Made by a program: the position numbers and the translations under genes
From: a virus
DNA length: 64,000 bases
IMG/VR virus record: IMGVR_UViG_3300031949_000014
Strand: one strand, 5' to 3'
The notes under the pieces: generated by a model
What the model was told of the DNA's origin: nothing
Databases searched by the model: none
Seen by the model: only the letters and a program-made list of their open reading frames with translations
In this document: in pieces, positions 1-64,000 of the stretch
How positions within the stretch are numbered: position 1 is the first letter of the stretch
Layout of the letters: every line of letters begins with the position of its first letter

Positions 1-2
1 TG

Positions 3-422
3 TCTGCGCTCAAGCGCAAAAACGGTAAGTTGATGCCTGTTGATGTGGTGAAGCGCGCTCGTTCAAAGGCGAGCGCGCTTCACCGTCACTTCGTTTGGGA
101 CGACACCAAAGCCGCGCATGAACACCGACTGTGGCAAGCACGGGAGTTGATCGTGACCGTGCAAGTCGTGTTCGAAGGGACAGAAGGGCGTGAGGTGCAA
201 AAGTACGTGTCTCTAGCACCAGACCGTCAGAAAGGAGGAGGTTACCGCGAATTGAGCGCTGTGCTCACGAGCGCGAAGCTGCGCGCGGAGTTGTTGCAGA
301 CGGCATTCCGCGAGATGGCGTATTTCCGCGCGAAGTACAAATTCTTGCGCGAGCTGGCAGAAGTCTTCGACGCGATGCTCAGGGTAGAGCAGAAGCTCTC
401 GCGCAAGCGCAAAGCAGCTTGA
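3..422 (+). CDS. Conserved phage hypothetical protein, 5'-truncated by the window edge; directly precedes the pentamer array
   Basis: Frame is open from position 3 (SALKRKNGKLMPVDVVKRARSKASALHRHFVWDDTKAAHEHRLWQARELIV). Matches the phage family pattern NGxLxPxxVVxxARxxxSxLHxxFxWDDxxAAxxxRLxQARxLI. Confidence 0.8.
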   Translation, partial: SALKRKNGKLMPVDVVKRARSKASALHRHFVWDDTKAAHEHRLWQARELIVTVQVVFEGTEGREVQKYVSLAPDRQKGGGYRELSAVLTSAKLRAELLQTAFREMAYFRAKYKFLRELAEVFDAMLRVEQKLSRKRKAA

Positions 423-430
423 GGTTTTTA

Positions 431-882
431 GGCACGGCAGCGCAAGGTTTGGCTGGGCGCGACATGGTGTGGCAGGTGTGGCATGACAAGATGAGGCATG
501 GTTCGGCACGGCAGGCTCGGTTCGGTGGGCTAGGCCTGGCATGGGTAGGCACGGCAGGTGTGGTGTGGCAGGGCGTGGTACGGGTTGGTGCGGTTTGGTC
601 CGGCGGGCGCGGCAAGGCATGGTGTGGCACGGTACGGTTGGCGCGGCAGGTTTGGCCCGACGCGGTTTGTAAAGGCAGGGCGCGGTAAGGCACGGCTCGG
701 TGCGGCAGGCTGGGTTAGGCGAGGCACGGTTAGGTGCGGTTTGGTTAGGTATGGCGCGGCAGGTTCGGCGGGGCGCGGCCAGTCATGGTTTGGTAAGGCG
801 TGGCGCGGCAGGCGTGGCGCGGCAGGCGCGGCAGGCGAGGCAAGGCCGGGTATGGTCAGGCGCGGAATGGCGAGGCCGGCAA
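431..882 (+). repeat. Degenerate GGY-NN pentamer array, segmented by GGCA tetramers; candidate guide-type ncRNA (VIPR-like)
   Basis: Manual parse: 80 pentamers (70 begin GGC/GGT) plus 13 tetramers (9 GGCA) = 452 nt. Variable NN positions, no credible ORF. Confidence 0.95.
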
Positions 883-890
883 AGGGTGTG

Positions 891-923
891 GCACCGAGCC
901 CAACATCGGTGCGTTTCTTTCTT
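891..923 (+). terminator. Rho-independent terminator closing the array
   Basis: Stem GCACCGA (891-897)/TCGGTGC (906-912), 8-nt loop, then GTTTCTTTCTT. Confidence 0.8.
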
Positions 924-964
924 GCGCAAGTGAATAGTCCCTGCTACCTCCCGGTCTACCCCTC

Positions 965-3055
965 GTGCCCGCGCCCGCTGCCGCTGTTGAGACCCGCGAA
1001 GCTGTCCTGAAGAGGATCAAATGGGAGCGCCCCGGCAACGCGTGGAAGCTCCTGCAGATGACCAATGGCCAGACCTGGAAGGGCGCCGTCGGTGACGTCC
1101 TGCCGGGTGCATTCTTGAAGGCCGAGGGCGTCGAGGTCACGGACAACTTCGGCCTCGCGTTCGAGGTCAAGACGCTCCTCAGCTCGGTCTTGAAGGGCGC
1201 CGCCGGCGTCGAGGCCTGGATGACGTACCGCATGCCAGAGATCGGCGCTGTTCGTGCCCGCGCCCTGGTCGAGCGTTTCGGCGAGGACCTCGGGGCCACC
1301 ATCTTGAACACGCCTGCGGCGTTGGCGACCGTGCCAGGCATCACGATGGAGCGCGCGACCGCCATCCAGACGGCCTACCTCGGCTACCAGGATGAGCTCG
1401 CTTGGGTGCCGAAGCTCGTCAACAACGGCCTGCAGATGGCCCACGCCCTTGCCACTTTCAAGGCCCACGGCGTCGGCCTCGAGCAGGTCTTGGACACGGA
1501 CCCGTACGTGTTGGTGGACGTCGAGGGGCTCAGTTTCGAGGTCGTGGACGCCCTGGCGCGCCGTCTGGGCATGTCCGAGAAGGACCCCCGCCGCATGCGC
1601 GCCTGGGTGCGCAACATGCTCGAAGAGGACCTCGACGAAGGCCACTGCAACCGGCCGCTGGTCGAGGTCATCGTCGCCATCGCTAAGTGGGGTTTCCCCG
1701 CCCGCGAGGTCATCGACTTGCTGAAGCCCTCGAAGCACCTCTGGATCGAGGAGAAGACCATCTCTCTCGCGCGCATCGCCTACGCCGAGCGCCGGGTCGC
1801 CGCGGGGGTCCGAGGGCTGGTTGAGCAGGGACAGCGCGAGCTGGGCGAGGTCGAGTTGCCCGAGAGCCTCGACGCGTCGCAGAAGGCCGCCGCGCTCGCT
1901 CTCCTGGTCGAGCCCATCGTCGTCATGACCGGCGGGCCGGGCGTGGGCAAGACGCATACGCTCAAGAGCGCCCTGGACGTCATCGAATCCCGCGGCGAGC
2001 GCCCGGTCCTCGCGGCGTTCACCGGCAAGGCCGCCAAGCGCATGTCGGAGGTCACGGGGCGCCCGGCGAGCACGATTCACAAGCTCATCGGTTGGACGCC
2101 GACGGGTTGGAAGTGCGGTCCGGGCGAGCCTATTGCTGCGGACGTCATCGTCATCGACGAGGCCTCGATGGTCGACGTCGAACTCGCCGCGGCGCTCCTC
2201 GACGCCATCGGCGAGGGCACCAGGCTCATTTTGGTGGGCGACGTCGACCAAATACCTCCCGTTGGTCCGGGGCAGCCCTTGGTCGACATCATTCGTTCTG
2301 CGAAGGTTCCGGTGCATACGCTCACGAAGACGCACCGACAGTCGGCGAAAAGTTGGGTCATCGACAACGCTCGACGCATCATCAACGGGGAGGTGCCGAA
2401 CCTCGAGAGCGACGGCAGCTTCGATTTCATGGCGTGCACGGATTCGGACATGATTGTGGCTGTCGTCGTCGCGATGCAGAAGAAGTTCCCGAACGTGCAG
2501 GTCTTGACGCCGGAGCACAAGAAGGGCGCCGGCACCGTTCGCCTAAACAACGAGATTCAGGCTGCCGTCAACCCGCGCTCGAAAGAACAGTGGGCCTCGT
2601 TCATCGAGTCCAACGGCTGCAGGATTTTCGCCGGCGACCGCGTCATCTACACCAGGAACCAGCTCGGCTTGGTCAACGGCGACCTCGGTCTCGTCGAGGA
2701 CGTCGAAGTCATCGGCAACAGGAAGGTCGTCACCGTCCGCTTTGTTGGCGTCGAGAATCCAGATCCTGAGAGCATCGACGGCCTCTTCAAGCTGCAGGAC
2801 GGCAACGTGCGGCCGCTGCAGCTCGCGTACGCGCTGACCGTGCACAAGTTCCAGGGGTCGGAGCACCCCGAGGTCGTGGTCGTCGCCGACGAGGCCCACT
2901 GGAGCTTCCGCCGGCAGCTTCTCTACACCGCGGTCACGCGCACGTCCGACAAGCTCGGCATCGTCGGCTCGCGCGAGGCCGTTGCGCGCGCGGTTGCGAA
3001 GCCCAGGGACACGAATCGCAGGACGAGGTTGGTGGAGAGGATTGGTGGAGCGTGA
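965..3055 (+). CDS. recD2: RecD2-like SF1B helicase
   Basis: HhH (TVPGITMERATAI), Walker A GGPGVGKT, Walker B VIDEASM, LVGDVDQIPPVG, LTKTHRQ, AYALTVHKFQGSE, LLYTAVTR. Confidence 0.93.
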   Translation: MPAPAAAVETREAVLKRIKWERPGNAWKLLQMTNGQTWKGAVGDVLPGAFLKAEGVEVTDNFGLAFEVKTLLSSVLKGAAGVEAWMTYRMPEIGAVRARALVERFGEDLGATILNTPAALATVPGITMERATAIQTAYLGYQDELAWVPKLVNNGLQMAHALATFKAHGVGLEQVLDTDPYVLVDVEGLSFEVVDALARRLGMSEKDPRRMRAWVRNMLEEDLDEGHCNRPLVEVIVAIAKWGFPAREVIDLLKPSKHLWIEEKTISLARIAYAERRVAAGVRGLVEQGQRELGEVELPESLDASQKAAALALLVEPIVVMTGGPGVGKTHTLKSALDVIESRGERPVLAAFTGKAAKRMSEVTGRPASTIHKLIGWTPTGWKCGPGEPIAADVIVIDEASMVDVELAAALLDAIGEGTRLILVGDVDQIPPVGPGQPLVDIIRSAKVPVHTLTKTHRQSAKSWVIDNARRIINGEVPNLESDGSFDFMACTDSDMIVAVVVAMQKKFPNVQVLTPEHKKGAGTVRLNNEIQAAVNPRSKEQWASFIESNGCRIFAGDRVIYTRNQLGLVNGDLGLVEDVEVIGNRKVVTVRFVGVENPDPESIDGLFKLQDGNVRPLQLAYALTVHKFQGSEHPEVVVVADEAHWSFRRQLLYTAVTRTSDKLGIVGSREAVARAVAKPRDTNRRTRLVERIGGA

Positions 3056-3267
3056 AGTATTTTGTTCGCGTACTTGGGTTAATGTACTGCGGTATCGCGC
3101 TCGGCTATTACATGCAGGGTGGGGTCTGGGGAATTTGGCTCGCCATCGCCAACTTGCACTTGTTCATCGGGGAGCTGGCTTCTAGGTTGGATGAACTCGA
3201 GAAGAAGCGCGAACGAGGCGTCGTTCGAAATGACTTGGGGACTCAGGGAGGGGCTTGGTTGTCGTGA
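3052..3267 (+). CDS. Small membrane protein
   Basis: GTGA overlap with the helicase stop; two hydrophobic segments. Confidence 0.6.
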   Translation: MKYFVRVLGLMYCGIALGYYMQGGVWGIWLAIANLHLFIGELASRLDELEKKRERGVVRNDLGTQGGAWLS

Positions 3268-3980
3268 AACCCATCTACTCCACCATCGACCCCGTGTTCT
3301 CTCTCCCGCGGCGCGTGTCGCTCGCGGACAAGCCCGCGACAGCGAGGTTGAAGTTGAGCGAGGTGCAGCCTGCCGCGAAGGTTTCTCCCATCGTCGCAGT
3401 GATTGCCAATGTCAAAGCGTCGCGCGAGGGCGTCGCATGCCTGTGCGGCGGCGATGCGTGGGTCGCCCCCTCCAACAAGGCCGCGTACACGTGCGCGGTG
3501 TGCGCGCGGATGATCAGCTATGCCGACATGTGCCAAAGGAAGGCCGCGCTCGTTTCATCTGTGCGGTGGCCGCCGACCGCGACTGGCATCGTGGAGAGCT
3601 TGCCGCCGGAAGAGCGCTGGCGCGGAGATGTGCTCTGGCTCGGCAGGTACGACCTCGCGCCGAATGAATACGGCGCGTTGCGTTTTACGCCGCACGGGGG
3701 CTTCTTGCCGAAACGCTTCCGCATCACCGCGAGCGGGCCCGGTGTTCGGGTGCAGGTAGCGATTCAAGATCGCTTTCAGTACCGGCCAGCGAACAACTAC
3801 TTCATCGCCGGGCCGGAGGGCGGTGTTCCTCAAGACCTCTTTGCGGAAGACGCCGTGAACGACGATTTAGATCCCATCCAGCGCCAGGCCAAGGTGGAGG
3901 TGTTCACGTACAACTCGTCGCACGAGCGCAGGATCGGCTATGTCTGGTTCGAGGGTGAGAAGATCAGGGAAGTATGGTGA
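3264..3980 (+). CDS. Hypothetical protein, Zn-ribbon (CLC...CAVC) plus beta-sandwich C-terminal domain
   Basis: GTGA overlap; Cys pairs; beta-rich tail GVPQDLFAEDAVN...VEVFTYN...VWFEG. Confidence 0.7.
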   Translation: MKPIYSTIDPVFSLPRRVSLADKPATARLKLSEVQPAAKVSPIVAVIANVKASREGVACLCGGDAWVAPSNKAAYTCAVCARMISYADMCQRKAALVSSVRWPPTATGIVESLPPEERWRGDVLWLGRYDLAPNEYGALRFTPHGGFLPKRFRITASGPGVRVQVAIQDRFQYRPANNYFIAGPEGGVPQDLFAEDAVNDDLDPIQRQAKVEVFTYNSSHERRIGYVWFEGEKIREVW

Positions 3981-4291
3981 CCGACGACGACATGCTCGAG
4001 CGCCTCCCCCGTCTCGACACCGTCGACCCGCGGAAGGGTTCAGGGCAAGAGCCAGACAAGGCTCCAGACCCGGAGAAGAGCCGCTTCGAGAGCTGGTTCA
4101 TCGGACAGTTTGGCAACCGCCCCGCTCAGAAGAGCGCCGGTAGGTTGTCCGACGCGGTCGCGGTCGCCAAGCAGAACCTGCGCTTGGCTGAGGAGATGTT
4201 CGAGCGCACCGTCCAGTGGGAACACCAGTACGACGCTGCGTTGAAGGCGTGGCGCGAGCGTGAGCGGATGCGCGAGGTTGAGGGGCGATGA
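3977..4291 (+). CDS. Hypothetical protein
   Basis: Coupled by stop/start overlaps in the early gene run. Confidence 0.6.
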   Translation: MTDDDMLERLPRLDTVDPRKGSGQEPDKAPDPEKSRFESWFIGQFGNRPAQKSAGRLSDAVAVAKQNLRLAEEMFERTVQWEHQYDAALKAWRERERMREVEGR

Positions 4292-4509
4292 CGCAGTCCG
4301 ACTACTACCACGAGAAGTACGACATCTCTCTCGATACGTGGCTCGCAGATCGTCGCGAAGGCCTATCGTCTTTCGCTGCGTGGTGGGAAAAGCAAAACGC
4401 GATTGATCCAACGCGCTTTCCGCTGAAGATGTTGGCGGGCGACTGGGACGAGCAGATAGAACTTTGGGGAAGCGCGGCGGTTGCTCCTGCCAAGGCTGAA
4501 GGGCGATGA
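4288..4509 (+). CDS. Hypothetical protein
   Basis: ATGA overlap with the previous gene. Confidence 0.6.
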   Translation: MTQSDYYHEKYDISLDTWLADRREGLSSFAAWWEKQNAIDPTRFPLKMLAGDWDEQIELWGSAAVAPAKAEGR

Positions 4510-4784
4510 AGTCTCCTTTGAGAACTCTGAGGCTGCTCTCTTCCCTCTTCTTGCAGGACGCACCGCCGACATACGACCGCACGGGCTACGACATCGGCCG
4601 CCGCGTGCGTTGGCTCGACAGAGAGGGGAAGACGATGCGCGGCGTAGTTTACGGGACTGACAAGCTGACGATGCCGGCGTCGGAATTCGGGGAGGAGCAG
4701 AGCATGATCTGCCTCTTGATCCGAGATGACGAGGGTCGCGAGTGGAGTGTTGGACCCGGTGTCGAACTCCAGGACGACGAATGA
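4506..4784 (+). CDS. Hypothetical protein, SH3-like beta barrel
   Basis: ATGA overlap; IGRRVRW...RGVVYG...WSVGPG. Confidence 0.6.
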   Translation: MKSPLRTLRLLSSLFLQDAPPTYDRTGYDIGRRVRWLDREGKTMRGVVYGTDKLTMPASEFGEEQSMICLLIRDDEGREWSVGPGVELQDDE

Positions 4785-5143
4785 ACACCGTTGAAGCGTT
4801 CAACATCGTCGACGAACTGCTCGTCGACAGAAAGCCGCTCGAGGTGGACCAGAGCACGTTGAATGTGCTCGCGATGCACCCCTACGCCCGCGTGCACCGC
4901 TTCGACGCGAAGCCGCCATTGGTCGCCGAGGTGCTCGTCAAAGTCGGCAACGAGGAATTCGTCGTCCGTCGGATTCCACCGCTGGCGCCGAAACCGCAGC
5001 CCGTGCAGTACGAGTTCCGCGGTCTCGTCTGCGAGACCCATGGGCAAGTGGCACACCGTCGCGTTCGCATCGACATCCGTAATCCTTCGCCGCCGGGTGT
5101 TTGGGAATGCGTCGAGTGCGTGCCGTTGCCGCCGGAGGTGTGA
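4781..5143 (+). CDS. Hypothetical protein with Cys/His Zn-binding tail
   Basis: ATGA overlap; CETHG...WECVEC. Confidence 0.6.
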   Translation: MNTVEAFNIVDELLVDRKPLEVDQSTLNVLAMHPYARVHRFDAKPPLVAEVLVKVGNEEFVVRRIPPLAPKPQPVQYEFRGLVCETHGQVAHRRVRIDIRNPSPPGVWECVECVPLPPEV

Positions 5144-5144
5144 C

Positions 5145-5426
5145 GTGGGCAACCCTTTCGACGACATCTTCTCTGCCTTCACGCAGCAGCGCACGGACTT
5201 GTTCAACGACGCCTTGGGGAAATTGCGCGTGAAGGCCGCGCAGGAGAAGGCGACTGAGGAGAGGGTGCAGACGTTGATCCGTAAGGCCCAGAACAACATC
5301 GACCGCGCACACAACAGGGCAATTCGTGCGGCCGCGGAGGTCGAGGACTTGGACTTCTTTGCCAAGAAGAAGATCCTCCGCCTCGTGAAGCCCGTGCGTC
5401 ACGCCGAGGAGTTCGGAGAGTCGTGA
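5145..5426 (+). CDS. Hypothetical coiled-coil protein
   Basis: GTG start after GGAGG; helical, charged. Confidence 0.6.
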   Translation: MGNPFDDIFSAFTQQRTDLFNDALGKLRVKAAQEKATEERVQTLIRKAQNNIDRAHNRAIRAAAEVEDLDFFAKKKILRLVKPVRHAEEFGES

Positions 5427-5674
5427 CCGACAAGCTACACACCTACGTGTTCGAGGGCACGCGGCGAGACTCTGGACCAGGGCCGTCGTGGTCGGATTTC
5501 AGAATCGAGATCGAAGCACACACCGCCGCCGATGCTCTCACGATGTTCAAGGCAAACACCAAAGCTGAAACTAAGATGTCTATCCCGGAGCGTCCGTATT
5601 CGTTGCGCCGCATGCGAGTGAAGAAGCAGGACGCTGGGCCTGCAGCCGATGCGGAGAAAGCGCGCTATGGCTGA
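5423..5674 (+). CDS. Hypothetical protein
   Basis: GTGA overlap. Confidence 0.55.
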   Translation: MTDKLHTYVFEGTRRDSGPGPSWSDFRIEIEAHTAADALTMFKANTKAETKMSIPERPYSLRRMRVKKQDAGPAADAEKARYG

Positions 5675-5879
5675 CCTCATCCGCTTCCCGACCCTCCGCG
5701 CCCGCTGCGCGTACAAGGAACTCCGCAAGATGGGCTTCGGCGCAGAGTATTCCCGCTTCGTCGTCGAGACGCTCGAGAACGCGCGCTCGAACTGGGAGAA
5801 CTTCGGTACCGTGCAGGGCCTCCTCCGCGGGGACGGAGAGAAGACCAAGGCTTGGTTGCAAGAGCGAGGGTACGCGTGA
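5667..5879 (+). CDS. Hypothetical protein
   Basis: Overlapping start in the coupled run. Confidence 0.55.
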   Translation: MADLIRFPTLRARCAYKELRKMGFGAEYSRFVVETLENARSNWENFGTVQGLLRGDGEKTKAWLQERGYA

Positions 5880-6097
5880 TGCGGTGGGTTAGCCTTACGC
5901 GCGAGACGGAGGATATTGGAGTGCGCGTGATGGAGGATTCCACCTGGGGGTTTTGGTTCGCTTGGTTTCCTGTGACATGCGGCGCTCAAACAGTTTGGCT
6001 TGAAAAGGTCGAGAGGCGTCAGGTGTTGCAGGTTAGGTATGAAGAAGAACGAGGGTGGCCTTTTACCGTGCGTGAGTACGTTTGGGAGTATCGATGA
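5876..6097 (+). CDS. Hypothetical protein (FAWFPV...VWLEKVERR phage family)
   Basis: GTGA overlap; familiar small phage protein motif. Confidence 0.6.
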   Translation: MMRWVSLTRETEDIGVRVMEDSTWGFWFAWFPVTCGAQTVWLEKVERRQVLQVRYEEERGWPFTVREYVWEYR

Positions 6098-6348
6098 CTC
6101 TCGCTCGCCGCGTCGAGGCCGTCGCCGGTGTCTTGCGGGAGAGTCTTCCGGCGGACATGGCGGAGGAGCGCGCGAGGAATATCGTGCAAGCGCTCGTCGA
6201 CGAGGATGAGTTTCACCCGAAGATTCGGAAGATCCGTCGCGAGGACGCGGTGCGCAACGCCCTGGTCTTCTGGCATTTTGCGCCTGACGGTTGGTTCGCG
6301 TCGTTGGAACTCGAGGTGCAGATCCTCAAGGCGCTGGAGGCAACGTGA
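6094..6348 (+). CDS. Hypothetical protein
   Basis: ATGA overlap. Confidence 0.55.
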   Translation: MTLARRVEAVAGVLRESLPADMAEERARNIVQALVDEDEFHPKIRKIRREDAVRNALVFWHFAPDGWFASLELEVQILKALEAT

Positions 6349-6551
6349 AGTTCAAGTTCAAAGCCGAAGTCTGTTGCAGCCACGTGAGTTCCAACGGCAT
6401 TGACTGCCCAGCTACGACTGAGGATGTGGTCGAGCTCGAAGAGTTGCCGACAGGTCAAATCACGCTCGTCGGGTTCCACGTGCCCGAAGACTGGGACATC
6501 CAGGACCCCGTCGACGGCGCTTTCACGGTCCTGTGCCCGGAGCACAAATGA
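6345..6551 (+). CDS. Small Zn-binding hypothetical protein
   Basis: GTGA overlap; CCSH...DCP...LCPEH. Confidence 0.55.
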   Translation: MKFKFKAEVCCSHVSSNGIDCPATTEDVVELEELPTGQITLVGFHVPEDWDIQDPVDGAFTVLCPEHK

Positions 6552-7066
6552 CGCGCACCTGGCACGCCTTGGACTTCAACGATCGCAGGGTCGAGGGTTC
6601 CGTGAAGCTCCACATCGTTCCCGACGAGCTCGTCGATTGCATCGTCGCGGACTTGAAGGAGCGAGGTTCGCCGTTCTTTCGCCAGAACGTCACGCCGGTC
6701 GTCGGCCTTGACTATCCAGGCATCGTTCACATGGAAGACGTCTGGTACGACTTCCAGCTTGACGGCATCATCGCGCAGTTCAGCGCGCGCTCGTTCGAAG
6801 GTATGCTGCAGCAGCTTCGAGAACTGAAGCAACGCACTGCACCGGATGGGAAGGCGTACTTCAAGATGCACGGGTTCTTGAACTGCCTCGTGCTCGCACC
6901 CGACGACTTGATGTGTCTTCGTTCTTTGATGGTGCCGAAGCTCCAGGAAGCGCTCGCGCAGGCTGAGCTTGAAGCCCAGCGCTTCAACGAGATCTTCGTC
7001 AACAACCCTCACCCGAACGTGCACGTCGAACCTCGTTTGGTGCCCCGACGTCGAGGTGTCGCGTGA
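6548..7066 (+). CDS. Hypothetical protein
   Basis: ATGA overlap; 172 aa. Confidence 0.6.
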   Translation: MTRTWHALDFNDRRVEGSVKLHIVPDELVDCIVADLKERGSPFFRQNVTPVVGLDYPGIVHMEDVWYDFQLDGIIAQFSARSFEGMLQQLRELKQRTAPDGKAYFKMHGFLNCLVLAPDDLMCLRSLMVPKLQEALAQAELEAQRFNEIFVNNPHPNVHVEPRLVPRRRGVA

Positions 7067-7272
7067 GACTCTACGACACCATCATGGCCGTCATCGTCGC
7101 CAGACCTTCCCTCTGCCTCGACGATGTCATGGATCGACACAAGCTGGTCGAGGCCCTCGCGCACGAACTCCGAACCGGTCCCTGGCGCGCGGTCAAGGCT
7201 GAAGACGTGGAGGTCTCGCGCCCGCGAGGGCTCAAGGATAGAGTCGGCGACGTGCTGAGGAGGACGAAATGA
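7063..7272 (+). CDS. Hypothetical protein
   Basis: GTGA overlap. Confidence 0.5.
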   Translation: MRLYDTIMAVIVARPSLCLDDVMDRHKLVEALAHELRTGPWRAVKAEDVEVSRPRGLKDRVGDVLRRTK

Positions 7273-7943
7273 CCACGCTCTGCTTTCGACCAAAATTCAA
7301 CACGCCCGGCAAGAAGGACGTCACAGGGGCCTTCGCGCCCGAGCTCGCGCGCTTCATGAAGACGCGCCCGGCGAAGGAATTCGTGATCGACAACTCCAAG
7401 ACGTTCGCCCAGATGCGCAACGACGTTTTGAGCTTTCTCGCCGGCGCCGCGGATAAGGCTTTTATTGGTGTGCCTGTCGACTCGATCGCGTTCTTTTGTC
7501 ACGGCTGGCAGCAAGGCCTCCAGCTCGGTTTCCGCAACCAGAACGTGCCGGAACTGGCGAAGGCCATCTTCGACTGCGTGTCGGTGAGCCCGACGGTGGC
7601 GCTCTACTGCTGTTCGACCGGTGGCGACCCGAAGACGAAGGCGACCTCGCCTGGGACTGGTGACGGGAGCTTTGCGGACCTGCTTCGAGACAAGCTCTGT
7701 CAGACAGGACTCGAGCAGAACCGTGTGTTGGGACACGATCGTGTGGGACACACGACGAAGCTGCCATACGCAAAGTTCTTCGATGGCATGGGCAGCGCTG
7801 TGGGAGGCGCAGGAGGTTTCTATCCAGTCGCACCGGGGTCGAAGCTCTGGCCGAAGTGGCGCAAAGCGCTGCGCGAGACGGACTTGAGATTCAAATTTCC
7901 GTTCATGCGGATCGATGAGATTCACGCTGAGCTTGCTGGGTGA
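7269..7943 (+). CDS. Putative clan CD (caspase-fold, DUF4347/C80-like) cysteine peptidase
   Basis: IAFFCHGWQQGLQLG (His-Gly after a beta-strand) and VALYCCSTG (Cys-Ser after a beta-strand). Confidence 0.5.
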   Translation: MTTLCFRPKFNTPGKKDVTGAFAPELARFMKTRPAKEFVIDNSKTFAQMRNDVLSFLAGAADKAFIGVPVDSIAFFCHGWQQGLQLGFRNQNVPELAKAIFDCVSVSPTVALYCCSTGGDPKTKATSPGTGDGSFADLLRDKLCQTGLEQNRVLGHDRVGHTTKLPYAKFFDGMGSAVGGAGGFYPVAPGSKLWPKWRKALRETDLRFKFPFMRIDEIHAELAG

Positions 7944-7946
7944 TTC

Positions 7947-8285
7947 GTGAACTGGCGCGACTCTGAGGCGTTCGTGAACACCATCGTCGCTCAAGGTCTC
8001 TCCGAGAGCACCGAGGAAGACATCGAGCGCTTCTGGCGCATCTGGCAAGCAGCCGCTGGCTACGGAGCCCAGGAGACGTGGGAGAGCGTGCGCGCGAACG
8101 GCGCTCCTCCAGGCACATCACGGAAGGTCGTCTTGGGCGTGCCCGAGGACGTGCTCGAGAAGGCGCGCAGGCTTCAAGCACTCGCAATGGACGAGGCCGC
8201 GGCGCCGCAGGAGCGCGAGAACGCCTGGACAGCTTTCTCGAAAATTTGGAAGGAGCACAAGCTGCCGGGAGATTTCGGCTTATGA
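7947..8285 (+). CDS. Hypothetical protein
   Basis: ORF in the coupled run. Confidence 0.55.
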   Translation: MNWRDSEAFVNTIVAQGLSESTEEDIERFWRIWQAAAGYGAQETWESVRANGAPPGTSRKVVLGVPEDVLEKARRLQALAMDEAAAPQERENAWTAFSKIWKEHKLPGDFGL

Positions 8286-8524
8286 TCACGTTTGCGAGGT
8301 TGACTGAGCATGAAGAAGAGGAGGAGGAAGCTCTGCGTCAAGCTCAAGCCAAAGAGCGCTTGAAGGTCGCGATCGAGGTTCTGGGCGACCACGCGTGGGT
8401 GAAGACCTGGGTTCACCACCAAGGGGTTGCAGCGCTGCTCGACGCGTTGGTCGCGCGCGATGCAAAGCTCACGGCACTCGAACAAAGGTTGGAGAGTTTC
8501 TACCCGATAGCAGACGATGACTGA
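8282..8524 (+). CDS. Hypothetical protein
   Basis: ATGA overlap. Confidence 0.5.
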   Translation: MITFARLTEHEEEEEEALRQAQAKERLKVAIEVLGDHAWVKTWVHHQGVAALLDALVARDAKLTALEQRLESFYPIADDD

Positions 8525-9303
8525 TCCCCTCCTCTTCCGCGTCCCCAAGCGCACGTACCTGAACTACCTTCGGGAAGCGAACCCCGCGATGCTCGAGCGC
8601 GCCGAACGCGTGCGCCTTCGCGACCAAGAAGTCTGGCGAGTCACCAAAGAGGCTCAGGTGCTCGACACCTTGATCAACAAGATCGTTCGCCTCCGCAGCG
8701 CCCGCACGACGAACGGCGGCCAACCCCGGTTGAAGGGGACACCGTTCCTGGTCATCGATGCGTGGCTCGGCCGCTTGCACGGCATCGAGCCTTTCGTGTG
8801 GAAAGGGAAGCTCTCCGTTCCCATCTTGCTGCGTCCGGAGTGGGTCAGTCTCGACACCGAGACGGAATTCGTGGTACTTGGACGACGTGGACCTAGCGTC
8901 CTTGCGCAAGCTTGCCGAGACGGCGATGGCGTGGCGGAGAGCCCGCCAGGACCTCCGCCGTAGGCAGCAGGAACTCGACCTCGCCGTCGAGACCTTGACG
9001 GCGCACGACCCGAAGCTCTCGAAGGAGAAGGCCCACGAGGTCGCGCAGGCGAAGAGCCCCGGCTTCGCGGCCGCGCGCAAGAGGTACCTCGAACTCACGG
9101 ACAAGCTGGAGCTCGTGGTGTTCGGGTTCGAGAAGGCGTTCGTGAAGGCCAAGGCCGCGGGGAAGAAGAGCCAGGTGCCGTGGCAAAAAATTGCTGGCGC
9201 CGCAGCTCGGTTCGTGAACGACCTCGGACAAGAAATGGAACGCCCGCCGGTGCCCGCTGGCATCCGTGGTAAGGTCATCGACGTGCAAGGTGAATCGGTG
9301 TGA
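8517..9303 (+). pseudogene. Probable single gene split by a 1-nt insertion near 8871 (or two overlapping genes 8517-8963 and 8878-9303)
   Basis: Removing G8871 joins ...SLDTETEF to WYLDDVDLASLRKLAE... and gives a 261-aa product; the tail of the first ORF past 8871 looks off-frame. Confidence 0.45.
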
Positions 9304-9485
9304 TGCGGTTCGACGTCCATCGCAGCACCTCGAAGGAGTGGAAGGTCGTGGGCGGAGCCAAGACCAAGAAACAGGCGATCAAAATCGCCGAGAGTTTTGC
9401 TCGCAAGGAGCCGGGGATACGCTTCGGCGTCTGGGACAACAAGAGCGAGCACTACATAGGCTTCGCGAACGCTGCGTGGCTCTGA
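9300..9485 (+). CDS. Small hypothetical protein
   Basis: GTGA overlap. Confidence 0.55.
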   Translation: MMRFDVHRSTSKEWKVVGGAKTKKQAIKIAESFARKEPGIRFGVWDNKSEHYIGFANAAWL

Positions 9486-10252
9486 TGCTCTCCCTCCACG
9501 ACCCAGCGATGTTTTCCGGCTTCGGTGTCCTCGTCGAGGTCACCGACCGCTCGGTTTTATTCCTCCAGGCCATCCTCCGGGCCCTCGGCGCCCCCGTCGG
9601 CTCCGACGGCACCTACGGCCCGACGACGTCAGGCGCCTGGGTCGTCCTCGCCAGCGCGCTGAAGCTCGACCCGCGCTTTGAGCGCATCAACGGCACGACC
9701 GCGCGCGTCTCGACGCCCACCCTGCAGCGCCTCGCCACCGAGGCCGCCGTCCGCGCGGGGCCGAAGCCCAGGGAGGCGGACCAGTTCGCGCGCTTGAACA
9801 ACGCCATCGTCCAGGCCTCGCGTCTTGGGGGAGCCTGGGACGCTCTCGCGCGCGACTGGGAAGACGGCATGGGTCCTGTCCGGCGCTCGATCTTGATGTC
9901 CGTGCCCACCGTCTGGGCCGGGGTCCTCGAGCGTTTCTGGGCCCGCTACCGCGACCTCTGGACGCCGGAGGTCTGGGACAAGGTCGTCCCGCCGGCGCTC
10001 GTCCAACCTGGCGGCCAGGTCCAGGCGTTCAAGGACCTCTGGGCTCCCGCCATGGACACTGCGCGCGGCGCGCGCGACGCGGTCGTGAATGCGGCCGCGG
10101 AGAAGTTGAAGGCCATCGCGCGCGAGGCCGGCGAGGAGTTCTCCAAGGGCGGCACGCAGGCGACCGAGGCGTGGGCCTGGGGCCTCGCCGGGGTCGGCGC
10201 GACCGTGGCACTCGGGTACCTATGGCTCCGCCGGCGACCGGCGCGAGCTTAA
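9485..10252 (+). CDS. Peptidoglycan-binding-like domain protein with C-terminal membrane anchor
   Basis: VLFLQAILRALG...DGTYGPTTSGAW...FERINGTTARV; C-terminal TM followed by RRRPARA. Confidence 0.7.
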   Translation: MLSLHDPAMFSGFGVLVEVTDRSVLFLQAILRALGAPVGSDGTYGPTTSGAWVVLASALKLDPRFERINGTTARVSTPTLQRLATEAAVRAGPKPREADQFARLNNAIVQASRLGGAWDALARDWEDGMGPVRRSILMSVPTVWAGVLERFWARYRDLWTPEVWDKVVPPALVQPGGQVQAFKDLWAPAMDTARGARDAVVNAAAEKLKAIAREAGEEFSKGGTQATEAWAWGLAGVGATVALGYLWLRRRPARA

Positions 10253-10259
10253 AGCAAGG

Positions 10260-10291
10260 CTCTCCGAACGCGAGAGCGCGTCGGGAGAGCC
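10260..10291. terminator. Hairpin between convergent genes
   Basis: GCTCTCC...GGAGAGC inverted repeat between the stops at 10252 and 10338. Confidence 0.5.
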
Positions 10292-10337
10292 TGCGACCCG
10301 TCGCCGAAGCTTCGGGTGAAGTCAGCGCGGCGCGAGC

Positions 10338-10469
10338 CTAGCGCTTGTTCTTCAGACAGCGGCCGGTCGTCTTGGAGACGCCGAACCGGCAGTGGCGCTT
10401 GCCACCCGAGCGCTTGCTGCGGCCACCGCAGTGGCGGAATCGACCCTTGGCTGTTCTGCAACGACGCAT
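10338..10469 (-). CDS. 43-aa Arg/Cys-rich basic protein (putative DNA-condensing core protein)
   Basis: AGGAG RBS; MRRCRTAKGRFRHCGGRSKRSGGKRHCRFGVSKTTGRCLKNKR. Confidence 0.65.
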   Translation of the reverse strand: MRRCRTAKGRFRHCGGRSKRSGGKRHCRFGVSKTTGRCLKNKR

Positions 10470-10537
10470 TTCATTTCTCCTGGTCAAAACCGGCCGGGAT
10501 GGCCGGGGAAATCGTTCGACTACGGATCGTCCCGCGC

Positions 10538-10714
10538 CTACCGGCGGCTGCGCTTGCGCTTGAGGCAGCGCCCCGTGCGCTTGTTCACGCCCAGGAGGCA
10601 CTTCGCGCCGGCGCGACCGTGCCTGCCACGAGGAACTCGACCGCGGCACCGCGTGAACTTCCCGCGCTGCGTGCGGCAGAGACCCTTGCGAACTCGAATC
10701 AATCCAAAACCCAT
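10538..10714 (-). CDS. 58-aa Arg/Cys-rich basic protein, paralog of 10338-10469
   Basis: MGFGLIRVRKGLCRTQRGKFTRC...KCLLGVNKRTGRCLKRKRSRR; not in the ORF track. Confidence 0.65.
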   Translation of the reverse strand: MGFGLIRVRKGLCRTQRGKFTRCRGRVPRGRHGRAGAKCLLGVNKRTGRCLKRKRSRR

Positions 10715-10762
10715 GGCGTGCCTCGCTTTCCCGCAGAGAATGGCACGGTTAGATCTCCAGGG

Positions 10763-11482
10763 TCAAGGGGTGGCCGGCACGACGGGCTTCGGGGGCGTGA
10801 AGAGCCACGCCGCGATGACGGCGACGGCCGCAAACGGCGCTGCGGCCGCGACGAAGTTGCCGAACGTCGGCGGCGGTTGGTAGGACACCGCGTCGCTCTC
10901 GGAACTAGGTCCGAGGATGCGCTCGCCGGCGGCTCCTAACCCAGGTGCGCCCCACGGGCTGTCTGGACGCCCGCGGCGCGAGCGCTCGACGACGTCGGGA
11001 GCCTTCTTCTCGAAGTACTTCGACGGCCACTTGACCTTCTTCTTGGGGTTCGGCCAGTCCGCGCAGGCTTTGGTGGCGAGCGCTTGCGCGTCATGCGCGT
11101 TCTCGACCGCGACCACGTGTCCCGGCTGCCCCTGGGTCGCGCAGAACCTAAGGTGCGGTTGGCCCCGCAGCCACACGAGCTGCACCGGGCACGACGAGCG
11201 GTCGCCGCAAGGCTTCGAGGTCGGCTTGCAGAACGTGTCGGGACGTTTGCTGTCCTTCAAGAGCCCGTTGAACTTCGTCTTCGTTTCACCCTTCTTGGTC
11301 TTGTAGGTCTCTTCCTCGCATCCGCGGGCGCGGCGCTCGTCGTTGGTGCGCGGCGGGAGTGCGGAGGGCGAGGTGTATGTGAAGGGCCGCACACCAACGC
11401 GAATCGGCGGCAACACCGCCGGCACAGACGGCCCGGCCGACTCGAACTTCTTGCTCTCGCTCTTGGTCTTGCTCTTCGCCAT
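10763..11482 (-). CDS. Basic Cys-containing protein with C-terminal membrane anchor (virion candidate)
   Basis: MAKSKTK start; PGLGA motif before the TM tail. Confidence 0.65.
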   Translation of the reverse strand: MAKSKTKSESKKFESAGPSVPAVLPPIRVGVRPFTYTSPSALPPRTNDERRARGCEEETYKTKKGETKTKFNGLLKDSKRPDTFCKPTSKPCGDRSSCPVQLVWLRGQPHLRFCATQGQPGHVVAVENAHDAQALATKACADWPNPKKKVKWPSKYFEKKAPDVVERSRRGRPDSPWGAPGLGAAGERILGPSSESDAVSYQPPPTFGNFVAAAAPFAAVAVIAAWLFTPPKPVVPATP

Positions 11483-11487
11483 GACGT

Positions 11488-12711
11488 TCAGTGCAGAGTG
11501 TAGTTCACGCGCAGGTGCGGATGCACCCAGCACGTGCGGCAGCCTTTGCTTGTGGTTGGATTGCCCTGGGCGTCTGAGCCGACCGCGTCGCGACACGATG
11601 GGCCCTTCTCAACTGCGTAGGCTTTGCAGTTCCAGTCGAAGTCTTTTCCCTCTGCAGCTTTGACTGCATCGTGGTGAAACGTGGGCGTTGCTGCGGCCCA
11701 ACCGGGTGCGCGGATGTCAGGTCCGTGTTGGCTCACGTGGTAGCCAGACGGACGCACGATGAGGTTGGTATCACGCTGGCCGTTGACCTCGGAGATGAGG
11801 TCGATCCAAGTGTCCCCCATCGCCCACATGCGCGTTGGCGCCCAGAAGACGATGGGGTGTTCGTTGCGACGCGGATGGAAGTAGTCGCACACCGCTTTCC
11901 ACGCCATAAAATAACGTGGTCCGAAAAAATCGCCGCTGTCGTGAATTCGAAAGAATTTCTTCTTGCCGCGCCACTGCGCAGGCTCGGATTCGAGCTTGAA
12001 ATCCGCGCGCTCGATGGCGTCGATCATTACCGACACAAACGAACTCTCGCGAGGGTTGTCGGTGGGGCGACCTTGCTGGTCGATCATGACGGCGTGACGT
12101 GTCCAGGCAAAGCGGACCATCTGGTGGAACTGCACGCTGCCGGTCGCGTATTGACCACCCAGAGCGTAGCATTTTTGGCAAATTGCCATCGCGAGATCAA
12201 CTTTGCGTTCGCTCTTCGGAAGCTCAGGCAGCAAAATCGGCAACAACAGCTTCGCCGCGTTGCGCCTCACGCGGTCGTCCACTGTGCTCTGCCCCGCGGC
12301 GGCTCCTGGACATGAACCACCAGAAACCGGTGCGCCGGCGGGCAAGCTGAAACTCGGCGTGCCCATCTTCGTCGTCCAGGACAGCAACGAGGTGGACCCG
12401 ACCTCGGCGAACGGATTCCAGACGGGCCCTGTCACCGGACGGTCGACGCGCAGAACGACGTCGCGGCCCTTGTAGCTCGGAAGGATGCGCGCGCCGCGAA
12501 GTTCTTCGAGGATGACCTCGCGCGTGTACACGTCCTGCATGAGGCCGGCGTGTGACTGGTCGATCACTGCCTCCGGCGTCGGGCACAGCGGGTCTTCTTC
12601 GTCCCCCATGCGCCCGAGGTCGCCGCCCGACCGCGAGTGGCACTCGAAGTACTTCTCTTCGAGCTCTGTCGTCTCGCCTTCTTCGGCCAGGTGTGGCTTC
12701 AGCGCGGCCAT
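11488..12711 (-). CDS. GP88-family protein (putative Fe-S binding)
   Basis: SCPGA...ICQKCYA, FFRIHDSGDFF, GCRTCW. Confidence 0.75.
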   Translation of the reverse strand: MAALKPHLAEEGETTELEEKYFECHSRSGGDLGRMGDEEDPLCPTPEAVIDQSHAGLMQDVYTREVILEELRGARILPSYKGRDVVLRVDRPVTGPVWNPFAEVGSTSLLSWTTKMGTPSFSLPAGAPVSGGSCPGAAAGQSTVDDRVRRNAAKLLLPILLPELPKSERKVDLAMAICQKCYALGGQYATGSVQFHQMVRFAWTRHAVMIDQQGRPTDNPRESSFVSVMIDAIERADFKLESEPAQWRGKKKFFRIHDSGDFFGPRYFMAWKAVCDYFHPRRNEHPIVFWAPTRMWAMGDTWIDLISEVNGQRDTNLIVRPSGYHVSQHGPDIRAPGWAAATPTFHHDAVKAAEGKDFDWNCKAYAVEKGPSCRDAVGSDAQGNPTTSKGCRTCWVHPHLRVNYTLH

Positions 12712-12712
12712 G

Positions 12713-12922
12713 TCACGTTGGGTAGGCAGCGTCGACGTAGGCGGCCGCCTCGGATGGCGTGAACTTGTAGAGCTTCAGCCTTTGCTCCATGCCAGTGCGA
12801 GGAGACCCAGAGTTGACCAACACGTTCACGGCCGCTTGCACCTCCGGGGCCGGCGTGTTGAGACCTTTTGCAGACCTCAACATCAAGTCCGCTTGGATTG
12901 CTTCGAGGTTCCAGAAGCACAT
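12713..12922 (-). CDS. Small hypothetical protein
   Basis: Fills the gap between coupled genes. Confidence 0.5.
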   Translation of the reverse strand: MCFWNLEAIQADLMLRSAKGLNTPAPEVQAAVNVLVNSGSPRTGMEQRLKLYKFTPSEAAAYVDAAYPT

Positions 12923-12925
12923 CTG

Positions 12926-13747
12926 TCAAAACTCTTTAGGCATGTCTTGGACCAGGCACGAAGCTTGGAACACCACTTCACCGTCCGCAGGCACGGCCGA
13001 GATAGCCACCCTCAACTTGTCCGGGTATGCGAAGCCGTGCCCGAAGCCAAACGTGGTCATGATGGGGGTCGCAGTGGCGGCCGGGACCGGCACGGCAACG
13101 TCGACCGCGATGTCACCGTCTTGCGTCTCGATGATCGAGGTGGCGGTGACCGCGGTCGTCGGGCTGTAGTTGAAGATGTAGCAGCACCTAAAGGTGCCAT
13201 CAAATGGGAAACCAGATCCGTACATGCTGCGGCCGGGGTCAGGGAACATGACGACTCTGTCGGAGGCGTCGAGCACCATCCTGGATGTGGTAACGCGGGT
13301 GTTTAAGACCTGCTTCTGCGGCCACCACCAAAAGCCGTTGCCCGCTTCGATGTTGCCGGCAGTAATCACCATCTCCATCTTCTCGCCTTCCGCGAGAACC
13401 CATCCAGCGACAACCCCTAGAAAGGTTGTCAGGAGAGGCGTGTCGGAGCCCGAGGGGAGGGGGCCTGATGTAGAAAGCATTCGCCGTCCTTGCGCATCAA
13501 CGACGTAGACTTCAACCGTGATGGCCCCTGGCGTGCGGTTGATGAGCCAGCCGAACGTGAGAGGCAGCGCGAACGCGAGGCAGACCGGCTTCTCCCCAAA
13601 CTTGCGCTCGATGAGCGTGAAGGGTGTCGAATGTATCCTGCGAATCGGCGCTCCAAAGTACGCGCTCTCGAGGCCGAATGGACTCGCTCGCGGCGCGTTA
13701 TTGCTCCCAGCGCGCTGCTGCAGAGGTACGTCGCCGCGAGCCGCCAT
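12926..13747 (-). CDS. Beta-rich virion protein of the LQxRAGxN paralog family
   Basis: N-terminal PLQQRAGSNNAP; two jelly-roll-like halves (WVLAEGEKM...; FAYPDKLRV). Confidence 0.7.
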   Translation of the reverse strand: MAARGDVPLQQRAGSNNAPRASPFGLESAYFGAPIRRIHSTPFTLIERKFGEKPVCLAFALPLTFGWLINRTPGAITVEVYVVDAQGRRMLSTSGPLPSGSDTPLLTTFLGVVAGWVLAEGEKMEMVITAGNIEAGNGFWWWPQKQVLNTRVTTSRMVLDASDRVVMFPDPGRSMYGSGFPFDGTFRCCYIFNYSPTTAVTATSIIETQDGDIAVDVAVPVPAATATPIMTTFGFGHGFAYPDKLRVAISAVPADGEVVFQASCLVQDMPKEF

Positions 13748-13761
13748 GCCGGGAGCTTATC

Positions 13762-14211
13762 CTACCCGCGAGCCTTCTGAACAGACCTGAAGGCAGAGAG
13801 CATTTCTTCGAGCAGAGCGTCCGAGGTCTCGTGCTTCTTCGCGACCTTGGCGATGGCCCCGTCATAACGCTTCCTGGCCGCCAGGAGCCGGTCGAGCGTT
13901 GCACAGCCGTCGAGCGCGGTGCAGGACTCGCGGTGAAACTGAACCTCTTGCTCTAACCCTTCGGCGATGCCGCAGGCGCGCATGTCGTAGACCCAAGCCT
14001 GCACCGCATCGGTGGCGAGCAATCGCCCTTCGTACTCACCCAAAAGCTTGGCGATCACTTGGAACGTCACAACGTCGAGGTCCACGCCGGGGGTTTTGAA
14101 CCGCTCGACGTAGAGGTCGCGAATCTCATCGACGGCCGTGTTCAACGTCTCGGCAAACTCGGCGCACAGCTCGTCTTCGGAGTCAGACGCCGGGGGCACG
14201 CTCATACCCAT
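13762..14211 (-). CDS. Hypothetical helical protein
   Basis: ORF in the minus-strand run. Confidence 0.6.
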   Translation of the reverse strand: MGMSVPPASDSEDELCAEFAETLNTAVDEIRDLYVERFKTPGVDLDVVTFQVIAKLLGEYEGRLLATDAVQAWVYDMRACGIAEGLEQEVQFHRESCTALDGCATLDRLLAARKRYDGAIAKVAKKHETSDALLEEMLSAFRSVQKARG

Positions 14212-14831
14212 TCGATGTTCAAGGTTTGAAGGATGGAAGCGACGAGATCAAGAGCACGTTCCGCGTTGTCGCGCGCTTCGCTTCGTCGAGGACCGTAGCT
14301 GCGCTCTTCGTCGGACACGGTGTCTTGGTTTTCGACGACGCACTCGATGAGCGCGTACAAGCCCTGTGGCGAGAAGCGATAGCCGTGCTTGCCGTGACGC
14401 CCTGGGAACTCCTTGAAGGGGTCGTGCTTGCCGGCGAACTTGCGCTCGACGATCATCAGGCACTCCTCGATGGCATCTGCGTCACTGCGGACGAGCTCCA
14501 TCGGGTAGGAGCCCCGAACGCGCCCCAAGATCACCTTCTTGTCAGGGAGCGTGCCGTAGGAGAGCGAGACCCAAGGGAACTCGTCGTCTTCGCCCAACCC
14601 GCGCCCGCTCACCTTCTCGAGATCGTTCGGGGAGACGCCCATCACGCCGATGTGGTCCCACTTGACGTAGAGCAGGCCACCACCAGGGCCCGGCAGGTAC
14701 GTCCTGGGCTTGAAGCCCGGCATGTACGTGACGGTGCCATCTTCACCGTGCGCTGGCGGGTTTGTGTAGCCGAACGAGTGCCCGACGAAGCGAACGCGGG
14801 TGCCCAGGCGAGTGCGAGCCGAGACGGTCAT
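14202..14831 (-). CDS. Two-domain hypothetical protein (SH3-like plus phage domain) joined by GRGLGED
   Basis: ATGA overlap; C-terminal ALDLVASILQTLNIEWV phage motif. Confidence 0.65.
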   Translation of the reverse strand: MTVSARTRLGTRVRFVGHSFGYTNPPAHGEDGTVTYMPGFKPRTYLPGPGGGLLYVKWDHIGVMGVSPNDLEKVSGRGLGEDDEFPWVSLSYGTLPDKKVILGRVRGSYPMELVRSDADAIEECLMIVERKFAGKHDPFKEFPGRHGKHGYRFSPQGLYALIECVVENQDTVSDEERSYGPRRSEARDNAERALDLVASILQTLNIEWV

Positions 14832-14995
14832 TTGGTTTGGTCGTTGTACACAAAGACCCAAGCTTGGACGTAGGAGCCGTCGGGGTCACCGCGGGAGATC
14901 TTCGCGTTGTCGTCGATCTCACATTCACCCTCGCGCTCGTACAGGCGACGAGCAGCCTCGATGTACTTCTTGTCGGTGACGCGTCGTTTCGCCAT
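14828..14995 (-). CDS. 55-aa phage hypothetical protein
   Basis: GAGGAG RBS; EGECEIDDNAKISRGDPDGSYVQAWVFV; not in the ORF track. Confidence 0.65.
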   Translation of the reverse strand: MAKRRVTDKKYIEAARRLYEREGECEIDDNAKISRGDPDGSYVQAWVFVYNDQTK

Positions 14996-15083
14996 GTTCA
15001 GTGCTCCTCTTTCGCTTCCATCGGTTGCGGGTCGAACCTACACGGTTCGAACACGACGAGTAAAGCAACGAGGATGAAGAACT

Positions 15084-15590
15084 TCACAGGCTGGTCCTCA
15101 GGCCGGTGTGCATCTCGATGACGCGCGCGAGGTTGTCCGAGTAGATGTCGTCGACCTCGTGGAGCGGTTGGCCTTTGCTGTTAAGGAAGATGACGGTGTA
15201 CGTGTCGGAGGGGTCGAGGCGGACTTTGATGTACTTCACGCGCTTGGGGTTGGCGCCGATCTGGAAGCGGAGCGAGTCTTTGTCGCCAATTGGTCCCTTG
15301 GCGCCGATCATCACGCGCGCCCGGCCGAGCTGGCGCCAGATTTCGTCCGCGACGTCGAGATCACCGAGGTTGGAGAACTTCTTCTTGAACTCGCGCTCGT
15401 AAGCCGCACGCGCAAGGTCGTGTCCTTGTGCAACGGCTTCGTGGCGGTTCCCTCGGGCGATGTGCGCGGCCCATGTCTCCCATTCAATTCGAGCGCGGTA
15501 GTCCGCAGCAGTGCGCTCTTTCCCGAAGCCCGACCGAGGGCCTGGGGGCGCGTCGTCGCGGGACTCGTAGATTCTGAACCGTGCGGCCAT
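15084..15590 (-). CDS. Hypothetical protein: leader plus common phage domain (IWRQLG...MIGAK...DTYTVIF...TGLRTSL)
   Basis: Recognisable small phage domain preceded by FSNLGD. Confidence 0.7.
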   Translation of the reverse strand: MAARFRIYESRDDAPPGPRSGFGKERTAADYRARIEWETWAAHIARGNRHEAVAQGHDLARAAYEREFKKKFSNLGDLDVADEIWRQLGRARVMIGAKGPIGDKDSLRFQIGANPKRVKYIKVRLDPSDTYTVIFLNSKGQPLHEVDDIYSDNLARVIEMHTGLRTSL

Positions 15591-15653
15591 GTCAAGCAGC
15601 ATCCTACCCTAACCCCCCTCGCCGGAGCAATCCCACGGTGATACCTTCGGCGT

Positions 15654-16058
15654 GTGCTGGGCCTAGGCCGACCTCCGAGACCGGGACCGAGACCCGGACC
15701 TCGTCCGAGACCGCCGCATCGACCGCCACGACCGGTCGTCGTGGGCTACCGCCGCGGCGGGCTCTGGCCAGCGCCTTTGACCCAAGAGGTCGTCGCCGTC
15801 GAGGTCTCGCCCGTGCACGGGGCAGAAGCGCCGTTCCGGATTCTCTCCAAGATCCGCGAAGCCGGCCGCTCCTACGCCGTCGTGGTCCATGCCTTCTACG
15901 GCCAGACGCTCCAGGAGGCCGAGGCGTATTACCGCGCGCACCTGAAGTCGGACGCGTTCCTGAAGGCCTGCTCGACCGTCGGCAAGTTCAGCAAAACCTC
16001 GTGCCGCGAGGAGCGCGTCGCCGAACGATGGGACGGTCGGAGCTGGAGGCGAGCATGA
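15654..16058 (+). CDS. Hypothetical protein with Pro/Arg-rich N-terminus
   Basis: GTG start; ATGA overlap with the next gene. Confidence 0.55.
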   Translation: MLGLGRPPRPGPRPGPRPRPPHRPPRPVVVGYRRGGLWPAPLTQEVVAVEVSPVHGAEAPFRILSKIREAGRSYAVVVHAFYGQTLQEAEAYYRAHLKSDAFLKACSTVGKFSKTSCREERVAERWDGRSWRRA

Positions 16059-16510
16059 AGACACTCTTGCTCCTCTCCGTCCTCGCCGTCGGCTGCGGCG
16101 CCTCGGCCGTCGAAGTCGCCCGCGGTACCCTCACCACGGCCGCGGTCGCGGCGACGCAGGCCGACCACCTGTTCGCGGACGCGTACGAAATCCACGCCGA
16201 CCACGCGCGAGACTCCTCCTCGACCCAAGCCGAGAAGGACCAGAAGATGGCCGGCTGGACCGAGGCCGCGGACAAGTTCGAGCGCTACTACGCTGCGGCA
16301 ACAGCGTCCCTGGTCGCCGCCGAGGTCGCGCTCGACGGCTTCGAGCGCACAGGCGAGGCGGGCTACTGGGACCAGGCCCTCGCGTGCGCGGCGCAAACCA
16401 TGCGAGACATGGCGCGCGTTCTGGAGGAACGAGGTTTGAAAATTCCGGCAGCGCTCGCCAAAGTCTTGTCCTTGAGCAAAGGATTGACGTGCGCAGGAGG
16501 GCTGAGATGA
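16055..16510 (+). CDS. Lipoprotein
   Basis: MKTLLLLSVLAVG-C lipobox; GGAGG RBS. Confidence 0.7.
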   Translation: MKTLLLLSVLAVGCGASAVEVARGTLTTAAVAATQADHLFADAYEIHADHARDSSSTQAEKDQKMAGWTEAADKFERYYAAATASLVAAEVALDGFERTGEAGYWDQALACAAQTMRDMARVLEERGLKIPAALAKVLSLSKGLTCAGGLR

Positions 16511-16686
16511 CCGCCGCCTCCGCACTCGAAGCCATCGCCGTCTTCCTCGGGTTGCTCGACCGCTTCTCGAAGGGCGACGCCCGCGCCACGCAGAAGGTGA
16601 AGGACATCCTGCCCGCGAGCATGTTCACGCGGATGGTCCGAGAGCGCGAGAAAGCTCTGGACCGGAAGAAGTTTGGAGGAGGCTGA
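16507..16686 (+). CDS. Small hypothetical protein
   Basis: ATGA overlap. Confidence 0.55.
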   Translation: MTAASALEAIAVFLGLLDRFSKGDARATQKVKDILPASMFTRMVREREKALDRKKFGGG

Positions 16687-16687
16687 C

Positions 16688-17200
16688 ATGGAGATACGCA
16701 TCGGGAAATTCCCTTGGCGGCAAATCGGCGGCGACATGAACCCCGGTGCCCACGGCGGGTTGATAGCCACCGGCGACGGCCGAGCAATCGAACTCATCGA
16801 GATTCAGCCCACCACGTCTTACCTCAGCGAAGGTGAAGCCCTCGACCAAGGCTTCCCTTTCTGGTCAAAGGAAGGCTACTTCGACCTCAGCGACCTCGAC
16901 CCGGACGGCCCGAACGCCGAAGAGGTCAAGAGCGCGATGTCCACCGTCGGCCTCACTCGCGACGAGCTTGAGAACATGGACCCGACCGTGCGCGCCGTCG
17001 CCGTCTCGGAGGCCCTCATGTCCTACGGCCGCGGCGACGAAGGTCCCGCCGGCTGGGCGAAGGACGTGATAGGTACCCGCCGCGTCGTCTGGTGGGGTTC
17101 CAAGACGCCCATCGGCTGGCGCTACCTCGAAGACGAGGACCGCGATTTCCGGCGCCTGTTGCGAGAGCGAGCGAAGGAAGAGCGAGACCGTCACCGCTGA
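16688..17200 (+). CDS. Acidic hypothetical protein
   Basis: GGAGG RBS. Confidence 0.65.
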   Translation: MEIRIGKFPWRQIGGDMNPGAHGGLIATGDGRAIELIEIQPTTSYLSEGEALDQGFPFWSKEGYFDLSDLDPDGPNAEEVKSAMSTVGLTRDELENMDPTVRAVAVSEALMSYGRGDEGPAGWAKDVIGTRRVVWWGSKTPIGWRYLEDEDRDFRRLLRERAKEERDRHR

Positions 17201-17508
17201 TGGACCAGTTCATCGAATACCTCAAGTCCGTGGGTCCGTTCACGACGCCTTTGTGCGTCGCGATGGCCGGCGCGCTTTGGTGGCTCGACAAGGACCGGGA
17301 CCGCCTACTGGCCGAACTGCGAACCATGCTTATTTCTGTCACGAGCCTGCAAGAGCGTCGCGCGGAGGATTTGGCACACGGCGTGCTTGATTACCAAGAG
17401 CACGCGACGGCCACGCAAGCGGTCATCACGAAGTTCGACGAGACTGTGAGAACGCTCACCAACGAGATCGCCAGGCTCAAGTCTATCTTCCCCAGAGGTG
17501 CGCAATGA
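17200..17508 (+). CDS. Single-TM plus coiled-coil protein (holin-like)
   Basis: N-terminal TM (PLCVAMAGALWWL) followed by a coiled coil. Confidence 0.5.
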   Translation: MDQFIEYLKSVGPFTTPLCVAMAGALWWLDKDRDRLLAELRTMLISVTSLQERRAEDLAHGVLDYQEHATATQAVITKFDETVRTLTNEIARLKSIFPRGAQ

Positions 17509-17999
17509 TGGTGAAGCCCAAGGTACTGTTCGTCGACGACGATGCGGACGTGCGCACGACCTGGAAGTACGTCTTCGAGCATCCGTACGACGTCACCGTG
17601 GTCTCTTCTGGCGCCGAGGCTCTGGACCTCCTCAAGGCTCCCGGCCGCCCGTTCGACGTCCTGGTCACCGACCACCGGATGCCGGGCATGACGGGGGTCG
17701 AGCTCTGCAGAAAAGCGCGCCTGGTGTCCCCGAAGACCGCTCGGGTCTTGGTGACAGCCTTCGAAGACCCGGAGGTCAAGCTCTGCCCTTGTCGGAAGTT
17801 GGAAAAGCCGCTCGATGATGGCAAACTTGAGGCTGTGATCCACGACATCCTCACTGGCGAGCCGTTGAGTTCCAAAGAAGCGCAGGAGCGAGAGAGCGTG
17901 GCCGAGGCAGCGCACGCAGAAGCACGCGCTTCCTTCCGTGAAGCGACGAAGAAGCTCCTTGAATGGGCTCCAGCGACGTACGAAGAAGCCGAGACCTGA
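17505..17999 (+). CDS. Stand-alone response regulator receiver (CheY-like)
   Basis: VLFVDDD, LVTD (phospho-Asp), VLVTAF, EKP. Confidence 0.88.
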   Translation: MMVKPKVLFVDDDADVRTTWKYVFEHPYDVTVVSSGAEALDLLKAPGRPFDVLVTDHRMPGMTGVELCRKARLVSPKTARVLVTAFEDPEVKLCPCRKLEKPLDDGKLEAVIHDILTGEPLSSKEAQERESVAEAAHAEARASFREATKKLLEWAPATYEEAET

Positions 18000-18009
18000 T
18001 ACCAATCCG

Positions 18010-18034
18010 CTACTGATTCGTGCAGAATCAGTAG
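18010..18034. promoter_or_regulatory. Perfect 10-bp inverted repeat immediately before the GTG at 18035
   Basis: CTACTGATTC-gtgca-GAATCAGTAG. Confidence 0.55.
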
Positions 18035-18445
18035 GTGCTCTCCCCTTCTGAACTCGGGCGCCGGCTGGAGAAGTATTTCGCGTCAAAGCGCTCTTACTGC
18101 TTGCTCGACCAACACCAAGAACTCTGCGAGGGCACCTGGACGGCAGGAGGCTGCTGGGTCGCTGCAGAGGCGCTGGCGCGCTTGCTGCCAAAGAGCGAAC
18201 TCTGGACGGTCTACGACCACGGCACACCGCACCACGTCGTGGTGAAATACCGAGGGTTCTTCTTCGATGCAGATGGCGTGTTCAACGCACTCCAAATGCT
18301 AAACAAGATGCACAAAGAGGAGGGTCTGAAAGTTCCTGTGTTGCTGCCCGGCCTCGACCGCGAACAAGCCTTCAACGTGGGCCTCGTATGCCCGACCAAA
18401 GCCGTTCGAGAACTTGAACGCGAACTACAAAAGCTGCTCCGCTGA
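18035..18445 (+). CDS. Putative papain/transglutaminase-like Cys-His-Asp domain
   Basis: AGGCWVAAEAL, PHHVVVKY, FFDADG. Confidence 0.5.
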   Translation: MLSPSELGRRLEKYFASKRSYCLLDQHQELCEGTWTAGGCWVAAEALARLLPKSELWTVYDHGTPHHVVVKYRGFFFDADGVFNALQMLNKMHKEEGLKVPVLLPGLDREQAFNVGLVCPTKAVRELERELQKLLR

Positions 18446-18855
18446 TGCTCCCTTTCGCTGTCGCGGACGAGTACGGCGTGCACTTCGAAACCGGCGTGCC
18501 GGTGCAGTTCAAGTACGTGCGCAACACGCAAGGTGCTCCGCGGCCCGGCTTCGTAGACCAGTTCCAACAACGCATCGAGCCTCGAGGTCGCTTCATGCTC
18601 CACAATCCAAACCCCGGCGACCTGCCGCGCGGTTGGGTCTCCGGGACCGTTCGCTTCGAGAACCCGCTGGTCGTCTGGTTCAACGTCAAGCGCGACGGGA
18701 CTTACGACAACCAGAGTTGGAAGATGCTCTTGCACAAGCACTACCGCCGGCAAGGGTTGGCTCTGACACGCGCTCTGCGCCGAGACGGCTACGACGGCAT
18801 CGTGACGGTGATGCCTGATACCAAAGACACTCGCGAAATCGTCGCCCTTACGTGA
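18445..18855 (+). CDS. Hypothetical protein, possible ADP-ribosyltransferase-like fold
   Basis: RFENPLVV...LRRDGYDGIVTV...REIVAL resembles the C-terminal half of ART-PolyVal domains. Confidence 0.35.
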   Translation: MLPFAVADEYGVHFETGVPVQFKYVRNTQGAPRPGFVDQFQQRIEPRGRFMLHNPNPGDLPRGWVSGTVRFENPLVVWFNVKRDGTYDNQSWKMLLHKHYRRQGLALTRALRRDGYDGIVTVMPDTKDTREIVALT

Positions 18856-19229
18856 CCGAGCTCGAAGCCAGCCTGCAGTCTCGCGTAATCTCGACGTTGA
18901 CTTTGTACCTAGGCAACGGCGCGCGCGGCTACGTGGACCGTCGCGACGCGGGCGCGGTTTCACGGCGGTATCGCCAGAAGCGCGCAGCAGGGACGCCCGA
19001 CCTCCAGGTCGTACTCGCACACGGTCTCATCTGCTGGATTGAATTGAAGCGCCCAGGTCGCGCGACAAAGAAGCGTGCGGACCAAGAGGCACAGGCGGCC
19101 TGGCAAGCGCGCGCTCGTCGTCTCGGGCACAAGTTCGTCGTGGCGGACAGCGTGGAGGGCGCGATAGCGTTCGTGCGGAGGGTGGAGAGTGGTGCGCCTT
19201 GCAAGCAAGCTAGCAAGCTAGTAAGCTAA
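18852..19229 (+). CDS. VRR-NUC (PD-(D/E)xK) nuclease
   Basis: ELEASLQ...GTPDLQV...WIELKRPG...QAAW. Confidence 0.85.
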   Translation: MTELEASLQSRVISTLTLYLGNGARGYVDRRDAGAVSRRYRQKRAAGTPDLQVVLAHGLICWIELKRPGRATKKRADQEAQAAWQARARRLGHKFVVADSVEGAIAFVRRVESGAPCKQASKLVS

Positions 19230-19235
19230 GCCTAG
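19199..19235 (+). promoter_or_regulatory. Sigma70-like promoter overlaid by tetramer repeats (operator)
   Basis: TTGCAA(19199)-N17-TAAGCT(19222); GCAA/GCTA/GTAA x7 at 19201-19228. Confidence 0.6.
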
Positions 19236-19394
19236 ATGGAAGATCGAGTGCTCTTGGCCGTCCGGCTTCCTGCGGAAGTGCGTACAGATTTGCGTGTGCT
19301 TGCGCTCCGAAAAGGCAAGACAGTGCAAGACTTCGTAGTCGATCTCGTGCTTTCCGAGCTAAGGCGCGAACATCAAAAGGTAAAACGTGTTTGA
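19236..19394 (+). CDS. Ribbon-helix-helix regulator (52 aa)
   Basis: MEDRVLLAVRLPAEVRTDLRVLALRKGKTVQDFVVDLVLSEL; not in the ORF track. Confidence 0.75.
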   Translation: MEDRVLLAVRLPAEVRTDLRVLALRKGKTVQDFVVDLVLSELRREHQKVKRV

Positions 19395-19650
19395 ATCGCC
19401 AGAAGTAGTTTACCGAGACCCAAACAGTCCGCTGTCTTACCGGATGTTCTTCAACGAAGGCAACGAGCCTCCGCACGTTCACGTCGTGCATCGAAACAAA
19501 TCCGCGGCTAAGTTCTGGTTAGAGCCTGTGGAACTCTGTTTCAATTACGGATTCAACCCGTCCCAGTTGCGTCAAATTCGAGAGAAACTTCGATCTAACA
19601 TCGAATTCTTTAAGGAGCAGTGGCATGCCACCCAAGCTAAAAAGAAATAG
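19387..19650 (+). CDS. DUF4160-family protein (putative TA toxin)
   Basis: YRMFFNEGNEPPHVHV...AKFWLEPVELCFNYGF. Confidence 0.85.
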   Translation: MFESPEVVYRDPNSPLSYRMFFNEGNEPPHVHVVHRNKSAAKFWLEPVELCFNYGFNPSQLRQIREKLRSNIEFFKEQWHATQAKKK

Positions 19651-19903
19651 CTGCGCTGAGTATCCGATGGCGCGGAAGGTACGTGTTGTCGGAGACCTGC
19701 TTCAAGTTCACCTTCGTGACGGCCGAGCGTTCGAGTTGCCGCTCAAGTTGTTTCCGAGCGTCAACCTTGCGCCTGAGCCTGCCAGGAGCCAAGTGAGAGT
19801 TATTGCCCCCGGCATCGGGATCAAGTGGCCCTTCATCGGATACGAGCTGGGTGTCGGCGGCCTTCTACATCAGCACATGTTGCGCGCGCGACGCGCATCT
19901 TAA
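19625..19903 (+). CDS. DUF2442-family protein (putative antitoxin)
   Basis: VHLRDGRAFELPLKLFPS...GIGIKWP...ELGVGGLL. Confidence 0.8.
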   Translation: MPPKLKRNSCAEYPMARKVRVVGDLLQVHLRDGRAFELPLKLFPSVNLAPEPARSQVRVIAPGIGIKWPFIGYELGVGGLLHQHMLRARRAS

Positions 19904-20245
19904 TCATCTGAAGATCTTCGAGAGCACCCGTCCCAGCTCCCGATTCAGCGGCCTCGCCGCCAAGCGCAAAAGCTTCTTCTCGGTCTGCGCGCGATGCTTC
20001 CGGTGCTGGCGCTTCGAGTTGCAACTCAAGCACGCGGTGACGAGGTTCGTCGGCTCGTGCGTCCCGCCGCGCGAGCGCGAGACGATGTGGTCGAGCGTGA
20101 GCCCGAGACCGTTGTACGCCAGCGGGAAGACGCTGCGGCAGTACACGCAGTCAAAGCCGTCGCGGGCGTAGACGGCCAGGCGGGTGGAGCGACGGATCCA
20201 GGACGAGCTCCTCCCCGGTCTCTTGTGCCACTCGGCGCGCTTCAA
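19904..20245 (-). CDS. HNH endonuclease
   Basis: YARDGFDCVYC...TLDHIVSRSRGG...NLVTACLSCN. Confidence 0.9.
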   Translation of the reverse strand: MKRAEWHKRPGRSSSWIRRSTRLAVYARDGFDCVYCRSVFPLAYNGLGLTLDHIVSRSRGGTHEPTNLVTACLSCNSKRQHRKHRAQTEKKLLRLAARPLNRELGRVLSKIFR

Positions 20246-20514
20246 TTGAGGTCCCGAGACTTCGCACCGAACGCCCGCTCGTACCCTTCGCGGAACGCTC
20301 GGTTGTTCGCCCGCGTGGGCCTTCCGAGGTGCGTCACGTTCGTGATCTTCCCACCCTCCACACGCAAGACCGCCAAGGCCCCGTCCAGAGGCTTTTCTTC
20401 CTGCACCGGCCTGCTCTGGAACGTCCCCACCGACCCGTCGGGCTTGACCACGGTCGTCAGGCCGTCACTGTAGAACGCCGCATCCCCTGACTCCGGAACG
20501 AATTCGTCTGCCAT
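20242..20514 (-). CDS. Hypothetical protein
   Basis: GGAGG RBS; ATGA-type overlap. Confidence 0.55.
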   Translation of the reverse strand: MADEFVPESGDAAFYSDGLTTVVKPDGSVGTFQSRPVQEEKPLDGALAVLRVEGGKITNVTHLGRPTRANNRAFREGYERAFGAKSRDLN

Positions 20515-20565
20515 CTCGAACCTCCATCCTCTGGACGCCCCAACCCTACAGCGTATTCTGACCTC

Positions 20566-20784
20566 GTGAAGACCCAGACCGTGCGCTTCCTCGACGTTGC
20601 TCTCGTCGGGCCGCTGATGGTCTGGGGCGGCGCCCGCACCATCGAAGAACGCCCCCTGGCCGGCATCTTGCTCACGTTCCTGGGCCTCGCCACCGTTGCC
20701 TACAACGGGGTCAACTACGGCCGGGTCGCCCGCCGCCCCTTGCCGCGCCGGCGCTACTTGTCCAGCCGCCCGCGGCCGGTGTAG
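20566..20784 (+). CDS. Small two-TM viral membrane protein
   Basis: KTQTVRFLDVALVGPLM...LGLATVAYNGVNY. Confidence 0.65.
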   Translation: MKTQTVRFLDVALVGPLMVWGGARTIEERPLAGILLTFLGLATVAYNGVNYGRVARRPLPRRRYLSSRPRPV

Positions 20785-20820
20785 GATGAAGACCCGACAC
20801 CGGCACAGGAGGCGCTGAGC

Positions 20821-21207
20821 ATGAGAATTCCTCGATGGTTGTGGTGGACTGCCGGCGCTGCGGGCCTCGTGGCGCTCGCGACCAGGAGCCAGGCGCAGGC
20901 CGCACGCGTCGGGGACCTCGTCGTCCGCGTGGCGATGAAGCCCGGCACGGTCAGCATGCCGGCCGTCAACGCCATCCTCAACGGCCTCCTGGGGGTCCGC
21001 AGCACCGTCTGCCCGACGTTCCCACAGGTCGTCTCGGCCTCCGGCACCCCCGCCGTGGCCGGTGACGGCATCCAGGCCACCTTCTCAGCCACGTGGACCC
21101 ACGACCGCCTCGGCGCCATCAAGAGCGACGCCGCGGCGTGCGCCTTGAAGTACCTGCAGGGCCTGAACCCGAACGTCCTGGCCTTCTCCGCCGAGCGCGT
21201 CTCGTAG
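20821..21207 (+). CDS. Membrane-anchored protein (MRIPRW-type anchor)
   Basis: MRIPRWLWWTAGAAGLVALA. Confidence 0.65.
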   Translation: MRIPRWLWWTAGAAGLVALATRSQAQAARVGDLVVRVAMKPGTVSMPAVNAILNGLLGVRSTVCPTFPQVVSASGTPAVAGDGIQATFSATWTHDRLGAIKSDAAACALKYLQGLNPNVLAFSAERVS

Positions 21208-21217
21208 GACCCCTTTC

Positions 21218-21526
21218 GTGCGAATTCCAAGATGGGTGTGGTGGGCAGTCGGCACAGGAGGCTTACTCTATGCGCTGGCGCCGCCGGAATTCGGAATTAA
21301 AACTGCGGCCGCTCCTCTTTCTTGGTCCCCAACACCGGACGGCGGCGCGCGAACAAACACCATCAAGAAGGGCCAATACTTCCTGGTGTTGAAGAAACCC
21401 AACGGCGTTTTTGAAGCACAGCTTGTGACGGACACTGATCTTCTCAAAATAGTCGGGGCTTCTTACACCCTCCCCTTAGCTAAAGCTCAAGCCGAAGCAG
21501 CCTACCTTCGCGGTGCAGTGTACTGA
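21218..21526 (+). CDS. Membrane-anchored protein (MRIPRW-type anchor)
   Basis: MRIPRWVWWAVGTGGLLYAL. Confidence 0.65.
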   Translation: MRIPRWVWWAVGTGGLLYALAPPEFGIKTAAAPLSWSPTPDGGARTNTIKKGQYFLVLKKPNGVFEAQLVTDTDLLKIVGASYTLPLAKAQAEAAYLRGAVY

Positions 21527-21529
21527 GCC

Positions 21530-22075
21530 GTGCGCCTGAACCCCTGGGCGGTTGGAGGGGGCCTCCTGGCTCTCCTCGTGCTCTCCTCCAGGTCCAAAGC
21601 CGCTCTCGCGCCTTCTGGTGGCACGTTCTGGTCCTCCGAGCAGGACCTCGACGCCTTGGCGAGCATGCTCATCGTCGAGACGGGCTTCGTCAGGGACAAG
21701 AACGAGATGGCGCAGATAGTGTTCGTGGCGCTGAACCGCTCCCGAAACCACGGCAAGCCCGTCCGCGACATCGTCGCGCCGTGGCAGCGTAACCCTCTCT
21801 GGAACTCCGGCGCGGACTACAAGAGGCTCTTTGAAGCAGCCAGGAACAACGCTCGCTGGGACGCCGCGCGGGACTTCGCGCAAGCTGTGCTCACTGGAGC
21901 GTACAAGAACCTGGGCGCGACGGCCTTCGTGCACCCCGGCCGCATGCCGGTCCCGCCGTGCGCTGCCTGCACGCCGAAGAGGTGCCTGGTAGCGACATCG
22001 ACCAGCGCGGGAACGAAGTGCATCCCAGACTGGGCTGTAAACGGCCGCGTAATCGGCGGAGCGATGTTCGCGTGA
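21530..22075 (+). CDS. Membrane-anchored SleB/Hydrolase_2-like cell wall hydrolase
   Basis: DLDALASMLIVE...AQIVFVALNR...GATAFVHP. Confidence 0.55.
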   Translation: MRLNPWAVGGGLLALLVLSSRSKAALAPSGGTFWSSEQDLDALASMLIVETGFVRDKNEMAQIVFVALNRSRNHGKPVRDIVAPWQRNPLWNSGADYKRLFEAARNNARWDAARDFAQAVLTGAYKNLGATAFVHPGRMPVPPCAACTPKRCLVATSTSAGTKCIPDWAVNGRVIGGAMFA

Positions 22076-23121
22076 CTTTTCGAATCCCCCTCGCCGCGCC
22101 TGCGCTCCTCGGCAACGAACGCGCGTACGTCGAAGACGCTCTGACCAAGAATCAACTCTCCGGCGGGGAATACGTGAGCCGGTTCGAGACCGCCTTCGCC
22201 GCAAAACTCAAGACGCAGCACGCTATCGCCGTGTCGAGCGGCACGACAGCGCTACATCTGGCACTGCTGGCTCTCGGGGTGAACGCCAAAAGCCGCGTGC
22301 GCGTTCCGACGCTCACCTACGTGGCAACAGCCAACGCAGTGAAGTACTGCGGTGCCGAGGTCGTCTTTGAAGACGTCGACCCGAAAACCTGGGGCATGAT
22401 CGTCAACGGGAAGCAAGCCGAGTTCGCGATCCCGGTGCACCTCTACGGAGTCCCAACGGAAATGCGAAGCCACGAAGGCGGCGTCGTGGAAGATGCAGCC
22501 GAGGCTCTGGGGGCTTCAGATGCTGGCGGAAGAGCAGCCGGGACGATCGGCGAGCTGGGCGTCTTCTCGTTCTACGGCAACAAGATTCTCACCACCGGCG
22601 AGGGCGGCATGGTCGTGACAAACAACGACGAGCTCGCCGCGCGCGTGCGTTTTCTACGCGGGCAAGCCATGGATCCTGAGCGTCGCTACTGGCACACCGA
22701 GGTCGGATACAACTACCGGATGACCAACTTGCAGGCAGCAATCGGCTTGGGCCAGCTTGAGCGCCTCGACGAGCACCTCGGACGACGTCAGGCCATCATC
22801 GACCTGTACCAAGATTGCCTGGGAGGGGTTTTGGAACTGCAGTGTCCGACGTTCGGAACAATCGCGGCGCCTTGGTTGTTCGTCGGGCTCTTGCCTCGCG
22901 GCATCGACCGCGACCTGGTGATGCAAAAGCTCGCGGCGGAAGGCATCGAGAGCCGCCCCGCGTTCCCGTGCGTGCATCAGATGCCGATGTTCAACGTCTC
23001 TGGCTCTTTCCCCGTTGCAGAAGACATCAGCCGCCGCGGCATCTGCCTGCCGACGTTCGCCACGATGTCTGGGGCCCAGGTGGAAGAAGTGTGCGACGCG
23101 CTTGTGAAGAGCCTTCTGTGA
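22072..23121 (+). CDS. DegT/DnrJ/EryC1/StrS sugar aminotransferase (perosamine synthase-like)
   Basis: VSSGTTALHLAL, VVEDAAEALG, FSFYGNKILTTGEGG (PLP Lys), GYNYRMTNLQAAIG. Confidence 0.93.
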   Translation: MTFRIPLAAPALLGNERAYVEDALTKNQLSGGEYVSRFETAFAAKLKTQHAIAVSSGTTALHLALLALGVNAKSRVRVPTLTYVATANAVKYCGAEVVFEDVDPKTWGMIVNGKQAEFAIPVHLYGVPTEMRSHEGGVVEDAAEALGASDAGGRAAGTIGELGVFSFYGNKILTTGEGGMVVTNNDELAARVRFLRGQAMDPERRYWHTEVGYNYRMTNLQAAIGLGQLERLDEHLGRRQAIIDLYQDCLGGVLELQCPTFGTIAAPWLFVGLLPRGIDRDLVMQKLAAEGIESRPAFPCVHQMPMFNVSGSFPVAEDISRRGICLPTFATMSGAQVEEVCDALVKSLL

Positions 23122-24182
23122 GCAACAAGCAGAACAGAATTCTGTGGCTCTTCAACCACGAGACACTGACGTCTTTCGAAGTCCCTTTGCTGCGCAAGCT
23201 GGGCTTCGAGGTGTTCGTCCCTAAAATCTACCCGAAGACGGAAGAGTGGGGCTCTGGAGCCACCACCTGGGAGCACGACATCTCGCTTACGATCCCACAC
23301 GAAGCTCTGACATTGCTGAACAAGTGCGATTTCTACTCTTCTCTCCCGCTGACGGCCGAGGTGCTGGCCAACATCAACAGCCATTTCGCCGCTGTTTTTT
23401 TCAACCACCCCCCTCGGTTGACCCAACTGTTGAAGCGTTTTTCTGGCGCAGTTTTCTACCGTGTCTTTGGGCGAGAAGCGCCAAACAACTATGGCGCGTT
23501 CTTCACACCTGCTGACAAACGACAACTGCTCCGCCGAAGGGAACACTTCTTTTTTGCGCAGGCCCTCCCGTACATATCTGAGATTGAGGACAGATTCCTA
23601 ACGGACAGAGCGATCACCCTGCCTTTTGGCATCCCGGAACACGTGATGCAAAAGACCAACTCTTGGCGAGGTGGAAACCGAAAATTGCTCTTCGTCTGCC
23701 CAAGAATCTCAACCTCTCCGTACTACAAAAACATCTACGCCGCTTTCAAAGAGAACTTCTCCGACGTTCCGCATCTCATTGCAGGTAAACAGTTTCAGCG
23801 ATCGCAAGACACTGCGATCTTGGGCAACCTGCCTCGAGACAAATATGATGCTGTTCTGACAGCGTCTGAAGTCCTGTTCTACCACTCTGAAGAGCCCAGA
23901 CACATTCACTACCACCCACTTGAAGCTATGGTCTTCGGTGTGCCGATGATCTACATGCACAAGGGTGTGCTCGGCCGTCGCGCCGACCAAAAACTTCCAG
24001 GAGCGTGCGACACGATCAACAAAGCCAAAGAGAAGGTGCTACAGGTCCTCCGCGGCGACATAGCGTTCACCAACGAGGTTCTCGAATCACAAAAGAGCCT
24101 GCTCGCAAAGCTGTACTCTCCTGTGCATTGCGAACGTGCTTGGGAAAAGCTGCCCGAACTCATCCGCAAAGCCCTCAGATAG
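23118..24182 (+). CDS. Putative GT-B glycosyltransferase
   Basis: Cluster context; HIHYHPLEAMVFGVP resembles the GT-B nucleotide-binding motif. Confidence 0.6.
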   Translation: MSNKQNRILWLFNHETLTSFEVPLLRKLGFEVFVPKIYPKTEEWGSGATTWEHDISLTIPHEALTLLNKCDFYSSLPLTAEVLANINSHFAAVFFNHPPRLTQLLKRFSGAVFYRVFGREAPNNYGAFFTPADKRQLLRRREHFFFAQALPYISEIEDRFLTDRAITLPFGIPEHVMQKTNSWRGGNRKLLFVCPRISTSPYYKNIYAAFKENFSDVPHLIAGKQFQRSQDTAILGNLPRDKYDAVLTASEVLFYHSEEPRHIHYHPLEAMVFGVPMIYMHKGVLGRRADQKLPGACDTINKAKEKVLQVLRGDIAFTNEVLESQKSLLAKLYSPVHCERAWEKLPELIRKALR

Positions 24183-24193
24183 GAGAGCTTTAG

Positions 24194-24730
24194 GTGAACC
24201 TTACAAGCAGCCAACGTGCACTCGTCAAGACGAGCTACCAGCGGGCTCTCGTCGAGCAGTATGCAGAATACCCGCGCTGGCTTGAGCGGGATCCTGCGCA
24301 GAAGTTTGAACCGCAGATCATACTCGCTCCAGAACGCGTCTTCGTGCACCCGAGCGCCCGCATCGATTCCTTCGTCAAGATCGAAGGCGGTGAAGGTGTA
24401 TACATCGGCCCCAACGTGCACGTCGCGAGCTTCTGTCACCTCAACATCGGCGGTGGGGTCTTGATCATCGAAGAAGGTGCAAGGTGTAGCAGCGGCTCGA
24501 AGTTCGTCAGCGGGTCGCACGTTCAAGAGCGCGAGAAGCAAAGCCAGAACATCGAGCGCTCCTTCGTCCACATCGGGCGCAACGCCCTCGTGTTTACCAA
24601 CGCGGTCGTTCTGCCAGGCTGCAGCGTGGGTAGGAACTCGGTCGTTGGTGCGGGCTCGGTGTTGATCAAAGACGTTCCCTCGGGTGAGGTTTGGGCTGGA
24701 AACCCAGCGAGGAAGATCGGGGAGATGTGA
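24194..24730 (+). CDS. Hexapeptide-repeat (LbH) acyltransferase
   Basis: VHIGRNALVFTNAVVLPGCSVGRNSVVGAGSV...WAGNPARKI. Confidence 0.9.
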   Translation: MNLTSSQRALVKTSYQRALVEQYAEYPRWLERDPAQKFEPQIILAPERVFVHPSARIDSFVKIEGGEGVYIGPNVHVASFCHLNIGGGVLIIEEGARCSSGSKFVSGSHVQEREKQSQNIERSFVHIGRNALVFTNAVVLPGCSVGRNSVVGAGSVLIKDVPSGEVWAGNPARKIGEM

Positions 24731-24731
24731 G

Positions 24732-25355
24732 GTGAGGGTTTCGCACAAGCATAAGTTCTTGTTCTTAGCTAACCTAAAGACAGGTTCTGCAGGTCTCCGA
24801 AATATGCTCGATCCATATTCTGAGCCTCTAAAAAACACTTGGCCTTTGCTTCCAACATCGTATTTAGAGTTGAAACATGAGCACTTACGAGCGCAAGAAG
24901 TCAAGGAATTTTTCGTGTGCAACGGGTGGGATTTTGACAGCTACATGAAGTTCATTGTTGTGCGTAATCCGTGGGCACGGCTTGTTTCGTGCCATGCTGC
25001 TTATGCAAACAGAGGTCAACCTAACCCACCGCGCTTTAGGGAGTGGTTATACAATGTGAAGGTAGATGGTGATCCTGTTCACCCCTCAGGTTATTTTTCG
25101 TGCATGTCTTTGCAACACGTGGCTGGTGATGGATCCGGGCGCTTGTTGGTTGATCACGTATTGAAACTAGAAACGCTGACAACAACACTCCCTCCGCTGC
25201 TCGCCACTGTCGGCATTGCCAATGTCTCAATGCCGCACACCAACAAAACGCCGCACAAACACTATACAAAATTCTACCGTCCACGCGATGTCCAGCACGT
25301 CGCCAATCTGTATGCTGAGGAGATTGAACGCTTCGGCTATGCTTTTGGCCAATGA
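24732..25355 (+). CDS. Sulfotransferase family 2 protein
   Basis: FLFLANLKTGSAGL (5'-PSB), FIVVRNPWARLVS (3'-PB). Confidence 0.85.
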   Translation: MRVSHKHKFLFLANLKTGSAGLRNMLDPYSEPLKNTWPLLPTSYLELKHEHLRAQEVKEFFVCNGWDFDSYMKFIVVRNPWARLVSCHAAYANRGQPNPPRFREWLYNVKVDGDPVHPSGYFSCMSLQHVAGDGSGRLLVDHVLKLETLTTTLPPLLATVGIANVSMPHTNKTPHKHYTKFYRPRDVQHVANLYAEEIERFGYAFGQ

Positions 25356-26089
25356 GTAAAAGGATCATATTAGCATCGGCTTTCAGAAACCTCTCCGGCA
25401 AACGGCTGGTGCGATATCTGTCGCAGGTCTCGGCCTTCATCGCGGAGGGGGGGTTCGAGAGCTACCATCTCATCTGGGCAGAAGGGGATTCGACCGACAC
25501 CACGCTCGAAGAACTTCGAGCGGCTCGAACGACGTTCCAAGACCTCCCCGGCAACGTCACGGTAGACCTCATCGACGTTACGCACGGACGACCTAACTAC
25601 GGCTCCTGCGAGAACCCCGACCGTCTGCGATGCCTATCGCTCGTACTCAACAAGATACTGGACGCCGTTCCGGCCGACGCTGATGCGGTCGTCTATGTAG
25701 AGTCGGACTTGAAGTGGGTGCCGGAGGTCCTCCAGCGCCTGATTTCTCAGTTGCAGTCGCCGATAGACGTGATCAGTCCGCCCACGTTCCATAGACACCC
25801 AAGACGCCCTTCCGACTCGAAACTCCTCTACGACACCTGGGGCTTCCGCACGCTTGAAGGCCGCCGCTACGACCGGCACATGACGCGCCGTTCCTTGCAG
25901 CAAAAAGGACTCAAAGAAATGGGCTCAGTTGGCTCCTGCGTCGCGATGCGCGGCGACGTCGCTCGGCAGTGTCGCGTGTCGAACAACCTAGCTCTCGTTG
26001 GGTGGTGCGAAGCTGTTCGAGGACAAGGCTACCGCATCTGGAGTGATTGGCGTATACACATCAACCATCCAACAACAGCGAGTCCATGA
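25352..26089 (+). CDS. GT-A (GT2-like) glycosyltransferase
   Basis: EGDSTDTT, VVYVESDL (DxD-like), LYDTWGFR. Confidence 0.7.
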   Translation: MSKRIILASAFRNLSGKRLVRYLSQVSAFIAEGGFESYHLIWAEGDSTDTTLEELRAARTTFQDLPGNVTVDLIDVTHGRPNYGSCENPDRLRCLSLVLNKILDAVPADADAVVYVESDLKWVPEVLQRLISQLQSPIDVISPPTFHRHPRRPSDSKLLYDTWGFRTLEGRRYDRHMTRRSLQQKGLKEMGSVGSCVAMRGDVARQCRVSNNLALVGWCEAVRGQGYRIWSDWRIHINHPTTASP

Positions 26090-26619
26090 TAGCCCCGTAC
26101 GGAATTCGACACCCCTACACATCGCTCCTACCTGAGGTGCTTTGTAAATACATGGCAGAAGTCTTTATCGAGACTGGTACAAACCTAGGACACGCAACCC
26201 AGCTCGCGCTCGATGTCGGATTTTCCCGCGTCGTCACCGTAGAGCGCGACCACAGCCTCGCCCGAGCAGCCAAGCGGAGGTTCGCTAAGCGTCCCGTCAA
26301 AGTCATACGCGGGGCGTCAGCGAAGGCCCTTCTAGGGGTTGTCTCGAAGGTGGGTGTGAGGGCAACGGTCTACTTAGACGCCCACGGCCCGGAGAACCAC
26401 ACGCCGTTGCTCCAAGAGATAGCCGCGCTACTTCACGGTGCACGGCGCGACCATACGATCCTCATCGACGACGTGAGGATGTTCGGAAGTGAAGCCTGGG
26501 GCGGAGTAACAGAGACAGAGGCCCTAGCCTCTCTCCTTCTCGTCAACGACAAGTACGTGTTCAGCTACGAGGACACAACCAACAAACCAAACGACCTACT
26601 CGTAGCAAGCGTTGGCTGA
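26086..26619 (+). CDS. SAM-dependent methyltransferase-like protein
   Basis: VFIETGTNLG, VTVE, VYLDAH, ILIDDVRMF. Confidence 0.75.
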   Translation: MIAPYGIRHPYTSLLPEVLCKYMAEVFIETGTNLGHATQLALDVGFSRVVTVERDHSLARAAKRRFAKRPVKVIRGASAKALLGVVSKVGVRATVYLDAHGPENHTPLLQEIAALLHGARRDHTILIDDVRMFGSEAWGGVTETEALASLLLVNDKYVFSYEDTTNKPNDLLVASVG

Positions 26620-26622
26620 ACA

Positions 26623-27198
26623 ATGAGGTTCTCTCCGCGTCACAACTTCATCTTCTTCGCCAACCCAAAGACCGGCTCGACCAGTGTCGAGAAGCTCCTT
26701 CGCCCTCACAGCCGGTGCTTGCTTGTCTACAAGCATGTTCGAGTCGTCGAAGCCCGCGCACTGTTTGCAAGGAGACGCGTGCTCCGGTTCTTCGAAGGCG
26801 CGCACAAGTTCACGTTCACGCGAAACCCCTGGGACAGGACCGTGTCCCTCTATGAGTACTCACGCAAAACCCACGGTTTGACCAAGCCTTTCGCTTCGTG
26901 GGTTTTCGAACTGCGCGCGACGCCGGACGCCAAAAGCAAGATTACCTCCGCCTGTTCGTTTGAAGCCTTCGCTGGCGACGAACAAGGACATATCCTCGTG
27001 GACGAGGTGTTGAAGCTCGAAGAGATTACCGAGAAGCTTCCACCACTCCTTGAGCGTCTCGGCGTCCCGTGCGTTGTCATTCCCCGTGAGAACGTAATCC
27101 CAAGGAAGCACTACCGGGAGTACTACGACGAAGCGACGCGCGTGCACGTCGCGCAGCTCTACGCCGCCGACATCGAAAGGTTTGGGTACTCCTTCTGA
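26623..27198 (+). CDS. Sulfotransferase family 2 protein
   Basis: FFANPKTGSTS, FTFTRNPWDRTVSLY. Confidence 0.85.
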   Translation: MRFSPRHNFIFFANPKTGSTSVEKLLRPHSRCLLVYKHVRVVEARALFARRRVLRFFEGAHKFTFTRNPWDRTVSLYEYSRKTHGLTKPFASWVFELRATPDAKSKITSACSFEAFAGDEQGHILVDEVLKLEEITEKLPPLLERLGVPCVVIPRENVIPRKHYREYYDEATRVHVAQLYAADIERFGYSF

Positions 27199-27863
27199 AA
27201 CTTCACGTTTGTTGGCTCTTAGACCCTTGGAGGGAGACTCGTAACCAGTACCTCGAAGCGTGGGTAAAAAAAGGCTTCGAGGTGCTTCTTTGGCACGGGG
27301 GGCAATTCACGTTCCCGCCCGTGTCTGGCGTCGAGCTCCGACACGCGCGGGGGCTCTTGGACGGCTCGCCCATCTCCCCCGCGTTCGAGTACCAGAAGAG
27401 CTTCATGGTCCACGCCGCGTGCGCGGACCTGTTTCGCTACGAGGTCCTCTTGCAGCACGGGGGCGCGTACGCCGACCTCGACGTGATGCCGCTCCGACTT
27501 CCTGTCGAGGTCCCCCCGGAGCCGCGGTTCGAGCAGGACCGACGCAGGAGCCTCGAGATACGCTTCCTGGCCGCCCCTGCCGGCCACGAGCTTATGCGCG
27601 CCCTGCGAGACGAGGCCGTGCGCCAGGAGGCAGCCTTCGTGGCGCAGGGGGGCTACAGGACCATCCTCGACCTGAAGAACGTGCTGGAGCGCACGGGTCC
27701 ACGCATGGCCGCACGCGTCGCGCGCGCCTGGGCCAAGGAACGTGGGGTGCCTTACGGGCGCCTGCTCCTGCCCAGGGTCGTCAACGCGAACACGCGCGAG
27801 AACCGGCGGGAGCATTACTCCCGCCGGTGGGCTGACGTTCACTCTCGGCTTACGCCGAAGTGA
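27195..27863 (+). CDS. DXD-type (GT32/Gly_transf_sug) glycosyltransferase, likely CTG start
   Basis: KLHVCWL...ADLFRYEVLLQHGGAYADLDV. Confidence 0.8.
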   Translation: MKLHVCWLLDPWRETRNQYLEAWVKKGFEVLLWHGGQFTFPPVSGVELRHARGLLDGSPISPAFEYQKSFMVHAACADLFRYEVLLQHGGAYADLDVMPLRLPVEVPPEPRFEQDRRRSLEIRFLAAPAGHELMRALRDEAVRQEAAFVAQGGYRTILDLKNVLERTGPRMAARVARAWAKERGVPYGRLLLPRVVNANTRENRREHYSRRWADVHSRLTPK

Positions 27864-28856
27864 TCAGCCAATCGTTCCGGTCGTAATCTCGACGACGCTC
27901 GCGTTCTCGAATTCCTCGTCGCCGATGTGCGCCTGGTTCGTCTCGGCCACGACAGCGCAGAAAAGCACGTCATCGCCGGCCGTCGCGAGGGAAGCCTTGA
28001 TCGAGTGCCCGGCCGGCAGGAACAGCGCGTTGTCACCTTCACCGCCGGCAACAGCGGCCAATGGGATCGGCGTGAACACACCAGCCGTGCACCCGACCAC
28101 CGCGAAGCGGATGTCTGCCGCGCCACTACCCGGGTTGATGTACACGTTGACGTTGTGTCCGACCGCGTCGAGGTTCAGGATGCCAAAGCTGCGGTAGGCC
28201 GCGGCCAGAGGCACGAACGATGACTCCGCGAGGTCATCCACGCCCGCGGGCGTGTACCAGCACTTGCCGGGCGGCACGAGCATCACAGTCTGCTTCGCGA
28301 CCGTGAGTTCGGTGCGGTGGTTGATGAGGTCGCCATCGATGAAGTTCGGCACGAACAGGCCGGTGCCCGTCAAGACGACGGTCGTGTCGGGAATGAAGAC
28401 GATGTCTTCGCCCGGCGCGAGGCAGAAATAGCTGCCGATGGAACCGTCATACTCGGCTGGATTGGCTTGGTCGACGCCCGTCGGAGCGATGCTGCCGATC
28501 AAGATGGCCTTGCCGTCCGGTCGCACGAGCGCGACGTCGCCGGCGATGCCCGTCACCCCGCCGTCGCCGGTGATGCCGAACAAGTTGCCCAGGTTCGCAC
28601 TGGAGGCGAGCACGATGCGCGAGCGGGCGCCCATGTAGCGCTCTTGCCCGAGGTCGAACTGACCGGCGGTGTCCTGTGCGCGCGGGGGCGTGTTCTTGGA
28701 GCCGCTGCCGGGCAACGGGGGGCCGGGGATGAGGATCTGGTGGCCACCAGCCTGATTGAGCACGTAGCTCCGGTGAGTTCCGTACGCCGCGAGCGCGCCC
28801 GCGAAGGGCTTAAGCGCCGCGTTCTTGCCAGCTCGGTCTTGCAATCCTGTCGACAT
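27864..28856 (-). CDS. Beta-rich virion protein, LQxRAGxN family
   Basis: MSTGLQDRAGKNAA; halves with FCLAPGEDIV and LFLPAGHSIK. Confidence 0.7.
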   Translation of the reverse strand: MSTGLQDRAGKNAALKPFAGALAAYGTHRSYVLNQAGGHQILIPGPPLPGSGSKNTPPRAQDTAGQFDLGQERYMGARSRIVLASSANLGNLFGITGDGGVTGIAGDVALVRPDGKAILIGSIAPTGVDQANPAEYDGSIGSYFCLAPGEDIVFIPDTTVVLTGTGLFVPNFIDGDLINHRTELTVAKQTVMLVPPGKCWYTPAGVDDLAESSFVPLAAAYRSFGILNLDAVGHNVNVYINPGSGAADIRFAVVGCTAGVFTPIPLAAVAGGEGDNALFLPAGHSIKASLATAGDDVLFCAVVAETNQAHIGDEEFENASVVEITTGTIG

Positions 28857-28925
28857 GGTTTTTCTCTCCTACAGGGGAAAGGGGTAGGGTTAGAATCTAC
28901 GCCTTCTCCAACGCGCAGGTCAACG

Positions 28926-29315
28926 GTGAGTCGTAAGTACGAGTGTAAGATTACGGTGCACGACCTTGGAAGCGCGACCTGGCGCATCTCCGCAACCGCA
29001 CCCGGCGCCTCCGGGCACCTCGTGCTCGCGGTCGAGAAGCTGTACTTGCGCACGCGGGTGTTCTCCGTCGCGCCGCCGCGCGCGGGCATCGGCGAGGTCC
29101 TGCACCGGCGAGCCTGGGCGCTCGCGCGTGAGTTGGAGCTGGAATTCGCGAGCGCGTACTTCAAGGAGATGAACGCGGCCGGCATCGCGTTCGCGAGGAA
29201 CAGGTTCGAGCGTGGGTACGCCGAGGACCTAGGGACGTTCTACGTGTACCGATACGACGTCAGCAGCTTGACGTCTTCGCCCAACCGCGGCGAAGGCACA
29301 ACAGAGCGTCCTTGA
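28926..29315 (+). CDS. GNAT-like acetyltransferase, inserted in opposite orientation
   Basis: RAGIGEVLHRRAWALARE...MNAAGIAF; TAGAAT at 28891. Confidence 0.5.
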   Translation: MSRKYECKITVHDLGSATWRISATAPGASGHLVLAVEKLYLRTRVFSVAPPRAGIGEVLHRRAWALARELELEFASAYFKEMNAAGIAFARNRFERGYAEDLGTFYVYRYDVSSLTSSPNRGEGTTERP

Positions 29316-29387
29316 GGTCTGCTTTGCAGTCCGGACAAAGGTCCGCAGGCTTCTCTGTCTTCGGCTCAGGCTCGGTCTTCGACGCGT

Positions 29388-30212
29388 TCACGCAGTGTCT
29401 TCGACGTTGTAGTACTGGAATACGGAACGGACCTTGAGGCTCGCTGCGGCGCCGACGCGCTGGGCTCGCAGGGATTGACCAGGGGAGAGAAGTAACGGTG
29501 CCGTGCCAAAACTGGCGCCAAGAGCATCCAGAGTATTAGGGCTTGAAGCAAAACCAGCGATAATTCTGTAGTCCACGCCCTCATCATTCAAGAAGAGGTC
29601 CAACGTGGTCCCGACATCTGTCGTAGTGGTGATCGAACAGCCGGAGCTGCCCGGCGGAGCATCGAAACCGAACGGCACCAACTGAATGCCTTTTCCTGGA
29701 GGGGCTTCAAAGAGCGTCTTGACAGCACCGTCAGCCAAGTCCACGACGGACTGCTGCACGCCGCCAGGGCCGGGGTCCGTGTAGTACAACTCCAGCGCCA
29801 AGAACCCTTTGCCGACGGTCGCCGCGACCGGCCGGTAGATGAACTTCTCTCCGGGCGACAACGCGAAGGCCCCGAAAATCACACCTTGGTAATCCAAAGG
29901 CGCCAAAGCAGGGCCTGGTGCAACAACAGGCGCAATGCCTGTCTCTTCGCCTTGGGCGTTAACCAAGAAGACCTTTCCCGCGAGACCCGCCCCGCTGGTC
30001 CCCAAAGCCATGCCGAAGTCCTGGGTTACCAATCCGGGGCCCGACGTGAACAGGAGTTCTCCTGGAGGGCACTCGGCAACAAGCTGGTCTCCGAGAGAGT
30101 CGTCGAGGAGCACGCGCGGCACCTGCGCGCGGACCAACGCGCTGTTGTAGAAACGCGAAGGAACGTTCGCGCCGGCGCGGTTCTGAAGCTGTCGGTTGTT
30201 GCCTGCGGACAT
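29388..30212 (-). CDS. Beta-rich virion protein, LQxRAGxN family
   Basis: RQLQNRAGANVPSRF; FALSPGEKF and LLLSPGQSL halves. Confidence 0.7.
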   Translation of the reverse strand: MSAGNNRQLQNRAGANVPSRFYNSALVRAQVPRVLLDDSLGDQLVAECPPGELLFTSGPGLVTQDFGMALGTSGAGLAGKVFLVNAQGEETGIAPVVAPGPALAPLDYQGVIFGAFALSPGEKFIYRPVAATVGKGFLALELYYTDPGPGGVQQSVVDLADGAVKTLFEAPPGKGIQLVPFGFDAPPGSSGCSITTTTDVGTTLDLFLNDEGVDYRIIAGFASSPNTLDALGASFGTAPLLLSPGQSLRAQRVGAAASLKVRSVFQYYNVEDTA

Positions 30213-30226
30213 GTTTCTACAGCAGC

Positions 30227-31069
30227 CTACTCCCCTTCGGCGTTGTACTCAACAAAGGTCGCGAGCACGCCCAGGAACGCGCCGGCTTGGAACGCACCGG
30301 CTTGGCGCCGGGCCTTGAGGGTCCAACCCGATGGGATCACGAACCTCCCGTTGGACATGAGAGGCGCCGTGAGAATCGCCAGGTTCGCGAACCCCGGCGC
30401 AGCGGTCCCGATCGGCGCCGAAGCCCCGCACGGCAGCACCCCGAAGTCAGGATGCGACAAGAAGAACTCCACGCTCTGGGCATTCGCGCTGTCCGTGTTC
30501 TCGCCCAAGACCGTGTAAGGCAAGATGACCGTGCCCAAAGCCTCGATGTCGGCCAAGACCTTGCCCGGCGCTGCCGTCGCGACGTCCACCAAACCCCCGC
30601 CGGACAAGTCCGCGCGGTACGGCTTCGGGCGCGACGGCTCGGCCTTGTCGAGGACATGGACACGAGAGAAGAAAACCGAGTCTCCACCGCCTGTTGGGGC
30701 GACAACGACGATCTTCTCACCTTCATCGAGCACGAAGTAGGTCTGCGAGAGGGTCGTGAAGACGTGCGTGAGCACTCCCACGTTCGACGCATAGGCTCCG
30801 AGAGCCGCGAGCTTCCCAAGCTTGTCCTGCAAGTAAAGCGCCCCGCTCACGGTAGCCAACGCGGACCGTTCGACCACGTACCCGATGTCGCCGGTAAGCG
30901 AGTCGCACACGGCCTCGAGCCCTGTGCCGATCACGATGTCGTGGTCCGCACCATCACCCGGCACGCTCTTCACGCCGCCTTGGATACCCAAGGACGCACG
31001 ACCAGCAGCCCAACGCGAAGGCGCGTTCTGGCCCGCACGCTGCTGAAGAGACCTGTTGCCTGCGGCCAC
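30227..31069 (-). CDS. Beta-rich virion protein, LQxRAGxN family
   Basis: RSLQQRAGQNAPSRW; FVLDEGEKI and FVIPSGWTL halves. Confidence 0.7.
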   Translation of the reverse strand: MAAGNRSLQQRAGQNAPSRWAAGRASLGIQGGVKSVPGDGADHDIVIGTGLEAVCDSLTGDIGYVVERSALATVSGALYLQDKLGKLAALGAYASNVGVLTHVFTTLSQTYFVLDEGEKIVVVAPTGGGDSVFFSRVHVLDKAEPSRPKPYRADLSGGGLVDVATAAPGKVLADIEALGTVILPYTVLGENTDSANAQSVEFFLSHPDFGVLPCGASAPIGTAAPGFANLAILTAPLMSNGRFVIPSGWTLKARRQAGAFQAGAFLGVLATFVEYNAEGE

Positions 31070-31079
31070 AACCTACCTA

Positions 31080-31199
31080 CTAGGCTGGCTTGTTCGAGAC
31101 GATTTTGCCCTTGCGTCCCCAGCAGACTTTTCGCTTGCGCCCGCCGCGCATGCGAACGATCTTGCAGTGTGGGCCCTTCGGCTGATGCTTCCTTCGCAT
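31080..31199 (-). CDS. 39-aa basic Cys-containing protein
   Basis: GAGG RBS; MRRKHQPKGPHCKIVRMRGGRKRKVCWGRKGKIVSNKPA; not in the ORF track. Confidence 0.5.
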   Translation of the reverse strand: MRRKHQPKGPHCKIVRMRGGRKRKVCWGRKGKIVSNKPA

Positions 31200-31221
31200 G
31201 ACGTGCACCTCGAAGGAGAGG

Positions 31222-31524
31222 CTACTCCTCTTCAGTCAGCTCTGGCAAGTTCGGGGGCAACCTCAACGGCTCGGTGAGTTTGCGCAGGACCAGGAGCGCC
31301 ACCGCGAACCCCGGCGCCGCGGCCGCAAGCGCCAACCCCCCGTCGAAATGGAAGGTGGCAGAGGTCAACAAGAACGTGCTCCAGAAAGACATGCAAACGT
31401 CGCACGCCCAGGGCTTCTTCTGCTCCCGGACGAGCCTCTGAACGAGCGGGAGCGCGCGCAAGAAGACAACGAGACCAGCAGCGGAAAGGCCGACGAGGAT
31501 GACGCGGAAAAACAAGTCGGTCAT
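31222..31524 (-). CDS. DUF1360-like membrane protein
   Basis: TM segments flanking WACDVCMSFW. Confidence 0.65.
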   Translation of the reverse strand: MTDLFFRVILVGLSAAGLVVFLRALPLVQRLVREQKKPWACDVCMSFWSTFLLTSATFHFDGGLALAAAAPGFAVALLVLRKLTEPLRLPPNLPELTEEE

Positions 31525-31910
31525 TCAAATCTCCGACCAGCGCGTTCCTCGGCCTCGACCCAGTCGCCCCAGCTTGTGGCCCAGACGCGCCCGCGATCGA
31601 GGTCGAGGAGAATTGTCGGCTCGTAGGTCTCCCCCTTGTTCACATAGTACGCGCCGTGCGCTCCGTGCTGGTCATCGTCGTCTGAGCGGATGTACTCGAC
31701 GCCGCTTCCGTCGAGAATCTTGTCCGCTTGTTCCAACATCGCGCGCGTCTTCAACTGCCGGTCGCGCCAGGCGAGAAGCAGCTTACGGAGCTGGGAGATC
31801 TTCAGCGCAACGAATTCGTCGCTCGGGATGCGCCCAGGGAACGACAGATCCTTGCGAATCGTTGAAGAGAGCATGCGCCTGAGCATCTCTTTGCTGGGTA
31901 TGCTGCGCAT
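31521..31910 (-). CDS. Conserved phage hypothetical protein
   Basis: GVEYI...YVNKGETYEPTILLD...TSWGDWVE. Confidence 0.7.
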   Translation of the reverse strand: MRSIPSKEMLRRMLSSTIRKDLSFPGRIPSDEFVALKISQLRKLLLAWRDRQLKTRAMLEQADKILDGSGVEYIRSDDDDQHGAHGAYYVNKGETYEPTILLDLDRGRVWATSWGDWVEAEERAGRRFE

Positions 31911-32158
31911 CAGCTTTCCTCCACCTGAAAGTACTTCAAACCACGTCCGAGGCGCCAGTGCTCGATCACTCTCCCGTTGTAGAAGACGGCGATCTCGGGC
32001 CAGGTGAACATCGTCCCCGGCACGGCCATTTTCTTCATCCGGCGCACCAGGTCCGCGGCTTCCTTCTTCGTCCCGACCGCCTTCTTTCCCGACGCGTTGT
32101 CGGGTTGAAGTTCACGATGGAGCTTGTGGTCCCGCCAGACGGCGACGACGTAGGTCAC
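31910..32158 (-). CDS. Hypothetical protein
   Basis: Coupled stop/start. Confidence 0.55.
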   Translation of the reverse strand: MTYVVAVWRDHKLHRELQPDNASGKKAVGTKKEAADLVRRMKKMAVPGTMFTWPEIAVFYNGRVIEHWRLGRGLKYFQVEES

Positions 32159-32454
32159 AACCCTGCCCGCCTCAACTTGTCGTAGTACCTCGGGTCCTCG
32201 GTGAGGTGGTCCATGGCGATTTCGCGAGCGAGCTTCTTGCTCCGCGTGTGCTCCATCTCGACGCGTGTACCGATCTTCAACTGCTTCGCGCTGAAATCCG
32301 ACGGCCGCATGCCAGAAGCCCGCCCCCCAGGAATGCGTTCGCGGTATGCGGATGAAAACCCACTTCGCGCCGGTCTCGCCACGGCAGCGACCGTGAACAA
32401 GCCGATGGCCGCGGCGAGAGCAAGAGGAACAGCGCCTGGAGGAGCTTCAGCCAT
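32155..32454 (-). CDS. Membrane-anchored DUF5661-like protein
   Basis: GTRVEMEHT...AREIAMDHLTEDPRYYDKL after a TM leader. Confidence 0.75.
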   Translation of the reverse strand: MAEAPPGAVPLALAAAIGLFTVAAVARPARSGFSSAYRERIPGGRASGMRPSDFSAKQLKIGTRVEMEHTRSKKLAREIAMDHLTEDPRYYDKLRRAGL

Positions 32455-32457
32455 CGA

Positions 32458-32853
32458 TCACCTGTAGAAGTGCGCGTTCGGGTACTTCTCCAACACTTTG
32501 CGCTTCGCCTCAGCACGCGAACTCGCGCGCAGCATGGCGTCCACCGTGCCTTCGTCGTTGGCGTACCAGTAGAGCGGCGCACCCCAACCGAAGTACGTGC
32601 CGTTTGGGTCATAGCCGCCGGAGTTGAGCCGGATGCGCTGCAGCGAGAGCTTCATCGACTCCGTCGCCGGTGCTTCGTGAATCGTCCTGCGGCCGAGCGC
32701 CGCGCCTCGCCGCGGGTCGCCGCCCCAACCTCGTGGGTCGTTCCGCTTGTAGCTGGGCCCCGCGAGACCGCTGCGACGCGGACGCGCAACGACGGACACA
32801 GTGAACAACCCGATGGCCGCGGCGAGCGCGAGAGGAACTGAACCCGGAGTCAT
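32458..32853 (-). CDS. Membrane-anchored phage hypothetical protein sharing its leader with 32155-32454
   Basis: VPLALAAAIGLFTV leader; RIRLNSGGYD...YFG.GAPLY cargo. Confidence 0.7.
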   Translation of the reverse strand: MTPGSVPLALAAAIGLFTVSVVARPRRSGLAGPSYKRNDPRGWGGDPRRGAALGRRTIHEAPATESMKLSLQRIRLNSGGYDPNGTYFGWGAPLYWYANDEGTVDAMLRASSRAEAKRKVLEKYPNAHFYR

Positions 32854-33365
32854 CGACGGGCGCCTTTCCTGTACCTGTGCCTGTGCCTGAAGGCACGCAC
32901 CCCACCAAGCCCGGCGCGACGCCGGCGAGCAACGATGGCGGCCACCGAGATGGCGAGGACACCGAACGTGAGCCCCCACCAGTTTGCATGCCCGGTGATG
33001 TTCTCTTCTGGTAGCGTGACGGCTTTAGAAGGGTCGCTCACCACGAGTTCAACTCGCTGCAAGCCGGTTGTCGCCACAGCGAGCGCGCCGATTGCGCGTT
33101 GCAATTCAGCCTGCCGCGCCGCGAGGTCCTCCTTCGTACGACACCACACCCCAGAACCAAAACCGTCGTCGTACCACTGCACAGCAGACTGGAATGTCGT
33201 CCACAGAGCATCCTTCACGCTCTTTGTCAGCTTGGGGTAACGGAGAGCCTCGTCCCAGAGCGCTCCCCAATCCGCATTCAACTTCTGGGCCGCGTTGAAG
33301 TTCGCCGTGCACGCGACAACAGCGCCGAAGCCAGAGAAGGAGCGATTCTGTTGGGTCTCGAACAT
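32850..33365 (-). CDS. Hypothetical protein with C-terminal TM and basic tail
   Basis: FSGFG near the N-terminus; RAGLGG after the TM. Confidence 0.65.
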   Translation of the reverse strand: MFETQQNRSFSGFGAVVACTANFNAAQKLNADWGALWDEALRYPKLTKSVKDALWTTFQSAVQWYDDGFGSGVWCRTKEDLAARQAELQRAIGALAVATTGLQRVELVVSDPSKAVTLPEENITGHANWWGLTFGVLAISVAAIVARRRRAGLGGVRAFRHRHRYRKGARR

Positions 33366-33559
33366 CAACGGCCCTTGCGGTATCGACTGACGCACTTGAC
33401 CATCTGCCAGCGGCCACTCGGAAGCCTCTTATGAACGCAGCTCCGCATGTTGCCCATCGCGATGGCGTAACGGGCTTGCTCAATCGCCGCCCTCTTCGTC
33501 GTAAAGGTGGAGAAGTGGCGCGTCGAACTGTAGGTGGTCTTGTAGAGCTGCTTTTTCAT
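33365..33559 (-). CDS. Small basic protein
   Basis: MKKQLYK start; coupled. Confidence 0.55.
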   Translation of the reverse strand: MKKQLYKTTYSSTRHFSTFTTKRAAIEQARYAIAMGNMRSCVHKRLPSGRWQMVKCVSRYRKGR

Positions 33560-33560
33560 G

Positions 33561-33761
33561 TCAGTGGTCATAAGTGCACGGACAGTCCGCCGTGAACTCC
33601 AACTCCATCTTGGCACCCTTCCGGCGCGCGGTGATGTACTTCTGCAAAGGGCGCGAGAAGTACACGTGGCGCTTCGCGTTGGAGTACTCCGGCAACGGTT
33701 CACCTTGGTAGCCTTGGATGTGGGTGTGGTAGTCGCCCAGCGGTACGGAGACCCGGGTCAT
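33561..33761 (-). CDS. Small hypothetical protein
   Basis: ATGA overlap. Confidence 0.55.
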   Translation of the reverse strand: MTRVSVPLGDYHTHIQGYQGEPLPEYSNAKRHVYFSRPLQKYITARRKGAKMELEFTADCPCTYDH

Positions 33762-35593
33762 ACGTACCTCGCCGTCATTCTCAACGCCGAAGGTATCACA
33801 GCCGGACGCGCGGCGGAACGCACGCAGGCAGTCTGGACGACCTGGAACATCTGGCGAGTTGCCTCCACCACGGTCATCCTCTTCAACCCGTGCGCTTGGT
33901 AGCAGAGGTCGAGCATGCGAGCCTTGTCATTCGAAGTAAGACACCCCGCCTGCACTGGATTTCCTGCCACCCAGTCGTCGAGGAGTTTCTTGCAGAACGC
34001 CTGCGCGACGTCGACTTTCGGTGCTTTTGGAATCGCTGGCACGAAGGGCCTCGCGGGTGCTTTGAACAACCCCGGCTGTCCCGGCACCGACGTCGGCACT
34101 TGTGCCGATGGTGCGCCGCCTTGGAGCTGTTTCAAGCGCGCGCAGGAAGCCTGGTCACCGATGACGCACCCGGCGCGAGCGGTCTTGATTTCGGCGGCGC
34201 GCGGGTCCGCTTGAATCTGCTTCTGCCCGTACGCCTGATGTCGCGCCTGGTCCGCCCGCATCGCTTTCAACCGCGTCTCCTCGGCTTGGATGATGCGGTT
34301 CATGACGTCGAACGTGAACTTGAGCCACTGCTGTGTCGCGGGCGTCTGCGCAGCCTGGAACGCGACGGCGGCCTTGGTGAACTCTGTCACCGCTTGAAAA
34401 CGTCCAACTAACCCGCGCTGCGCGGCAGCGGCGTACTTCTGCAATTCCGCCTGCCTCGCCTGAAGCTGGCTCACGAGTGTTGGGTAATCCCCGAACCTCT
34501 TCCAGTTACCGAAGACGTCGAGGTTCTCGGGCAACTTGTTGAACTCGTCGAGCGTGGCCGACACGGCCCAGAGCCCCATTGTTGCCGGCGTGCCCAACGA
34601 GAAGCTGATCGCTTCGCCACGGAGTTGTCGCAGGTATGTCGAGCACGCGACGGCTTCTCCGAGCCCACAACGTGCTCCAGACACAGCCCAAGACGTTCCA
34701 CCACCGAACGTCCCGCCAATTTCCTGCCTGAGTGCTCGCGCCTGCGGACTGTCTAACTGCCGTGTGGTCCAGGGGATGAGGCCCAAGGCGTCGATGCCTG
34801 CGGGCACGCTCGGACAAGACCATGGCGTCTTGCACTTGACCTGCGCCGGCGGCGGCTCTGCGGCGAAGAGCTTCGAGAACGGCTTCAGGATTGCCTTGGC
34901 GGCCGACAAGCTCAAACCAAGCGGCGTGAACTTCACGACGGTCGCGATGGCCTTGAACACCGGACTCTTCCGGATCAGGTTCTTGAGCACGTTGACGCCC
35001 AACGCGACGCCGATGCCGATGACAGTACCGAGCCCCGGCACGACAGAGCCCGCGGCCGCGCCGACGACGAGCGAGGTGAGCGCGCTCGCGGCAGCTTGTG
35101 CACCGACGGTCAACGCCGTGTCGAGCGCACCTTCGACGGACGTCGGCACGAGGCTGCCGAGGGTCTTGCCTATTTCTTTGGCGTTGAACTTCTTCGGGAA
35201 CGTGATGGGGATACCGATTTCAGCTTGAACAGCTTTCTCTCCGAGCTGCCTCGCAGTGTCGTACCCGGCCTGCGCGATGCCTTTGGCGCTGAAATCAGTC
35301 GGAACCGTGAAAGGGACTCCCGTAGCCTTCGATGCCTCTCGGACGCCATACGCGGCCGCGCTGCGTGCCGCACCGCCGACGGAGGTCGGCACCTGCCCAG
35401 GTAGACCTGTTCGCTGCCACGCCTGCTGTGCGCCGTACGCGGCCGCGCTCTTCACGGCGCCCTTCGCGCCGCCGGAGGCCGCACCTTGAGCTACCGCGAC
35501 GAGTGGCGCCGGCAGAGACGGGAAAGCCGGCAGCGCCGCGAAGCCGCCGCAGCTCCCGCACCCGCAACCGCTGCCGCAGCTTTCGAGGGCCAC
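33758..35593 (-). CDS. Large Ala/Gly-rich protein with hydrophobic glycine-zipper hairpin (candidate DNA-delivery/membrane protein)
   Basis: AGGAGG RBS; SAAAYG repeats; LVVGAAAGSVVPGLGTVIGIGVALG. Confidence 0.65.
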   Translation of the reverse strand: MALESCGSGCGCGSCGGFAALPAFPSLPAPLVAVAQGAASGGAKGAVKSAAAYGAQQAWQRTGLPGQVPTSVGGAARSAAAYGVREASKATGVPFTVPTDFSAKGIAQAGYDTARQLGEKAVQAEIGIPITFPKKFNAKEIGKTLGSLVPTSVEGALDTALTVGAQAAASALTSLVVGAAAGSVVPGLGTVIGIGVALGVNVLKNLIRKSPVFKAIATVVKFTPLGLSLSAAKAILKPFSKLFAAEPPPAQVKCKTPWSCPSVPAGIDALGLIPWTTRQLDSPQARALRQEIGGTFGGGTSWAVSGARCGLGEAVACSTYLRQLRGEAISFSLGTPATMGLWAVSATLDEFNKLPENLDVFGNWKRFGDYPTLVSQLQARQAELQKYAAAAQRGLVGRFQAVTEFTKAAVAFQAAQTPATQQWLKFTFDVMNRIIQAEETRLKAMRADQARHQAYGQKQIQADPRAAEIKTARAGCVIGDQASCARLKQLQGGAPSAQVPTSVPGQPGLFKAPARPFVPAIPKAPKVDVAQAFCKKLLDDWVAGNPVQAGCLTSNDKARMLDLCYQAHGLKRMTVVEATRQMFQVVQTACVRSAARPAVIPSALRMTARYV

Positions 35594-35602
35594 AAGGGCC
35601 TC

Positions 35603-37123
35603 CTACGCCGCAGCGATCGTTCGCATCGGCCTCATCATCGGTGCGACGCGGTTGCCGAGCAACGCCCGACGCACCATACGTGCGCGCGACAGAGCGACGC
35701 TCGCCGCCTGAGCCTTCTGCAAAGCCCGAGCACGCTGTGGCCACGACATCGCCGACACCGCACTGCGCGCGGCCGCGACGCCTTGCGCCTTCAACGCCTG
35801 GAGCTTGTTCTTGCCAGCGACGCGCGTGAACGCACCGACCTGGTTCGCGAACAACTTGCGCGTGAACGCGTTGTCGGAGACCGCGTCGAGCATGTCGGCG
35901 ACCGAGAGTTCTGCCAAACCCACCGTGCTGGGCAAGAGCGGCATGCGCGGCGCGTAGTTCGAGCCCCCGCCGTAGTTCGCGCCCTCGGAGGGGTCGATGA
36001 CGTTCGTGCGCGCCGTGCTGAACGGCGTCAGGTACCTCGACGGCGAGCTGCGGCCGGTGCCGGGGCCCGTCGGCGTCATGCTCGAGCCCGCGGCTTCGAA
36101 GTACGCGTCGAGCGACGCGAAGTCGCCGTACGTGTCCGCGCGGCCGGTCGGGATCGGTCCACCCGAGAGGCCGTGGAAGTCGGCGTACGTGTCGGCGCGA
36201 CCGGTCGGGAGTCCGCCAGCAAGACCAGCGTTCGAAGGCGTGAGCGGCATGCCGCCAGTCCACGACGAGCCGCCCGAGTACAGAGCGCCGCCGGAAGGGT
36301 CGATGACGTTCGTGCGCGGCGGCAGAACGCCGGTCGCGATGCTGCGCAGGTCTGCGTCGGCGAAGTCGCCGGCGAGGCCGACTGCACTGGGCATCACGGG
36401 CATACCCGGCGCCCAATTCGAACCGCCGCCGTAGTTCCCTCCTTCGGAAGGATCGATGACGTTGCGGCGCACCGTGGAGAACGGAGCGACGTAGCGGGAG
36501 GGGGAGCTGCGTCCGGTCGCCGGACCCGTCGGCGTCATGCTCATAGCATCGCCGTCGAGCGCCGCAAAGTCAACGTACGTGTCTGCGCGACCTGTTGGGA
36601 GGGGACCTCCGGCAAGACCGGAAAGAGGCATCTGCATCTGCTGAATCCACGATTGAACTCTGGCCCTCGGCAGAGTGGCGGGCCAAACATCCAAGACTTG
36701 CCCCGTTTTTGCGAGATAGACAAAGCTGTCTTCATACACGTCGTGGTGTTGCCCAGGTGTCGCTTGAGCAGCTTGCGTGGCTTTGATCAATTCGCGAAAG
36801 ATGCCCTGCGCTCTACCACGACCGTTCGTGCGCTGAACGCTCGTTGGTTGTTCTCCCCCGAGCACTTGAACCACCACGTACGGAGACACGGCTCCAAGAC
36901 CCCCCGCGAGGCCGATGCTGCTGGGCAACAACGGCATGCGCGGCGCGTAGTTTGACCCGCCGCCGTAGTTCGCACCTTCGGACGGGTCGATGACGCCGCT
37001 GCGCGCCGTCGAAAACGGCGTGAGATAGCGCGAGGGGGAGCTTCGCCCTGTCGAGAGGCCCGTCGGCGTCATGCCGTCCAAGCCGTCGAGTACGGCGATT
37101 TCGTCTCCCAAGTGCCTGCTCAT
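35603..37123 (-). CDS. Repeat-rich protein (putative polyprotein), 506 aa
   Basis: GGAGG RBS and ATGA overlap at 37123; VIDPSxG repeat x4, PTGRADTY repeat x3. Confidence 0.8.
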   Translation of the reverse strand: MSRHLGDEIAVLDGLDGMTPTGLSTGRSSPSRYLTPFSTARSGVIDPSEGANYGGGSNYAPRMPLLPSSIGLAGGLGAVSPYVVVQVLGGEQPTSVQRTNGRGRAQGIFRELIKATQAAQATPGQHHDVYEDSFVYLAKTGQVLDVWPATLPRARVQSWIQQMQMPLSGLAGGPLPTGRADTYVDFAALDGDAMSMTPTGPATGRSSPSRYVAPFSTVRRNVIDPSEGGNYGGGSNWAPGMPVMPSAVGLAGDFADADLRSIATGVLPPRTNVIDPSGGALYSGGSSWTGGMPLTPSNAGLAGGLPTGRADTYADFHGLSGGPIPTGRADTYGDFASLDAYFEAAGSSMTPTGPGTGRSSPSRYLTPFSTARTNVIDPSEGANYGGGSNYAPRMPLLPSTVGLAELSVADMLDAVSDNAFTRKLFANQVGAFTRVAGKNKLQALKAQGVAAARSAVSAMSWPQRARALQKAQAASVALSRARMVRRALLGNRVAPMMRPMRTIAAA

Positions 37124-37881
37124 GATGTCCTCCAGTTGCGTTTGTAGCGCTTTTTCGAGAATTTTCCTAGCCCCGCCAAGGCGGTCTTTCGTCGGTTCAA
37201 CCAGATGGCGAGCGCGCCGAGGCCGATGCCGCCCCAAATGACGGCGCTCTTCCAATCGGTGGGTCTCTCGGGTTCGAGCGCCTTGCACTCTTCGACCGTG
37301 AGCTTCTTCTCGAGGCACAGCTTCCGGAGCTTCTCCACGGAGCCGTAGTAGGTCTCCACCTCACCGTTGAGGACGTTGTCCAACCCCTGCGCGGCGACCG
37401 CGGCACCGCCCGCCACGGCGACCGCGGGAGTCCTCAAGAGCATGACGAGCCCTTCCCAGAGGGGTCCGGCAAAGCGCGCGGCCCAAGAGGCAACTTGCTC
37501 AAGGTCGCCGAAGCCTTGAAGCAGTCCCATGACACGTGCCGACCCCGCCGGGATGTCCGGCAACGGGGTCAACAACAAGTCGACAACCCGTTTTACGTTC
37601 GATGTTACCTCGGCGAAGTACGCCTCGAGCTCGCCGACGCGACCGAAGCCGGAGAAACCGACACCAGCGGTCTCGATGACACCTTGAAGCTTCGAATCCT
37701 TCTCGATGATGTCCGCGGCGCGCTGCTTCAAGCGCTCGGCCGCACGGAGCCAGTCCGCGTACGCCTCCAGCACCTCCGGACGAAGCGTGCCTCCGGCCAA
37801 GATCGCGGCATCGATGGCGGCGGAGAGCGGCCCGACGCTCTTGCCGAAGGACTGCAAGGTCGAGACAAGCTTTGTCCACAT
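37120..37881 (-). CDS. Helical protein with C-terminal TM and basic tail (start may be GTG 37923)
   Basis: Contains FSGFG, QGFGD and AGLGK; TM VIWGGIGLGALAIWL. Confidence 0.65.
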   Translation of the reverse strand: MWTKLVSTLQSFGKSVGPLSAAIDAAILAGGTLRPEVLEAYADWLRAAERLKQRAADIIEKDSKLQGVIETAGVGFSGFGRVGELEAYFAEVTSNVKRVVDLLLTPLPDIPAGSARVMGLLQGFGDLEQVASWAARFAGPLWEGLVMLLRTPAVAVAGGAAVAAQGLDNVLNGEVETYYGSVEKLRKLCLEKKLTVEECKALEPERPTDWKSAVIWGGIGLGALAIWLNRRKTALAGLGKFSKKRYKRNWRTS

Positions 37882-37909
37882 CGGCGAAGAAGCCGTCGTC
37901 TGCGGGAGT

Positions 37910-40510
37910 TCAGCGGCGAACACTGGATCGTCCCTTCGCCTTGAACTTCGGGGACACGCGCGACGTCCGCGCGGTCGACGTCGGGGGTTTGCTCTTCGAG
38001 AACGCAAGCGCGAGGCCGCCGGCGGCGGCGAGGCCCAGGAAGATCGCTCCAGCACCCATGCCGCCCTCTTCGGTGGCAGGGGGCGCGGGAGGAACGTCTG
38101 GCGGAGGAGCAACCGGACCATCGACCGGTGGCGCATCAGGAGGCGGCTGGTACGGAGGCGGCGCAATCGGAGGCGGAACGTCCGGCGGAAGCGGCTGGTA
38201 CGGAGGCGGCGCAATCGGAGGTGGTGGTTGCGGTTGCTCACCGCCTCCGTTGATCGGGGGCTTCTGGTCGAACAAGCCGAACTTCTGAGCTTGTTCAAAC
38301 TCTTGAGGATCGAGCTGCTCGCCCGCGGAGATCTTCCCCTGCAAGCACCCGCGCAAGTCGCCTCCTCGAGAGAAGCAGCTTCCACCGATTGGCGGATTCC
38401 CTCCGTACTGCTTCTCCAGCCAGATCTGCTCACCCTTCGCGACGACTTTACCTTGCGCCGCTGGCAACAAAATCGTCCGCGCATCCGACGACAAGAGGCG
38501 AGGCAACGCGCGCACGGTGATCTCGCGAAGCGTCGGAGTCATCTGAAACAGATCGAAGTAGGCCGCCTGCGTCGCATCGTCCCACGTGCCGCTCGCCACG
38601 ACCTTCGGGTACTTGTTCGTCACCATCAACGTGTGCTGCAGCGCGAGTACCGGTGTCGGCACAGTAGAGAGCTTGACGACAGCGTTGACCTCCGCATCTC
38701 CGGTCGGCTTCGACGGCTTCTTCGGCTCGACGATGCCGCCCGCTGCGGCCTTCAATGCCTCGTACGTGGCGGGGTTCACCGCCATCGTCACACCGTCGAC
38801 GCGCGAGACCCCCTGGTCGAGCTTGCGCCTGCGCGCTTGATCTTCCCACGCGCGCTTGGTGTCCGGACCCCACTTGCCGTCCGAGATCTTCCCTTTGGAA
38901 CCGAGCTTTCGAACGATGCCCTGACCCTCGGTCACCGAAATGTTGATGCTCCCAGCCGGCGTCGGCACAGGCTTCTTTCTGTCGTCCGGCACCGGTGCAC
39001 GCGCTGCCTCGTCCTTCAACCGAGCGTACGCGTCGGCATCCACGGCCATCGTCTTGCCGTCGATGCGCACGGCGTTCTGCGCGAGGCCGCGAGCCTTCGA
39101 TGCGCGCTGCCACGCGCCCTGCGTGTTCGCGCCGAACAGACCGTCGACGACCAGCGGTTTGCCGTTGTTCCCTGGAACACCGAGGGCCTTCAAGATGGTC
39201 TGAGCCTCGAAGACCGCGACTGGAACACCCGCGACAGTTGGCGGGAGCTTCTTCGGTTGGTCTGGCACCGGCGGCTTGTCTGCCTCGGTCTTCAAGCGGG
39301 CGAGCGTGTCGGCCGACACGGCCATCGTCTTGCCGTCGATGCGCGAGACACCGGAATTCAAACCGCGCTGCTTGGCTGCGGTCTCCCACGCAAACTGCGT
39401 GTTCTGACCGAAGAGCCCGTCGGTCTTCAGCGTCTTTTTGTCCTTCCCCTTCACCCCGAGTTTCACCAAGAGGATCTGAGCCTCGAATACAGAAGTCGCC
39501 ACAGCTCCAGCCGGCAAGCCTTTCGGCGCAGGCTTCGGTCCCTCAGGTGTCGTAGGCTTCTCGGGCGTGGGCGGCGCGGCCTTGGCGCCGTCGGCTTGGA
39601 TCTTGTCGTACGTCGCCTGACTCACTCGCGCGGTGCGCCCATCCACGCGCTCGAACGTCTGCGGCAGCCCACGGAGCTTCGCGGAGAACGCCCATGCAGT
39701 CTTGGTCTGCGGACCGTAGAGGCCGTCCTTCGTCAACTTCTTCGACGTCCAGCCCACGCCGTACAAGAGCTCTTGCAGCTCGAGCACCGGGCGTTCGACG
39801 GTGCCCGCGCGCGGCGCGGTCGCGGTCTCCTTCGGGATGCTCGGAGCCAGAGCCTTTGGTTGAGGCGTGCTCTTCGCGACGGCCTCGAGCGCGGCCAACG
39901 TCTGTTGGTTCACCGTGGCGGTCTTGCCGTCGACGCGCTCGAAGAGAGGCGAGAGGCCGCGCTTGGTGGCGGATTGAATCCAAGCTCCGCGCGTCGCAGG
40001 ACCGAACTTGCTGTCGGGGTTCACCTGCTTGGTCGTCCAGCCGAGGCGGTTCAAGAGGCGCTGCAGGTCGAGCACGGGGCGACGGACGGTGCCTGGAGCA
40101 CTGGGGGTGCCGGAAGGAAGCGCTGTAGGCGTTGACGTCGGCGATGCGGCCGACCACGCCGGGACCTGGTCGGTGTACGCCGGGCGCAAGTTCTGCACCG
40201 TGACCGGATGCACCCACGCCGTCTGCGGCCCTGCGCGGTCGAACGCCGGGTTCAGACCCTTCGAGATTGCCAGCTTCTGCCACGCCGCGCGCGTGTTCGG
40301 GCCGTAGAGTCCGGCACCGCCCGCGGTCAACAGAGTGCCGCTCGGGCTCTTCGTCACGCCGTTGGCTTCGAGAAGTTGCTGCGCCTCAAGCACGCTGAGC
40401 TGCGTGAGTCCCGACGACGCGGGCACGACGGTCGCCGAGAGCGCGTCGCCCGCGGAGAACTCGTCGAGGTAGCTCGACAGTCCCTGTAGGTCGTCGTAGC
40501 CGCGCATCAC
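37910..40510 (-). CDS. Seven-repeat peptidoglycan-binding-like protein with Pro-rich stalk and C-terminal TM
   Basis: Repeats such as VLELQELL...DGLYGPQTKTAW...FERVDGRTARV. Confidence 0.8.
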   Translation of the reverse strand: MMRGYDDLQGLSSYLDEFSAGDALSATVVPASSGLTQLSVLEAQQLLEANGVTKSPSGTLLTAGGAGLYGPNTRAAWQKLAISKGLNPAFDRAGPQTAWVHPVTVQNLRPAYTDQVPAWSAASPTSTPTALPSGTPSAPGTVRRPVLDLQRLLNRLGWTTKQVNPDSKFGPATRGAWIQSATKRGLSPLFERVDGKTATVNQQTLAALEAVAKSTPQPKALAPSIPKETATAPRAGTVERPVLELQELLYGVGWTSKKLTKDGLYGPQTKTAWAFSAKLRGLPQTFERVDGRTARVSQATYDKIQADGAKAAPPTPEKPTTPEGPKPAPKGLPAGAVATSVFEAQILLVKLGVKGKDKKTLKTDGLFGQNTQFAWETAAKQRGLNSGVSRIDGKTMAVSADTLARLKTEADKPPVPDQPKKLPPTVAGVPVAVFEAQTILKALGVPGNNGKPLVVDGLFGANTQGAWQRASKARGLAQNAVRIDGKTMAVDADAYARLKDEAARAPVPDDRKKPVPTPAGSINISVTEGQGIVRKLGSKGKISDGKWGPDTKRAWEDQARRRKLDQGVSRVDGVTMAVNPATYEALKAAAGGIVEPKKPSKPTGDAEVNAVVKLSTVPTPVLALQHTLMVTNKYPKVVASGTWDDATQAAYFDLFQMTPTLREITVRALPRLLSSDARTILLPAAQGKVVAKGEQIWLEKQYGGNPPIGGSCFSRGGDLRGCLQGKISAGEQLDPQEFEQAQKFGLFDQKPPINGGGEQPQPPPPIAPPPYQPLPPDVPPPIAPPPYQPPPDAPPVDGPVAPPPDVPPAPPATEEGGMGAGAIFLGLAAAGGLALAFSKSKPPTSTARTSRVSPKFKAKGRSSVRR

Positions 40511-40845
40511 GCCGCTTCCTTCTTCACGCTGAGCACGCCTTTACGCTTCTTCAACGCCGCGAGGCTCGCCACACGGTCAGGAAGCGTGTCGTACGCCTCA
40601 CGCGTCACCTTGGAATCGGCCCAACCCGTCTTCTTCAAGCGGGTGTTTTCCCAGCCGATGGTGCAACCCGAAGAGGAGCAACCCCCTTCTTTCTGAGCCC
40701 ACGGGCCTTTGCCCTTCGGGCGCGTCGAAGTCGACACGGGTTTCATCTTCCACGTCGGTGCCGGCGCAGATGCGGCCGCGCGCGACGGGCGCAACGCGTA
40801 GTACGCACCGCCTCCGAGCAACAGAAGAGCGAGCAACTCCTTCAT
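40507..40845 (-). CDS. Small membrane-anchored protein
   Basis: MKELLALLLLGGGAYYAL; TGATG overlap. Confidence 0.65.
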   Translation of the reverse strand: MKELLALLLLGGGAYYALRPSRAAASAPAPTWKMKPVSTSTRPKGKGPWAQKEGGCSSSGCTIGWENTRLKKTGWADSKVTREAYDTLPDRVASLAALKKRKGVLSVKKEAA

Positions 40846-41327
40846 CAGAACGACACCTTGGCGACGATAACCGGGATCGGCGTCGGCGGCGCGATGGCCG
40901 GCGTGAAGTCGTTCGCGCTCAGGGCCTGCGCGTAGAGTTGCTCGCCGGGCAAGAGCACGCACGAGTAGCGCAGGGTGTGCGTGGTGCCCAAGAGCTCGAC
41001 GACGCCGGTGGTGCCGACGCCCTCGCCGCCGCTGAAGCGCACGAGCGCCGTCGCGGGCGGGTCCGCATCCTCGGACTGCGGCACCCAGACCTCGACGTAC
41101 ATCGCTTCCTGCCCGTTGGGCTGGTTGGTGGCCAGCAGCACCGAGTCCGTGAATGGGACCTGCTTGGTCGCGCGGTTGCCGTGCGCGATGCGACGCGGGC
41201 CGAGCACGGCTGCGACATAGGCGCGCAGGTTGAGGTTCCCGCGGCCGGGGTCCTTGTTGAGGTCGAAGTTGAACCCCATCAACCGGTCGAGCCGGTCGAC
41301 CAAGGCGGCGAGCGTTTGTTCGAGCAT
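40845..41327 (-). CDS. Single jelly-roll-like minor capsid/penton candidate
   Basis: Beta-rich; VLLPGEQLYA. Confidence 0.5.
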   Translation of the reverse strand: MLEQTLAALVDRLDRLMGFNFDLNKDPGRGNLNLRAYVAAVLGPRRIAHGNRATKQVPFTDSVLLATNQPNGQEAMYVEVWVPQSEDADPPATALVRFSGGEGVGTTGVVELLGTTHTLRYSCVLLPGEQLYAQALSANDFTPAIAPPTPIPVIVAKVSF

Positions 41328-41346
41328 GGGGAGTCAGCCTCCCCGA

Positions 41347-41952
41347 CTACGTATTCCGCGGGGTGCAGGCGACGAGGTCGCCGACGATTTGGATGCCCAG
41401 CTCCTTCGTCGTTCCGACGAGAGCGGGCCAGCGTGCGGTGTCGACGAACCACGCGACATCGAGGTCCGTGCCTGGCACGGTGATGTACACGCCGTCGAAC
41501 TCGGTCGGCACGACGCCGCCCGGAGACAGCGTCGACTGCATCGACACCGGGCGCTTGAAGACGTCGAAGTTGCGGCCATTCTCGCGGATGTTGAAGTCGA
41601 CGAGGAAGGGTGAAGCGCCGGCGAGGTCCGGGTCCATCATGAAGCCGATGACCTTCCGGATGGCGAAGTTGTAACGCGAGACCAACGTCACCGCGTTGGT
41701 CTGGCGGACGATGTTGCCGGCGGGGTCGATCTGAACCGTGAACTTCAGGTCGTCGACGCGCATGTCCTCCGGCGCCAAGATGCCAGAAGCGAGGTCCGAG
41801 TAGAGCTGGACGAGCTGGCCGGGCGGGACCGGGACCCCGCGCAGGATGGGCATGCCCGCGGTCGGCACCTGCCCAGGAACGCCCATCTGAGGAGAACCTG
41901 CCGGCGCAATGCCGGGCGTGTCTCCGAACCCTCTCCGCATCGGCCAGTTCAT
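41347..41952 (-). CDS. Single jelly-roll-like capsid protein candidate
   Basis: YNFAIRKV...VDFNIRENGR...VFKRPV...ITVPGTDLDV...IQIVG. Confidence 0.55.
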   Translation of the reverse strand: MNWPMRRGFGDTPGIAPAGSPQMGVPGQVPTAGMPILRGVPVPPGQLVQLYSDLASGILAPEDMRVDDLKFTVQIDPAGNIVRQTNAVTLVSRYNFAIRKVIGFMMDPDLAGASPFLVDFNIRENGRNFDVFKRPVSMQSTLSPGGVVPTEFDGVYITVPGTDLDVAWFVDTARWPALVGTTKELGIQIVGDLVACTPRNT

Positions 41953-41983
41953 CGTGCTCCGGCAGGCTCACGAGGGGGGAGAC

Positions 41984-42021
41984 CGCCTTCCCCGGCCGGA
42001 GCCGAAAGCCCGGGGAAGGCG
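41984..42021 (-). terminator. 12-bp hairpin after the putative major capsid gene
   Basis: CGCCTTCCCCGG (41984-41995)/CCGGGGAAGGCG (42010-42021). Confidence 0.65.
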
Positions 42022-42036
42022 AGGTAACTGCCGCTA

Positions 42037-42702
42037 CTACTTCGAGACAGCCGCGCGGACGAGGCCGTGCAAGAAGTTCGTCGCGATGACGGGCTGCTCG
42101 ATGTCGGGGTTCGCGTAGGTGAGACCCACCGAAGCCAGTTGCGTCACGAGCCACTGACGCGCGTCGTAGGTGATGGTCCCGTCCAGTTCGTGGTTCTGGT
42201 TCAGGAGCTGCTTCTTCACCAAGCGAGCGGCCGAGGCCGTCGCCGGCACGCCGACGGAGATGATGCCCGAGTCCACTTCGGTCGACTGACCGTAGAGGCC
42301 ATAGCCCGAAGGGAACTTCACGATCGGACCTTCGTCCTGCAAAATTCCGTTGATGGCGAGACGGTAGAAACCGTTCTCGACGATCTTCTTGACGTCGCGC
42401 GGCACGGTCACCACGTCGCCGGTGGCGAGGCGGAAGTACAGGCCGATGCGATCGAGCACCATCGACTCGCCCGCGGACAGCTTGCGGGGGGTCTTGATGT
42501 TCGTGTCGACGTTGCGCTTGCCCTGCACGTCGTTGAAGAAAGTGAACTCGGTGCCCGCCGTGATTACTCCCGGCAAGACCACGATCGAGTCGTACTTGTC
42601 CGACTCGCGGAAGTCGCGGATGTTGACGATCTCACCGCTCTGGTCGTTCCGGTAGAGACCGGGCTGACCTTCGATCGGCTGCAAAACGGGCACCTGATTC
42701 AT
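42037..42702 (-). CDS. Putative major capsid protein (single jelly-roll)
   Basis: YDS...FTFF...GK..DTN...LSAGESMVLDRIG pattern; strong RBS, double stop, downstream hairpin. Confidence 0.55.
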   Translation of the reverse strand: MNQVPVLQPIEGQPGLYRNDQSGEIVNIRDFRESDKYDSIVVLPGVITAGTEFTFFNDVQGKRNVDTNIKTPRKLSAGESMVLDRIGLYFRLATGDVVTVPRDVKKIVENGFYRLAINGILQDEGPIVKFPSGYGLYGQSTEVDSGIISVGVPATASAARLVKKQLLNQNHELDGTITYDARQWLVTQLASVGLTYANPDIEQPVIATNFLHGLVRAAVSK

Positions 42703-42808
42703 CGGGCTTTCTCCTCTGTACCTATTCCCCTCTTTCGGAGGGTGAATGGCTTTGGTTGCGTGTCTTCAGTCAGAAATCGTTGTCTCTCAAACCTCAGACG
42801 TTCTTCTC

Positions 42809-43393
42809 TCAGGCCATCCAGGGGCCGTAGCCCCCGAGCGTCTCTTGCTGCGTCACGACGCCGCCGAAGCCCATCAAGGCCTCGGGCGTCACGGTCGGGT
42901 CAGCGAACTGTCCGCGCGCGAACGCGCCGGGTGAGCCCTGCACGTTCACCGCTTCGAGGGCCGAGAGCGCGCCGCCGTTGTACGCGCCCAAGAGCGCGAG
43001 GTCACCGGCCGACAGCTCGGACGAGTCCGGCATCTGGCCGAGCGGGTTGCCGCCACCGAGCAGATTCGCATCGACGTAGGAGTCGATGAGCTGCGCGAGG
43101 GCGAGACCGCCGACGCCGCCGATGACGGCGATCGCCGCATCGCGGTTGTAGTCCCACAACATGCGAGCCGCGAGGCCCGCTCCGACCAGCGCGAGGCCCG
43201 CGCGCAAGCGGTGCTGGTTCGGCTCCGACCACGTCGAAGGAGTCGGCAGCTTCGGCATCGCCCAAGCGGCCAACAGAATCGCGCCGGCGCCTGCGCCCGC
43301 GGCGATCACTTGCTCCTGCAACATCGCAGGAGTCATGAACGCGCCCATGTCGTCGTAGAGGCCCATGCCCATGTCGTCGTAGTCGCGAAGCAT
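42809..43393 (-). CDS. Multi-TM membrane protein upstream of the putative MCP
   Basis: GGAGG RBS; three hydrophobic helices. Confidence 0.7.
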   Translation of the reverse strand: MLRDYDDMGMGLYDDMGAFMTPAMLQEQVIAAGAGAGAILLAAWAMPKLPTPSTWSEPNQHRLRAGLALVGAGLAARMLWDYNRDAAIAVIGGVGGLALAQLIDSYVDANLLGGGNPLGQMPDSSELSAGDLALLGAYNGGALSALEAVNVQGSPGAFARGQFADPTVTPEALMGFGGVVTQQETLGGYGPWMA

Positions 43394-43466
43394 CGTGATC
43401 CTCCGTGGAGTGTTGCGAACCGTGAGTCGAGTTGAAGATACGTCGAAGCGTTCTTCGATGTCAACC

Positions 43467-45149
43467 TCAAGTCGGAAAGATTCGCGACGCGTCGACCATC
43501 GCCTTCGGAGCTTCCCAACCCACAGGCATGTTGACGGAAGCGTCGAACGAAATCCACTTCTTCGGATTCCTACGCGGGTGACCGACCTGCGCGTAGATGT
43601 GATTCCACTCCGGCGAACCCTTCGTCCTGATGACCTTGAACCGACAAGGTAAACCCAGAGTCGCGGCCGAAGCGCAGGTCAAAACAGAGTAATCATCGCA
43701 GTTGTGAACGATGACATCTTGCTCGGGCAAGTAGAACCTGTGGCTGTCGGTTTCGATGTCGTACACAGGCACGTAGTCGCCCTCGGAAATGCTGCGCACC
43801 TTAGCCCACGGACGAGAGAAATTATCCACCCGAACCGTGACCCGATAGATCGGGTTGAGCCCAAACCCACCGTGCTCAGTCACACGCTTTATGGACGTAC
43901 TTCTGCCGCAGATGCGTTGGAGGATCCTGTACTGGACCGCGAGCAACTTCGACGTCGTAGAGAACACGAAATTCTTACCGCTGGTCGAAAACCCACCGTC
44001 CGCGCTCAAGCCTTCGAGCAGCTTCTCCGCGGTCTGTTTTGACCATCGCGTGTGAGGTAACTGCTTGTGGACAGCCGTGGTGCCGCAACCGGAGAAGAGC
44101 TTTGCTACCGCACCTGGGCCCGCGTCTCCATCTGACAAGTAGATCTCGCGCTCGTGCTCCCGCACAGTGAACCCGAGACTCTTGGCGTGCTTTGCCGCCT
44201 TCTCGCGGATGCCTTTGCCGTTGCATACCCCCGCGATTCCGACGCACGCGAGCGCACCATCCACACGAAACCGACGACGACTTCCCTCGGCCAAATAGGC
44301 CCCTAGAAGAAAAGCCTCGTCGTCGGACAGCTCTTGTGTGTCGGAGAAAGCTGTCTCGCGAGGCTGCAACAAATCGTTGCCCGGCCGCACAGCACTGGCC
44401 AGCACCTCTTCAACCTGTGCGAACCCTCCTGCCCTCCCACTCTGTTGAGGAACGCGGAATAGCTTGTGGCCTTCAGTGCAACGCAACACCGAGCCGTTGT
44501 TCAGTTCCAAATCCAGAGTTGACTGGATTCCCTTGTCCCACCAGTTCGTGACCTTCGCCCAACCTGTGCCGTCGAAGATGACCTCGCCGACCTTGATGTC
44601 TTCGATGGCGACCAAGAGGCCGTCCGCGCGCAAGAGCTGCGTTCCCTCCGGCAAGCAATCCCCAGTGCGCAGCTTCAACGTGTGCCTGGGCGCCTGGTAG
44701 GAATCGATGCCGGCGATGTCGGACGTGTACCGGACGTTCCCGCGGATGGCTTGGAAGAGGGCTTTGATCTCGGCGAGGTTGTCCTTCTCCGGGACACACC
44801 AGTTGGAGCCGCATTTCTTGTTCACCGCGCGGCGCGCGAACTCGTAGACGACGGGGTCTCGCTTGCCTTGCTCGACGAGCTTGCGGAGGTACTCGATGCG
44901 CTCGTCCAAGTTCTTGATCTGGTGGGTCTTCAGCCGAATGTCCCCTGACGGCGTCTTCGCGTGTTGCCCTTCGAAACCTCTGACGTAAGTGCTGGACGAA
45001 GACCGCGCCGAACCTCGTCCCGAAGTACGGCTAGCACGTTGACTCCGTGTCGTGTTTGACGGGGAGCTTAGGTGCCGGGCCCCGACGGAAAGCTGCCGGA
45101 GGCCGAGCACCACGGACGCCAAACCCAGCACGACGTTACCGAGCGCCAC
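43467..45149 (-). CDS. Transglutaminase-like Cys protease interrupted by an intein
   Basis: Spliced RTGD-CDDY; NHIY; FDAS; N-terminal hydrophobic anchor. Confidence 0.85.
   Translation of the reverse strand: MALGNVVLGLASVVLGLRQLSVGARHLSSPSNTTRSQRASRTSGRGSARSSSSTYVRGFEGQHAKTPSGDIRLKTHQIKNLDERIEYLRKLVEQGKRDPVVYEFARRAVNKKCGSNWCVPEKDNLAEIKALFQAIRGNVRYTSDIAGIDSYQAPRHTLKLRTGDCLPEGTQLLRADGLLVAIEDIKVGEVIFDGTGWAKVTNWWDKGIQSTLDLELNNGSVLRCTEGHKLFRVPQQSGRAGGFAQVEEVLASAVRPGNDLLQPRETAFSDTQELSDDEAFLLGAYLAEGSRRRFRVDGALACVGIAGVCNGKGIREKAAKHAKSLGFTVREHEREIYLSDGDAGPGAVAKLFSGCGTTAVHKQLPHTRWSKQTAEKLLEGLSADGGFSTSGKNFVFSTTSKLLAVQYRILQRICGRSTSIKRVTEHGGFGLNPIYRVTVRVDNFSRPWAKVRSISEGDYVPVYDIETDSHRFYLPEQDVIVHNCDDYSVLTCASAATLGLPCRFKVIRTKGSPEWNHIYAQVGHPRRNPKKWISFDASVNMPVGWEAPKAMVDASRIFPT
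43701..44657 (-). mobile_element. 319-aa intein with LAGLIDADG homing endonuclease
   Basis: C1-LPEGTQL, CTEGHKLF (block B), LLGAYLAEGS, LLEGLSADGG, VYDIET, VIVHN then C+1. Confidence 0.93.
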
Positions 45150-45176
45150 GCTTTTCTAGTACCGGAAACGGTCGCA

Positions 45177-47318
45177 CTACGCAACGGTGCCGTCATCCGC
45201 GCCTTCCGCGTCGGACGCGGGCGGAGAGATCTCGTTCTCGTCTTCGGGTGTCTCTTGTTCTTCGGCATCCGCTCGCGCCTCGGCGAGCTGTTGCACGTGC
45301 GTGACGAGCTCTTCGAAGTGCGCGTCGACTGCGGCAAACGCCCGTTCCGCGACTTCGTTCTGCAAGAGGTTGCTCTTCACGAGACCGCCGACGAGCTGAC
45401 GCACGTAGCGCAGAGCCACTTCCTTGTTGCCTGTGCTGATCGCGTCGAGCGTCGTGTTCCCGACGCCGCTCCACGGCTCGTAGATGCTCGACAGGTAGAG
45501 CAAGAACTCAACCGTCGCCTCGACAAGCGCGCCGTCGTCTTGCGCGATGATGAAGCCGTTGATGTGCTCGACGATGTTTGGTGGAAGGCCCGGCGTCGCG
45601 GGCGGCTGCATCTTCGCAGCGGCCTCTGGTGTTGCCGTCGCGGGCGGAGGCGTGACGACGGCTGTCGGCGCGGCTGCAACGGTCGCAGGCGGTGTGCCAG
45701 CGGTGAGCCCGAGGCGTGCTTCTTCCTCGGCGAGCTTTCGCTCTTCGATGGCGAGCCTGCGACGCGCAACGTCTGCTGCTCGTGCCTGCACGTCAGCCGG
45801 AATCTGTTGGGGTTGTTGCTGTTGCGGCTGAGGTTGTGACTGCACAACCTTCGCCGTCGCCGTTTGTCCCGACTTCGCGCGGATGAGCCCGGCGACCGAA
45901 CCGACGAGCTCGCGGTTCGAGAGGGCGCCGCCCAAGATGTCGCCCCACATGCTGCCAGCAGAAGGCTCGGTCTGCTGTCGCATCGTGGAGACCGCCTGCA
46001 TGATGCCGGTGAAGTTGTCCATCGACTTCTTGAAATCGTCGGTGCCTTTTTCCCCGCGGAGCTGGTTCACCAGGCCGATGATGTCGGCGGTGGACATGCG
46101 GTCTCGGTTCATCTGCTCGAGCAGAATCGGCGTGAGATTGTCGGCGGGCTTCAAGGCCACGAGCACGGCTGCGATGCCTTGGAGCTGGGCCATCGGGTCC
46201 GGCGGCGTGACCATCGGCGGCATTGGAGCGCTCGAACCTTTGTCGTCGAGCAACTTCGCGAGCAACGTCATCATGACGGGGTCGGCTTCCTTGCGTCCAA
46301 GGATCGACATGAGTTGCATCATGCGTTCTTCGGACTTCTGCTGCTGCTGGGTCATCACCTGCAGCATCGTGGCGGTCTGCTGTCCCATCGCCTGGACCAT
46401 CGCGACGACGGTGTCGCCTTTGCCGGAGCCACCGGAGAGCTTCTCGCTGAAGTCGTGAATCTTGGTGAGCTGCTCGATCGGGTCCGTCGGGTCGTTCTTC
46501 TTCTCCATAATTTCGCGCAGCTCTCGGTCGCGGCGTTGGCCGTCGCGTTCGATCTGCCGCATGAGTAAGTCCCCGAGGCCGCCTTCGCCGCGGCCCCCAC
46601 CGCCGCTATGTCCTCCGTCGGTCGGTTCCACGGTGCCCAGAATGCGGACGACGCCTGCATCCAGACGCTTGCCGTCGGAAGTGATGCCGAAGATTTGATA
46701 GTCCCCCGCCCCGTACTGTGGCTTGGCGTAGCGGTTGAGGAACGAGGCCATGCCCTGCGACTGCGCGAGGTCAGCGGCGTTGTAGTCGCCGACGTAGCCG
46801 AGCTGGCCATTGTCGGAGCGCTTCCAGACTTCGAAGTGCTCGGCGCCGGGGATCTTGTTCCCAAGAATCGTCCCGAGCTTCTTCAACGCCTGTGTCGTGG
46901 CCGGGCGTAGCTCTCGAAGCTCCGGCACTTGCGGAAGCTCTTCTTCCTCCGACGCAGCTACCGCTGCTTTCTGTCCGCGCGGCTTGCGTGTTCTCGGTTG
47001 CGTCTGTGGCGGCGTTGCGGGTCGCGCGAGAGGCGAGGGCGCGGCTGGCGCGGGCGTTTCGTCCGAGAGATCTTCCGACGGCGCTTCTTCGCCCGTCGAC
47101 GACGGCTGCTCGTCTTCACCTTCACCTCGGACCTCCTCTTCGTCAGACGGATCTTCCGCCGGCGCCTCTTCGACCACTGCCGCACGAGCGACACGACGCG
47201 CGCTCCCGCGCTCTTCGAGCTCGCTGAGGTCGAGATTCGGCGGCGCGGCGGGCGCCTTCTTCGTGCGCGTGCGGGTGCGAGGGGCCTCGGTCGTCACGGT
47301 GTCGGCTTCAAGCGTCAT
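45177..47318 (-). CDS. Large low-complexity hypothetical protein (713 aa)
   Basis: AGGAG RBS inside the recombinase 3' end; acidic/Pro-rich N-terminus and Gln/Met-rich middle. Confidence 0.75.
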   Translation of the reverse strand: MTLEADTVTTEAPRTRTRTKKAPAAPPNLDLSELEERGSARRVARAAVVEEAPAEDPSDEEEVRGEGEDEQPSSTGEEAPSEDLSDETPAPAAPSPLARPATPPQTQPRTRKPRGQKAAVAASEEEELPQVPELRELRPATTQALKKLGTILGNKIPGAEHFEVWKRSDNGQLGYVGDYNAADLAQSQGMASFLNRYAKPQYGAGDYQIFGITSDGKRLDAGVVRILGTVEPTDGGHSGGGGRGEGGLGDLLMRQIERDGQRRDRELREIMEKKNDPTDPIEQLTKIHDFSEKLSGGSGKGDTVVAMVQAMGQQTATMLQVMTQQQQKSEERMMQLMSILGRKEADPVMMTLLAKLLDDKGSSAPMPPMVTPPDPMAQLQGIAAVLVALKPADNLTPILLEQMNRDRMSTADIIGLVNQLRGEKGTDDFKKSMDNFTGIMQAVSTMRQQTEPSAGSMWGDILGGALSNRELVGSVAGLIRAKSGQTATAKVVQSQPQPQQQQPQQIPADVQARAADVARRRLAIEERKLAEEEARLGLTAGTPPATVAAAPTAVVTPPPATATPEAAAKMQPPATPGLPPNIVEHINGFIIAQDDGALVEATVEFLLYLSSIYEPWSGVGNTTLDAISTGNKEVALRYVRQLVGGLVKSNLLQNEVAERAFAAVDAHFEELVTHVQQLAEARADAEEQETPEDENEISPPASDAEGADDGTVA

Positions 47319-48189
47319 CGGTCTCTCCTTGGGCTCTGCCCACTGCGGCAACGATTTCGTCTTCACCGATTGCCAGGTAGTGCCGCATCAGCGTGCTGAC
47401 GTCGGCGTGCCCGGCGAGCTTGGCGAGGACGATCGGGTCCACGCCCTTCTTGTAGAGGTTAGTGAGGTAAGTCCGCCTGAACGTGTGCGGAGTGAACTCC
47501 TGCCCATCGTCGCGCAGGCTCGAGACAGCAACGCGCAGCGTGTGCCCCGCTATGTGGCCCTTTTGGCGCCCAGGGAAGAGCCAGCGCTTGTCTGGGAGCT
47601 TCTTTCGCCAGCCGAGGTACTCGTGCAAGACTTCGATGCCCTCGAGCAGGGGGACCACGCGCTGGTGCCCGCCTTTACCTTCGACCTTCAGGCAGTACAC
47701 CTCGCGCCGTCCGTCTTTGAACTTCACCGGCACGCGCTTGAGACAGTGGTACGAGAGCGTCACGACCTCGCCGGAGCGCAGGCCCGTGTACGGCAAGAGC
47801 ATCGCCGCGGTGCGCGTTGGCTCGCCGAGGCGGTCTTCCGCGGCCTCCAGATACGCCTCGAGGTCCTCGTCGCTCAAGACCTCGCGCACGCGGCGCACGA
47901 CGCGCAGCTTCTCCGGCGCGTGTAGCTCCGGCACGTCGATGCCCTGGAGCTTGAGCCAGCGCACGTAGCGCCGCACGCCCGCGACTTTCACATTCACGGT
48001 CGAGGGCGAGCATCCGTCGGCCAGGAGCATCGAGCAGTAGTCCGACAGCACGTTGGGCGAGACCTTCGTGATGTCGCGCACGTCGGTCTCTTCGAGCCAG
48101 CGATAGAAGCGCCCTACCGCGTAGTAATACTGGTACGCGGTCTCCTCGCGACGCACGGACTTCATGTGCTCTAGAAACTTCGTGCTCAT
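47308..48189 (-). CDS. Tyrosine recombinase/integrase (XerC/D-like)
   Basis: YTGLRSGEV, KGKGGHQR, TPHTFRRT, LAGHADVSTLMRHY. Confidence 0.92.
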   Translation of the reverse strand: MSTKFLEHMKSVRREETAYQYYYAVGRFYRWLEETDVRDITKVSPNVLSDYCSMLLADGCSPSTVNVKVAGVRRYVRWLKLQGIDVPELHAPEKLRVVRRVREVLSDEDLEAYLEAAEDRLGEPTRTAAMLLPYTGLRSGEVVTLSYHCLKRVPVKFKDGRREVYCLKVEGKGGHQRVVPLLEGIEVLHEYLGWRKKLPDKRWLFPGRQKGHIAGHTLRVAVSSLRDDGQEFTPHTFRRTYLTNLYKKGVDPIVLAKLAGHADVSTLMRHYLAIGEDEIVAAVGRAQGETDDA

Positions 48190-48643
48190 TACTGCCGAAG
48201 TTGCACTCGTCGTTACGCTCTGCACGAAGAGGACTTTTGCCGAAAAAAACGCAGATGTCGATCTCGGAAGTTACGTTGTACTTACGTCTTAGGTTCACGC
48301 TCGGTTTCTCAACGTACTGGTTCTTCTGCGGACGTTGAGCGGCGAAAGTACGGACAGAAGTGCAACGGCGACGGCGAAAACGGACCGGCGTTGACGTTCT
48401 CGCGCGTTCGTGTTATCGCGATAGCGCTACGCGCACGACGCGGTTCACTGCACCGCAAGTGGTGGCAATGCGCGCCACGGTGCCGCCGACGGTGACGACG
48501 AAGCGCGCGCCGGGCTCGCGCGGAAGTGTTGGTGGTGTTCAGTGACGGTGCGCGCCGTCGTTTTCGCGCCGCGACTCTTGAAGGATCGCGCAGGTAAGCG
48601 TAGGGTTTGACTCAGCGACGCCCACCGTCGCGGAAGAGGCGAG

Positions 48644-49477
48644 ATGAGCCAGAAGATCCCCTTGTTCAACGGCGTGATCGGCTCGCTGGAAGCCGCGGTA
48701 GCCCCAGGCGCCACCCTCGCGGTCTTCACGCCGCCCGACGCAGACTCCGACGCACCTAACATCTACGAGGTGCACCTGTTCATGTCGCCTCGGCGCGTCA
48801 ATGGTGGAGCCGGCGATGAAGTCAAAATGTTCGTGCGCGCTTACGAGGACGTCTCCACACCGTTCACTGTGTGGAGAGCCCCAACGACAAACATTGCGAT
48901 CGACCGAAGCCCTGTCGTGAAAATGCTCGACGGCTACCCTGTACGCGGCGACGTCACGCTCGACTTCTTGGCCGAAGGTTCAGATCAACCCAGTGATGCA
49001 ATCTTCCTCTGGGGTTACTACCACCGTGTCGGCCAAGGACCGCTCAAAGAAGCAGAGCGCAGACCGATCGGCCAAAACCTCACATCCTTCAACGCTGGCG
49101 TACCCTTCGAGCTCGCTCCTGGTGCGAGTGCAATCGTTCACGTCTTCCAACAGAACCGGATCGACGAGATCTCTCTCGCGGTCGTGTTCAGCGACGACCC
49201 GGCCACCACCGACACTGTCTCTCTTCTATTCGAAGACGCGAGCAACGTGCCGGTGTCCGCCATCGCCACGTTCCGCCCCGCCCCTGCTGTCGAATACGAC
49301 GCTCTCGCCTCTGGGATCGTCCTCCCTCCGGCGGCTTCATTCTTCCCGCCGAGCCCCTACTTCATCCACCAGTGCCCGTTCGGCGGAGGGGCCATCCCAA
49401 CGCTCCACCATCTGCGCGTGACAAACAACGCCCCTGCCTTGTCAGCGTCCATACACGGCTACTTCACCCGGAGGTAG
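48644..49477 (+). CDS. Beta-rich, internally duplicated virion protein candidate
   Basis: Halves end in LWGYYHR and IHGYFTRR. Confidence 0.6.
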   Translation: MSQKIPLFNGVIGSLEAAVAPGATLAVFTPPDADSDAPNIYEVHLFMSPRRVNGGAGDEVKMFVRAYEDVSTPFTVWRAPTTNIAIDRSPVVKMLDGYPVRGDVTLDFLAEGSDQPSDAIFLWGYYHRVGQGPLKEAERRPIGQNLTSFNAGVPFELAPGASAIVHVFQQNRIDEISLAVVFSDDPATTDTVSLLFEDASNVPVSAIATFRPAPAVEYDALASGIVLPPAASFFPPSPYFIHQCPFGGGAIPTLHHLRVTNNAPALSASIHGYFTRR

Positions 49478-49480
49478 TTC

Positions 49481-49849
49481 ATGGACTTCTTCCTGCCCGA
49501 CAGCTTGCAGTACGCACCAGGCGACGTCTGGGGTGAGCTCGACATCGTCATCTCCCCGAAGGACGGCGCGATGGTCGTCGTTCCCAAGAACGAGCAAGGC
49601 ATGCACTACTGCCAACGCTGCTCCGAGGTCTTCATCCCCGGCCATCCGAAGAAGAGCGGCGTCGAGGTCGCGTTCGGCGGCACGCGCATCATGCTCCACC
49701 CGAACTGCGTCGAAGGCATGCCGCTCGAGAAGCGCATCTGGAAAGCCATCTCGCTGCACCAGATGCGCCGGCGCTTCACGCGCGCGGTCAAGGGCTCCGT
49801 CGCCGTGAAGGAAGCAGCGGACGAGAGCAAAGGGAAGATCGTCGCCTAA
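49481..49849 (+). CDS. Hypothetical protein with CxxC...HxxC Zn site
   Basis: YCQRC...LHPNC. Confidence 0.65.
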   Translation: MDFFLPDSLQYAPGDVWGELDIVISPKDGAMVVVPKNEQGMHYCQRCSEVFIPGHPKKSGVEVAFGGTRIMLHPNCVEGMPLEKRIWKAISLHQMRRRFTRAVKGSVAVKEAADESKGKIVA

Positions 49850-50632
49850 ATGATCGGCGAAATCCCAGACCTCTACACCGCCGAAGCCGACGCCGCGCAA
49901 GCGATGCCGTCGATCGACGACTACGGCAAGGACAACAGCGGTCCCTACCAAATCGTCCAGCCGGCCTACCCCGCGCCCGTCTGGCTCAACCAGTTCGTCT
50001 CGCTCAACCAAGCGCTGCGCGAGTGCTCCACGCTGTGCACGCTGCAAGGCAAACCGTTCCGCGTCATGTCCTGGAACCGCGAAGGTGCGGGCCGCGCCGG
50101 CGGTGTTCCGTGCGGCCCCTGCGGCACCCGCGCTCGCATCCCCCGTTGGCCCCGCCGCGTGCCGCTGCTGCCCGGCGTGTCGGGCATGTCGGGCGCGAAG
50201 GGTCCTGGCTGCCTCAACGGCTTCGAAGACGCGCTGCCCGTCGCCGAGGCCCGCCCAGGCGGTCAATGGATCGTCTACGACTGCCGCGGCAACGAAACCG
50301 TCGTCGGCTCTCCGAACTACGTCGTGAGCCACACGCCGTTCCCACGGCTCTACGAGAAGGAGGTCTACCCACAGCGGTACCTCCAAGCCGTCAAGACCGC
50401 GCAGTTCCTCGCGAGCACGAACGGCCGTCGCACCTTCGTCTGCTCTGACTTCGGCGCCAAGTGCAACGGCGGCCGCGGCACCCCCGTCGTCTACGTCGAC
50501 CCCGGCGGCTACCGCCAGCGCTACGACGAGATCCCGATGGGCACCGTGAGCGTGAAAGCGGTCTCACCGGGCTACTTCAAGGAACTCGTGATGCAGAGCG
50601 CGGGCGGGACGTACCTCGGACAGGGGGCGTGA
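49850..50632 (+). CDS. Hypothetical protein with internal duplication
   Basis: SLNQAL...LPVAEARPGG versus RYLQAV...TPVVYVDPGG. Confidence 0.65.
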   Translation: MIGEIPDLYTAEADAAQAMPSIDDYGKDNSGPYQIVQPAYPAPVWLNQFVSLNQALRECSTLCTLQGKPFRVMSWNREGAGRAGGVPCGPCGTRARIPRWPRRVPLLPGVSGMSGAKGPGCLNGFEDALPVAEARPGGQWIVYDCRGNETVVGSPNYVVSHTPFPRLYEKEVYPQRYLQAVKTAQFLASTNGRRTFVCSDFGAKCNGGRGTPVVYVDPGGYRQRYDEIPMGTVSVKAVSPGYFKELVMQSAGGTYLGQGA

Positions 50633-50633
50633 C

Positions 50634-51011
50634 ATGACCTCTCCCGACCCCGAAGCTCCTCCGCCGCTCCCGCCGGCCGTGAAGGTCGTGTGCCGTCTTG
50701 GGCGCGCGTCGAGCCCGAACGGGGTCGCGATCGACGCCTCCAAGGCGATTCACAACTCCTCGCGCTGGGTGTTCGACGTCGAGCACGACACGCACCGCGA
50801 GCCTGCGTTCGACCTCGACCTATTGAGCTTCAGGATGGGGAAGAAAATCTCCGGCGTCGAACTCTCCCCCACGTGCGCGCCGATGAACCGCGAGGCCGCG
50901 AAGGCGAACATCAGGTTCCCAGACCTGAACCGCCTGCGCATCGAGGCCGACGACGTCGGCATCGCGCGGTACCGCATCACCGTGGACTCTTCAGCGGGGC
51001 TGGGCGTATGA
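50634..51011 (+). CDS. Hypothetical protein
   Basis: Coupled ORF. Confidence 0.55.
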   Translation: MTSPDPEAPPPLPPAVKVVCRLGRASSPNGVAIDASKAIHNSSRWVFDVEHDTHREPAFDLDLLSFRMGKKISGVELSPTCAPMNREAAKANIRFPDLNRLRIEADDVGIARYRITVDSSAGLGV

Positions 51012-51439
51012 AAACAGGAACGCGCGTCCAAACGGCGCACGGACCAGGGACCGTCACGGACGTCTCCCACGGCGAAGTCAGCGTCCAACTCGACAAAGAA
51101 ATCCCCGGATGGGGGAGACACAGAGGGGCACGTATTCCGATCGACGACGTGCGGGCCATCGAATTCGACACCCCAAAACTTGAAGAACACATCCGCGTCC
51201 TGCGCGAACTCGAAGCCGACAACCAACACTCTGACTGGCTAGTCTACTACGCCACACACCTGACACGAGACCGAAGGCTCGCGAGAGCCGCTGAAGGAGT
51301 GCTGGAGCTACACCTCTACTTCGGCGAGCTGACTCGACCCCTTCGAGAAATTAGAGACAAGCTCTACGACAGCGCAAAGTACCTCTTCGAACAGCGCGAC
51401 CCCGAGGGTTTCAAATACGCTCGAGCGCGAGGTGTCTGA
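51008..51439 (+). CDS. Hypothetical protein, SH3-like plus helical domain
   Basis: ATGA overlap. Confidence 0.6.
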   Translation: MKTGTRVQTAHGPGTVTDVSHGEVSVQLDKEIPGWGRHRGARIPIDDVRAIEFDTPKLEEHIRVLRELEADNQHSDWLVYYATHLTRDRRLARAAEGVLELHLYFGELTRPLREIRDKLYDSAKYLFEQRDPEGFKYARARGV

Positions 51440-51702
51440 TGCCCGCCGCCTGGAGCCGACGAGACGAGCGCCAGTACGGCCACATCCTCGCGAGCTGCAA
51501 GAGGAGCCGGAAGACGTGCAAGCGCATCGCCGCGGCGACGGTTAATAAGCGCCGGCGTTTTGAAGGCCGCACGCTCTCCGGCATCCCGGCGCTCTCGCAG
51601 GCCCAGAGCAAGCGCCGCATCGCCGCACTCCGTAAGCGCGGCTGCAAAATCACAACGCAAGAGACACCCTACGGTACGGTGGTCTACAAGAAGTGCCCGT
51701 GA
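51439..51702 (+). CDS. Basic protein
   Basis: ERQYGHILAS...RIAAATVNKRR motif. Confidence 0.6.
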   Translation: MPAAWSRRDERQYGHILASCKRSRKTCKRIAAATVNKRRRFEGRTLSGIPALSQAQSKRRIAALRKRGCKITTQETPYGTVVYKKCP

Positions 51703-52256
51703 AGCGCTGGGTCCCCTGGGCCGCGGCCGCCGGCTTCCTCGCGTTCCTGTTCAAGCCCAGCCGCGTTCTCGCCCGCGGCCCCGGAGCAGGACTCGTAGCA
51801 GAGGGGCGGGTCTCCTCCCCCTACGGCCCGCGACAGCTCTCTGGTGAGGACGTGAAGATGCACCAAGGCATCGACATCAAAGCCGAACCAGGGACGGAAA
51901 TTCGCGCCGTACAGGCTGGCGTCGTCGCTGACGTGTCGCCGAACGGGCAACGTTCCGGCTACGGCAACACAGTCCTCGTCGAGCATCCGAGCGGGCAGTT
52001 GACGTTGTACGCGCACATGCAGAAGTTTGGGCCGGGCGTCCGCATCGGACTGCCAGTCGACGCAGGGACGGTGCTCGGCTACGTCGGCACGACGCACGCG
52101 CCGAGCACGGCCTACATGGCGCCGCACCTGCACTTCGAGGTGCTCAAGGGGAAGGTGATTGCTACGGCGACGGGGAAGATCATCGTCAACCCCAACACGC
52201 CTGTTCGCCTCGAACCGCAAACTTGGTTGAGGCAGCGTGGCGTATCGGTGGCGTGA
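51699..52256 (+). CDS. Membrane-anchored M23 peptidase (lysis/entry enzyme)
   Basis: HQGID, YGNTVLVEH, LYAHM, PHLHFEV. Confidence 0.92.
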   Translation: MKRWVPWAAAAGFLAFLFKPSRVLARGPGAGLVAEGRVSSPYGPRQLSGEDVKMHQGIDIKAEPGTEIRAVQAGVVADVSPNGQRSGYGNTVLVEHPSGQLTLYAHMQKFGPGVRIGLPVDAGTVLGYVGTTHAPSTAYMAPHLHFEVLKGKVIATATGKIIVNPNTPVRLEPQTWLRQRGVSVA

Positions 52257-52323
52257 GGGTTGAGAGAGACGGACGGTTCTCGGACCAAGACATGAGACAC
52301 GTGCATGGTGGTCTAGGGGCGCG

Positions 52324-52352
52324 TTGTCATGCATCGCGACGCGAGCTAGAAT
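52324..52352 (+). promoter_or_regulatory. Sigma70-like promoter of a leaderless transcript
   Basis: TTGTCA-N17-TAGAAT, 6 nt before ATG 52359. Confidence 0.7.
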
Positions 52353-52358
52353 CTGAAC

Positions 52359-52646
52359 ATGCCCGCGAGGACGAAGAACATCATCTGGCCGAACTGGGTT
52401 GAGGCTCTCGAAGACCCTTGCCTCTTGGCGTCAGTGAAAGAAGCTCTCGTCGCGCGCGAGTTCGCCCTGGACAACGGAGCTAAACAGCACAAGGCGTGCC
52501 GCGCCGTCCTTCGAGCAGCCGACACGACCCTGGAACAGGTCGAATTCGGTCTCGTGAAAGGTAAGGATGCATGCCGCAAAGCGGCCTCGGCGATCCGAAA
52601 GTTCAACACCGCGGGCGAGTGTTCGCGTCCCACAGCGCGACGCTAA
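52359..52646 (+). CDS. Hypothetical protein
   Basis: Follows the promoter directly. Confidence 0.6.
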   Translation: MPARTKNIIWPNWVEALEDPCLLASVKEALVAREFALDNGAKQHKACRAVLRAADTTLEQVEFGLVKGKDACRKAASAIRKFNTAGECSRPTARR

Positions 52647-53056
52647 CGTTTGGCGCGCATCCTTCGCATGCGCTCCTTCGCCGTCATGGGCTCGGAACCA
52701 ACCAGCGGGCGCCCAATGCGCGCGGGCGCCGCGAATAGTCCTCTACTGCAGACACACTCGCGCGCCGCGTAGTCGTGGAAGCCGTGCGCTAGAATTTCGA
52801 GGGCCCGCAGCGCCTTCGTCCTCTTCGACCCCCTCACCTTCCCGACGCCCACGCACGACGCTACCGGCGTTCGAAGATGCTCCGTGCCAGCGTGCAAGAT
52901 GACCTTGTGCCACGACGCCATCGTGACCTTCAGAGGAATCCCCGCGCGGGAGCACAGCTCCGGGACCGTCGTGTAGGACACCGACTTCAAGTCTCGCGCA
53001 ACGCGGACGTTGCGCGGAGACGAGATACAAGGATCGAGAACGATGGGACGCATCAC
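52643..53056 (-). CDS. Hypothetical protein with basic DNA-binding tail
   Basis: GRPLVGSEPMTAKERMRRMR. Confidence 0.6.
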   Translation of the reverse strand: MMRPIVLDPCISSPRNVRVARDLKSVSYTTVPELCSRAGIPLKVTMASWHKVILHAGTEHLRTPVASCVGVGKVRGSKRTKALRALEILAHGFHDYAARECVCSRGLFAAPARIGRPLVGSEPMTAKERMRRMRAKR

Positions 53057-53712
53057 CGTCTCCTGCTTGGCGAAGAAAGAACGGAGGCGACAGCCTCCAC
53101 CGTGACATGGAACGCCTCACGCAGCTTCTTTGCCTCGTGTGCGTTCTTTCGGCACAGCTCGAAGAACTGGCTCGAACGCTCCACTGAGCGAAGAAGTTCT
53201 AACATTGCTTCAGTTAGGTAGGGCTCCAAGAGCTTCCGATCCACCCCGGACGACAGCAGAAATCCGAGTCGAATGACGTCGGTCTCGTCCTTCTCCCCTT
53301 TGCGGCTCCCGCGCCGGTTCTGGTAAGCATCGAGCTTCAAGAGCAAGAGGTGTTCGAGGCTCGCGACCCTCACACCGTCGATGACGACCGACGCAGCCTC
53401 GATGTCCTCGTACCGCACGCGCAAGCTATTGTTGCGCTCCACGTAGACGTCGAAGTCAATGCCGTCCTTGATGACTTGATGCTTGCCAAGCCTCTTGTTC
53501 GAGACCACCTCCTCGGCGTCGCGCAGCTCCGCGAAGTCCTCCAACGAGATGTAGAAATCCCCATCGTGGCTGTACCCGATGAACGCCTTCCGCTTCCCCT
53601 TGACGTGGAGGTAGACCGCGACCCCGCCGATGAAAATGATTCTCTCGCCAAACTGGTCGGACAGATCCCGAACACCTTTCCAAACGCGCTGCCATTCTTC
53701 AGGGGCTTCCAT
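53053..53712 (-). CDS. Pol-beta-superfamily nucleotidyltransferase (AbiEii/type IV TA toxin-like)
   Basis: IFIGGVAV, SHDGDFY, DVY, ASLEHLLLLKL, KDETD. Confidence 0.75.
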   Translation of the reverse strand: MEAPEEWQRVWKGVRDLSDQFGERIIFIGGVAVYLHVKGKRKAFIGYSHDGDFYISLEDFAELRDAEEVVSNKRLGKHQVIKDGIDFDVYVERNNSLRVRYEDIEAASVVIDGVRVASLEHLLLLKLDAYQNRRGSRKGEKDETDVIRLGFLLSSGVDRKLLEPYLTEAMLELLRSVERSSQFFELCRKNAHEAKKLREAFHVTVEAVASVLSSPSRRR

Positions 53713-53715
53713 GCA

Positions 53716-53742
53716 GACTTTCGTAACACGGTTACGAAAGTC
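53716..53742. promoter_or_regulatory. Perfect 12-bp inverted repeat over the NTase promoter
   Basis: GACTTTCGTAAC-acg-GTTACGAAAGTC; minus strand TTGCAC-N17-TACGAA. Confidence 0.7.
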
Positions 53743-53805
53743 GTGCAAGCAAAACGCGTTCAGGAGCGCGACGCCGAGCGAGCGGGCGACGATGGTCGCC
53801 TAGCT

Positions 53806-54252
53806 TCACCGACGCCGAGCGCGGATAGCGCGTTGGACGCGTGTACTCGCAGACGCAACGACGGCCTCGTGCGTCATCTTCTGCACCGCATCGAGCATCC
53901 CGAAGAGCTCGTGCGACGAGGGGCACGAATCCCCGTGGAAGCACTCGCCGTGCAGAGCGAGCCTCGCGTTTGCGAAGGCATTCAAGAGAGTGCCGTTCTT
54001 CATGCGGGCGAGCTTTTCGAGGTCTTCGAGCACATCCTTCCGGCCTGTAGCTCCTCCAGGCGCCTTCCTCCCCATGTTCTTGGCCGCGACGTCCGCCGCG
54101 GAGGAGGCGGCGAGCCACGCCTTGTTCGCCGCCTGGCGGACCCCTAAGTCGTCTCGCTCGCGAAAGGCGCGCTTCGCCTCCGCGATCGCGCGAGCGGCAA
54201 TCTCCACCGGGTTGTCCGTCGCCGCTTCGAAGCCGTTCTTACGCTTCTTCAT
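53806..54252 (-). CDS. HEPN-like (PaREP1-type) protein
   Basis: RQAANKAWLAASSA...NARLALHGECFHG. Confidence 0.6.
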   Translation of the reverse strand: MKKRKNGFEAATDNPVEIAARAIAEAKRAFRERDDLGVRQAANKAWLAASSAADVAAKNMGRKAPGGATGRKDVLEDLEKLARMKNGTLLNAFANARLALHGECFHGDSCPSSHELFGMLDAVQKMTHEAVVASASTRVQRAIRARRR

Positions 54253-54300
54253 GTTGCCCATCCTAGCAGCCCGCATCAAGGCCCGCACGGAAAGCGCTCT

Positions 54301-54957
54301 TCACAACTTCTCTTCGCAAACGTAGGCATGAAGCTCCGAGCAGTCTACCGGCATCGTGCCGTCCGCCGTCAGCACGTTGCAGAGCATCGTGTACGGAGGG
54401 GTCGTTGAACCCAAGGTACCAAGCATCCACACGACCTCGCCGCTCCAGTCTCGGATGAAATTGTACTTAGCTGGGTTTTGGTTGGGGAGGTCTATGTTCC
54501 CGATCAAAACCAACCCCGCGATACTGAAGCAAGACGCAACCGCTCCTGCCTTGTCCAACGGGCCTGGGCAGAAGAAATATGCTCTGGTCTCGAACCCCGC
54601 GCACCGACAGTCTGAGTTCGGAAGCTCGAGGCCTTCGCACTCAGGGTCGAGGCCCGGACCAGCATCGACGAGCGCTCCGTCGAGCACACCCCCGTCCACC
54701 ATCTGGGCGTCTGGACCCCCGTCCTCGGCAGCCTCTCCCCCCGCGCCCGCGCCTGTTCCGGACGAACCCCCAGTGCCGGCCGCGCCGCCGCCGCCGTCGA
54801 GGAGCACGAGGCCGTCCGAGCCGCCGCGGCCGCCGGTGAAGAGGCCGGACATGTCGTCACCGGCAGCGCCGCCGGCGCCAGAGGCCGAGGTCGAGGCGAC
54901 GTGGGGGGAGGAGGAGGAGCAAGCGAGGAGGAAGAGGAACAGGATTGCGTGTTTCAT
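54301..54957 (-). CDS. Lipoprotein with Gly-rich linker and C-type-lectin-like domain
   Basis: LLAC lipobox; GGAAG/DGG/DAG linker; YFFC...ASC...VWMLG...AYVCE. Confidence 0.7.
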   Translation of the reverse strand: MKHAILFLFLLACSSSSPHVASTSASGAGGAAGDDMSGLFTGGRGGSDGLVLLDGGGGAAGTGGSSGTGAGAGGEAAEDGGPDAQMVDGGVLDGALVDAGPGLDPECEGLELPNSDCRCAGFETRAYFFCPGPLDKAGAVASCFSIAGLVLIGNIDLPNQNPAKYNFIRDWSGEVVWMLGTLGSTTPPYTMLCNVLTADGTMPVDCSELHAYVCEEKL

Positions 54958-55484
54958 CGTGGCCACCTTCCGTATTTTGCAAACTCCGCCCAGGGTTCGA
55001 GAACCTTACGGGCGGCCTTGACGTTGTCGCGATCTTTCCACCAACGATCACTCGGGCGAGGAAGCGCGATGGTACGCGACGGGTAATCCGTCTTCACCTC
55101 CGAGAGCGGTCCCAACCCAAGCATCCCGCCAACACGTCCGAGAAGGATGACGCCGCCAGCTTCGAAACGGAGATGGTTCCATTCACGCTTTGCCGACCGC
55201 ATCAGGAACAAAACCTCGCCCGTCTTCGCCCGCCCAGTCCAACACAGCAGGAGGTTGAGCGCATCGACGTTCTCGAGCAGCTCGTCGCGGTCTTTGAAGC
55301 CGAAGAGATCCGCGAGCTTCTCACCTTTTGCGCCGCCGAGGACCTTCTGGCCTATGCGCGAGGGGGACTCGTCGACGACGACGAGCAAGCGCTCCGGCGA
55401 GCCGACATGCACGACGCCCGTCTTCGTGACGACGTGCCAGTTCTCGACGTGCGCGAAGCGCTTCTGGTAGTCAATGGGTTTCAT
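54954..55484 (-). CDS. Divergent uracil-DNA glycosylase-superfamily-like protein
   Basis: LLVVVDESP...GGAKGEKL...NLL...VILLGR...LPRPS. Confidence 0.45.
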   Translation of the reverse strand: MKPIDYQKRFAHVENWHVVTKTGVVHVGSPERLLVVVDESPSRIGQKVLGGAKGEKLADLFGFKDRDELLENVDALNLLLCWTGRAKTGEVLFLMRSAKREWNHLRFEAGGVILLGRVGGMLGLGPLSEVKTDYPSRTIALPRPSDRWWKDRDNVKAARKVLEPWAEFAKYGRWPR

Positions 55485-55678
55485 CAGTGATGAAACCTGT
55501 CGCGAAAAGAACTCACCTTGACACGTACCTTGCGCACAGGACCAGAAACACAGTGCTCGTGCCCGAAAGCGTAATCACTACCTGTTCGTCGAAGATAGAC
55601 GTCCGACACCCACTTCTCACAAACTTCGCACGGGCCGAATTTTTCACTGCTGCTCCCTGTGCTCTTAGCGCCGCTCAT
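55484..55678 (-). CDS. Small Zn-binding phage protein
   Basis: GPCEVCEK...FGHEHC. Confidence 0.6.
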   Translation of the reverse strand: MSGAKSTGSSSEKFGPCEVCEKWVSDVYLRRTGSDYAFGHEHCVSGPVRKVRVKVSSFRDRFHH

Positions 55679-55715
55679 CTCGCACCTCCACCCCTAAGAC
55701 GCTTGCGCAAGCGCG

Positions 55716-56252
55716 TTATTCTCTCCGGTCTTCTTCCCACGGCGCCGCCGGCCCACCTCGCCTGGACAGCACGAAATCCCGCCAGCCGCACCGCATCTTC
55801 GTCTCTCGATCCCAGAAATGCCACCCCTTCCTGGTCTTGGGCCCGACCAGGAACAGCGACCAGGCATCTTCTTCGAACAGATCTACGCGGTGAAACGTAC
55901 TCGCCCAGAGGAAGTTGAGGTGGCCGGGCCGGACGTCTCGGCGCACGACGCGGTCCCCGACCCTGCGTTCCTCGCTGTAGCCGCCCACCAGGACGAAAGC
56001 GACCGCCCAGTGCCATGGGTGAGAGTGCAAGGCAGAGTCGTCGTCCGAGCGGTGGAAGCGGTGGAGGAATAACTTCGGGAGCCATTCCGGCGTCGACTCT
56101 TGACGGGCGTCGAAGAGGTCGGGGTCGACTTCGCCTTGGGATGACGAGAGATAGTAGCGGCTGAGGTAGGGGCGGCCGCCCTCGCGATCGAAGATGACGC
56201 GCGGGCGTGGGAGGAGAGCAGAGGCGATGATGAGAGCGCGGCGGACCTTCAC
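55716..56252 (-). CDS. Cupin-like phage protein
   Basis: PYLSRYYL...FLHRFHRSDDD.ALHSHPW...GGYSE...FHRV. Confidence 0.7.
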   Translation of the reverse strand: MKVRRALIIASALLPRPRVIFDREGGRPYLSRYYLSSSQGEVDPDLFDARQESTPEWLPKLFLHRFHRSDDDSALHSHPWHWAVAFVLVGGYSEERRVGDRVVRRDVRPGHLNFLWASTFHRVDLFEEDAWSLFLVGPKTRKGWHFWDRETKMRCGWRDFVLSRRGGPAAPWEEDRRE

Positions 56253-56446
56253 TTGATGTACACCGTGGAGTAGCTCGAGATGTCCCAGGCGATTTCGTGC
56301 TTCGGATCGTGCGCGAACCCCACGCGAAGCGCGACGGCTTTTCGTCCCGCATCGTCGCCCCAGAACGTCTCTCTCACGACCTCGACCTTGCAGTCGTGGC
56401 AGTAGCCGCTCACGGTTGAAGAGTCTCGGTCGTCGTGCTTCTTCAT
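56249..56446 (-). CDS. Small hypothetical protein
   Basis: Coupled; CHDC. Confidence 0.5.
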   Translation of the reverse strand: MKKHDDRDSSTVSGYCHDCKVEVVRETFWGDDAGRKAVALRVGFAHDPKHEIAWDISSYSTVYIK

Positions 56447-56853
56447 CGCTTCTTCTTGAGAGCTTCGATGACGAGCTTGACTGCCCCGAGCGCGTCTCCG
56501 GCAGCGGCTTTCTCTTCAGCCTCGACGAGGGCATTGGAGAGGATGTTGGAGTTTCGCGCTACTTTCAACTCTTGGCGTTTGGAGATCTCGCTCGCTAGCT
56601 GGCGCTTACGCGCGACCATGTGCGTCAATGCACGTCGGGCTGCGTGTCGGCGCTCGGGGTCTCGATTCACGTCTCCGACATGTTCGTTCACGCGAACGAC
56701 AGCGGCTTTGATCTCGAGGAAGAGCGCTTCGAGTCGCTCTCGGTCCATCTCAGAAATCTTCTTCGCGAACTCCTCGATCGTCTCGGACTGCCACCAAGCG
56801 CGGCCTTCGGGCGAACGCGCCCCCATGCCGGGATACAAGATGTTGTCTGTCAT
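56443..56853 (-). CDS. Hypothetical coiled-coil protein
   Basis: ATGA overlaps. Confidence 0.55.
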   Translation of the reverse strand: MTDNILYPGMGARSPEGRAWWQSETIEEFAKKISEMDRERLEALFLEIKAAVVRVNEHVGDVNRDPERRHAARRALTHMVARKRQLASEISKRQELKVARNSNILSNALVEAEEKAAAGDALGAVKLVIEALKKKR

Positions 56854-57194
56854 TCCCCGAGTCTCCTGACAGGTTTCTTGAAGGTGCCGTCTTTACGGAT
56901 CTGCTCCGCAAGCTTGAGCAACGCCTTACCGTTCTTCTTCCCCTTGGAGTTGCCACGCCGCCGCTTGGAGACGATCGTGCGTTTTGCTTTTTTCAAGGCA
57001 TCGAACGTGAGCCCGTCGCACATACTGGGTTTCTCGCTCAACTCCGCGCCGCACCACGGGCAGAACCGGACGATCGCTAGGAACTTCTCGGTCTTGCGCT
57101 CGACGAGCTTCCACGGGCCGCCATCTTCGTGGCCGATAGACTGAAGGCCGAGGCCGTCGGAAACGCAGGGATGGGATTCAGCGCGCTTGGGCAT
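56850..57194 (-). CDS. Hypothetical protein with FCPWCG Zn site and basic tail
   Basis: HPC...FCPWCG. Confidence 0.55.
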   Translation of the reverse strand: MPKRAESHPCVSDGLGLQSIGHEDGGPWKLVERKTEKFLAIVRFCPWCGAELSEKPSMCDGLTFDALKKAKRTIVSKRRRGNSKGKKNGKALLKLAEQIRKDGTFKKPVRRLGE

Positions 57195-57280
57195 CTACCA
57201 ACCCCCCACGAAAACAGACCACGCGAGTTCGGCGCCAACAACGAACGCCCAGCATTGCATGAAGTTGTCGAGCTCTGCGG

Positions 57281-58243
57281 TCATCGCGACCTGTGTCCAC
57301 CGTCGGGCGCCCACGCCGGCGCAGGCATCTTCCATGCTCGGCCTTTGTCGGGCCGGAGCCTGGCGCTGAAGATGTTCTTGATCCTGTTGAGACACGGAGA
57401 GCGGTCTCGGTCACTGAGGTTCCGCCCGACGAGCCAGGAGTTGTAGTCGACATCCGCACTCAGCGACATGAGGCACTGCTTGAACTGCTCGAGCGTGATC
57501 GGCTCGCTTCGCGAGTTCGAGTGCAAGAGGGAGACCTTTCCAGGCCCTGAAACGATGCGGCGGTAGAGCCACATACAGATCGTCATGTTCAACGCCGACC
57601 ACAAACGGTAGTACTCCGGGTCTCTCCCCCAGGCTGAGTAGGCCTGCTTCAAGAAACGCAAGAGCTCGGTGGTGTCGTCCTCCGTCAGGTTCTGCGCGAT
57701 GTCGAGCGCCGGCTTGCTCGACGCCGGAATATCGGACGCCGAGGCGTGCCAACACCGCAAAAGCGCAGACAACGAGAGGATGGGGGTCTTGTCCCCCCTC
57801 CGAACCATGTCGTAGCCGACGTACGGACACTCCACGCGAATCTTCCCGAGCATCGGCAGCGAATCCTCGATGCCGCGCAGGATGTCGTCTGGGCGCAACG
57901 TCACGAGCCTCGAGTTGAGGTTCACGAACTCCCTGCCCATGTCGGCCATCGTCTCGAAGTCGTGGATGCGGATGTCCGCCATGCCTTCCCCCAACCCCGA
58001 CATGAGGAAGGCTTCCCTCCGGTGCTGCCCATCAATTAGGTAGCGCTTCTTGCCGAGCACGCCGAACGTCAACATCCCCGGCAGGACGCCGCCTTCTGCC
58101 TTGATAGTCTCCGCCAGCGTTGTCACCTTGGCGTTCACACGGAGAGGGCGTTGAAACGGCGGCAAGAGCCACGACCGCGCCTCCTGCGGGGTGAAGACGA
58201 TTGTGTCAACCGTTGCCTTGGATTTCGCTTTCGTCACAGTCAA
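57281..58243 (-). CDS. ParB/Srx-like DGQHR-domain protein
   Basis: FQRPL...YLIDGQHRREA...EFVNLN. Confidence 0.8.
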   Translation of the reverse strand: MTVTKAKSKATVDTIVFTPQEARSWLLPPFQRPLRVNAKVTTLAETIKAEGGVLPGMLTFGVLGKKRYLIDGQHRREAFLMSGLGEGMADIRIHDFETMADMGREFVNLNSRLVTLRPDDILRGIEDSLPMLGKIRVECPYVGYDMVRRGDKTPILSLSALLRCWHASASDIPASSKPALDIAQNLTEDDTTELLRFLKQAYSAWGRDPEYYRLWSALNMTICMWLYRRIVSGPGKVSLLHSNSRSEPITLEQFKQCLMSLSADVDYNSWLVGRNLSDRDRSPCLNRIKNIFSARLRPDKGRAWKMPAPAWAPDGGHRSR

Positions 58244-58752
58244 TCCCCCTCTGACGGCGCTGACTTCTCTGTCTCCAGCTTGAACGGCGACACGACGATG
58301 CGCGGTTCGACGTAGACAGGTCGCGCTTCTTTGCCGTCAGGGTCGCTGCACATCACCCACGTTCCTTCGGCCGCTGCTGGTGAGAAGAGGCCGTTCGGAT
58401 CTGCTTGCGGGATCGTGACTACAGTGCCTCCCGAACTGTAGTCGATCTTCTCAGGATTCGTGAACTGCGTCGCATACGGAAGCCCGTAGCCCACCGAGGC
58501 GCACAGGAACGTGAACTGCCCCGTCATCTCGGCAAAGACGTAGGTGTACGTTGCAAGGCCTGTCTGATCGCGCAATTCGATGATGTCCTTCAAGAGCTTA
58601 CGCTCGCGGAAGTTCTTGATCGCGGGCATACCGACCTGCGACGTACCCTCCGCAAGAACGCGCTCCTGCTGGTCGCGCTGGATGTCGTCGCTCGAAGGTT
58701 CGCAGTTGCGCGAAGCCATCAACAACGGGATCAAGATCAACAGCTTCTTCAT
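58240..58752 (-). CDS. Conserved secreted/lipo phage protein
   Basis: GYGLPYATQFTNP...PQADPNGLFSP...EGTWVMC. Confidence 0.75.
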   Translation of the reverse strand: MKKLLILIPLLMASRNCEPSSDDIQRDQQERVLAEGTSQVGMPAIKNFRERKLLKDIIELRDQTGLATYTYVFAEMTGQFTFLCASVGYGLPYATQFTNPEKIDYSSGGTVVTIPQADPNGLFSPAAAEGTWVMCSDPDGKEARPVYVEPRIVVSPFKLETEKSAPSEGD

Positions 58753-59081
58753 GGCTCGGTCCTCCGGTTTCGCAGGTTGGAAATGAACACTCTCAAGTCC
58801 GAGGGCAACTTGTTCTCGTCGTAGTCCGCAGCGCGGTGCAAGATGATCGAGGCGAGCGCAGCCTTGTGCTCCGGCGCGGCTTTCTCGTACTCGAACTGCA
58901 TGTTCTGCAGCTCCTGGATCACTCCCTGGTTGTACGCCTTCGACTGCTCGAAGACCTCGCGGCGCACCTGCTCCTGCTTTGAGGCGAAGTACTTGTAGAG
59001 AAAAAAGTGGTTACCTTGCAGCACCCAAGTGAGCGCCAACAAAGCGATGACGGCCGCAATTCCGAGTCCGAGCTCTCTCAT
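58749..59081 (-). CDS. Membrane-anchored partner of 58240-58752
   Basis: N-terminal TM; VRREVFEQSKAYNQG. Confidence 0.7.
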   Translation of the reverse strand: MRELGLGIAAVIALLALTWVLQGNHFFLYKYFASKQEQVRREVFEQSKAYNQGVIQELQNMQFEYEKAAPEHKAALASIILHRAADYDENKLPSDLRVFISNLRNRRTEP

Positions 59082-59761
59082 GCTGTCCTCCTGTTCAAAG
59101 TTTCCAACCTCGTCCTCGTGTGCTCCATCGCCTCTGCTTGGATGTCGCAGCCAAGGAAATTTCGCTGGAGCCTCAAAGCCGCAACGCCAACGCTCCCGCT
59201 CCCGCAGAAGGGGTCTACAACCGTCTCCCCTGGCTGACTACTCTGCGCGATGAGCACCTCGCTCACCTCGACAGGCTTCTCGGTCGGATACCCGTTGCGA
59301 ACACGCTTGCACGGAATGACGTCCGCGATGCCCAGGTTGTTGAGCTTTCGCTTGCCCTTCTCGAAGAAGAGGATGAACTCGTAGCGACAACGGTAGTGGT
59401 ATCCCATGCCAACGGAAAGTTTGTCCCACACGATAGGCTTCCAGAACTTGAACCCGACCTTCTCAGCGACAGGCTTGGCGACGAACATCGTCTCCTGGTC
59501 GCAGAAGAAGTAGAAGTGCGCATTCTTCTGCAGCACGCGGTAGACCTCGACGAAGAGCTCCTCGAAGCGCTCGTTCTTGAAGATGGGGAACCAGTCGTTC
59601 GAGGAGGCTTTCGAGTGCTTGAGGCGGGTCGTGGTGCCGATGGCGCGGTGCTTCTCGAGCGACTCATAGGCGACATCGGTGATGCAGAGATCTACCTCGC
59701 CGTCCGGCAATCTCTTGAGATACTTGACGGCGTCTGCTTGCTCGACGTTGAAGACGGTCAC
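59078..59761 (-). CDS. Beta-class N6-A/N4-C DNA methyltransferase
   Basis: TDVAY (DPPY-like), YPTEKP, VVDPFCGSGS. Confidence 0.88.
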   Translation of the reverse strand: MTVFNVEQADAVKYLKRLPDGEVDLCITDVAYESLEKHRAIGTTTRLKHSKASSNDWFPIFKNERFEELFVEVYRVLQKNAHFYFFCDQETMFVAKPVAEKVGFKFWKPIVWDKLSVGMGYHYRCRYEFILFFEKGKRKLNNLGIADVIPCKRVRNGYPTEKPVEVSEVLIAQSSQPGETVVDPFCGSGSVGVAALRLQRNFLGCDIQAEAMEHTRTRLETLNRRTA

Positions 59762-60048
59762 TCTTTGTTCCCCTCTTCGAGCGCCCGACCTTCGGCGTAC
59801 TCACGGAGCTTCGTCAACCCAGCGACGAGGTCGCCGAACGCATTCTGCACTTGAAGCTCCGGGTCTTCGAGCAGGCGGTCTACGATAGAAATTTCGTTGC
59901 CGAGGTGCGTCCATAGTTCGCGGGAGACCTCGACGCCGCCCAGAATCAAGCGCAGCTGCTCGGCAATCTCTTTGAAAGACGGACAGCACGGGCATCTGCC
60001 GAGAGCATCGAGCTTGTTGGCGCAAAACACACAGTGTGTTGCGGTCAC
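59758..60048 (-). CDS. Hypothetical protein, N-terminal Cys cluster
   Basis: HCVFC...CPCCP. Confidence 0.5.
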   Translation of the reverse strand: MTATHCVFCANKLDALGRCPCCPSFKEIAEQLRLILGGVEVSRELWTHLGNEISIVDRLLEDPELQVQNAFGDLVAGLTKLREYAEGRALEEGNKE

Positions 60049-60202
60049 GGCGACTTCTCAACTTCCTCAAGCATTTCCTGCCCGAGAGCAAGGATGCGCC
60101 GCAGCGTGGCCTTGATCCCTTCCTTGTTCCCTTGAAGGTAAGCCGTATCGACAGCGTCGACCTCGTGCCAGAGCGCGCGCAGGTTCTGGCGTGGCGTCTT
60201 CT

Positions 60203-60583
60203 TCACATCGCCCTCCAAGCCAAGTTTGCGAGCGCAGCAAGCGCGACGTCGATGCGCGGAACGTCTCCAGCCAAGAACGCCGTCCTGGCTTCCTGGCACA
60301 CCGCAGCGATGCGAGCCTCAAGGTCAGGCGCGAGCGCTCCGTGCGCGAGGTCGGCTTGGCCTTTGGCGCGGTCGTGGGCGGCGTCCCAGGGCGTTACGTG
60401 CCAGCTCGTGGATCCTCCGCCGCTGACCTTCGGGAACGCCGCCATAGCCGCGGGCAGGGCCGCGCGGTAGGTCGCCCACCAGGCGTCGTGCCGCGCGGCT
60501 TCGGCATTCTCGCGTTGCCTTTGTTCGTGGAGTTTGCTGATGAGACGAATATGTTCAACGTCCTTCTCTAAAGTCGACATCAT
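60203..60583 (-). CDS. Hypothetical protein
   Basis: Coupled ORF. Confidence 0.55.
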   Translation of the reverse strand: MMSTLEKDVEHIRLISKLHEQRQRENAEAARHDAWWATYRAALPAAMAAFPKVSGGGSTSWHVTPWDAAHDRAKGQADLAHGALAPDLEARIAAVCQEARTAFLAGDVPRIDVALAALANLAWRAM

Positions 60584-61419
60584 CGCTTCTCCAACGTCGG
60601 GTCGCCTTCGGTAGCAATCCGCATGGCGACCACCGCCACCTGCACGGCCTCTTCCTGAACGCGCTCCGGCGTCTCACGCAAGAACGCGGTCGCGACCTCG
60701 CCGACCTCGGAGACCAAGGCTGCGAAACGCCGGCGAGGGTCCGGGTACTTGACCTTGGCGCGGGAGAGCTCGACGACGACGCTCTCGAGGAAGGCTAGTT
60801 CGGCGTCGGACAGACCCGACAGCGCGAGGTCTATCTTCGAGGCTTTTTGCGTTGCTTCCCGCAAAGCCTCTCGGTGCTTCTTCTGTATTTCCACGATGCT
60901 TTGAGCCGCAAGCTCAGTAGGGACCGCGCCTGCGAGAGTTGTCGCAACAGCCTGTTCCACGAACGCCGCCACGCTCTCCGGCGTCGGCAACTTTCCGGGC
61001 GCCCAGAGCTCCGCGCGGACCTTGGCGACGAGCGGGTGTTCGACGGGCGCGGCGGGCGCGGGTTCAGCGGCGCAAGGCAACATCGACAAGAGCTTGACCA
61101 AGTGTCCCCCGGCCGCGACGAGCTCGACCGCGAAGTCAAGATTTGGCTTGAATCTTGGTCTCGCCGTCTCCCTCTCGAAAGCCAACGCTCTTCCGTTCCA
61201 GCGATTGATAAGGTGCAGCACGTCCTCGGCGCGCAAGTCCTTCCTGTTCTTGAGCAGGTCGCAGATGGCACTCCCGGTGTGCACGAGGTTCATCGCCGCG
61301 GAACGAAACTCGACACCGTAGCCCGTGCACTTGAACGAGATGTCGGCCGAGACGCGGAGCCACCGACCGACGGCGCGGTCGACGATCCCGGAGAGGTCTT
61401 CTTCGGTGAGGTCGGTCAT
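60580..61419 (-). CDS. Protein with C-terminal MazG-like dNTP pyrophosphatase domain
   Basis: ALVSEVGEVA...VQEEAVQVAVVAMR. Confidence 0.65.
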   Translation of the reverse strand: MTDLTEEDLSGIVDRAVGRWLRVSADISFKCTGYGVEFRSAAMNLVHTGSAICDLLKNRKDLRAEDVLHLINRWNGRALAFERETARPRFKPNLDFAVELVAAGGHLVKLLSMLPCAAEPAPAAPVEHPLVAKVRAELWAPGKLPTPESVAAFVEQAVATTLAGAVPTELAAQSIVEIQKKHREALREATQKASKIDLALSGLSDAELAFLESVVVELSRAKVKYPDPRRRFAALVSEVGEVATAFLRETPERVQEEAVQVAVVAMRIATEGDPTLEKR

Positions 61420-61751
61420 CGGGTCTCGATCGGCTTCGAAGGGTGCGGCCTCTCCGCGAGTTCGGCCGCCTCCGAGAGCCACTCAGAGACCTTCTCCATG
61501 TTCAGGCGCGCATCGAGGGCTAACTGTCGCTGCACAGCTTCCACGAGCGCTCGAATGCGCTTCTCGTGCCACACCCACGCGGGCTCGACGCCAAGAGGAG
61601 GCGCAGGAAGAACTGGCCGAAGCTCAGCGGGGTTCTCGCCGGTCTCTCCCGGAACGCACGGGTCAAGATAGTCCGTCTTCGAGCAGTTCGGCTTCGGCAC
61701 CCCATCACCAAAGCTGAACAACTGCTCGCAGACCCTGCAGCGCGCCCGCAT
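61416..61751 (-). CDS. Hypothetical protein
   Basis: Coupled; CRVC. Confidence 0.5.
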   Translation of the reverse strand: MRARCRVCEQLFSFGDGVPKPNCSKTDYLDPCVPGETGENPAELRPVLPAPPLGVEPAWVWHEKRIRALVEAVQRQLALDARLNMEKVSEWLSEAAELAERPHPSKPIETR

Positions 61752-61978
61752 CACGTCACAACCGCGATCGTCGTCTCCGCTGGCTTCCTGGGCTTCGTCG
61801 CCTTGTAGCAGCCGGGACTCACGCGCTCGGCGTCGCCGCGCTTGACCAGGCGCGGGAGCATGCCGCGGAGCGTGTTTGCATTGATGCCGAGCTTCTCTCC
61901 GATGCTCGGAAGGAACTGCGCCGTCGGGTAGATGTCCTGCAGGAAGGCCAGGACGCGGTCTGTCTTGTGGTCGGACAT
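61751..61978 (-). CDS. Winged-HTH protein
   Basis: AGGAG RBS; IGEKLGINANTLRGMLPRLVKRGDAERVSPGCY. Confidence 0.7.
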   Translation of the reverse strand: MSDHKTDRVLAFLQDIYPTAQFLPSIGEKLGINANTLRGMLPRLVKRGDAERVSPGCYKATKPRKPAETTIAVVT

Positions 61979-62023
61979 CGGACTCCTTGGGGAAAGAGAA
62001 GAGGGTTCTACGTTGAGACGCGC

Positions 62024-62041
62024 AGATGCGCAAGTGCATTC
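62024..62041. repeat. 18-bp direct repeat, copy 1 (promoter/operator)
   Basis: AGATGCGCAAGTGCATTC; minus strand TTGCGC-N17-TAGAAC. Confidence 0.85.
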
Positions 62042-62973
62042 TACAACTTCACGCGAGCCGAGACTGGAGCGTCTTCTGGGCCGCGCCAGTACGGCTCGAC
62101 GTGCACGAGCTTCCGCAGCTCGCGGCCTTTGCCGTGCGCCTGCATCTTCCAGTGTCCGCGGACCAAGGTCTGCACCTTCGGGTGACGACCGCCGTGCTCG
62201 ACGTAGGCACGGACGGCGTCGCGGACGTCGACCTGGACGGCGCGGCGGAGTTCGAAGCGATCGTAGGACGGTAAGGCCGTCCTCTTGCCGTCGACGTTCT
62301 TGAAGCCACCGCCAGAGGAGCCTTGGCTGGAGTCGGCAAGGGTGCGGGGGTCCGAGAGTTCGAGGCAGACGCCGGCGAGGAGGTTGAGAATGAGGTGCAC
62401 TGTCCGCAGTCGCTGTCCGTCCACCACCGGCGCCCATTCTCCGGGTGGAAGTGTTCGTTCAAGCAGAACTCGAGACTCCTCCGACGGGGGTTCATGGTGA
62501 TACAACCCGCTGAAATTCGCGCTTTGATTCCAAAGGTTGAGTTCGTTGCGCTCCGACGCCACCCATAAATGTAGAGCGTCCAAATACTGCATCATACCTA
62601 TCAGAGTGACAGGGTACTCCCCTGACTCAATTGGACTTTCCACGCTCAACAATCCTGTCGGAATTCGGATCATGAAAGCCGGCCACGGCAGCACAACGAG
62701 CGTGTCTAACGCATCAACACTCAAGCCTGTCGCCATAAGAGACGCGGCAAGTCGTTGTCCAACATCCACAGTGGGAAAACCGCAAGCCCCCCACTTCCCA
62801 GCCAGACCTCGCCCTTTGGTTTTAACAACAGAGAACACTTCTTGTTCCGGAAGCCCATGCTCCAACAGAAACAAACCGGACTCTTTTAAAGCAAGACGAT
62901 CGTCCGCGAGCCAAGCTTGACTGGCAACGAGCATGTCCAAACCCAGCACACGCATTTTGTCGAAAACACCCAC
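62041..62973 (-). CDS. Hypothetical protein, lower GC (start uncertain)
   Basis: Long ORF between the two repeats; C-terminal VRGHWK motif. Confidence 0.65.
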   Translation of the reverse strand: MGVFDKMRVLGLDMLVASQAWLADDRLALKESGLFLLEHGLPEQEVFSVVKTKGRGLAGKWGACGFPTVDVGQRLAASLMATGLSVDALDTLVVLPWPAFMIRIPTGLLSVESPIESGEYPVTLIGMMQYLDALHLWVASERNELNLWNQSANFSGLYHHEPPSEESRVLLERTLPPGEWAPVVDGQRLRTVHLILNLLAGVCLELSDPRTLADSSQGSSGGGFKNVDGKRTALPSYDRFELRRAVQVDVRDAVRAYVEHGGRHPKVQTLVRGHWKMQAHGKGRELRKLVHVEPYWRGPEDAPVSARVKL

Positions 62974-63001
62974 GCTCGCTCCCTTACAGACTCTGACTCT
63001 A

Positions 63002-63019
63002 AGATGCGCAAGTGCATTC
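63002..63019. repeat. 18-bp direct repeat, copy 2
   Basis: AGATGCGCAAGTGCATTC. Confidence 0.85.
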
Positions 63020-63067
63020 ATCCCACGTTCGTCTGTCAGACTTCGCGTTCTGCCGCGTCTAACGGGC

Positions 63068-63505
63068 ATGCTCAACATCAACCGTCTCTCTCACCTCGAC
63101 CACGCCCTCACGCTCGGACACGTCCGATTCATCCTCGAGAGCTTCGGCGACCGCTCGGATTTCTTCACCGCGACCGTAGACCTGCCGCCCGAACTCGCGG
63201 ACCTGCCGTGCGGCCTGCATGGGCCGTCCACCGGGCAGCCCGACGTCGGCGACGACGAGGTCCAGATGGTCGTCAGGCCCGGCCGCAGCTACCCGTCCAG
63301 GGTGCTGCTCAACCCCAAGGTGGGGGCGCTGCCCAGCCGGCTCCTGACCGTCATCGCCGGACCACACGGCGACCTACCATGCCTCCTGTACACCGCGCAT
63401 GGCGGGCCGCTGGCGCCACGGGAGCCTGGAGACCCGTCGCTGTCCGAGACCGAGCGGGAGGCCTCGGTTGCGTTCTGGAAGGTGCATGCGCTGGCGCAGA
63501 CGTGA
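63068..63505 (+). CDS. Conserved phage hypothetical protein
   Basis: TVIAGP...LYTAHGGPLAPREPGDP...FW..HAL. Confidence 0.7.
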   Translation: MLNINRLSHLDHALTLGHVRFILESFGDRSDFFTATVDLPPELADLPCGLHGPSTGQPDVGDDEVQMVVRPGRSYPSRVLLNPKVGALPSRLLTVIAGPHGDLPCLLYTAHGGPLAPREPGDPSLSETEREASVAFWKVHALAQT

Positions 63506-63788
63506 CTTTTTTCCCGCTACCTCGCGTTTTCCACCCAGCCAGGGTTTGATGGTCTCAAACACTTTTTACGTTTTCGTGAATAAAAACATAAAGTTAAGTT
63601 CTCGGGGCTCTCAGGGACACTCTCCAATTTATTACTTAAGAGAGAGTAGGTTTTTTCAATCCTACCTTGTCTTAAGGGTGTAATGTGGTACCAAACAAGA
63701 AAGCGAAAAAAACCGGAAGCATGTATTCGTAATTGTTTATGAAAGGGATGAAAATTTGGGTGCTCGTGTAAGTGCCCTGGAGGATCGC

Positions 63789-64000
63789 ATGCCTTTCAAC
63801 GGTCCAGAGGTTGAGCGTTTTTGGGTTGCGGTGCGCGAGTCAACCACGCATCTCGATTGTGCCTGCTGCAAGAAGCGCAAGTCGGTCGACGAATTTGATA
63901 AGAGCAACATCACGCTCACTCGGCGAGAGCCGCGTTGTAAGGATTGTCGTCGAGAGGTTCAGCAGAAGTCCTCTGCGCAACCTTCGAAGCGTATGTCTAT
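63789..64000 (+). CDS. Zn-finger protein typical of HNH/endonuclease N-termini, 3'-truncated
   Basis: GGAGG RBS; CACCKKRKSVDEF...RCKDC; open to the window end. Confidence 0.6.
   Translation, partial: MPFNGPEVERFWVAVRESTTHLDCACCKKRKSVDEFDKSNITLTRREPRCKDCRREVQQKSSAQPSKRMS

Follow-up and report, generated by a model that had tools for sequence, protein, structure and literature searches.

A truncated viral gene that abuts a GGYNN array as a probable accessory gene of an RNA-guided phage silencing locus

At the left edge of a 64,000-nucleotide stretch of viral DNA (IMG/VR record IMGVR_UViG_3300031949_000014, hereafter called the window), an open reading frame runs almost directly into a long array of GGYNN pentamers, which raises the question of what kind of gene accompanies such an array and what its product might do there. 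The frame (3-422, + strand) is open at its 5' end, continues past the left edge and contains 139 codons followed by a TGA stop at 420-422. Comparison with a full-length relative of 151 aa and 95% identity (P0001) reveals that only 11 N-terminal residues are missing, and in a PHROG search the phrog_15946 profile covers positions 20-140 of 151 (E 1e-19). Stop codon and first regular pentamer are separated by 8 nt (423-430, +) that contain neither a promoter-like site nor a credible terminator, and the array starts 0-30 nt past the stop codon in relatives too. One hairpin only is predicted at the junction (404-421, with a T5 run behind it); it is not accepted as a terminator, since it folds no better than shuffled sequences (z +0.37; 124/200 shuffles fold as well) and shows no conservation in relatives. 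Three points of an earlier sequence-only reading, namely the truncation at the left edge, the 8-nt distance between the gene and the first GGYNN unit at 431 and the lack of an intervening terminator, hold true, and it is plausible that the gene and the array share a transcript.

Repeats of this type occur in VIPR, a CRISPR-like system of RNA-guided silencing in phages that was first described in 2026. Its parts are the protein Vipr, vrRNAs made up of GGY/NN repeats and vap genes for accessory proteins (10.64898/2026.04.26.720920). The same paper distinguishes seven VIPR types and names vap1-6, and the accessory proteins of types II, VI and VII are predicted DNA binders (10.64898/2026.04.26.720920). 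Structures of Vipr are available as well (10.64898/2026.04.26.720927). In the Escherichia phage SUSP1, deletion of vap1 results in a 10^4 plating loss on satellite lysogens, the same phenotype as deletion of vipr (10.64898/2026.10.15.759431). According to the published work, Vipr-vrRNA complexes assemble and silence without Vap1, and Vap1 enhances protection and is needed in natural infection.

The vrRNA array of the window, which is of the staggered type, extends over ~460 nt (431..891, +) on the same strand as the gene. Between 431 and about 891, GG dinucleotides follow each other at 5-nt, sometimes 4-nt, steps, a pattern that is confined to the + strand and makes up ~90 GGYNN units. GCAGG marks are found at 472, 511, 554, 568, 646, 675, 705, 759, 808, 822 and 831, with partly regular spacing. 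A blastn search with the window showed that the array resembles DNA of Mycobacterium and Gordonia phages that also encode a phrog_15946 gene, and Rfam returned no match in window 1-1200. A hairpin with a T-rich tail at the end of the array (891..922, +; -13.1 kcal/mol, z -1.6) probably terminates the transcript of the locus, to judge from its predicted folding. The Vipr partner described below and the VIPR papers speak against reading the array as a G-quadruplex tract, an R-loop origin or an RNA bound by a TRAP-like protein. Two open reading frames called across the array (419-688 and 558-1010) are probably spurious. The next gene 3' of the array (965-3055, +) encodes a RecD2-like SF1 helicase with AAA_30, HHH_RecD2 and UvrD_C_2 domains (phrog_4412). 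It was considered as a second accessory gene and rejected: a homolog lies within 3 kb of vap in none of 83 related loci (0/83), so the helicase is regarded as a mere neighbour outside the VIPR locus.

The sequence-only reading had proposed that the gene belongs to a widespread uncharacterised phage family that often lies next to GGY repeats. Both parts are borne out. Homologs were detected by tblastn on a phage collection in Mycobacterium phages (Cheoctovirus, e.g. Quico gp58), Gordonia phages (UmaThurman gp41) and the cyanophage Cy-LDV1, and the family is present in more than 200 IMG/VR contigs; the protein matches no entry of Pfam, NCBIfam or PADLOC. For the survey of gene neighbourhoods, 80 IMG/VR loci were retrieved with the family alignment, and 83 loci in total were scanned for arrays, an array being called where 60 nt contained 9 or more in-phase GG out of 12. 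A same-strand array with GG at period 5 is situated within 1 kb of the homolog in 75/83 loci, and the rest of the flanks is almost free of arrays. This is a clear enrichment, and the link between phrog_15946 and GGY repeats is far above chance.

Eight loci have no canonical array, and three of these contain period-5 arrays with another fixed triplet, each placed between a Vipr-family gene and the phrog_15946 vap gene: GTT/NN in L010 (5751-5930), GAC/NN in L014 (3823-3920) and CGC/NN in L023 (4020-4118). These arrays are built from blocks of ~10 units split by a 4-nt unit containing CAG. Weaker GG/GT tracts were seen in L034, L037 and L041. Variants of the GAC/NN type have been described among VIPRs with non-canonical repeats (10.64898/2026.10.21.760802) and also occur among the phrog_15946 relatives. 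In the arrays of 66 non-redundant loci, the spacing of GCAGG peaks sharply at 44, 49, 54 and 59 nt, that is 5n+4, which points to guides of 8-11 pentamers with a one-base overlap and a conserved CAG-type boundary. The arrays beside phrog_15946 genes are continuous and carry no obvious tails, which is the staggered tail-less architecture of published VIPRs that likewise combine a Vipr-family RAMP, one small accessory gene and guides overlapping by one base (10.64898/2026.04.26.720920, fig. S18).

A second gene recurs at these loci. After masking of open reading frames over arrays, clustering of the neighbouring frames uncovered a ~220-aa gene adjacent to the homolog in 79/83 viral loci, on the same strand and nearly always upstream, at a median of 757 nt. 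The profile of this partner (A2) matches PDB entry 36pp, the "SUSP1 Vipr protein", with E 2.6e-10 over profile positions 24-198 and chain positions 4-181, the G-loop included, and one PHROG family, phrog_4652, is common to a member of the partner family and SUSP1 Vipr. By this sequence comparison the partner is the RAMP effector (Vipr) of VIPR systems. An independent scan of cellular genome assemblies detected the Vipr-family gene beside the homolog in 10/11 loci (E 1e-94 to 1e-20), which come from six or more phyla (the 11 loci comprise Planctomycetota, Bacteroidota, Alpha- and Gammaproteobacteria, Clostridia and Acidobacteriota). Among the 66 non-redundant loci, the most frequent layouts are vipr-array-vap (21), vipr-vap-array (21) and array-vipr-vap-array (7), and the stop codon of vipr overlaps the start of vap in 24/59 loci. 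The pairwise distances of Vipr and Vap proteins are correlated (r 0.72), and 0/999 Mantel permutations reached a value as high. Linkage of the phrog_15946 gene to vipr and period-5 arrays is obligate, and the gene is inherited together with them as their partner in an operon.

The Vipr profile A2 finds no match anywhere in the 64-kb window. Since the window falls into the vipr-vap-array class, this places the expected vipr gene just left of the window. The sequence-only reading had put an effector gene there; a RAMP gene next to the homolog in 79/83 viral and 10/11 assembly loci supports this position, and for the genome at hand the vipr gene just beyond the left edge is expected by synteny with relatives. 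It is possible that this genome instead carries a solo vap-array remnant. Taken as a whole, the evidence makes it very probable that the frame at 3-422 is the vap member of a VIPR locus with the order vipr-vap-array, in which vipr is expected immediately left of the window. The same evidence largely sustains the earlier proposal that the protein is a partner of the guide system, now in the form of an obligate linkage to vipr and arrays. The word "subunit" used at that time is better replaced by the safer "accessory factor", because published Vipr-vrRNA complexes form and silence without Vap1.

Two named phages illustrate the arrangement. In UmaThurman, the order is Vipr-family gp39, array and vap homolog gp41. 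The annotated gp40 (L002:3638-3961; NC_031249.1 33362-33685), a "hypothetical protein", coincides with the GGYNN array at L002 3615-3945 and is probably a spurious call over a vrRNA array. In cyanophage Cy-LDV1 (BK059895.1), the vap homolog g33 has an array on either side (L003:3675-3861 and 4477-4628), and the Vipr-family gene g34 lies upstream. The Cy-LDV1 locus is bordered by the cI/cro region on one side and by the excisionase, bet and exo genes on the other, and a position in the early lytic region was observed in Quico and UmaThurman as well.

The protein family is defined by the signature LH..F.WDD.KAA...RL.QAR.LI (alignment A3; codons at 78..152, +), which spans a long loop and helix 3, the putative recognition helix. 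The motif around WDD had been recognised from the sequence alone and proves genuine, with W43, A48 and R53 invariant in an alignment of 47 sequences. From this alignment, AlphaFold2 produced a model of high confidence (pLDDT 93.2, pTM 0.81). The model begins with helices 5-18 and 23-30 and continues with a conserved 18-residue loop (residues 31-48) carrying LH..F.WDD.KAA and a helix (49-63) carrying RL.QAR.LI. A small beta unit follows, which ends in the GGGYR strand 92-94 (the GGGYR codons, on the last strand of the wing, are at 234..248, +), and two long antiparallel helices, 102-122 and 127-150, form the C-terminus. Structure prediction thus assigns the protein to a fold class with an N-terminal winged-helix-like domain and a C-terminal helical hairpin, and the latter probably mediates dimerisation, if the model is taken as a guide. 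The conserved residues of the modelled domain are on helix 3, the loop that precedes it and the GYR wing strand.

The closest fold matches are regulators of the ArsR, MarR and PadR families. However, ArsR/SmtB, MarR, PadR and Zalpha proteins have a short turn before the recognition helix where the phrog_15946 protein has its 18-residue conserved loop, and it also differs from them by an extra wing insert and shares no significant sequence similarity with them. As far as conservation suggests, the phrog_15946 proteins are not operator-specific regulators. At the WDD and LH positions, D is in places replaced by N and H by Y; this speaks against a catalytic site, and on these sequence grounds the protein is argued to be non-enzymatic. 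A sequence search of the PDB gave nothing significant, the best match being an ssDNA-binding protein (E 0.016, C-terminal helix). The ESM Atlas contributed unnamed viral clusters only, and fused forms of 301 aa or more were not found, which is weak evidence.

Comparison with the only characterised accessory protein, SUSP1 Vap1 (P0008; phrog_5926, 146 aa, type II VIPR; KT454805.2 28031-28471), reveals a likeness of architecture. In SUSP1, vipr (195 aa) is followed by vap1 (146 aa) and both genes lie between arrays. Like vap1, the phrog_15946 gene directly follows vipr and lies beside or between same-strand pentamer arrays, and the products are of similar size (146 vs 151 aa). Vap1 has 232 relatives in a representative library, and its model reaches pLDDT 96.4. 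Both models have the element order helix, short strand, helix, long loop, long helix, beta-hairpin and C-terminal helical hairpin. Both have a G-x-GYR in the beta-hairpin, at an equivalent place, and neither contains a recognisable enzyme motif. The signatures, in contrast, are distinct (YGD..H and RGxGYRIxxPxEQ in Vap1; LH..F.WDD.KAA...RL.QAR.LI in phrog_15946), and the SUSP1-type arrays that go with Vap1 are pseudoknot-tailed, whereas phrog_15946 arrays are staggered and tail-less. Alignment of A3 by hhalign to a Vap1 profile of 60 sequences gave a probability of 1.9% (E 0.025), hmmsearch in both directions with --max detected nothing significant (best E 0.14 in a set of 152), and the Foldseek BFVD lists for the two models do not overlap; in all, five tests for a link to Vap1 yielded no significant result. 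The phrog_15946 gene is a vap gene by locus definition and Vap1-like in architecture, and is not filed in the Vap1 family (phrog_5926).

What the product might do is open to several readings. The array probably forms the 3' portion of an early transcript that also includes vap. The phrog_15946 protein would act as a non-enzymatic, nucleic-acid-binding cofactor at the target DNA or the R-loop, where it would strengthen or prolong silencing by the Vipr-vrRNA filament and would not read the constant guide bases. By analogy with published VIPR systems, such a cofactor role is a serious possibility, though one that falls short of being probable. It is favoured because Vipr-vrRNA assembles and silences without Vap1, while Vap1 enhances protection and natural infection requires it. 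As to mechanism, the analogy with Vap1, whose own mode of action is unpublished, counts for little. Independence from the constant bases follows from the variant arrays, since one family that serves four fixed triplets probably does not use its invariant polar residues to read them. The idea that these residues read universal GGY bases was accordingly rejected, given that the family also accompanies GTT, GAC and CGC arrays.

Instead of acting at the target, the protein could serve the maturation or loading of vrRNAs. It would recognise the boundary marks of staggered tail-less arrays (a 4-nt unit ending in CAG, as in GGCA|GG) and would help to set the limits of guides of 8-11 pentamers, to protect such guides or to start the assembly of Vipr on them. 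This is conceivable but unlikely. In its favour are the continuous, tail-less nature of phrog_15946 arrays with GCAGG at 44, 49, 54 or 59 nt (5n+4), the persistence of the CAG separator in GTT, GAC and CGC arrays, the array abutting the gene and the pairing of pseudoknot-tailed SUSP1-type arrays with a different Vap family. That contrast of Vap family and array type, however, is based on one other family; moreover, the invariant residues are not nuclease-like, the published Vipr-vrRNA complex forms without Vap1 and the modelled fold looks DNA-binding. The protein might also be an ordinary winged-helix regulator that binds a phage operator, represses or activates the VIPR operon or adjacent early genes and has no role in targeting. 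The ArsR, MarR and PadR fold matches speak for this, as does the position of the locus in Quico, UmaThurman and Cy-LDV1, where it lies in the early region next to cro, excise and recombination genes. Yet the residues that putatively read DNA hardly vary among phages of many phyla, unlike those of operator-specific regulators, start/stop overlap and co-divergence couple the gene strictly to vipr, and the SUSP1 vap1 deletion has the phenotype of a vipr deletion (10.64898/2026.10.15.759431), all of which renders a mere regulator improbable.

Least credible of all is that ORF 3-422 is the RAMP effector itself or an unrelated phage gene that hitch-hikes beside the array. In its favour is that the frame is the sole conserved gene that touches the array within the window. 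The Vipr profile, however, matches nothing in the window, the model lacks an RRM or ferredoxin-like core, and a separate Vipr-family gene is present in 79/83 relatives. A hitch-hiker is difficult to reconcile with a pairing that is seen again and again, in 83 viral loci and 11 from cellular assemblies, amid very different neighbours, while the RecD2-like helicase is never nearby elsewhere. Returning to the accessory role, it is tentatively proposed that phrog_15946 forms an accessory lineage apart from Vap1, convergent or beyond detectable homology, which is specific to tail-less staggered arrays. It would serve Viprs with at least four fixed triplets (GGY, GTT, GAC, CGC) and hence act without regard to the constant bases of the guide, its site being the target R-loop or the conserved CAG-type guide boundaries; as a whole, this more specific proposal is doubtful. 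If action at the CAG-type boundaries were true, phrog_15946 would be the missing factor that measures or delimits guides in arrays without tails or ribozymes.

VIPR and vap genes have already been published. The present analysis assigns phrog_15946 to VIPR on the strength of synteny that is quantified, reports a negative test of homology to Vap1 and shows that the family accompanies non-GGY arrays as well. A widespread unannotated phage family is thereby tied to VIPR and supplied with a confident model and a set of conserved residues. The association of one accessory family with different constant triplets narrows the range of possible functions of a protein class that, in the case of Vap1, is required in natural infection. 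For genome annotation, open reading frames called across such arrays are flagged as probably spurious.

A minor observation concerns the end of the protein. Window positions 405-419 encode the C-terminus ...RKRKAA, and 18/66 family members end in Ala-Ala, often behind a basic stretch. These ends resemble ssrA-like and MuA-like C-terminal recognition signals for ClpX. Their occurrence is uncorrelated with a downstream array (10/31 loci with an array, 8/35 without), and by analogy to such signals the phrog_15946 protein may be kept short-lived.

Follow-up and report, generated by a model that had tools for sequence, protein, structure and literature searches.

The question raised by this locus is whether a tract of pentamers of the form GGY-NN encodes a protein, serves as a structural element of the DNA or specifies a set of guide RNAs. 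The tract is present near the left end of the IMG/VR virus record IMGVR_UViG_3300031949_000014, of which a stretch of 64,000 nucleotides was analysed (termed the window). Positions 431–890 of the plus strand contain 86 GGY triplets, and 60 successive pairs of these are at a spacing of exactly 5 nt. The number expected from 2000 first-order Markov simulations of equal composition is 5.5 ± 2.4 with a maximum of 15. Parsing of the tract with tracking of the phase gives 94 units, 85 of which start with GGC or GGT. A preliminary description of this DNA had parsed the tract differently and counted 70 such starts in 80 units; the picture is the same and the observation is confirmed. Pentamer positions 1–2 are invariant G and position 3 is C or T (53 and 32, respectively), while positions 4–5 have entropies of 1.84 and 1.96 bits and display all 16 of the 16 dinucleotides. 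The register slips 15 times within the array, and the strand is 48% G. A second GGY-NN tract is not found elsewhere on either strand of the 64-kb window. A tandem repeat scan of window positions 1–3000 shows pentamer-derived periods only and no CRISPR repeat-spacer array. Positions 300–1100 have no match to Rfam families and thus contain no hammerhead.

Three mechanically defined open reading frames overlap the tract (positions 419–688, 558–1010 and 700–933), and one of these, e.g. 419–688 or 558–1010, might be read as encoding a glycine-rich protein. Arrays of this type have in fact been annotated as hypothetical proteins in two phages (UmaThurman gp40 and Pippy gp47). However repeats every 5 nt are out of step with 3-nt codons, and together with the 15 slips this excludes coding. 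In addition, no gene is called across the tract in the annotation of the public contig ERZ27256953 k141_3507869, and it is the nucleotide motif that is conserved, not the reading frame. A glycine-rich product is barely conceivable, in keeping with the initial view that the pattern does not fit a protein. The open frames stem from a G-rich sequence whose 5-nt period is broken by slips.

VIPR is a phage system of RNA-guided DNA silencing that was reported in 2026 (bioRxiv 10.64898/2026.04.26.720920, 10.64898/2026.04.26.720927, 10.64898/2026.10.15.759431). As published, such a system combines Vipr, a minimal RAMP with an RRM core, a G-loop and a thumb, with the product of an accessory gene (vap) and with vrRNAs of 9–16 GGY/NN pentamers. 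The NN pairs read dsDNA with one skipped base, and the natural targets are in competing phages and satellites. Seven types and several architectures are distinguished, including the "staggered arrays with overlapping vrRNAs" of the discovery paper (10.64898/2026.04.26.720920), in which neighbours share 1 nt. The architectures given in the text of that paper as confirmed by sRNA-seq are the ribozyme-interspersed and single-vrRNA ones only, and the staggered one is not listed with them (10.64898/2026.04.26.720920). The VIPR architecture outlined in the preliminary description agrees with the published papers, and its reading of the tract as a VIPR-like guide locus is supported by an adjacent Vipr, the grammar of the array, synteny and the target of one guide. 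Window positions 431–884 are very probably an array of VIPR vrRNAs; the system forms an accessory cassette of about 1.7 kb in a soil virus with integrases. The features of the locus are collected in Table 1.

Table 1. Features of the putative VIPR locus and the adjacent helicase gene (window coordinates; position 1 is the first nucleotide of the 64,000-nt window)
Feature	Positions	Strand	Remarks
Accessory gene, 3′ 139 codons in the window	3..422	+	phrog_15946, PHROG match E 1e-19
Small hairpin across the accessory gene stop	404..421	+	Terminator-like pattern, L004 9440–9457
Leader GGTTTTTA, directly before the first guide	423..430	+	GGTTTTT kept in relatives L099 and L100
Putative staggered vrRNA array, GGY-NN pentamers with 4-nt GGCA units directly before GG	431..884	+	About 85 GGY-NN units
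Guide g1, 9 units, internal degenerate units, ends ...GGCA	431..474	+	
Guide g2, 8 units, internal degenerate units, ends ...GGCA	475..513	+	
Irregular stretch, several +1/−1 register slips and short runs	514..648	+	
Guide g5, 12 units	649..707	+	3′ half common to an L099 guide
Guide g6, 11 perfect GGY-NN units, 9 variable plus terminal GGCGC GGCA	708..761	+	
Guide g7, 10 units	762..810	+	Letter-identical to L099 2229–2277
Two remnants, terminal motif only	811..824, 825..833	+	
Last guide, g10	834..877	+	
Conserved trailer GGCAAAG	878..884	+	
Intrinsic-terminator-like hairpin (891–912) and T-tract (913–923)	891..923	+	Terminator scan, centroid fold
RecD2-like SF1 helicase	965..3055	+	Pfam AAA_30, AAA_19, HHH_RecD2, UvrD_C_2; phrog_4412
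Own copy of the g6 site	1364..1389	−	Codons I-Q-T-A-Y-L-G-Y-Q; g6 match 13/18

The left flank of the window was obtained from the ENA contig ERZ27256953 k141_3507869 (termed L004), which was reached by an exact-protein look-up of the downstream helicase. The 13,055 bases common to L004 and the window agree without exception, and the L004 position equals the window position plus 9036. The window was not found in the INPHARED phage collection, nor by exact pattern in IMG/VR. An open reading frame of 216 amino acids (P0005) is at L004:8359–9009 and ends 27 nt to the left of window position 1. The vipr gene described here is therefore that of the identical public contig and not that of the window's record itself; the latter extends beyond the right end of this contig. 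A wrap-around of the ENA contig, i.e. a circular permutation, was considered as the origin of the window and rejected. A tyrosine integrase is found at window positions 47308–48225 (minus strand), where the 68,966-bp ENA contig would end (about window position 47,415). The window continues 16 kb past this end, thus its record is longer or is joined differently.

P0005 does not match a family in a Pfam search. Its best PDB sequence match is 36pp, the "SUSP1 Vipr protein", with an E-value of 0.39 for the single sequence; with the profile of the P0005 family (50 sequences), 36pp is again the best match at E = 2e-5. Direct comparison with the SUSP1 Vipr, which was located in KT454805 between its two arrays, gives a 95% probability and E = 3.5e-8 by hhalign, and E = 2e-6 by BLASTP over the thumb and G-loop. 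The two families are linked by gp39 of Gordonia phage UmaThurman, which aligns with the SUSP1 Vipr over residues 4–189 (E = 1e-10) and also with P0005 (E = 4e-10). The AlphaFold (AF2) model of P0005 has a pLDDT of 91.2 and a pTM of 0.85, and the best 50 Foldseek PDB matches of this model are all RAMP/Cas7-family complexes (best E = 5e-5), with Csm (type III-A), Cmr, type III-D/III-E and type VII among them.

Residues with roles assigned in the published SUSP1 work are largely retained. The thumb arginine (R138 in SUSP1) is R151 here, the acid of the G-loop (D177) is E190 and the G-loop arginine (R179) is R192; all are conserved or invariant in the P0005 family. W178 of SUSP1, which provides aromatic stacking on G2, is a glycine in the P0005 family. 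P0005 keeps every residue that is invariant in its family. A RAMP/Cas7-like gene, which had been proposed as the thing to look for on extension to the left, is thus present as P0005, with a Cas7-like predicted fold and profile homology to the SUSP1 Vipr. These comparisons of sequence and of a predicted structure support the assignment of P0005 as a Vipr, i.e. a minimal RAMP.

The gene between vipr and the array begins 30 nt to the left of the window and encodes a protein of 150 aa (P0006, L004:9006–9458). It overlaps the stop of the upstream vipr by 4 nt. The AF2 model of P0006 has a pLDDT of 91, yet a search of the PDB gives no significant match of fold or sequence and a Pfam search gives no family. 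The neighbours that AFDB and the Atlas give for P0006 are, without exception, uncharacterised proteins of viruses. BLASTP and hhalign show no similarity between P0006 and SUSP1 Vap1, and no relatives were found in IMG/VR by peptide patterns. A winged-helix identity (MarR, FUR, Rep3) was considered and rejected, with rows at E > 2 and TM < 0.4. DNA binding by P0006 is a guess, since these winged-helix rows are at noise level. A 19-pair inverted repeat was detected by the terminator scan inside the accessory coding region, at window positions 45–86 (L004 9081–9122).

The register slips of the array are not random. Most are 4-nt units of sequence GGCA located right before GG, and GGCRC usually precedes them. 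The same mark is found in the arrays of 80 related loci, where GGCA accounts for 327 of 376 4-nt steps and the distance from one step to the next is 44, 49, 54 or 59 nt, i.e. 9–12 units. Divided at these marks, the window array has guides of 8–12 pentamers each, five or six of which are well formed, and the stretch at 514–648 probably consists of recombined or decayed guides. Judged by sequence, this architecture is the published "staggered" type, in which the G after GGCA would be common to two units.

The array is followed by the hairpin GCACCGA-8 nt-TCGGTGC and then GTTTCTTTCT. The hairpin was found by the terminator scan and is also present in the centroid fold, in agreement with the 7-bp hairpin and U-tract that had been pointed out between the tract and the helicase gene; its energy is unexceptional relative to shuffles (z = −0.28). 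Positions 891–923 appear to be a transcription terminator, at which transcripts of the array would end. A related locus, L099 (Logan), encodes Vipr and accessory proteins about 95% identical to those described here and has the same leader, trailer and terminator. Its hairpin and T-tract are letter-identical to those of the window, although the guides differ. The L099 array has 12 clean guides of 8–10 units each. One is g7, one (r3) has the NN string of g1 and one has the 3′ half of g5; the rest are different. Thus guide content turns over, while the frame in which the guides are set is fixed.

The P0005 family has at least 368 proteins and is found at 536 loci in IMG/VR, of which 80 viral loci were fetched for counts of synteny. 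A GGY-NN array is present on the same strand within 1.5 kb of vipr at 73 of the 80 loci and on the opposite strand at one. A P0006-like gene on the same strand is within 2.5 kb of vipr at 68 of the 80. The module is also found in cultured viruses, i.e. Mycobacterium phage Pippy (array, gp48, gp49), Gordonia phages UmaThurman (gp39, array, gp41) and Ecliptus (gp19, array, gp20), and cyanophage Cy-LDV1. In GenBank, the UmaThurman array is annotated as gp40 (L001:2630–2931) and the Pippy array as gp47 (L104:1459–1682), both as hypothetical proteins. Their neighbours are Vipr homologues by the family profile (UmaThurman gp39, E = 3e-29; Pippy gp48, E = 4e-37).

These counts also bear on the possibility that the tract is a structural DNA element, such as a G-quadruplex tract, a recombination hotspot or a replication signal beside the helicase gene. 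The strong G bias and the replication helicase immediately downstream are what such an element might show. Nevertheless the array accompanies a RAMP gene on the same strand at 73 of the 80 loci and never the RecD2-like helicase, the GGY is conserved while the NN is near-random, the units are discretely punctuated, and NN-x matches fall in the wobble phase of rival genes (see below). A structural element is highly improbable. For the same reason the RecD2-like helicase was rejected as a VIPR accessory: it is absent from all 80 loci, and is thus a neighbour in the viral backbone and not a conserved VIPR component.

The boundaries of the VIPR cassette are displayed by a sibling virus, L101 (JGI 3300037483), which is syntenic but has no vipr, accessory gene or array. 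Alignment with L101 places the cassette at L004 8254–9948, about 1.7 kb, with its right edge at window position 912, the foot of the hairpin; homology resumes at 913. In place of the cassette, the slot upstream of the L101 helicase (L101:9243–9948) has approximately 700 bp of unrelated sequence, and the helicase gene adjoins this cassette-free site. Because a VIPR-less sibling has other sequence in the same slot, the module is a swappable cassette of approximately 1.7 kb. On the VIPR-less sibling contig (L102:1–3260) there are genes for DNA polymerase A and ThyX and a dGTP diphosphohydrolase-like gene. Such genes of nucleotide metabolism are a possible hint that the DNA of these viruses is modified.

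The NN pairs of g6 match the gene of the RecD2-like helicase in two siblings, at one homologous site. At L101 10400–10425 (minus strand), 17 of 18 NN positions agree and the site encodes the peptide IQKAYVSYQ; none of 300 shuffles of unit order reach this score. At L099 2813–2838 the match is 16 of 18, the peptide is IQKAYLSYQ and none of 3000 shuffles reach the score. The match is antisense to the gene and every skipped base is at codon position 3, i.e. the wobble position. The window's own copy of the site, at 13 of 18, falls under the cut-off of at least 80% NN match that was used in the discovery paper (10.64898/2026.04.26.720920). Its extra mismatches relative to L101 are due to three amino acid differences (K to T, V to L and S to G). 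Because L101, L099 and the window have homologous copies of the site, the matches count as one event. The chance of such a match is estimated at about 0.03 under a uniform base model, corrected for about 1 Mb and about 19 guides; with composition bias it is somewhat higher. Overall, with correction for everything scanned, chance is put at a few percent. The helicase gene of the two sibling viruses is a convincing predicted target of g6, with avoidance of self, and is the sole convincing one for the window.

A second example is found elsewhere in the P0005 family. A guide in L032 (L032:4841–4885) matches 16 of 16 NN positions at the 5′ end of three vipr genes of rivals (L030:2168, L039:2743 and L070:757), in frame and with the skips on the wobble positions. 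The three sites encode I-K-P-A-N-I-Q-T and differ from one another at wobble sites. The vipr of L032 itself (IRPANIQT) matches its guide at only 14 of 16. This looks like anti-VIPR targeting with avoidance of self, and mirrors the vipr-targeting guides published for SUSP1 relatives. The last two units of the L032 guide do not pair at the target; the terminal two units were therefore dropped from the search patterns of the window guides.

Other searches for targets gave little. Six window guides compared with 757 kb (self and local sequences) had scores at noise level at skips of 0, 1 and 2, and a skip of 3 returned the array itself alone. Against the same set, 348 family guides showed no bulk enrichment under any skip rule, the perfect L032 match being the exception. 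Neither g6 (as patterns of 20 and 18 specified bases) nor g5 had an exact match in IMG/VR, and the 20-base g6 pattern had none in JGI metagenomes. The 18-base g6 pattern gave 14 JGI matches, all in contigs of 31–48% GC; none of these could be lengthened and no second guide pointed to the same places, and they were rejected as chance. The window and L099 guides found nothing in the rest of the L101 contig or in L103. One of about seven testable window guides therefore has a target. The expectation that the NN pairs would find gapped matches is borne out for g6 in the sibling helicases; for the other guides these searches found none.

The shortage of targets is one feature that would be expected if the array were decaying or orphaned, i.e. 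nonfunctional here, or a set of mere solo guides that exploit Vipr proteins encoded by other viruses. The register slips at 514–648 and the terminal-motif remnants at 811–833 have the same implication, and the 2026 VIPR papers document relatives of SUSP1 that have no vipr but carry solo vrRNAs. However an intact vipr and accessory gene are directly upstream in the identical contig, this vipr keeps all family-invariant residues, and five or six guides are well formed, including one with a self-avoiding sibling target. A decaying or orphan array appears improbable.

A functional VIPR cassette would operate as follows. Its order would be vipr (216 aa), accessory gene (150 aa), array and terminator. 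The array would be transcribed rightward, either as part of a common transcript of all three elements or with a start at the leader, and transcription would stop at the hairpin and T-tract. Of the sequencing runs listed for this sequence none is recorded as RNA, and the sole run with the full sequence (X1) is a soil metagenome, possibly the source sample. Processing would yield approximately 7–10 short vrRNAs of 8–12 pentamers with boundaries at GGCA, the next G serving both units. By analogy with the published SUSP1 structures, Vipr would load as one protomer per pentamer, with the GGY held and the NN presented, and the NN pairs would read dsDNA as NN-x-NN-x. The last two units (GGYRY GGCA) may be a constant 3′ handle and not guide, as suggested by the one perfect family example and by g6. 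Binding would silence genes of competing relatives, with repression as in the published SUSP1 work. The g6 vrRNA would fit the RecD2-like helicase gene of two siblings, one of them cassette-free, and would fit the carrier's own helicase poorly.

A tentative proposal concerns the punctuation. GGCA is possibly a built-in ruler that stops each Vipr filament, with host RNases trimming the junction and the last two units acting as the handle. The −1 register break would put neighbouring filaments out of phase and leave the junction exposed. If this is true, no ribozyme, structured tail or Cas6-like nuclease would be needed to form vrRNAs of unit length.

Several other features of the window concern the carrier virus. 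Ten of the larger open reading frames have no match to tail, portal or terminase families. The open reading frame at 42037–42702 (minus strand) encodes a 221-aa beta-rich protein, for which the nearest named Atlas clusters are PRD1-type P2/P3 with a sub-threshold score of 0.77. The VIPR module is also found in tailed actinophages. If the carrier is a tailless PRD1-like virus, a tailless nature having been suggested in the preliminary description, VIPR would extend beyond tailed phages. The 560-aa open reading frame at 43467–45149 (minus strand) has a transglutaminase-like core together with intein splicing and LAGLIDADG matches, and is thus an intein-containing gene. A DegT/DnrJ/EryC1 sugar aminotransferase is at 21958–23121 (plus strand, E = 4e-93), and a weak mannosyltransferase-like match (CAP59_mtransfer, E = 4.7e-5, below the Pfam cut-off) is at 25352–26089 (plus strand).

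VIPR was described only in 2026, and the discovery paper mentions staggered arrays without RNA data. The present locus and its relatives add a sequence grammar for staggered arrays, i.e. a punctuation mark, a ladder of unit lengths and a putative non-pairing handle. They also provide a candidate pair of guide and natural target in sibling viruses that are nearly identical but of which only one has the cassette, and apparent self-avoidance by amino acid changes in the carrier's own helicase. Cultured carriers of the module, phages of Mycobacterium smegmatis and Gordonia terrae, are tractable and make direct tests possible. For annotation, arrays such as UmaThurman gp40 and Pippy gp47 are currently called hypothetical proteins.

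The locus belongs to a known and very recently described kind, VIPR. A Vipr gene lies beside the RNA locus, the array has GGY units with hypervariable NN in guides of 8–12 pentamers, and an adjacent accessory (vap) gene is found at 68 of 80 loci. The context is not that of CRISPR, as the genes called in the 22-kb locus include no member of a Cas family. Recognition of the NN-x type is indicated by sequence matches of one window guide (g6) and the L032 family guide. The carrier is viral or proviral, with integrases, a repressor-like HTH and phage-family matches.

Class 1 CRISPR-Cas systems, in which Cas7, Csm3 or Cmr4 form a filament on the crRNA, are similar in the predicted fold of P0005, in one protomer per short RNA period and in a base-flipping thumb. 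The locus differs in its lack of a repeat-spacer array and of cas genes over 22 kb, in a period of 5 nt compared with 6 nt and in a gapped target code. Membership in class 1 was rejected, as the Cas7-like fold alone is in common.

The type II VIPR of Escherichia phage SUSP1 (vipr ALH47069, vap1 ALH47068, PDB 36pp) is closer. Its gene order is the same, vipr followed by a small accessory gene and a downstream array. The C-terminal half of Vipr is homologous, with a conserved thumb arginine and the G-loop acid and arginine. Guide lengths are similar, and the targets are competing elements with a weaker match to self. Unlike the SUSP1 vrRNAs, which are separate units of about 100 nt with an invariant pseudoknot tail, the window guides abut and are tailless. 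The accessory protein has no detectable similarity to Vap1, the G2-stacking tryptophan is replaced by glycine, and the predicted target is a replication helicase of siblings and not a satellite. The absence of a 3′ tail and of Vap1 indicates that the array is not type II.

The closest likeness is to the staggered VIPR arrays (10.64898/2026.04.26.720920, fig. S18). These are virus-borne and have a minimal RAMP, an accessory gene and GGY/NN pentamers, as here. Neighbouring vrRNAs share one nucleotide, here read as GGCA[G]GNNN, and the rule of a 1-nt skip fits. Beyond the staggered arrays as described in that paper, the present locus and its relatives display a punctuation logo, a ladder of 44, 49, 54 and 59 nt and apparently non-pairing last two units.

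What the first reader, a model, noticed from the sequence alone, without database searches (positions are those of the whole stretch)
431..882. The array is subdivided into about 10 units by a GGYRY-GGCA punctuation mark
Seen: nine GGCA tetramers break the 5-nt phase, ending at 474, 513, 556, 648, 707, 761, 810, 824 and 833. The pentamer before each always ends in RY (GT, AC, AC, GC, GC, GC, GC, GC, GC). Most units hold 7-11 pentamers; 557-648 may be two units split at GGCG 602-605. Units 811-824 and 825-833 are stubs. Example NN strings: 708-761 TG TA GA AC TA GC TT TA AT; 649-707 TT CC GC TT AA AG GC AA AC TC; 762-810 TC GG GC CA AT TT AA GT. Inference: GGCA marks processing or boundary sites giving several distinct guides, and the stubs are slippage products, which suggests how the array is reprogrammed.
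Basis: partly seen in the sequence, partly recalled or inferred. Interest (0 to 1): 0.7.

Follow-up and report, generated by a model that had tools for sequence, protein, structure and literature searches.

The report
Guide boundaries in a phage VIPR array
The five-base repeat tract is the guide-RNA array of a phage VIPR system (a CRISPR-related DNA-silencing system first described in 2026), and the four-base GGCA steps are real, conserved marks that separate one guide from the next, a layout the discoverers already call a "staggered" array.

Summary
Window 431-882 is a run of about 80 GGY-NN pentamers.

I add a tenth GGCA at 878-881 and four other 4-nt slips: GGTG 524, GGCG 602, GGTT 636 and GGCC 874.

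The tract is the vrRNA array of a VIPR system (bioRxiv 10.64898/2026.04.26.720920). The vap gene is window 3-422. The vipr gene, a Cas7-like RAMP, lies just upstream of the window.

In 160 related phage loci from two Vipr subfamilies, 76-80% of phase breaks are GGCA. Breaks of -1 outnumber +1 by about 20 to 1. Marks are spaced 7-13 pentamers apart, with a mode of 9-10.

A close relative (L084) shares the flanks and one whole unit, but the neighbouring units differ. It lacks the two stubs, which are exact tandem copies of the preceding unit's end.

In relatives, four units bounded by such marks match rival vipr genes under the published NN-x rule.

The RY rule is real here and in L084 but is specific to this lineage. 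RNA processing could not be tested, and no target was found for this window's own guides.

This is a new example of a known kind (fig. S18, "staggered vrRNA arrays"). This scan has reported the same GGCA step on other genomes.

The parts
3..422 (+). vap, the VIPR accessory gene. The window start cuts its 5' end; the full gene is 150 aa.
   Evidence: phrog_15946, no Pfam hit. It is homologous to Gordonia phage UmaThurman gp41 (33% identity) and Mycobacterium phage Quico gp58. A homologue lies beside vipr in 77/80 and 74/80 loci. The contig gene list shows 216-aa and 150-aa genes directly before the array. The AF2 model has pLDDT 93.5 and gives only weak winged-helix-like PDB hits.
431..474 (+). 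guide unit 1: 8 pentamers + GGCA
   Evidence: parse
475..513 (+). guide unit 2: 7 pentamers + GGCA
   Evidence: parse
514..556 (+). guide unit 3: 7 pentamers with an internal 4-nt slip (GGTG 524-527) + GGCA
   Evidence: Parse. L084 has no homologous unit, so the nature of the GGTG slip is open.
557..605 (+). guide unit 4: 9 pentamers, closed by the variant mark GGCG 602-605
   Evidence: The next unit is homologous to an L084 unit that follows a GGCA mark.
606..648 (+). guide unit 5: same NN string as L084 2043-2086 apart from one dinucleotide. GGTT 636-639 is a 1-nt deletion of the relative's GATTT. The unit ends in GGCA.
649..707 (+). guide unit 6: 11 pentamers + GGCA. Its last five pentamers are shared with L084 unit 1945-1993, so it is a chimeric unit.
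708..761 (+). guide unit 7: 10 pentamers + GGCA
762..810 (+). guide unit 8: 9 pentamers + GGCA, identical to L084 2229-2277, with different neighbours on both sides
811..833 (+). two stubs (811-824 and 825-833): exact tandem copies of the last 14 and 9 nt of unit 8, absent from L084
   Evidence: TRF finds period 14 at 95% identity
834..881 (+). guide unit 9: 8 pentamers + GGCC + a terminal GGCA (878-881)
   Evidence: L084 ends GGCA GGCA at the homologous place.
882..922 (+). conserved 3' tail with an intrinsic-terminator-like hairpin (891-912) and a T-rich run
   Evidence: The stretch is 90% identical to L084, whereas most array units differ in their NN content.
965..3055 (+). RecD2-like SF1 helicase, the downstream neighbour. 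It is not shown to belong to the system.
   Evidence: Pfam AAA_30, HHH_RecD2 and UvrD_C_2. It is absent from the Quico, Saal and UmaThurman loci.

Best explanation
Window 431-881 is a staggered vrRNA array of a VIPR system.

The operon vipr (216 aa, just upstream of the window), vap (window 3-422) and the array is most likely read as one + strand transcript that ends at the terminator at 891-922.

From the published SUSP1 structures, one Vipr protomer binds each 5-nt repeat. It hides the GGY and presents the NN pair, and the NN pairs together read double-stranded DNA as NN-x-NN-x.

Each GGCA is a repeat one base short, which shifts the register by -1. I infer that a Vipr filament cannot run through this step, so each block of 7-11 pentamers forms its own guide. 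The window has nine guides plus two duplicated stubs. I infer that the RNA is then cut or trimmed near GGCA|GG.

The guides probably silence genes of rival phages, as guides in related arrays appear to do to rival vipr genes.

Shown here: the anatomy, the conservation of the mark, the cassette behaviour of units, the Vipr and Vap identities, and NN-x matches in relatives.

Inferred: co-transcription, filament termination at the step, cleavage, and the targets of this window's own guides.
For: (1) Vipr identity.
- The contig carries a 216-aa gene overlapping the start of vap.
- The same gene in L085/L084, whose vap is 94-95% identical, aligns to the actinophage Vipr family at hhalign probability 97.6%, E = 4e-12.
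- Profiles of both subfamilies hit PDB 36pp 'SUSP1 Vipr protein' at E = 2e-6 and 1e-5, with the G-loop GVGEWRP/GVGEGR aligned to GVGDWRP.
- The AF2 model has pLDDT 91.7, and its top 50 PDB fold matches are all CRISPR-Cas effector entries of types III and VII, mostly Csm complexes.

(2) The mark is conserved.
- GGCA makes up 451/563 and 242/319 of the four-nt units. There are only 26 and 14 six-nt units. Spacing has a mode of 9-10.
- Nearly all arrays lie on the vipr strand (115 of 117 in the window's own subfamily; all but one in the other).

(3) Units behave as cassettes.
- Only 2 of 299 complete units are shared between loci, and both have different neighbours.
- The window and L084 share their flanks (94% and 90% identity), while most array units differ.

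(4) Function of units.
- L018:3624, L028:3634 and L042:3618 are each the first unit after that phage's own vipr. L151:2826 lies between a CGCA and a TGCA mark.
- These units match conserved parts of rival vipr genes with 1-3 mismatches in 18-24 bases. The skipped base falls on the codon wobble position. Their own vipr genes show 4-8 mismatches.
- Real hits number 31 against 5.5 for shuffled guides.

(5) Literature.
- vrRNAs have 9-16 repeats and follow the 1-nt skip rule.
- Fig. [quoted passage not shown]
Against: - There are no RNA data, so neither transcription nor ends at GGCA are shown. The preprint itself says that only the ribozyme-interspersed and single-vrRNA layouts were confirmed by sRNA-seq.
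- The vipr gene lies outside the window and its DNA could not be fetched, so its identity rests on near-identical relatives.
- No convincing target was found for any of the window's own guides.
- Three of the four anti-vipr units begin at the array start, so their 5' boundary is trivial. Only one (L151) is bounded by a mark on its 5' side.
- Non-GGCA slips inside units 3 and 5 would break the register within a guide if the step really stops a filament.
Confidence: 0.8

Rival explanations
1. The marks phase the filaments but are not cut. The array acts as one long RNA carrying a string of separate Vipr filaments. The -1 step only breaks the helical register, so no nuclease and no per-guide 3' handle is needed.
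For: - No structured tail or ribozyme lies between units; only the last unit is followed by a hairpin.
- No nuclease domain was found in Vap.
- In the published structure, one protomer binds G1 and G2 and the next holds Y3, so a missing base should disturb packing between protomers.
Against: The fig. S18 legend speaks of 'individual processed vrRNAs'. Unprotected linkers in a long RNA are likely to be trimmed by host RNases anyway. Nothing here distinguishes the two readings.
Confidence: 0.3
2. GGCA is a scar of how units are gained. Each new guide arrives with, or recombines at, a fixed GGCA end. The mark then records array growth and is not a signal read by the machinery.
For: - Chimeric units and whole-unit swaps occur between the window and L084.
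- Tandem copies of unit ends are frequent: 13 of 31 short units, and a run of about seven tandem copies in L041.
- Unit ends in this lineage look homogenised (GGCGC GGCA).
Against: A neutral scar would decay. Yet the mark is kept across two Vipr subfamilies that are only about 25% identical, while the NN content is almost never shared. This reading does not exclude the main one.
Confidence: 0.15
3. The 4-nt units are random indels or assembly errors in a degenerate repeat and have no meaning.
For: Some slips do look like this. GGTT 636-639 is a 1-nt deletion relative to L084, and GGTG 524-527 has no counterpart.
Against: - 76-80% of all four-nt units are one word, GGCA, while only about 25% of pentamers start with it.
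- Steps of -1 outnumber +1 by about 20 to 1.
- The spacing is regular.
Confidence: 0.02
4. The tract is a DNA-level element, such as iterons of a replication origin next to the helicase, or a protein-coding repeat.
For: It lies directly upstream of a RecD2-like helicase. Mechanical ORFs cross it, and GenBank annotates such ORFs in UmaThurman and several cluster F phages.
Against: - A 5-nt period with -1 steps cannot code for protein.
- The same arrays follow vipr-vap in phages that have no adjacent helicase.
- The association with a Vipr homologue and the NN-x matches fit an RNA guide.
Confidence: 0.02

Closest known systems
VIPR systems with 'staggered' vrRNA arrays (bioRxiv 10.64898/2026.04.26.720920, fig. 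S18)
   Same: - A Vipr (lone RAMP) gene plus a vap gene plus a continuous GGY-NN array with no spacer or tail between guides.
- Successive guides abut with a 1-nt offset, which is what a 4-nt GGCA unit produces.
- Guide length is about 7-13 repeats.
- It is phage-borne.
   Different: I could read only the legend, not the figure, so I cannot say whether GGCA itself, its frequency or its spacing are described there. This layout was not among those the authors confirmed by sRNA-seq. The RY-ending last pentamer in this lineage is not mentioned in the text held.
Type II VIPR of Escherichia phage SUSP1 and a Pseudomonas fulva prophage (same preprint; structures in 10.64898/2026.04.26.720927; PDB 36pp)
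   Same: - A homologous Vipr protein (profile E = 1e-5 to 2e-6) with conserved G-loop and thumb motifs.
- The GGY/NN code.
- NN-x targeting with the skipped base on codon wobble positions.
- Guides aimed at rival vipr genes (10.64898/2026.10.15.759431).
   Different: In SUSP1 each vrRNA has its own roughly 40-60 nt pseudoknot tail that caps the filament, and the guides are separate transcripts of about 100 nt. Here the units are separated only by a 4-nt step, and only the last unit has a hairpin. Vipr identity to SUSP1 is low, and the G-loop Trp is Gly in the window's lineage.
CRISPR arrays and class 1 Cas7 backbones
   Same: A RAMP/Cas7-fold protein polymerises on a guide RNA, and many guides are encoded in one array. 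The top fold matches are type III and type VII effector complexes, mostly Csm.
   Different: There is no repeat-spacer structure, no Cas6-type hairpin and no adaptation genes. The guide is non-contiguous. The boundary signal is a single missing base, not a 25-40 nt repeat.

Membership tests
VIPR system | A Vipr protein (a lone RAMP with an RRM core, G-loop and thumb) encoded beside the array | tested here: met
   - The gene lies just outside the window: a 216-aa gene overlaps the start of vap in the contig gene list.
- The near-identical relatives L084 and L085 carry it.
- hhalign to the actinophage Vipr family gives 97.6% probability.
- The subfamily profile hits PDB 36pp SUSP1 Vipr at E = 1e-5.
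- The AF2 model has pLDDT 91.7 and matches CRISPR-Cas type III/VII effector entries, mostly Csm complexes.
- The window's own copy was not seen as DNA.
VIPR system | An RNA locus of tandem GGY/NN pentamers with hypervariable NN | tested here: met
   70 of 80 pentamers are canonical. The window and L084 share only one NN string despite 94% identical flanks.
VIPR system | An accessory vap gene in the operon | tested here: met
   Window 3-422. Homologues lie beside vipr in 151 of 160 loci. Which of the published vap1-6 classes it belongs to could not be determined.
VIPR system | Guides read dsDNA by the NN-x (1-nt skip) rule | tested here: inconclusive
   The rule is met in relatives: four units match rival vipr genes, with 31 real hits against 5.5 shuffled. 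For the window's own nine guides no convincing target was found.
VIPR system | vrRNAs are expressed and bound by Vipr | not testable with these tools
No wet-lab data exist for this clade in the papers read.
Staggered vrRNA array (fig. S18) | Adjacent guides abut with a 1-nt offset and have no tail, spacer or ribozyme between them | tested here: met
   Ten GGCA steps and one GGCG step occur in the window. No Rfam family, including hammerhead, was found in 1-3000. The mark is conserved family-wide.
Type II VIPR (SUSP1-like) | Each vrRNA carries its own conserved structured 3' tail (a pseudoknot) | tested here: not met
   Units follow each other directly. Only one hairpin/terminator follows the whole array, at 891-922.

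The most novel reading that the evidence does not exclude
A single missing base acts as the whole punctuation system. The 4-nt GGCA step would stop Vipr polymerisation, so one transcript carries many independent guide filaments with no processing nuclease and no per-guide handle. In this lineage the last pentamer (GGY-RY) would belong to the stop signal and not to the guide. Two observations hint at this: the RY constraint in the window and L084, and the fact that in two of four anti-vipr guides all mismatches fall in the last pentamer.
Probability: 0.25. Interest if true: 0.6.

Novelty: new member of a known kind. Interest (0 to 1): 0.3.

Why it matters
VIPR is a months-old discovery, and its staggered layout is the one the authors did not test. 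This analysis gives that layout a measurable grammar. The mark is a GGCA unit (sometimes CGCA) one base short, it recurs every 7-13 repeats, and it is kept across two distant Vipr subfamilies. Units are exchanged as cassettes.

The analysis also points to cultivable BSL-1 hosts in which processing could be mapped: cluster F mycobacteriophages such as Quico and Saal, and Gordonia phage UmaThurman. It further shows that several GenBank phage records annotate false ORFs over these arrays.

For this particular window the result is ordinary. It is one more staggered VIPR array.

Tried and rejected
- Rfam scan of 1-3000: nothing relevant.
- Own genome: none is held. The contig DNA upstream of the window could not be fetched.
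- IMG/VR search with the window's Vap: no close relative.
- Self-targeting: the best matches of all nine guides in the window's 64 kb are no better than those of shuffled guides. The idea that the guides aim at this virus's own promoters is therefore not supported.
- Exact NN-x scans of IMG/VR with units 649, 708 and 762, with and without the last pentamer for 649 and 708: no hits.
- JGI metagenomes: unit 708 gave no hit. Unit 762 (18 fixed bases) gave 26 hits spread over unrelated cellular genes (LysR, HIT, SDR, amylase), which is about what chance predicts.
- GTDB genomes: unit 649 (22 fixed bases) gave one exact hit, in a Nitro_FeMo-Co gene of an Anaerolineales MAG, with the skip base on wobble positions. 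About 0.07 hits are expected by chance and there is no mobile-element context, so I treat it as chance.
- Vap fold search in the PDB: no match at E <= 0.001, only weak MarR/PadR-like rows.
- RY before GGCA as a general rule: rejected (39% vs 35% and 41% vs 35%; per-locus test).
- Helicase as a vap: not supported, because the actinophage loci inspected lack it.

Full report
**What is there**

Window 431-882 lies between a 5'-truncated ORF (3-422) and a RecD2-like helicase gene (965-3055). A dynamic-programming parse into GGY-led units of 4, 5 or 6 nt gives 80 pentamers (70 canonical), 13 four-nt units and no six-nt unit.

The pentamer before each ends in RY. I add GGTG 524-527, GGCG 602-605, GGTT 636-639, GGCC 874-877 and a tenth GGCA at 878-881.

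Only 20% of pentamers begin with GGCA, so 9 of 13 slips being GGCA has p = 1.7e-4. RY before the mark is 9/9 against 30/71 elsewhere, p = 9e-4.

**What it is**

A note from the first stage on the same stretch used the word VIPR, and I checked it in the literature. VIPR systems were described in 2026 preprints (10.64898/2026.04.26.720920 and .720927; 10.64898/2026.10.15.759431).
- A lone RAMP protein, Vipr, polymerises with one protomer per 5-nt repeat on vrRNAs made of 9-16 GGY/NN repeats.
- It hides the GGY and presents the NN, and the complex reads dsDNA as NN-x-NN-x.
- The first paper lists array layouts, among them 'staggered arrays with overlapping vrRNAs'. The fig. S18 legend says individual vrRNAs derive from positions that overlap by 1 nt, and the end of one marks the start of the next. 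Only the ribozyme-interspersed and single-vrRNA layouts were confirmed by sRNA-seq.

**The proteins**

The window's ORF 3-422 is homologous to Quico gp58 and UmaThurman gp41. These lie beside a roughly 200-aa protein (Quico gp57, UmaThurman gp39) and a GGY-NN array.

That 200-aa family has 3,540 database hits. It matches PDB 36pp 'SUSP1 Vipr protein' at E = 2e-6, with GVGEWRP aligned to GVGDWRP and a shared DLRYRP/SYRP thumb region.

The window's contig (ENA ERZ27256953, 68,966 bp) has a 216-aa gene overlapping the start of the 150-aa gene that continues into the window, but its DNA could not be fetched.

Two Logan contigs, L084 and L085, carry a Vap 95% identical to the window's and the same 213/216-aa gene.
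- That protein aligns to the actinophage Vipr family at 97.6% probability.
- It has 2,025 representative relatives.
- As a profile it hits SUSP1 Vipr at E = 1e-5.
- It folds with pLDDT 91.7, and its top 50 PDB fold matches are all CRISPR-Cas effector entries of types III and VII, mostly Csm complexes.

A Vap homologue accompanies vipr in 151 of 160 loci. Its model (pLDDT 93.5) has no significant PDB match, only weak winged-helix-like rows.

**Is the GGCA step a conserved boundary?**

I fetched 80 IMG/VR loci for each of two Vipr subfamilies that are about 25% identical to each other.

| | Subfamily 1 | Subfamily 2, the window's own |
|---|---|---|
| Pentamers | 5,516 | 3,567 |
| Four-nt units | 563 | 319 |
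| of which GGCA | 451 (80%) | 242 (76%) |
| of which CGCA | 3 | 34 |
| Six-nt units | 26 | 14 |
| Spacing between marks | mode 9-10; 213 of 250 intervals are 7-13 | mode 9 |

Nearly all arrays lie on the vipr strand (115 of 117 in subfamily 2; all but one in subfamily 1). Quico, Saal and UmaThurman show the same grammar.

RY before the mark is not general: 39% against 35%, and 41% against 35%. In a per-locus test, only the window and L084 (10/11, p = 7e-4) stand out among 35 arrays.

**Unit gain and loss**

L084 shares the window's flanks: vap is 94% identical and the tail with terminator 90%. Its array has 12 very regular units, and the first 11 each end in GGCA.
- Window unit 762-810 is identical to L084 2229-2277, but both neighbours differ.
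- Window 606-648 has the same NN string as L084 2043-2086 apart from one dinucleotide. The window's GGTT is a 1-nt deletion of GATTT.
- GGCG 602-605 sits where L084 has GGCA.
- Window unit 649-707 shares only its last five pentamers with an L084 unit.
- Among 299 complete units, only two NN strings recur between loci, and each has different neighbours.
- The stubs 811-833 are absent from L084 and exactly copy the end of unit 8. Across all arrays, 13 of 31 short units are such copies, including a run of about seven tandem copies in L041.

**Do marked units act as guides?**

I scanned about 600 units as NN-x patterns against all fetched loci, with arrays masked. This gave 31 hits at 2-3 or fewer mismatches, against 5.5 for shuffled guides.

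The excess is four guides aimed at conserved parts of rival vipr genes.
- L018:3624 (10 NN) spells E-K-K-G-D-F-G-T-F-I.
- L028:3634 (12 NN) matches the antisense strand of the same motif.
- L042:3618 (10 NN) matches L028's vipr.
- L151:2826 (9 NN, bounded by a CGCA and a TGCA mark) spells I-K-P-A-N-I-Q-T at the vipr 5' end.

The skipped base is the wobble position. Their own vipr genes mismatch at 4-8 positions. The matches stop at the mark. In L042 and L151 all mismatches lie in the last pentamer. Targeting of rival vipr genes is also reported for SUSP1-family phages.

**The window's own guides**

No target was found.
- The window's own 64 kb gives nothing better than shuffled guides.
- Exact scans of IMG/VR found nothing.
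- In JGI metagenomes, unit 708 gave no hit. Unit 762 gave 26 hits in unrelated cellular genes, about the number chance predicts.
- One exact 22-base hit in an Anaerolineales MAG falls in a housekeeping-type gene, and I treat it as chance.

**Mechanism**

Shown: the anatomy, the conservation of the mark, the cassette behaviour of units, the protein identities, and NN-x matches in relatives.

Inferred:
- The array is co-transcribed with vipr-vap up to the terminator at 891-922.
- The -1 step breaks the protomer register and ends a filament.
- The RNA is then cut or trimmed.

**Verdict**

The RY rule is specific to this lineage, and slippage explains the stubs but not reprogramming. This is a new example of a known kind. 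The scan has already reported the same GGCA step on other genomes.

Noticed in passing
window 45-86: A 19-bp G+C-rich hairpin lies inside the vap coding sequence and is followed by a T-containing run. The inverted repeat is also present in L084. Its function is unknown.
   Followed up: no
L003 3969-4292 (Gordonia phage UmaThurman gp40); also BobaPhett gp51, Gorge gp53, DRBy19 gp51 and a Florinda hypothetical protein: GenBank records annotate protein-coding genes over the GGY-NN arrays. The 5-nt period with -1 steps shows these are vrRNA arrays, so the ORFs are almost certainly false. At least 27 Mycobacterium (cluster F) and 5 Gordonia phage records carry a Vipr homologue.
   Followed up: partly
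L018 3624-3673, L028 3634-3693, L042 3618-3667, L151 2826-2870: The unit nearest a phage's own vipr gene is often a guide against conserved motifs of rival vipr genes (sense or antisense, with the skip base on wobble positions). It mismatches the phage's own copy.
   Followed up: yes
L089 4736-4767: The 22 fixed bases of window unit 649-707 match exactly, in wobble phase, a Nitro_FeMo-Co-domain gene of an Anaerolineales MAG. About 0.07 such hits are expected by chance and there is no phage context.
   Followed up: partly
L041 array 4050-4539: About seven tandem copies of the 14-nt stub GGCAC GGCTA GGCA occur here. This is an extreme case of the unit-end duplication seen in the window at 811-833.
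   Followed up: partly
L090-L169 arrays: In the window's own Vipr subfamily, 34 of 319 four-nt marks are CGCA, not GGCA. The constant part of the mark therefore seems to be GCA followed by GG.
   Followed up: partly
window 404-430: A weak 5-bp hairpin plus TTTTT spans the vap stop codon just before the first pentamer, and it is conserved in L084. It could attenuate read-through into the array.
   Followed up: no
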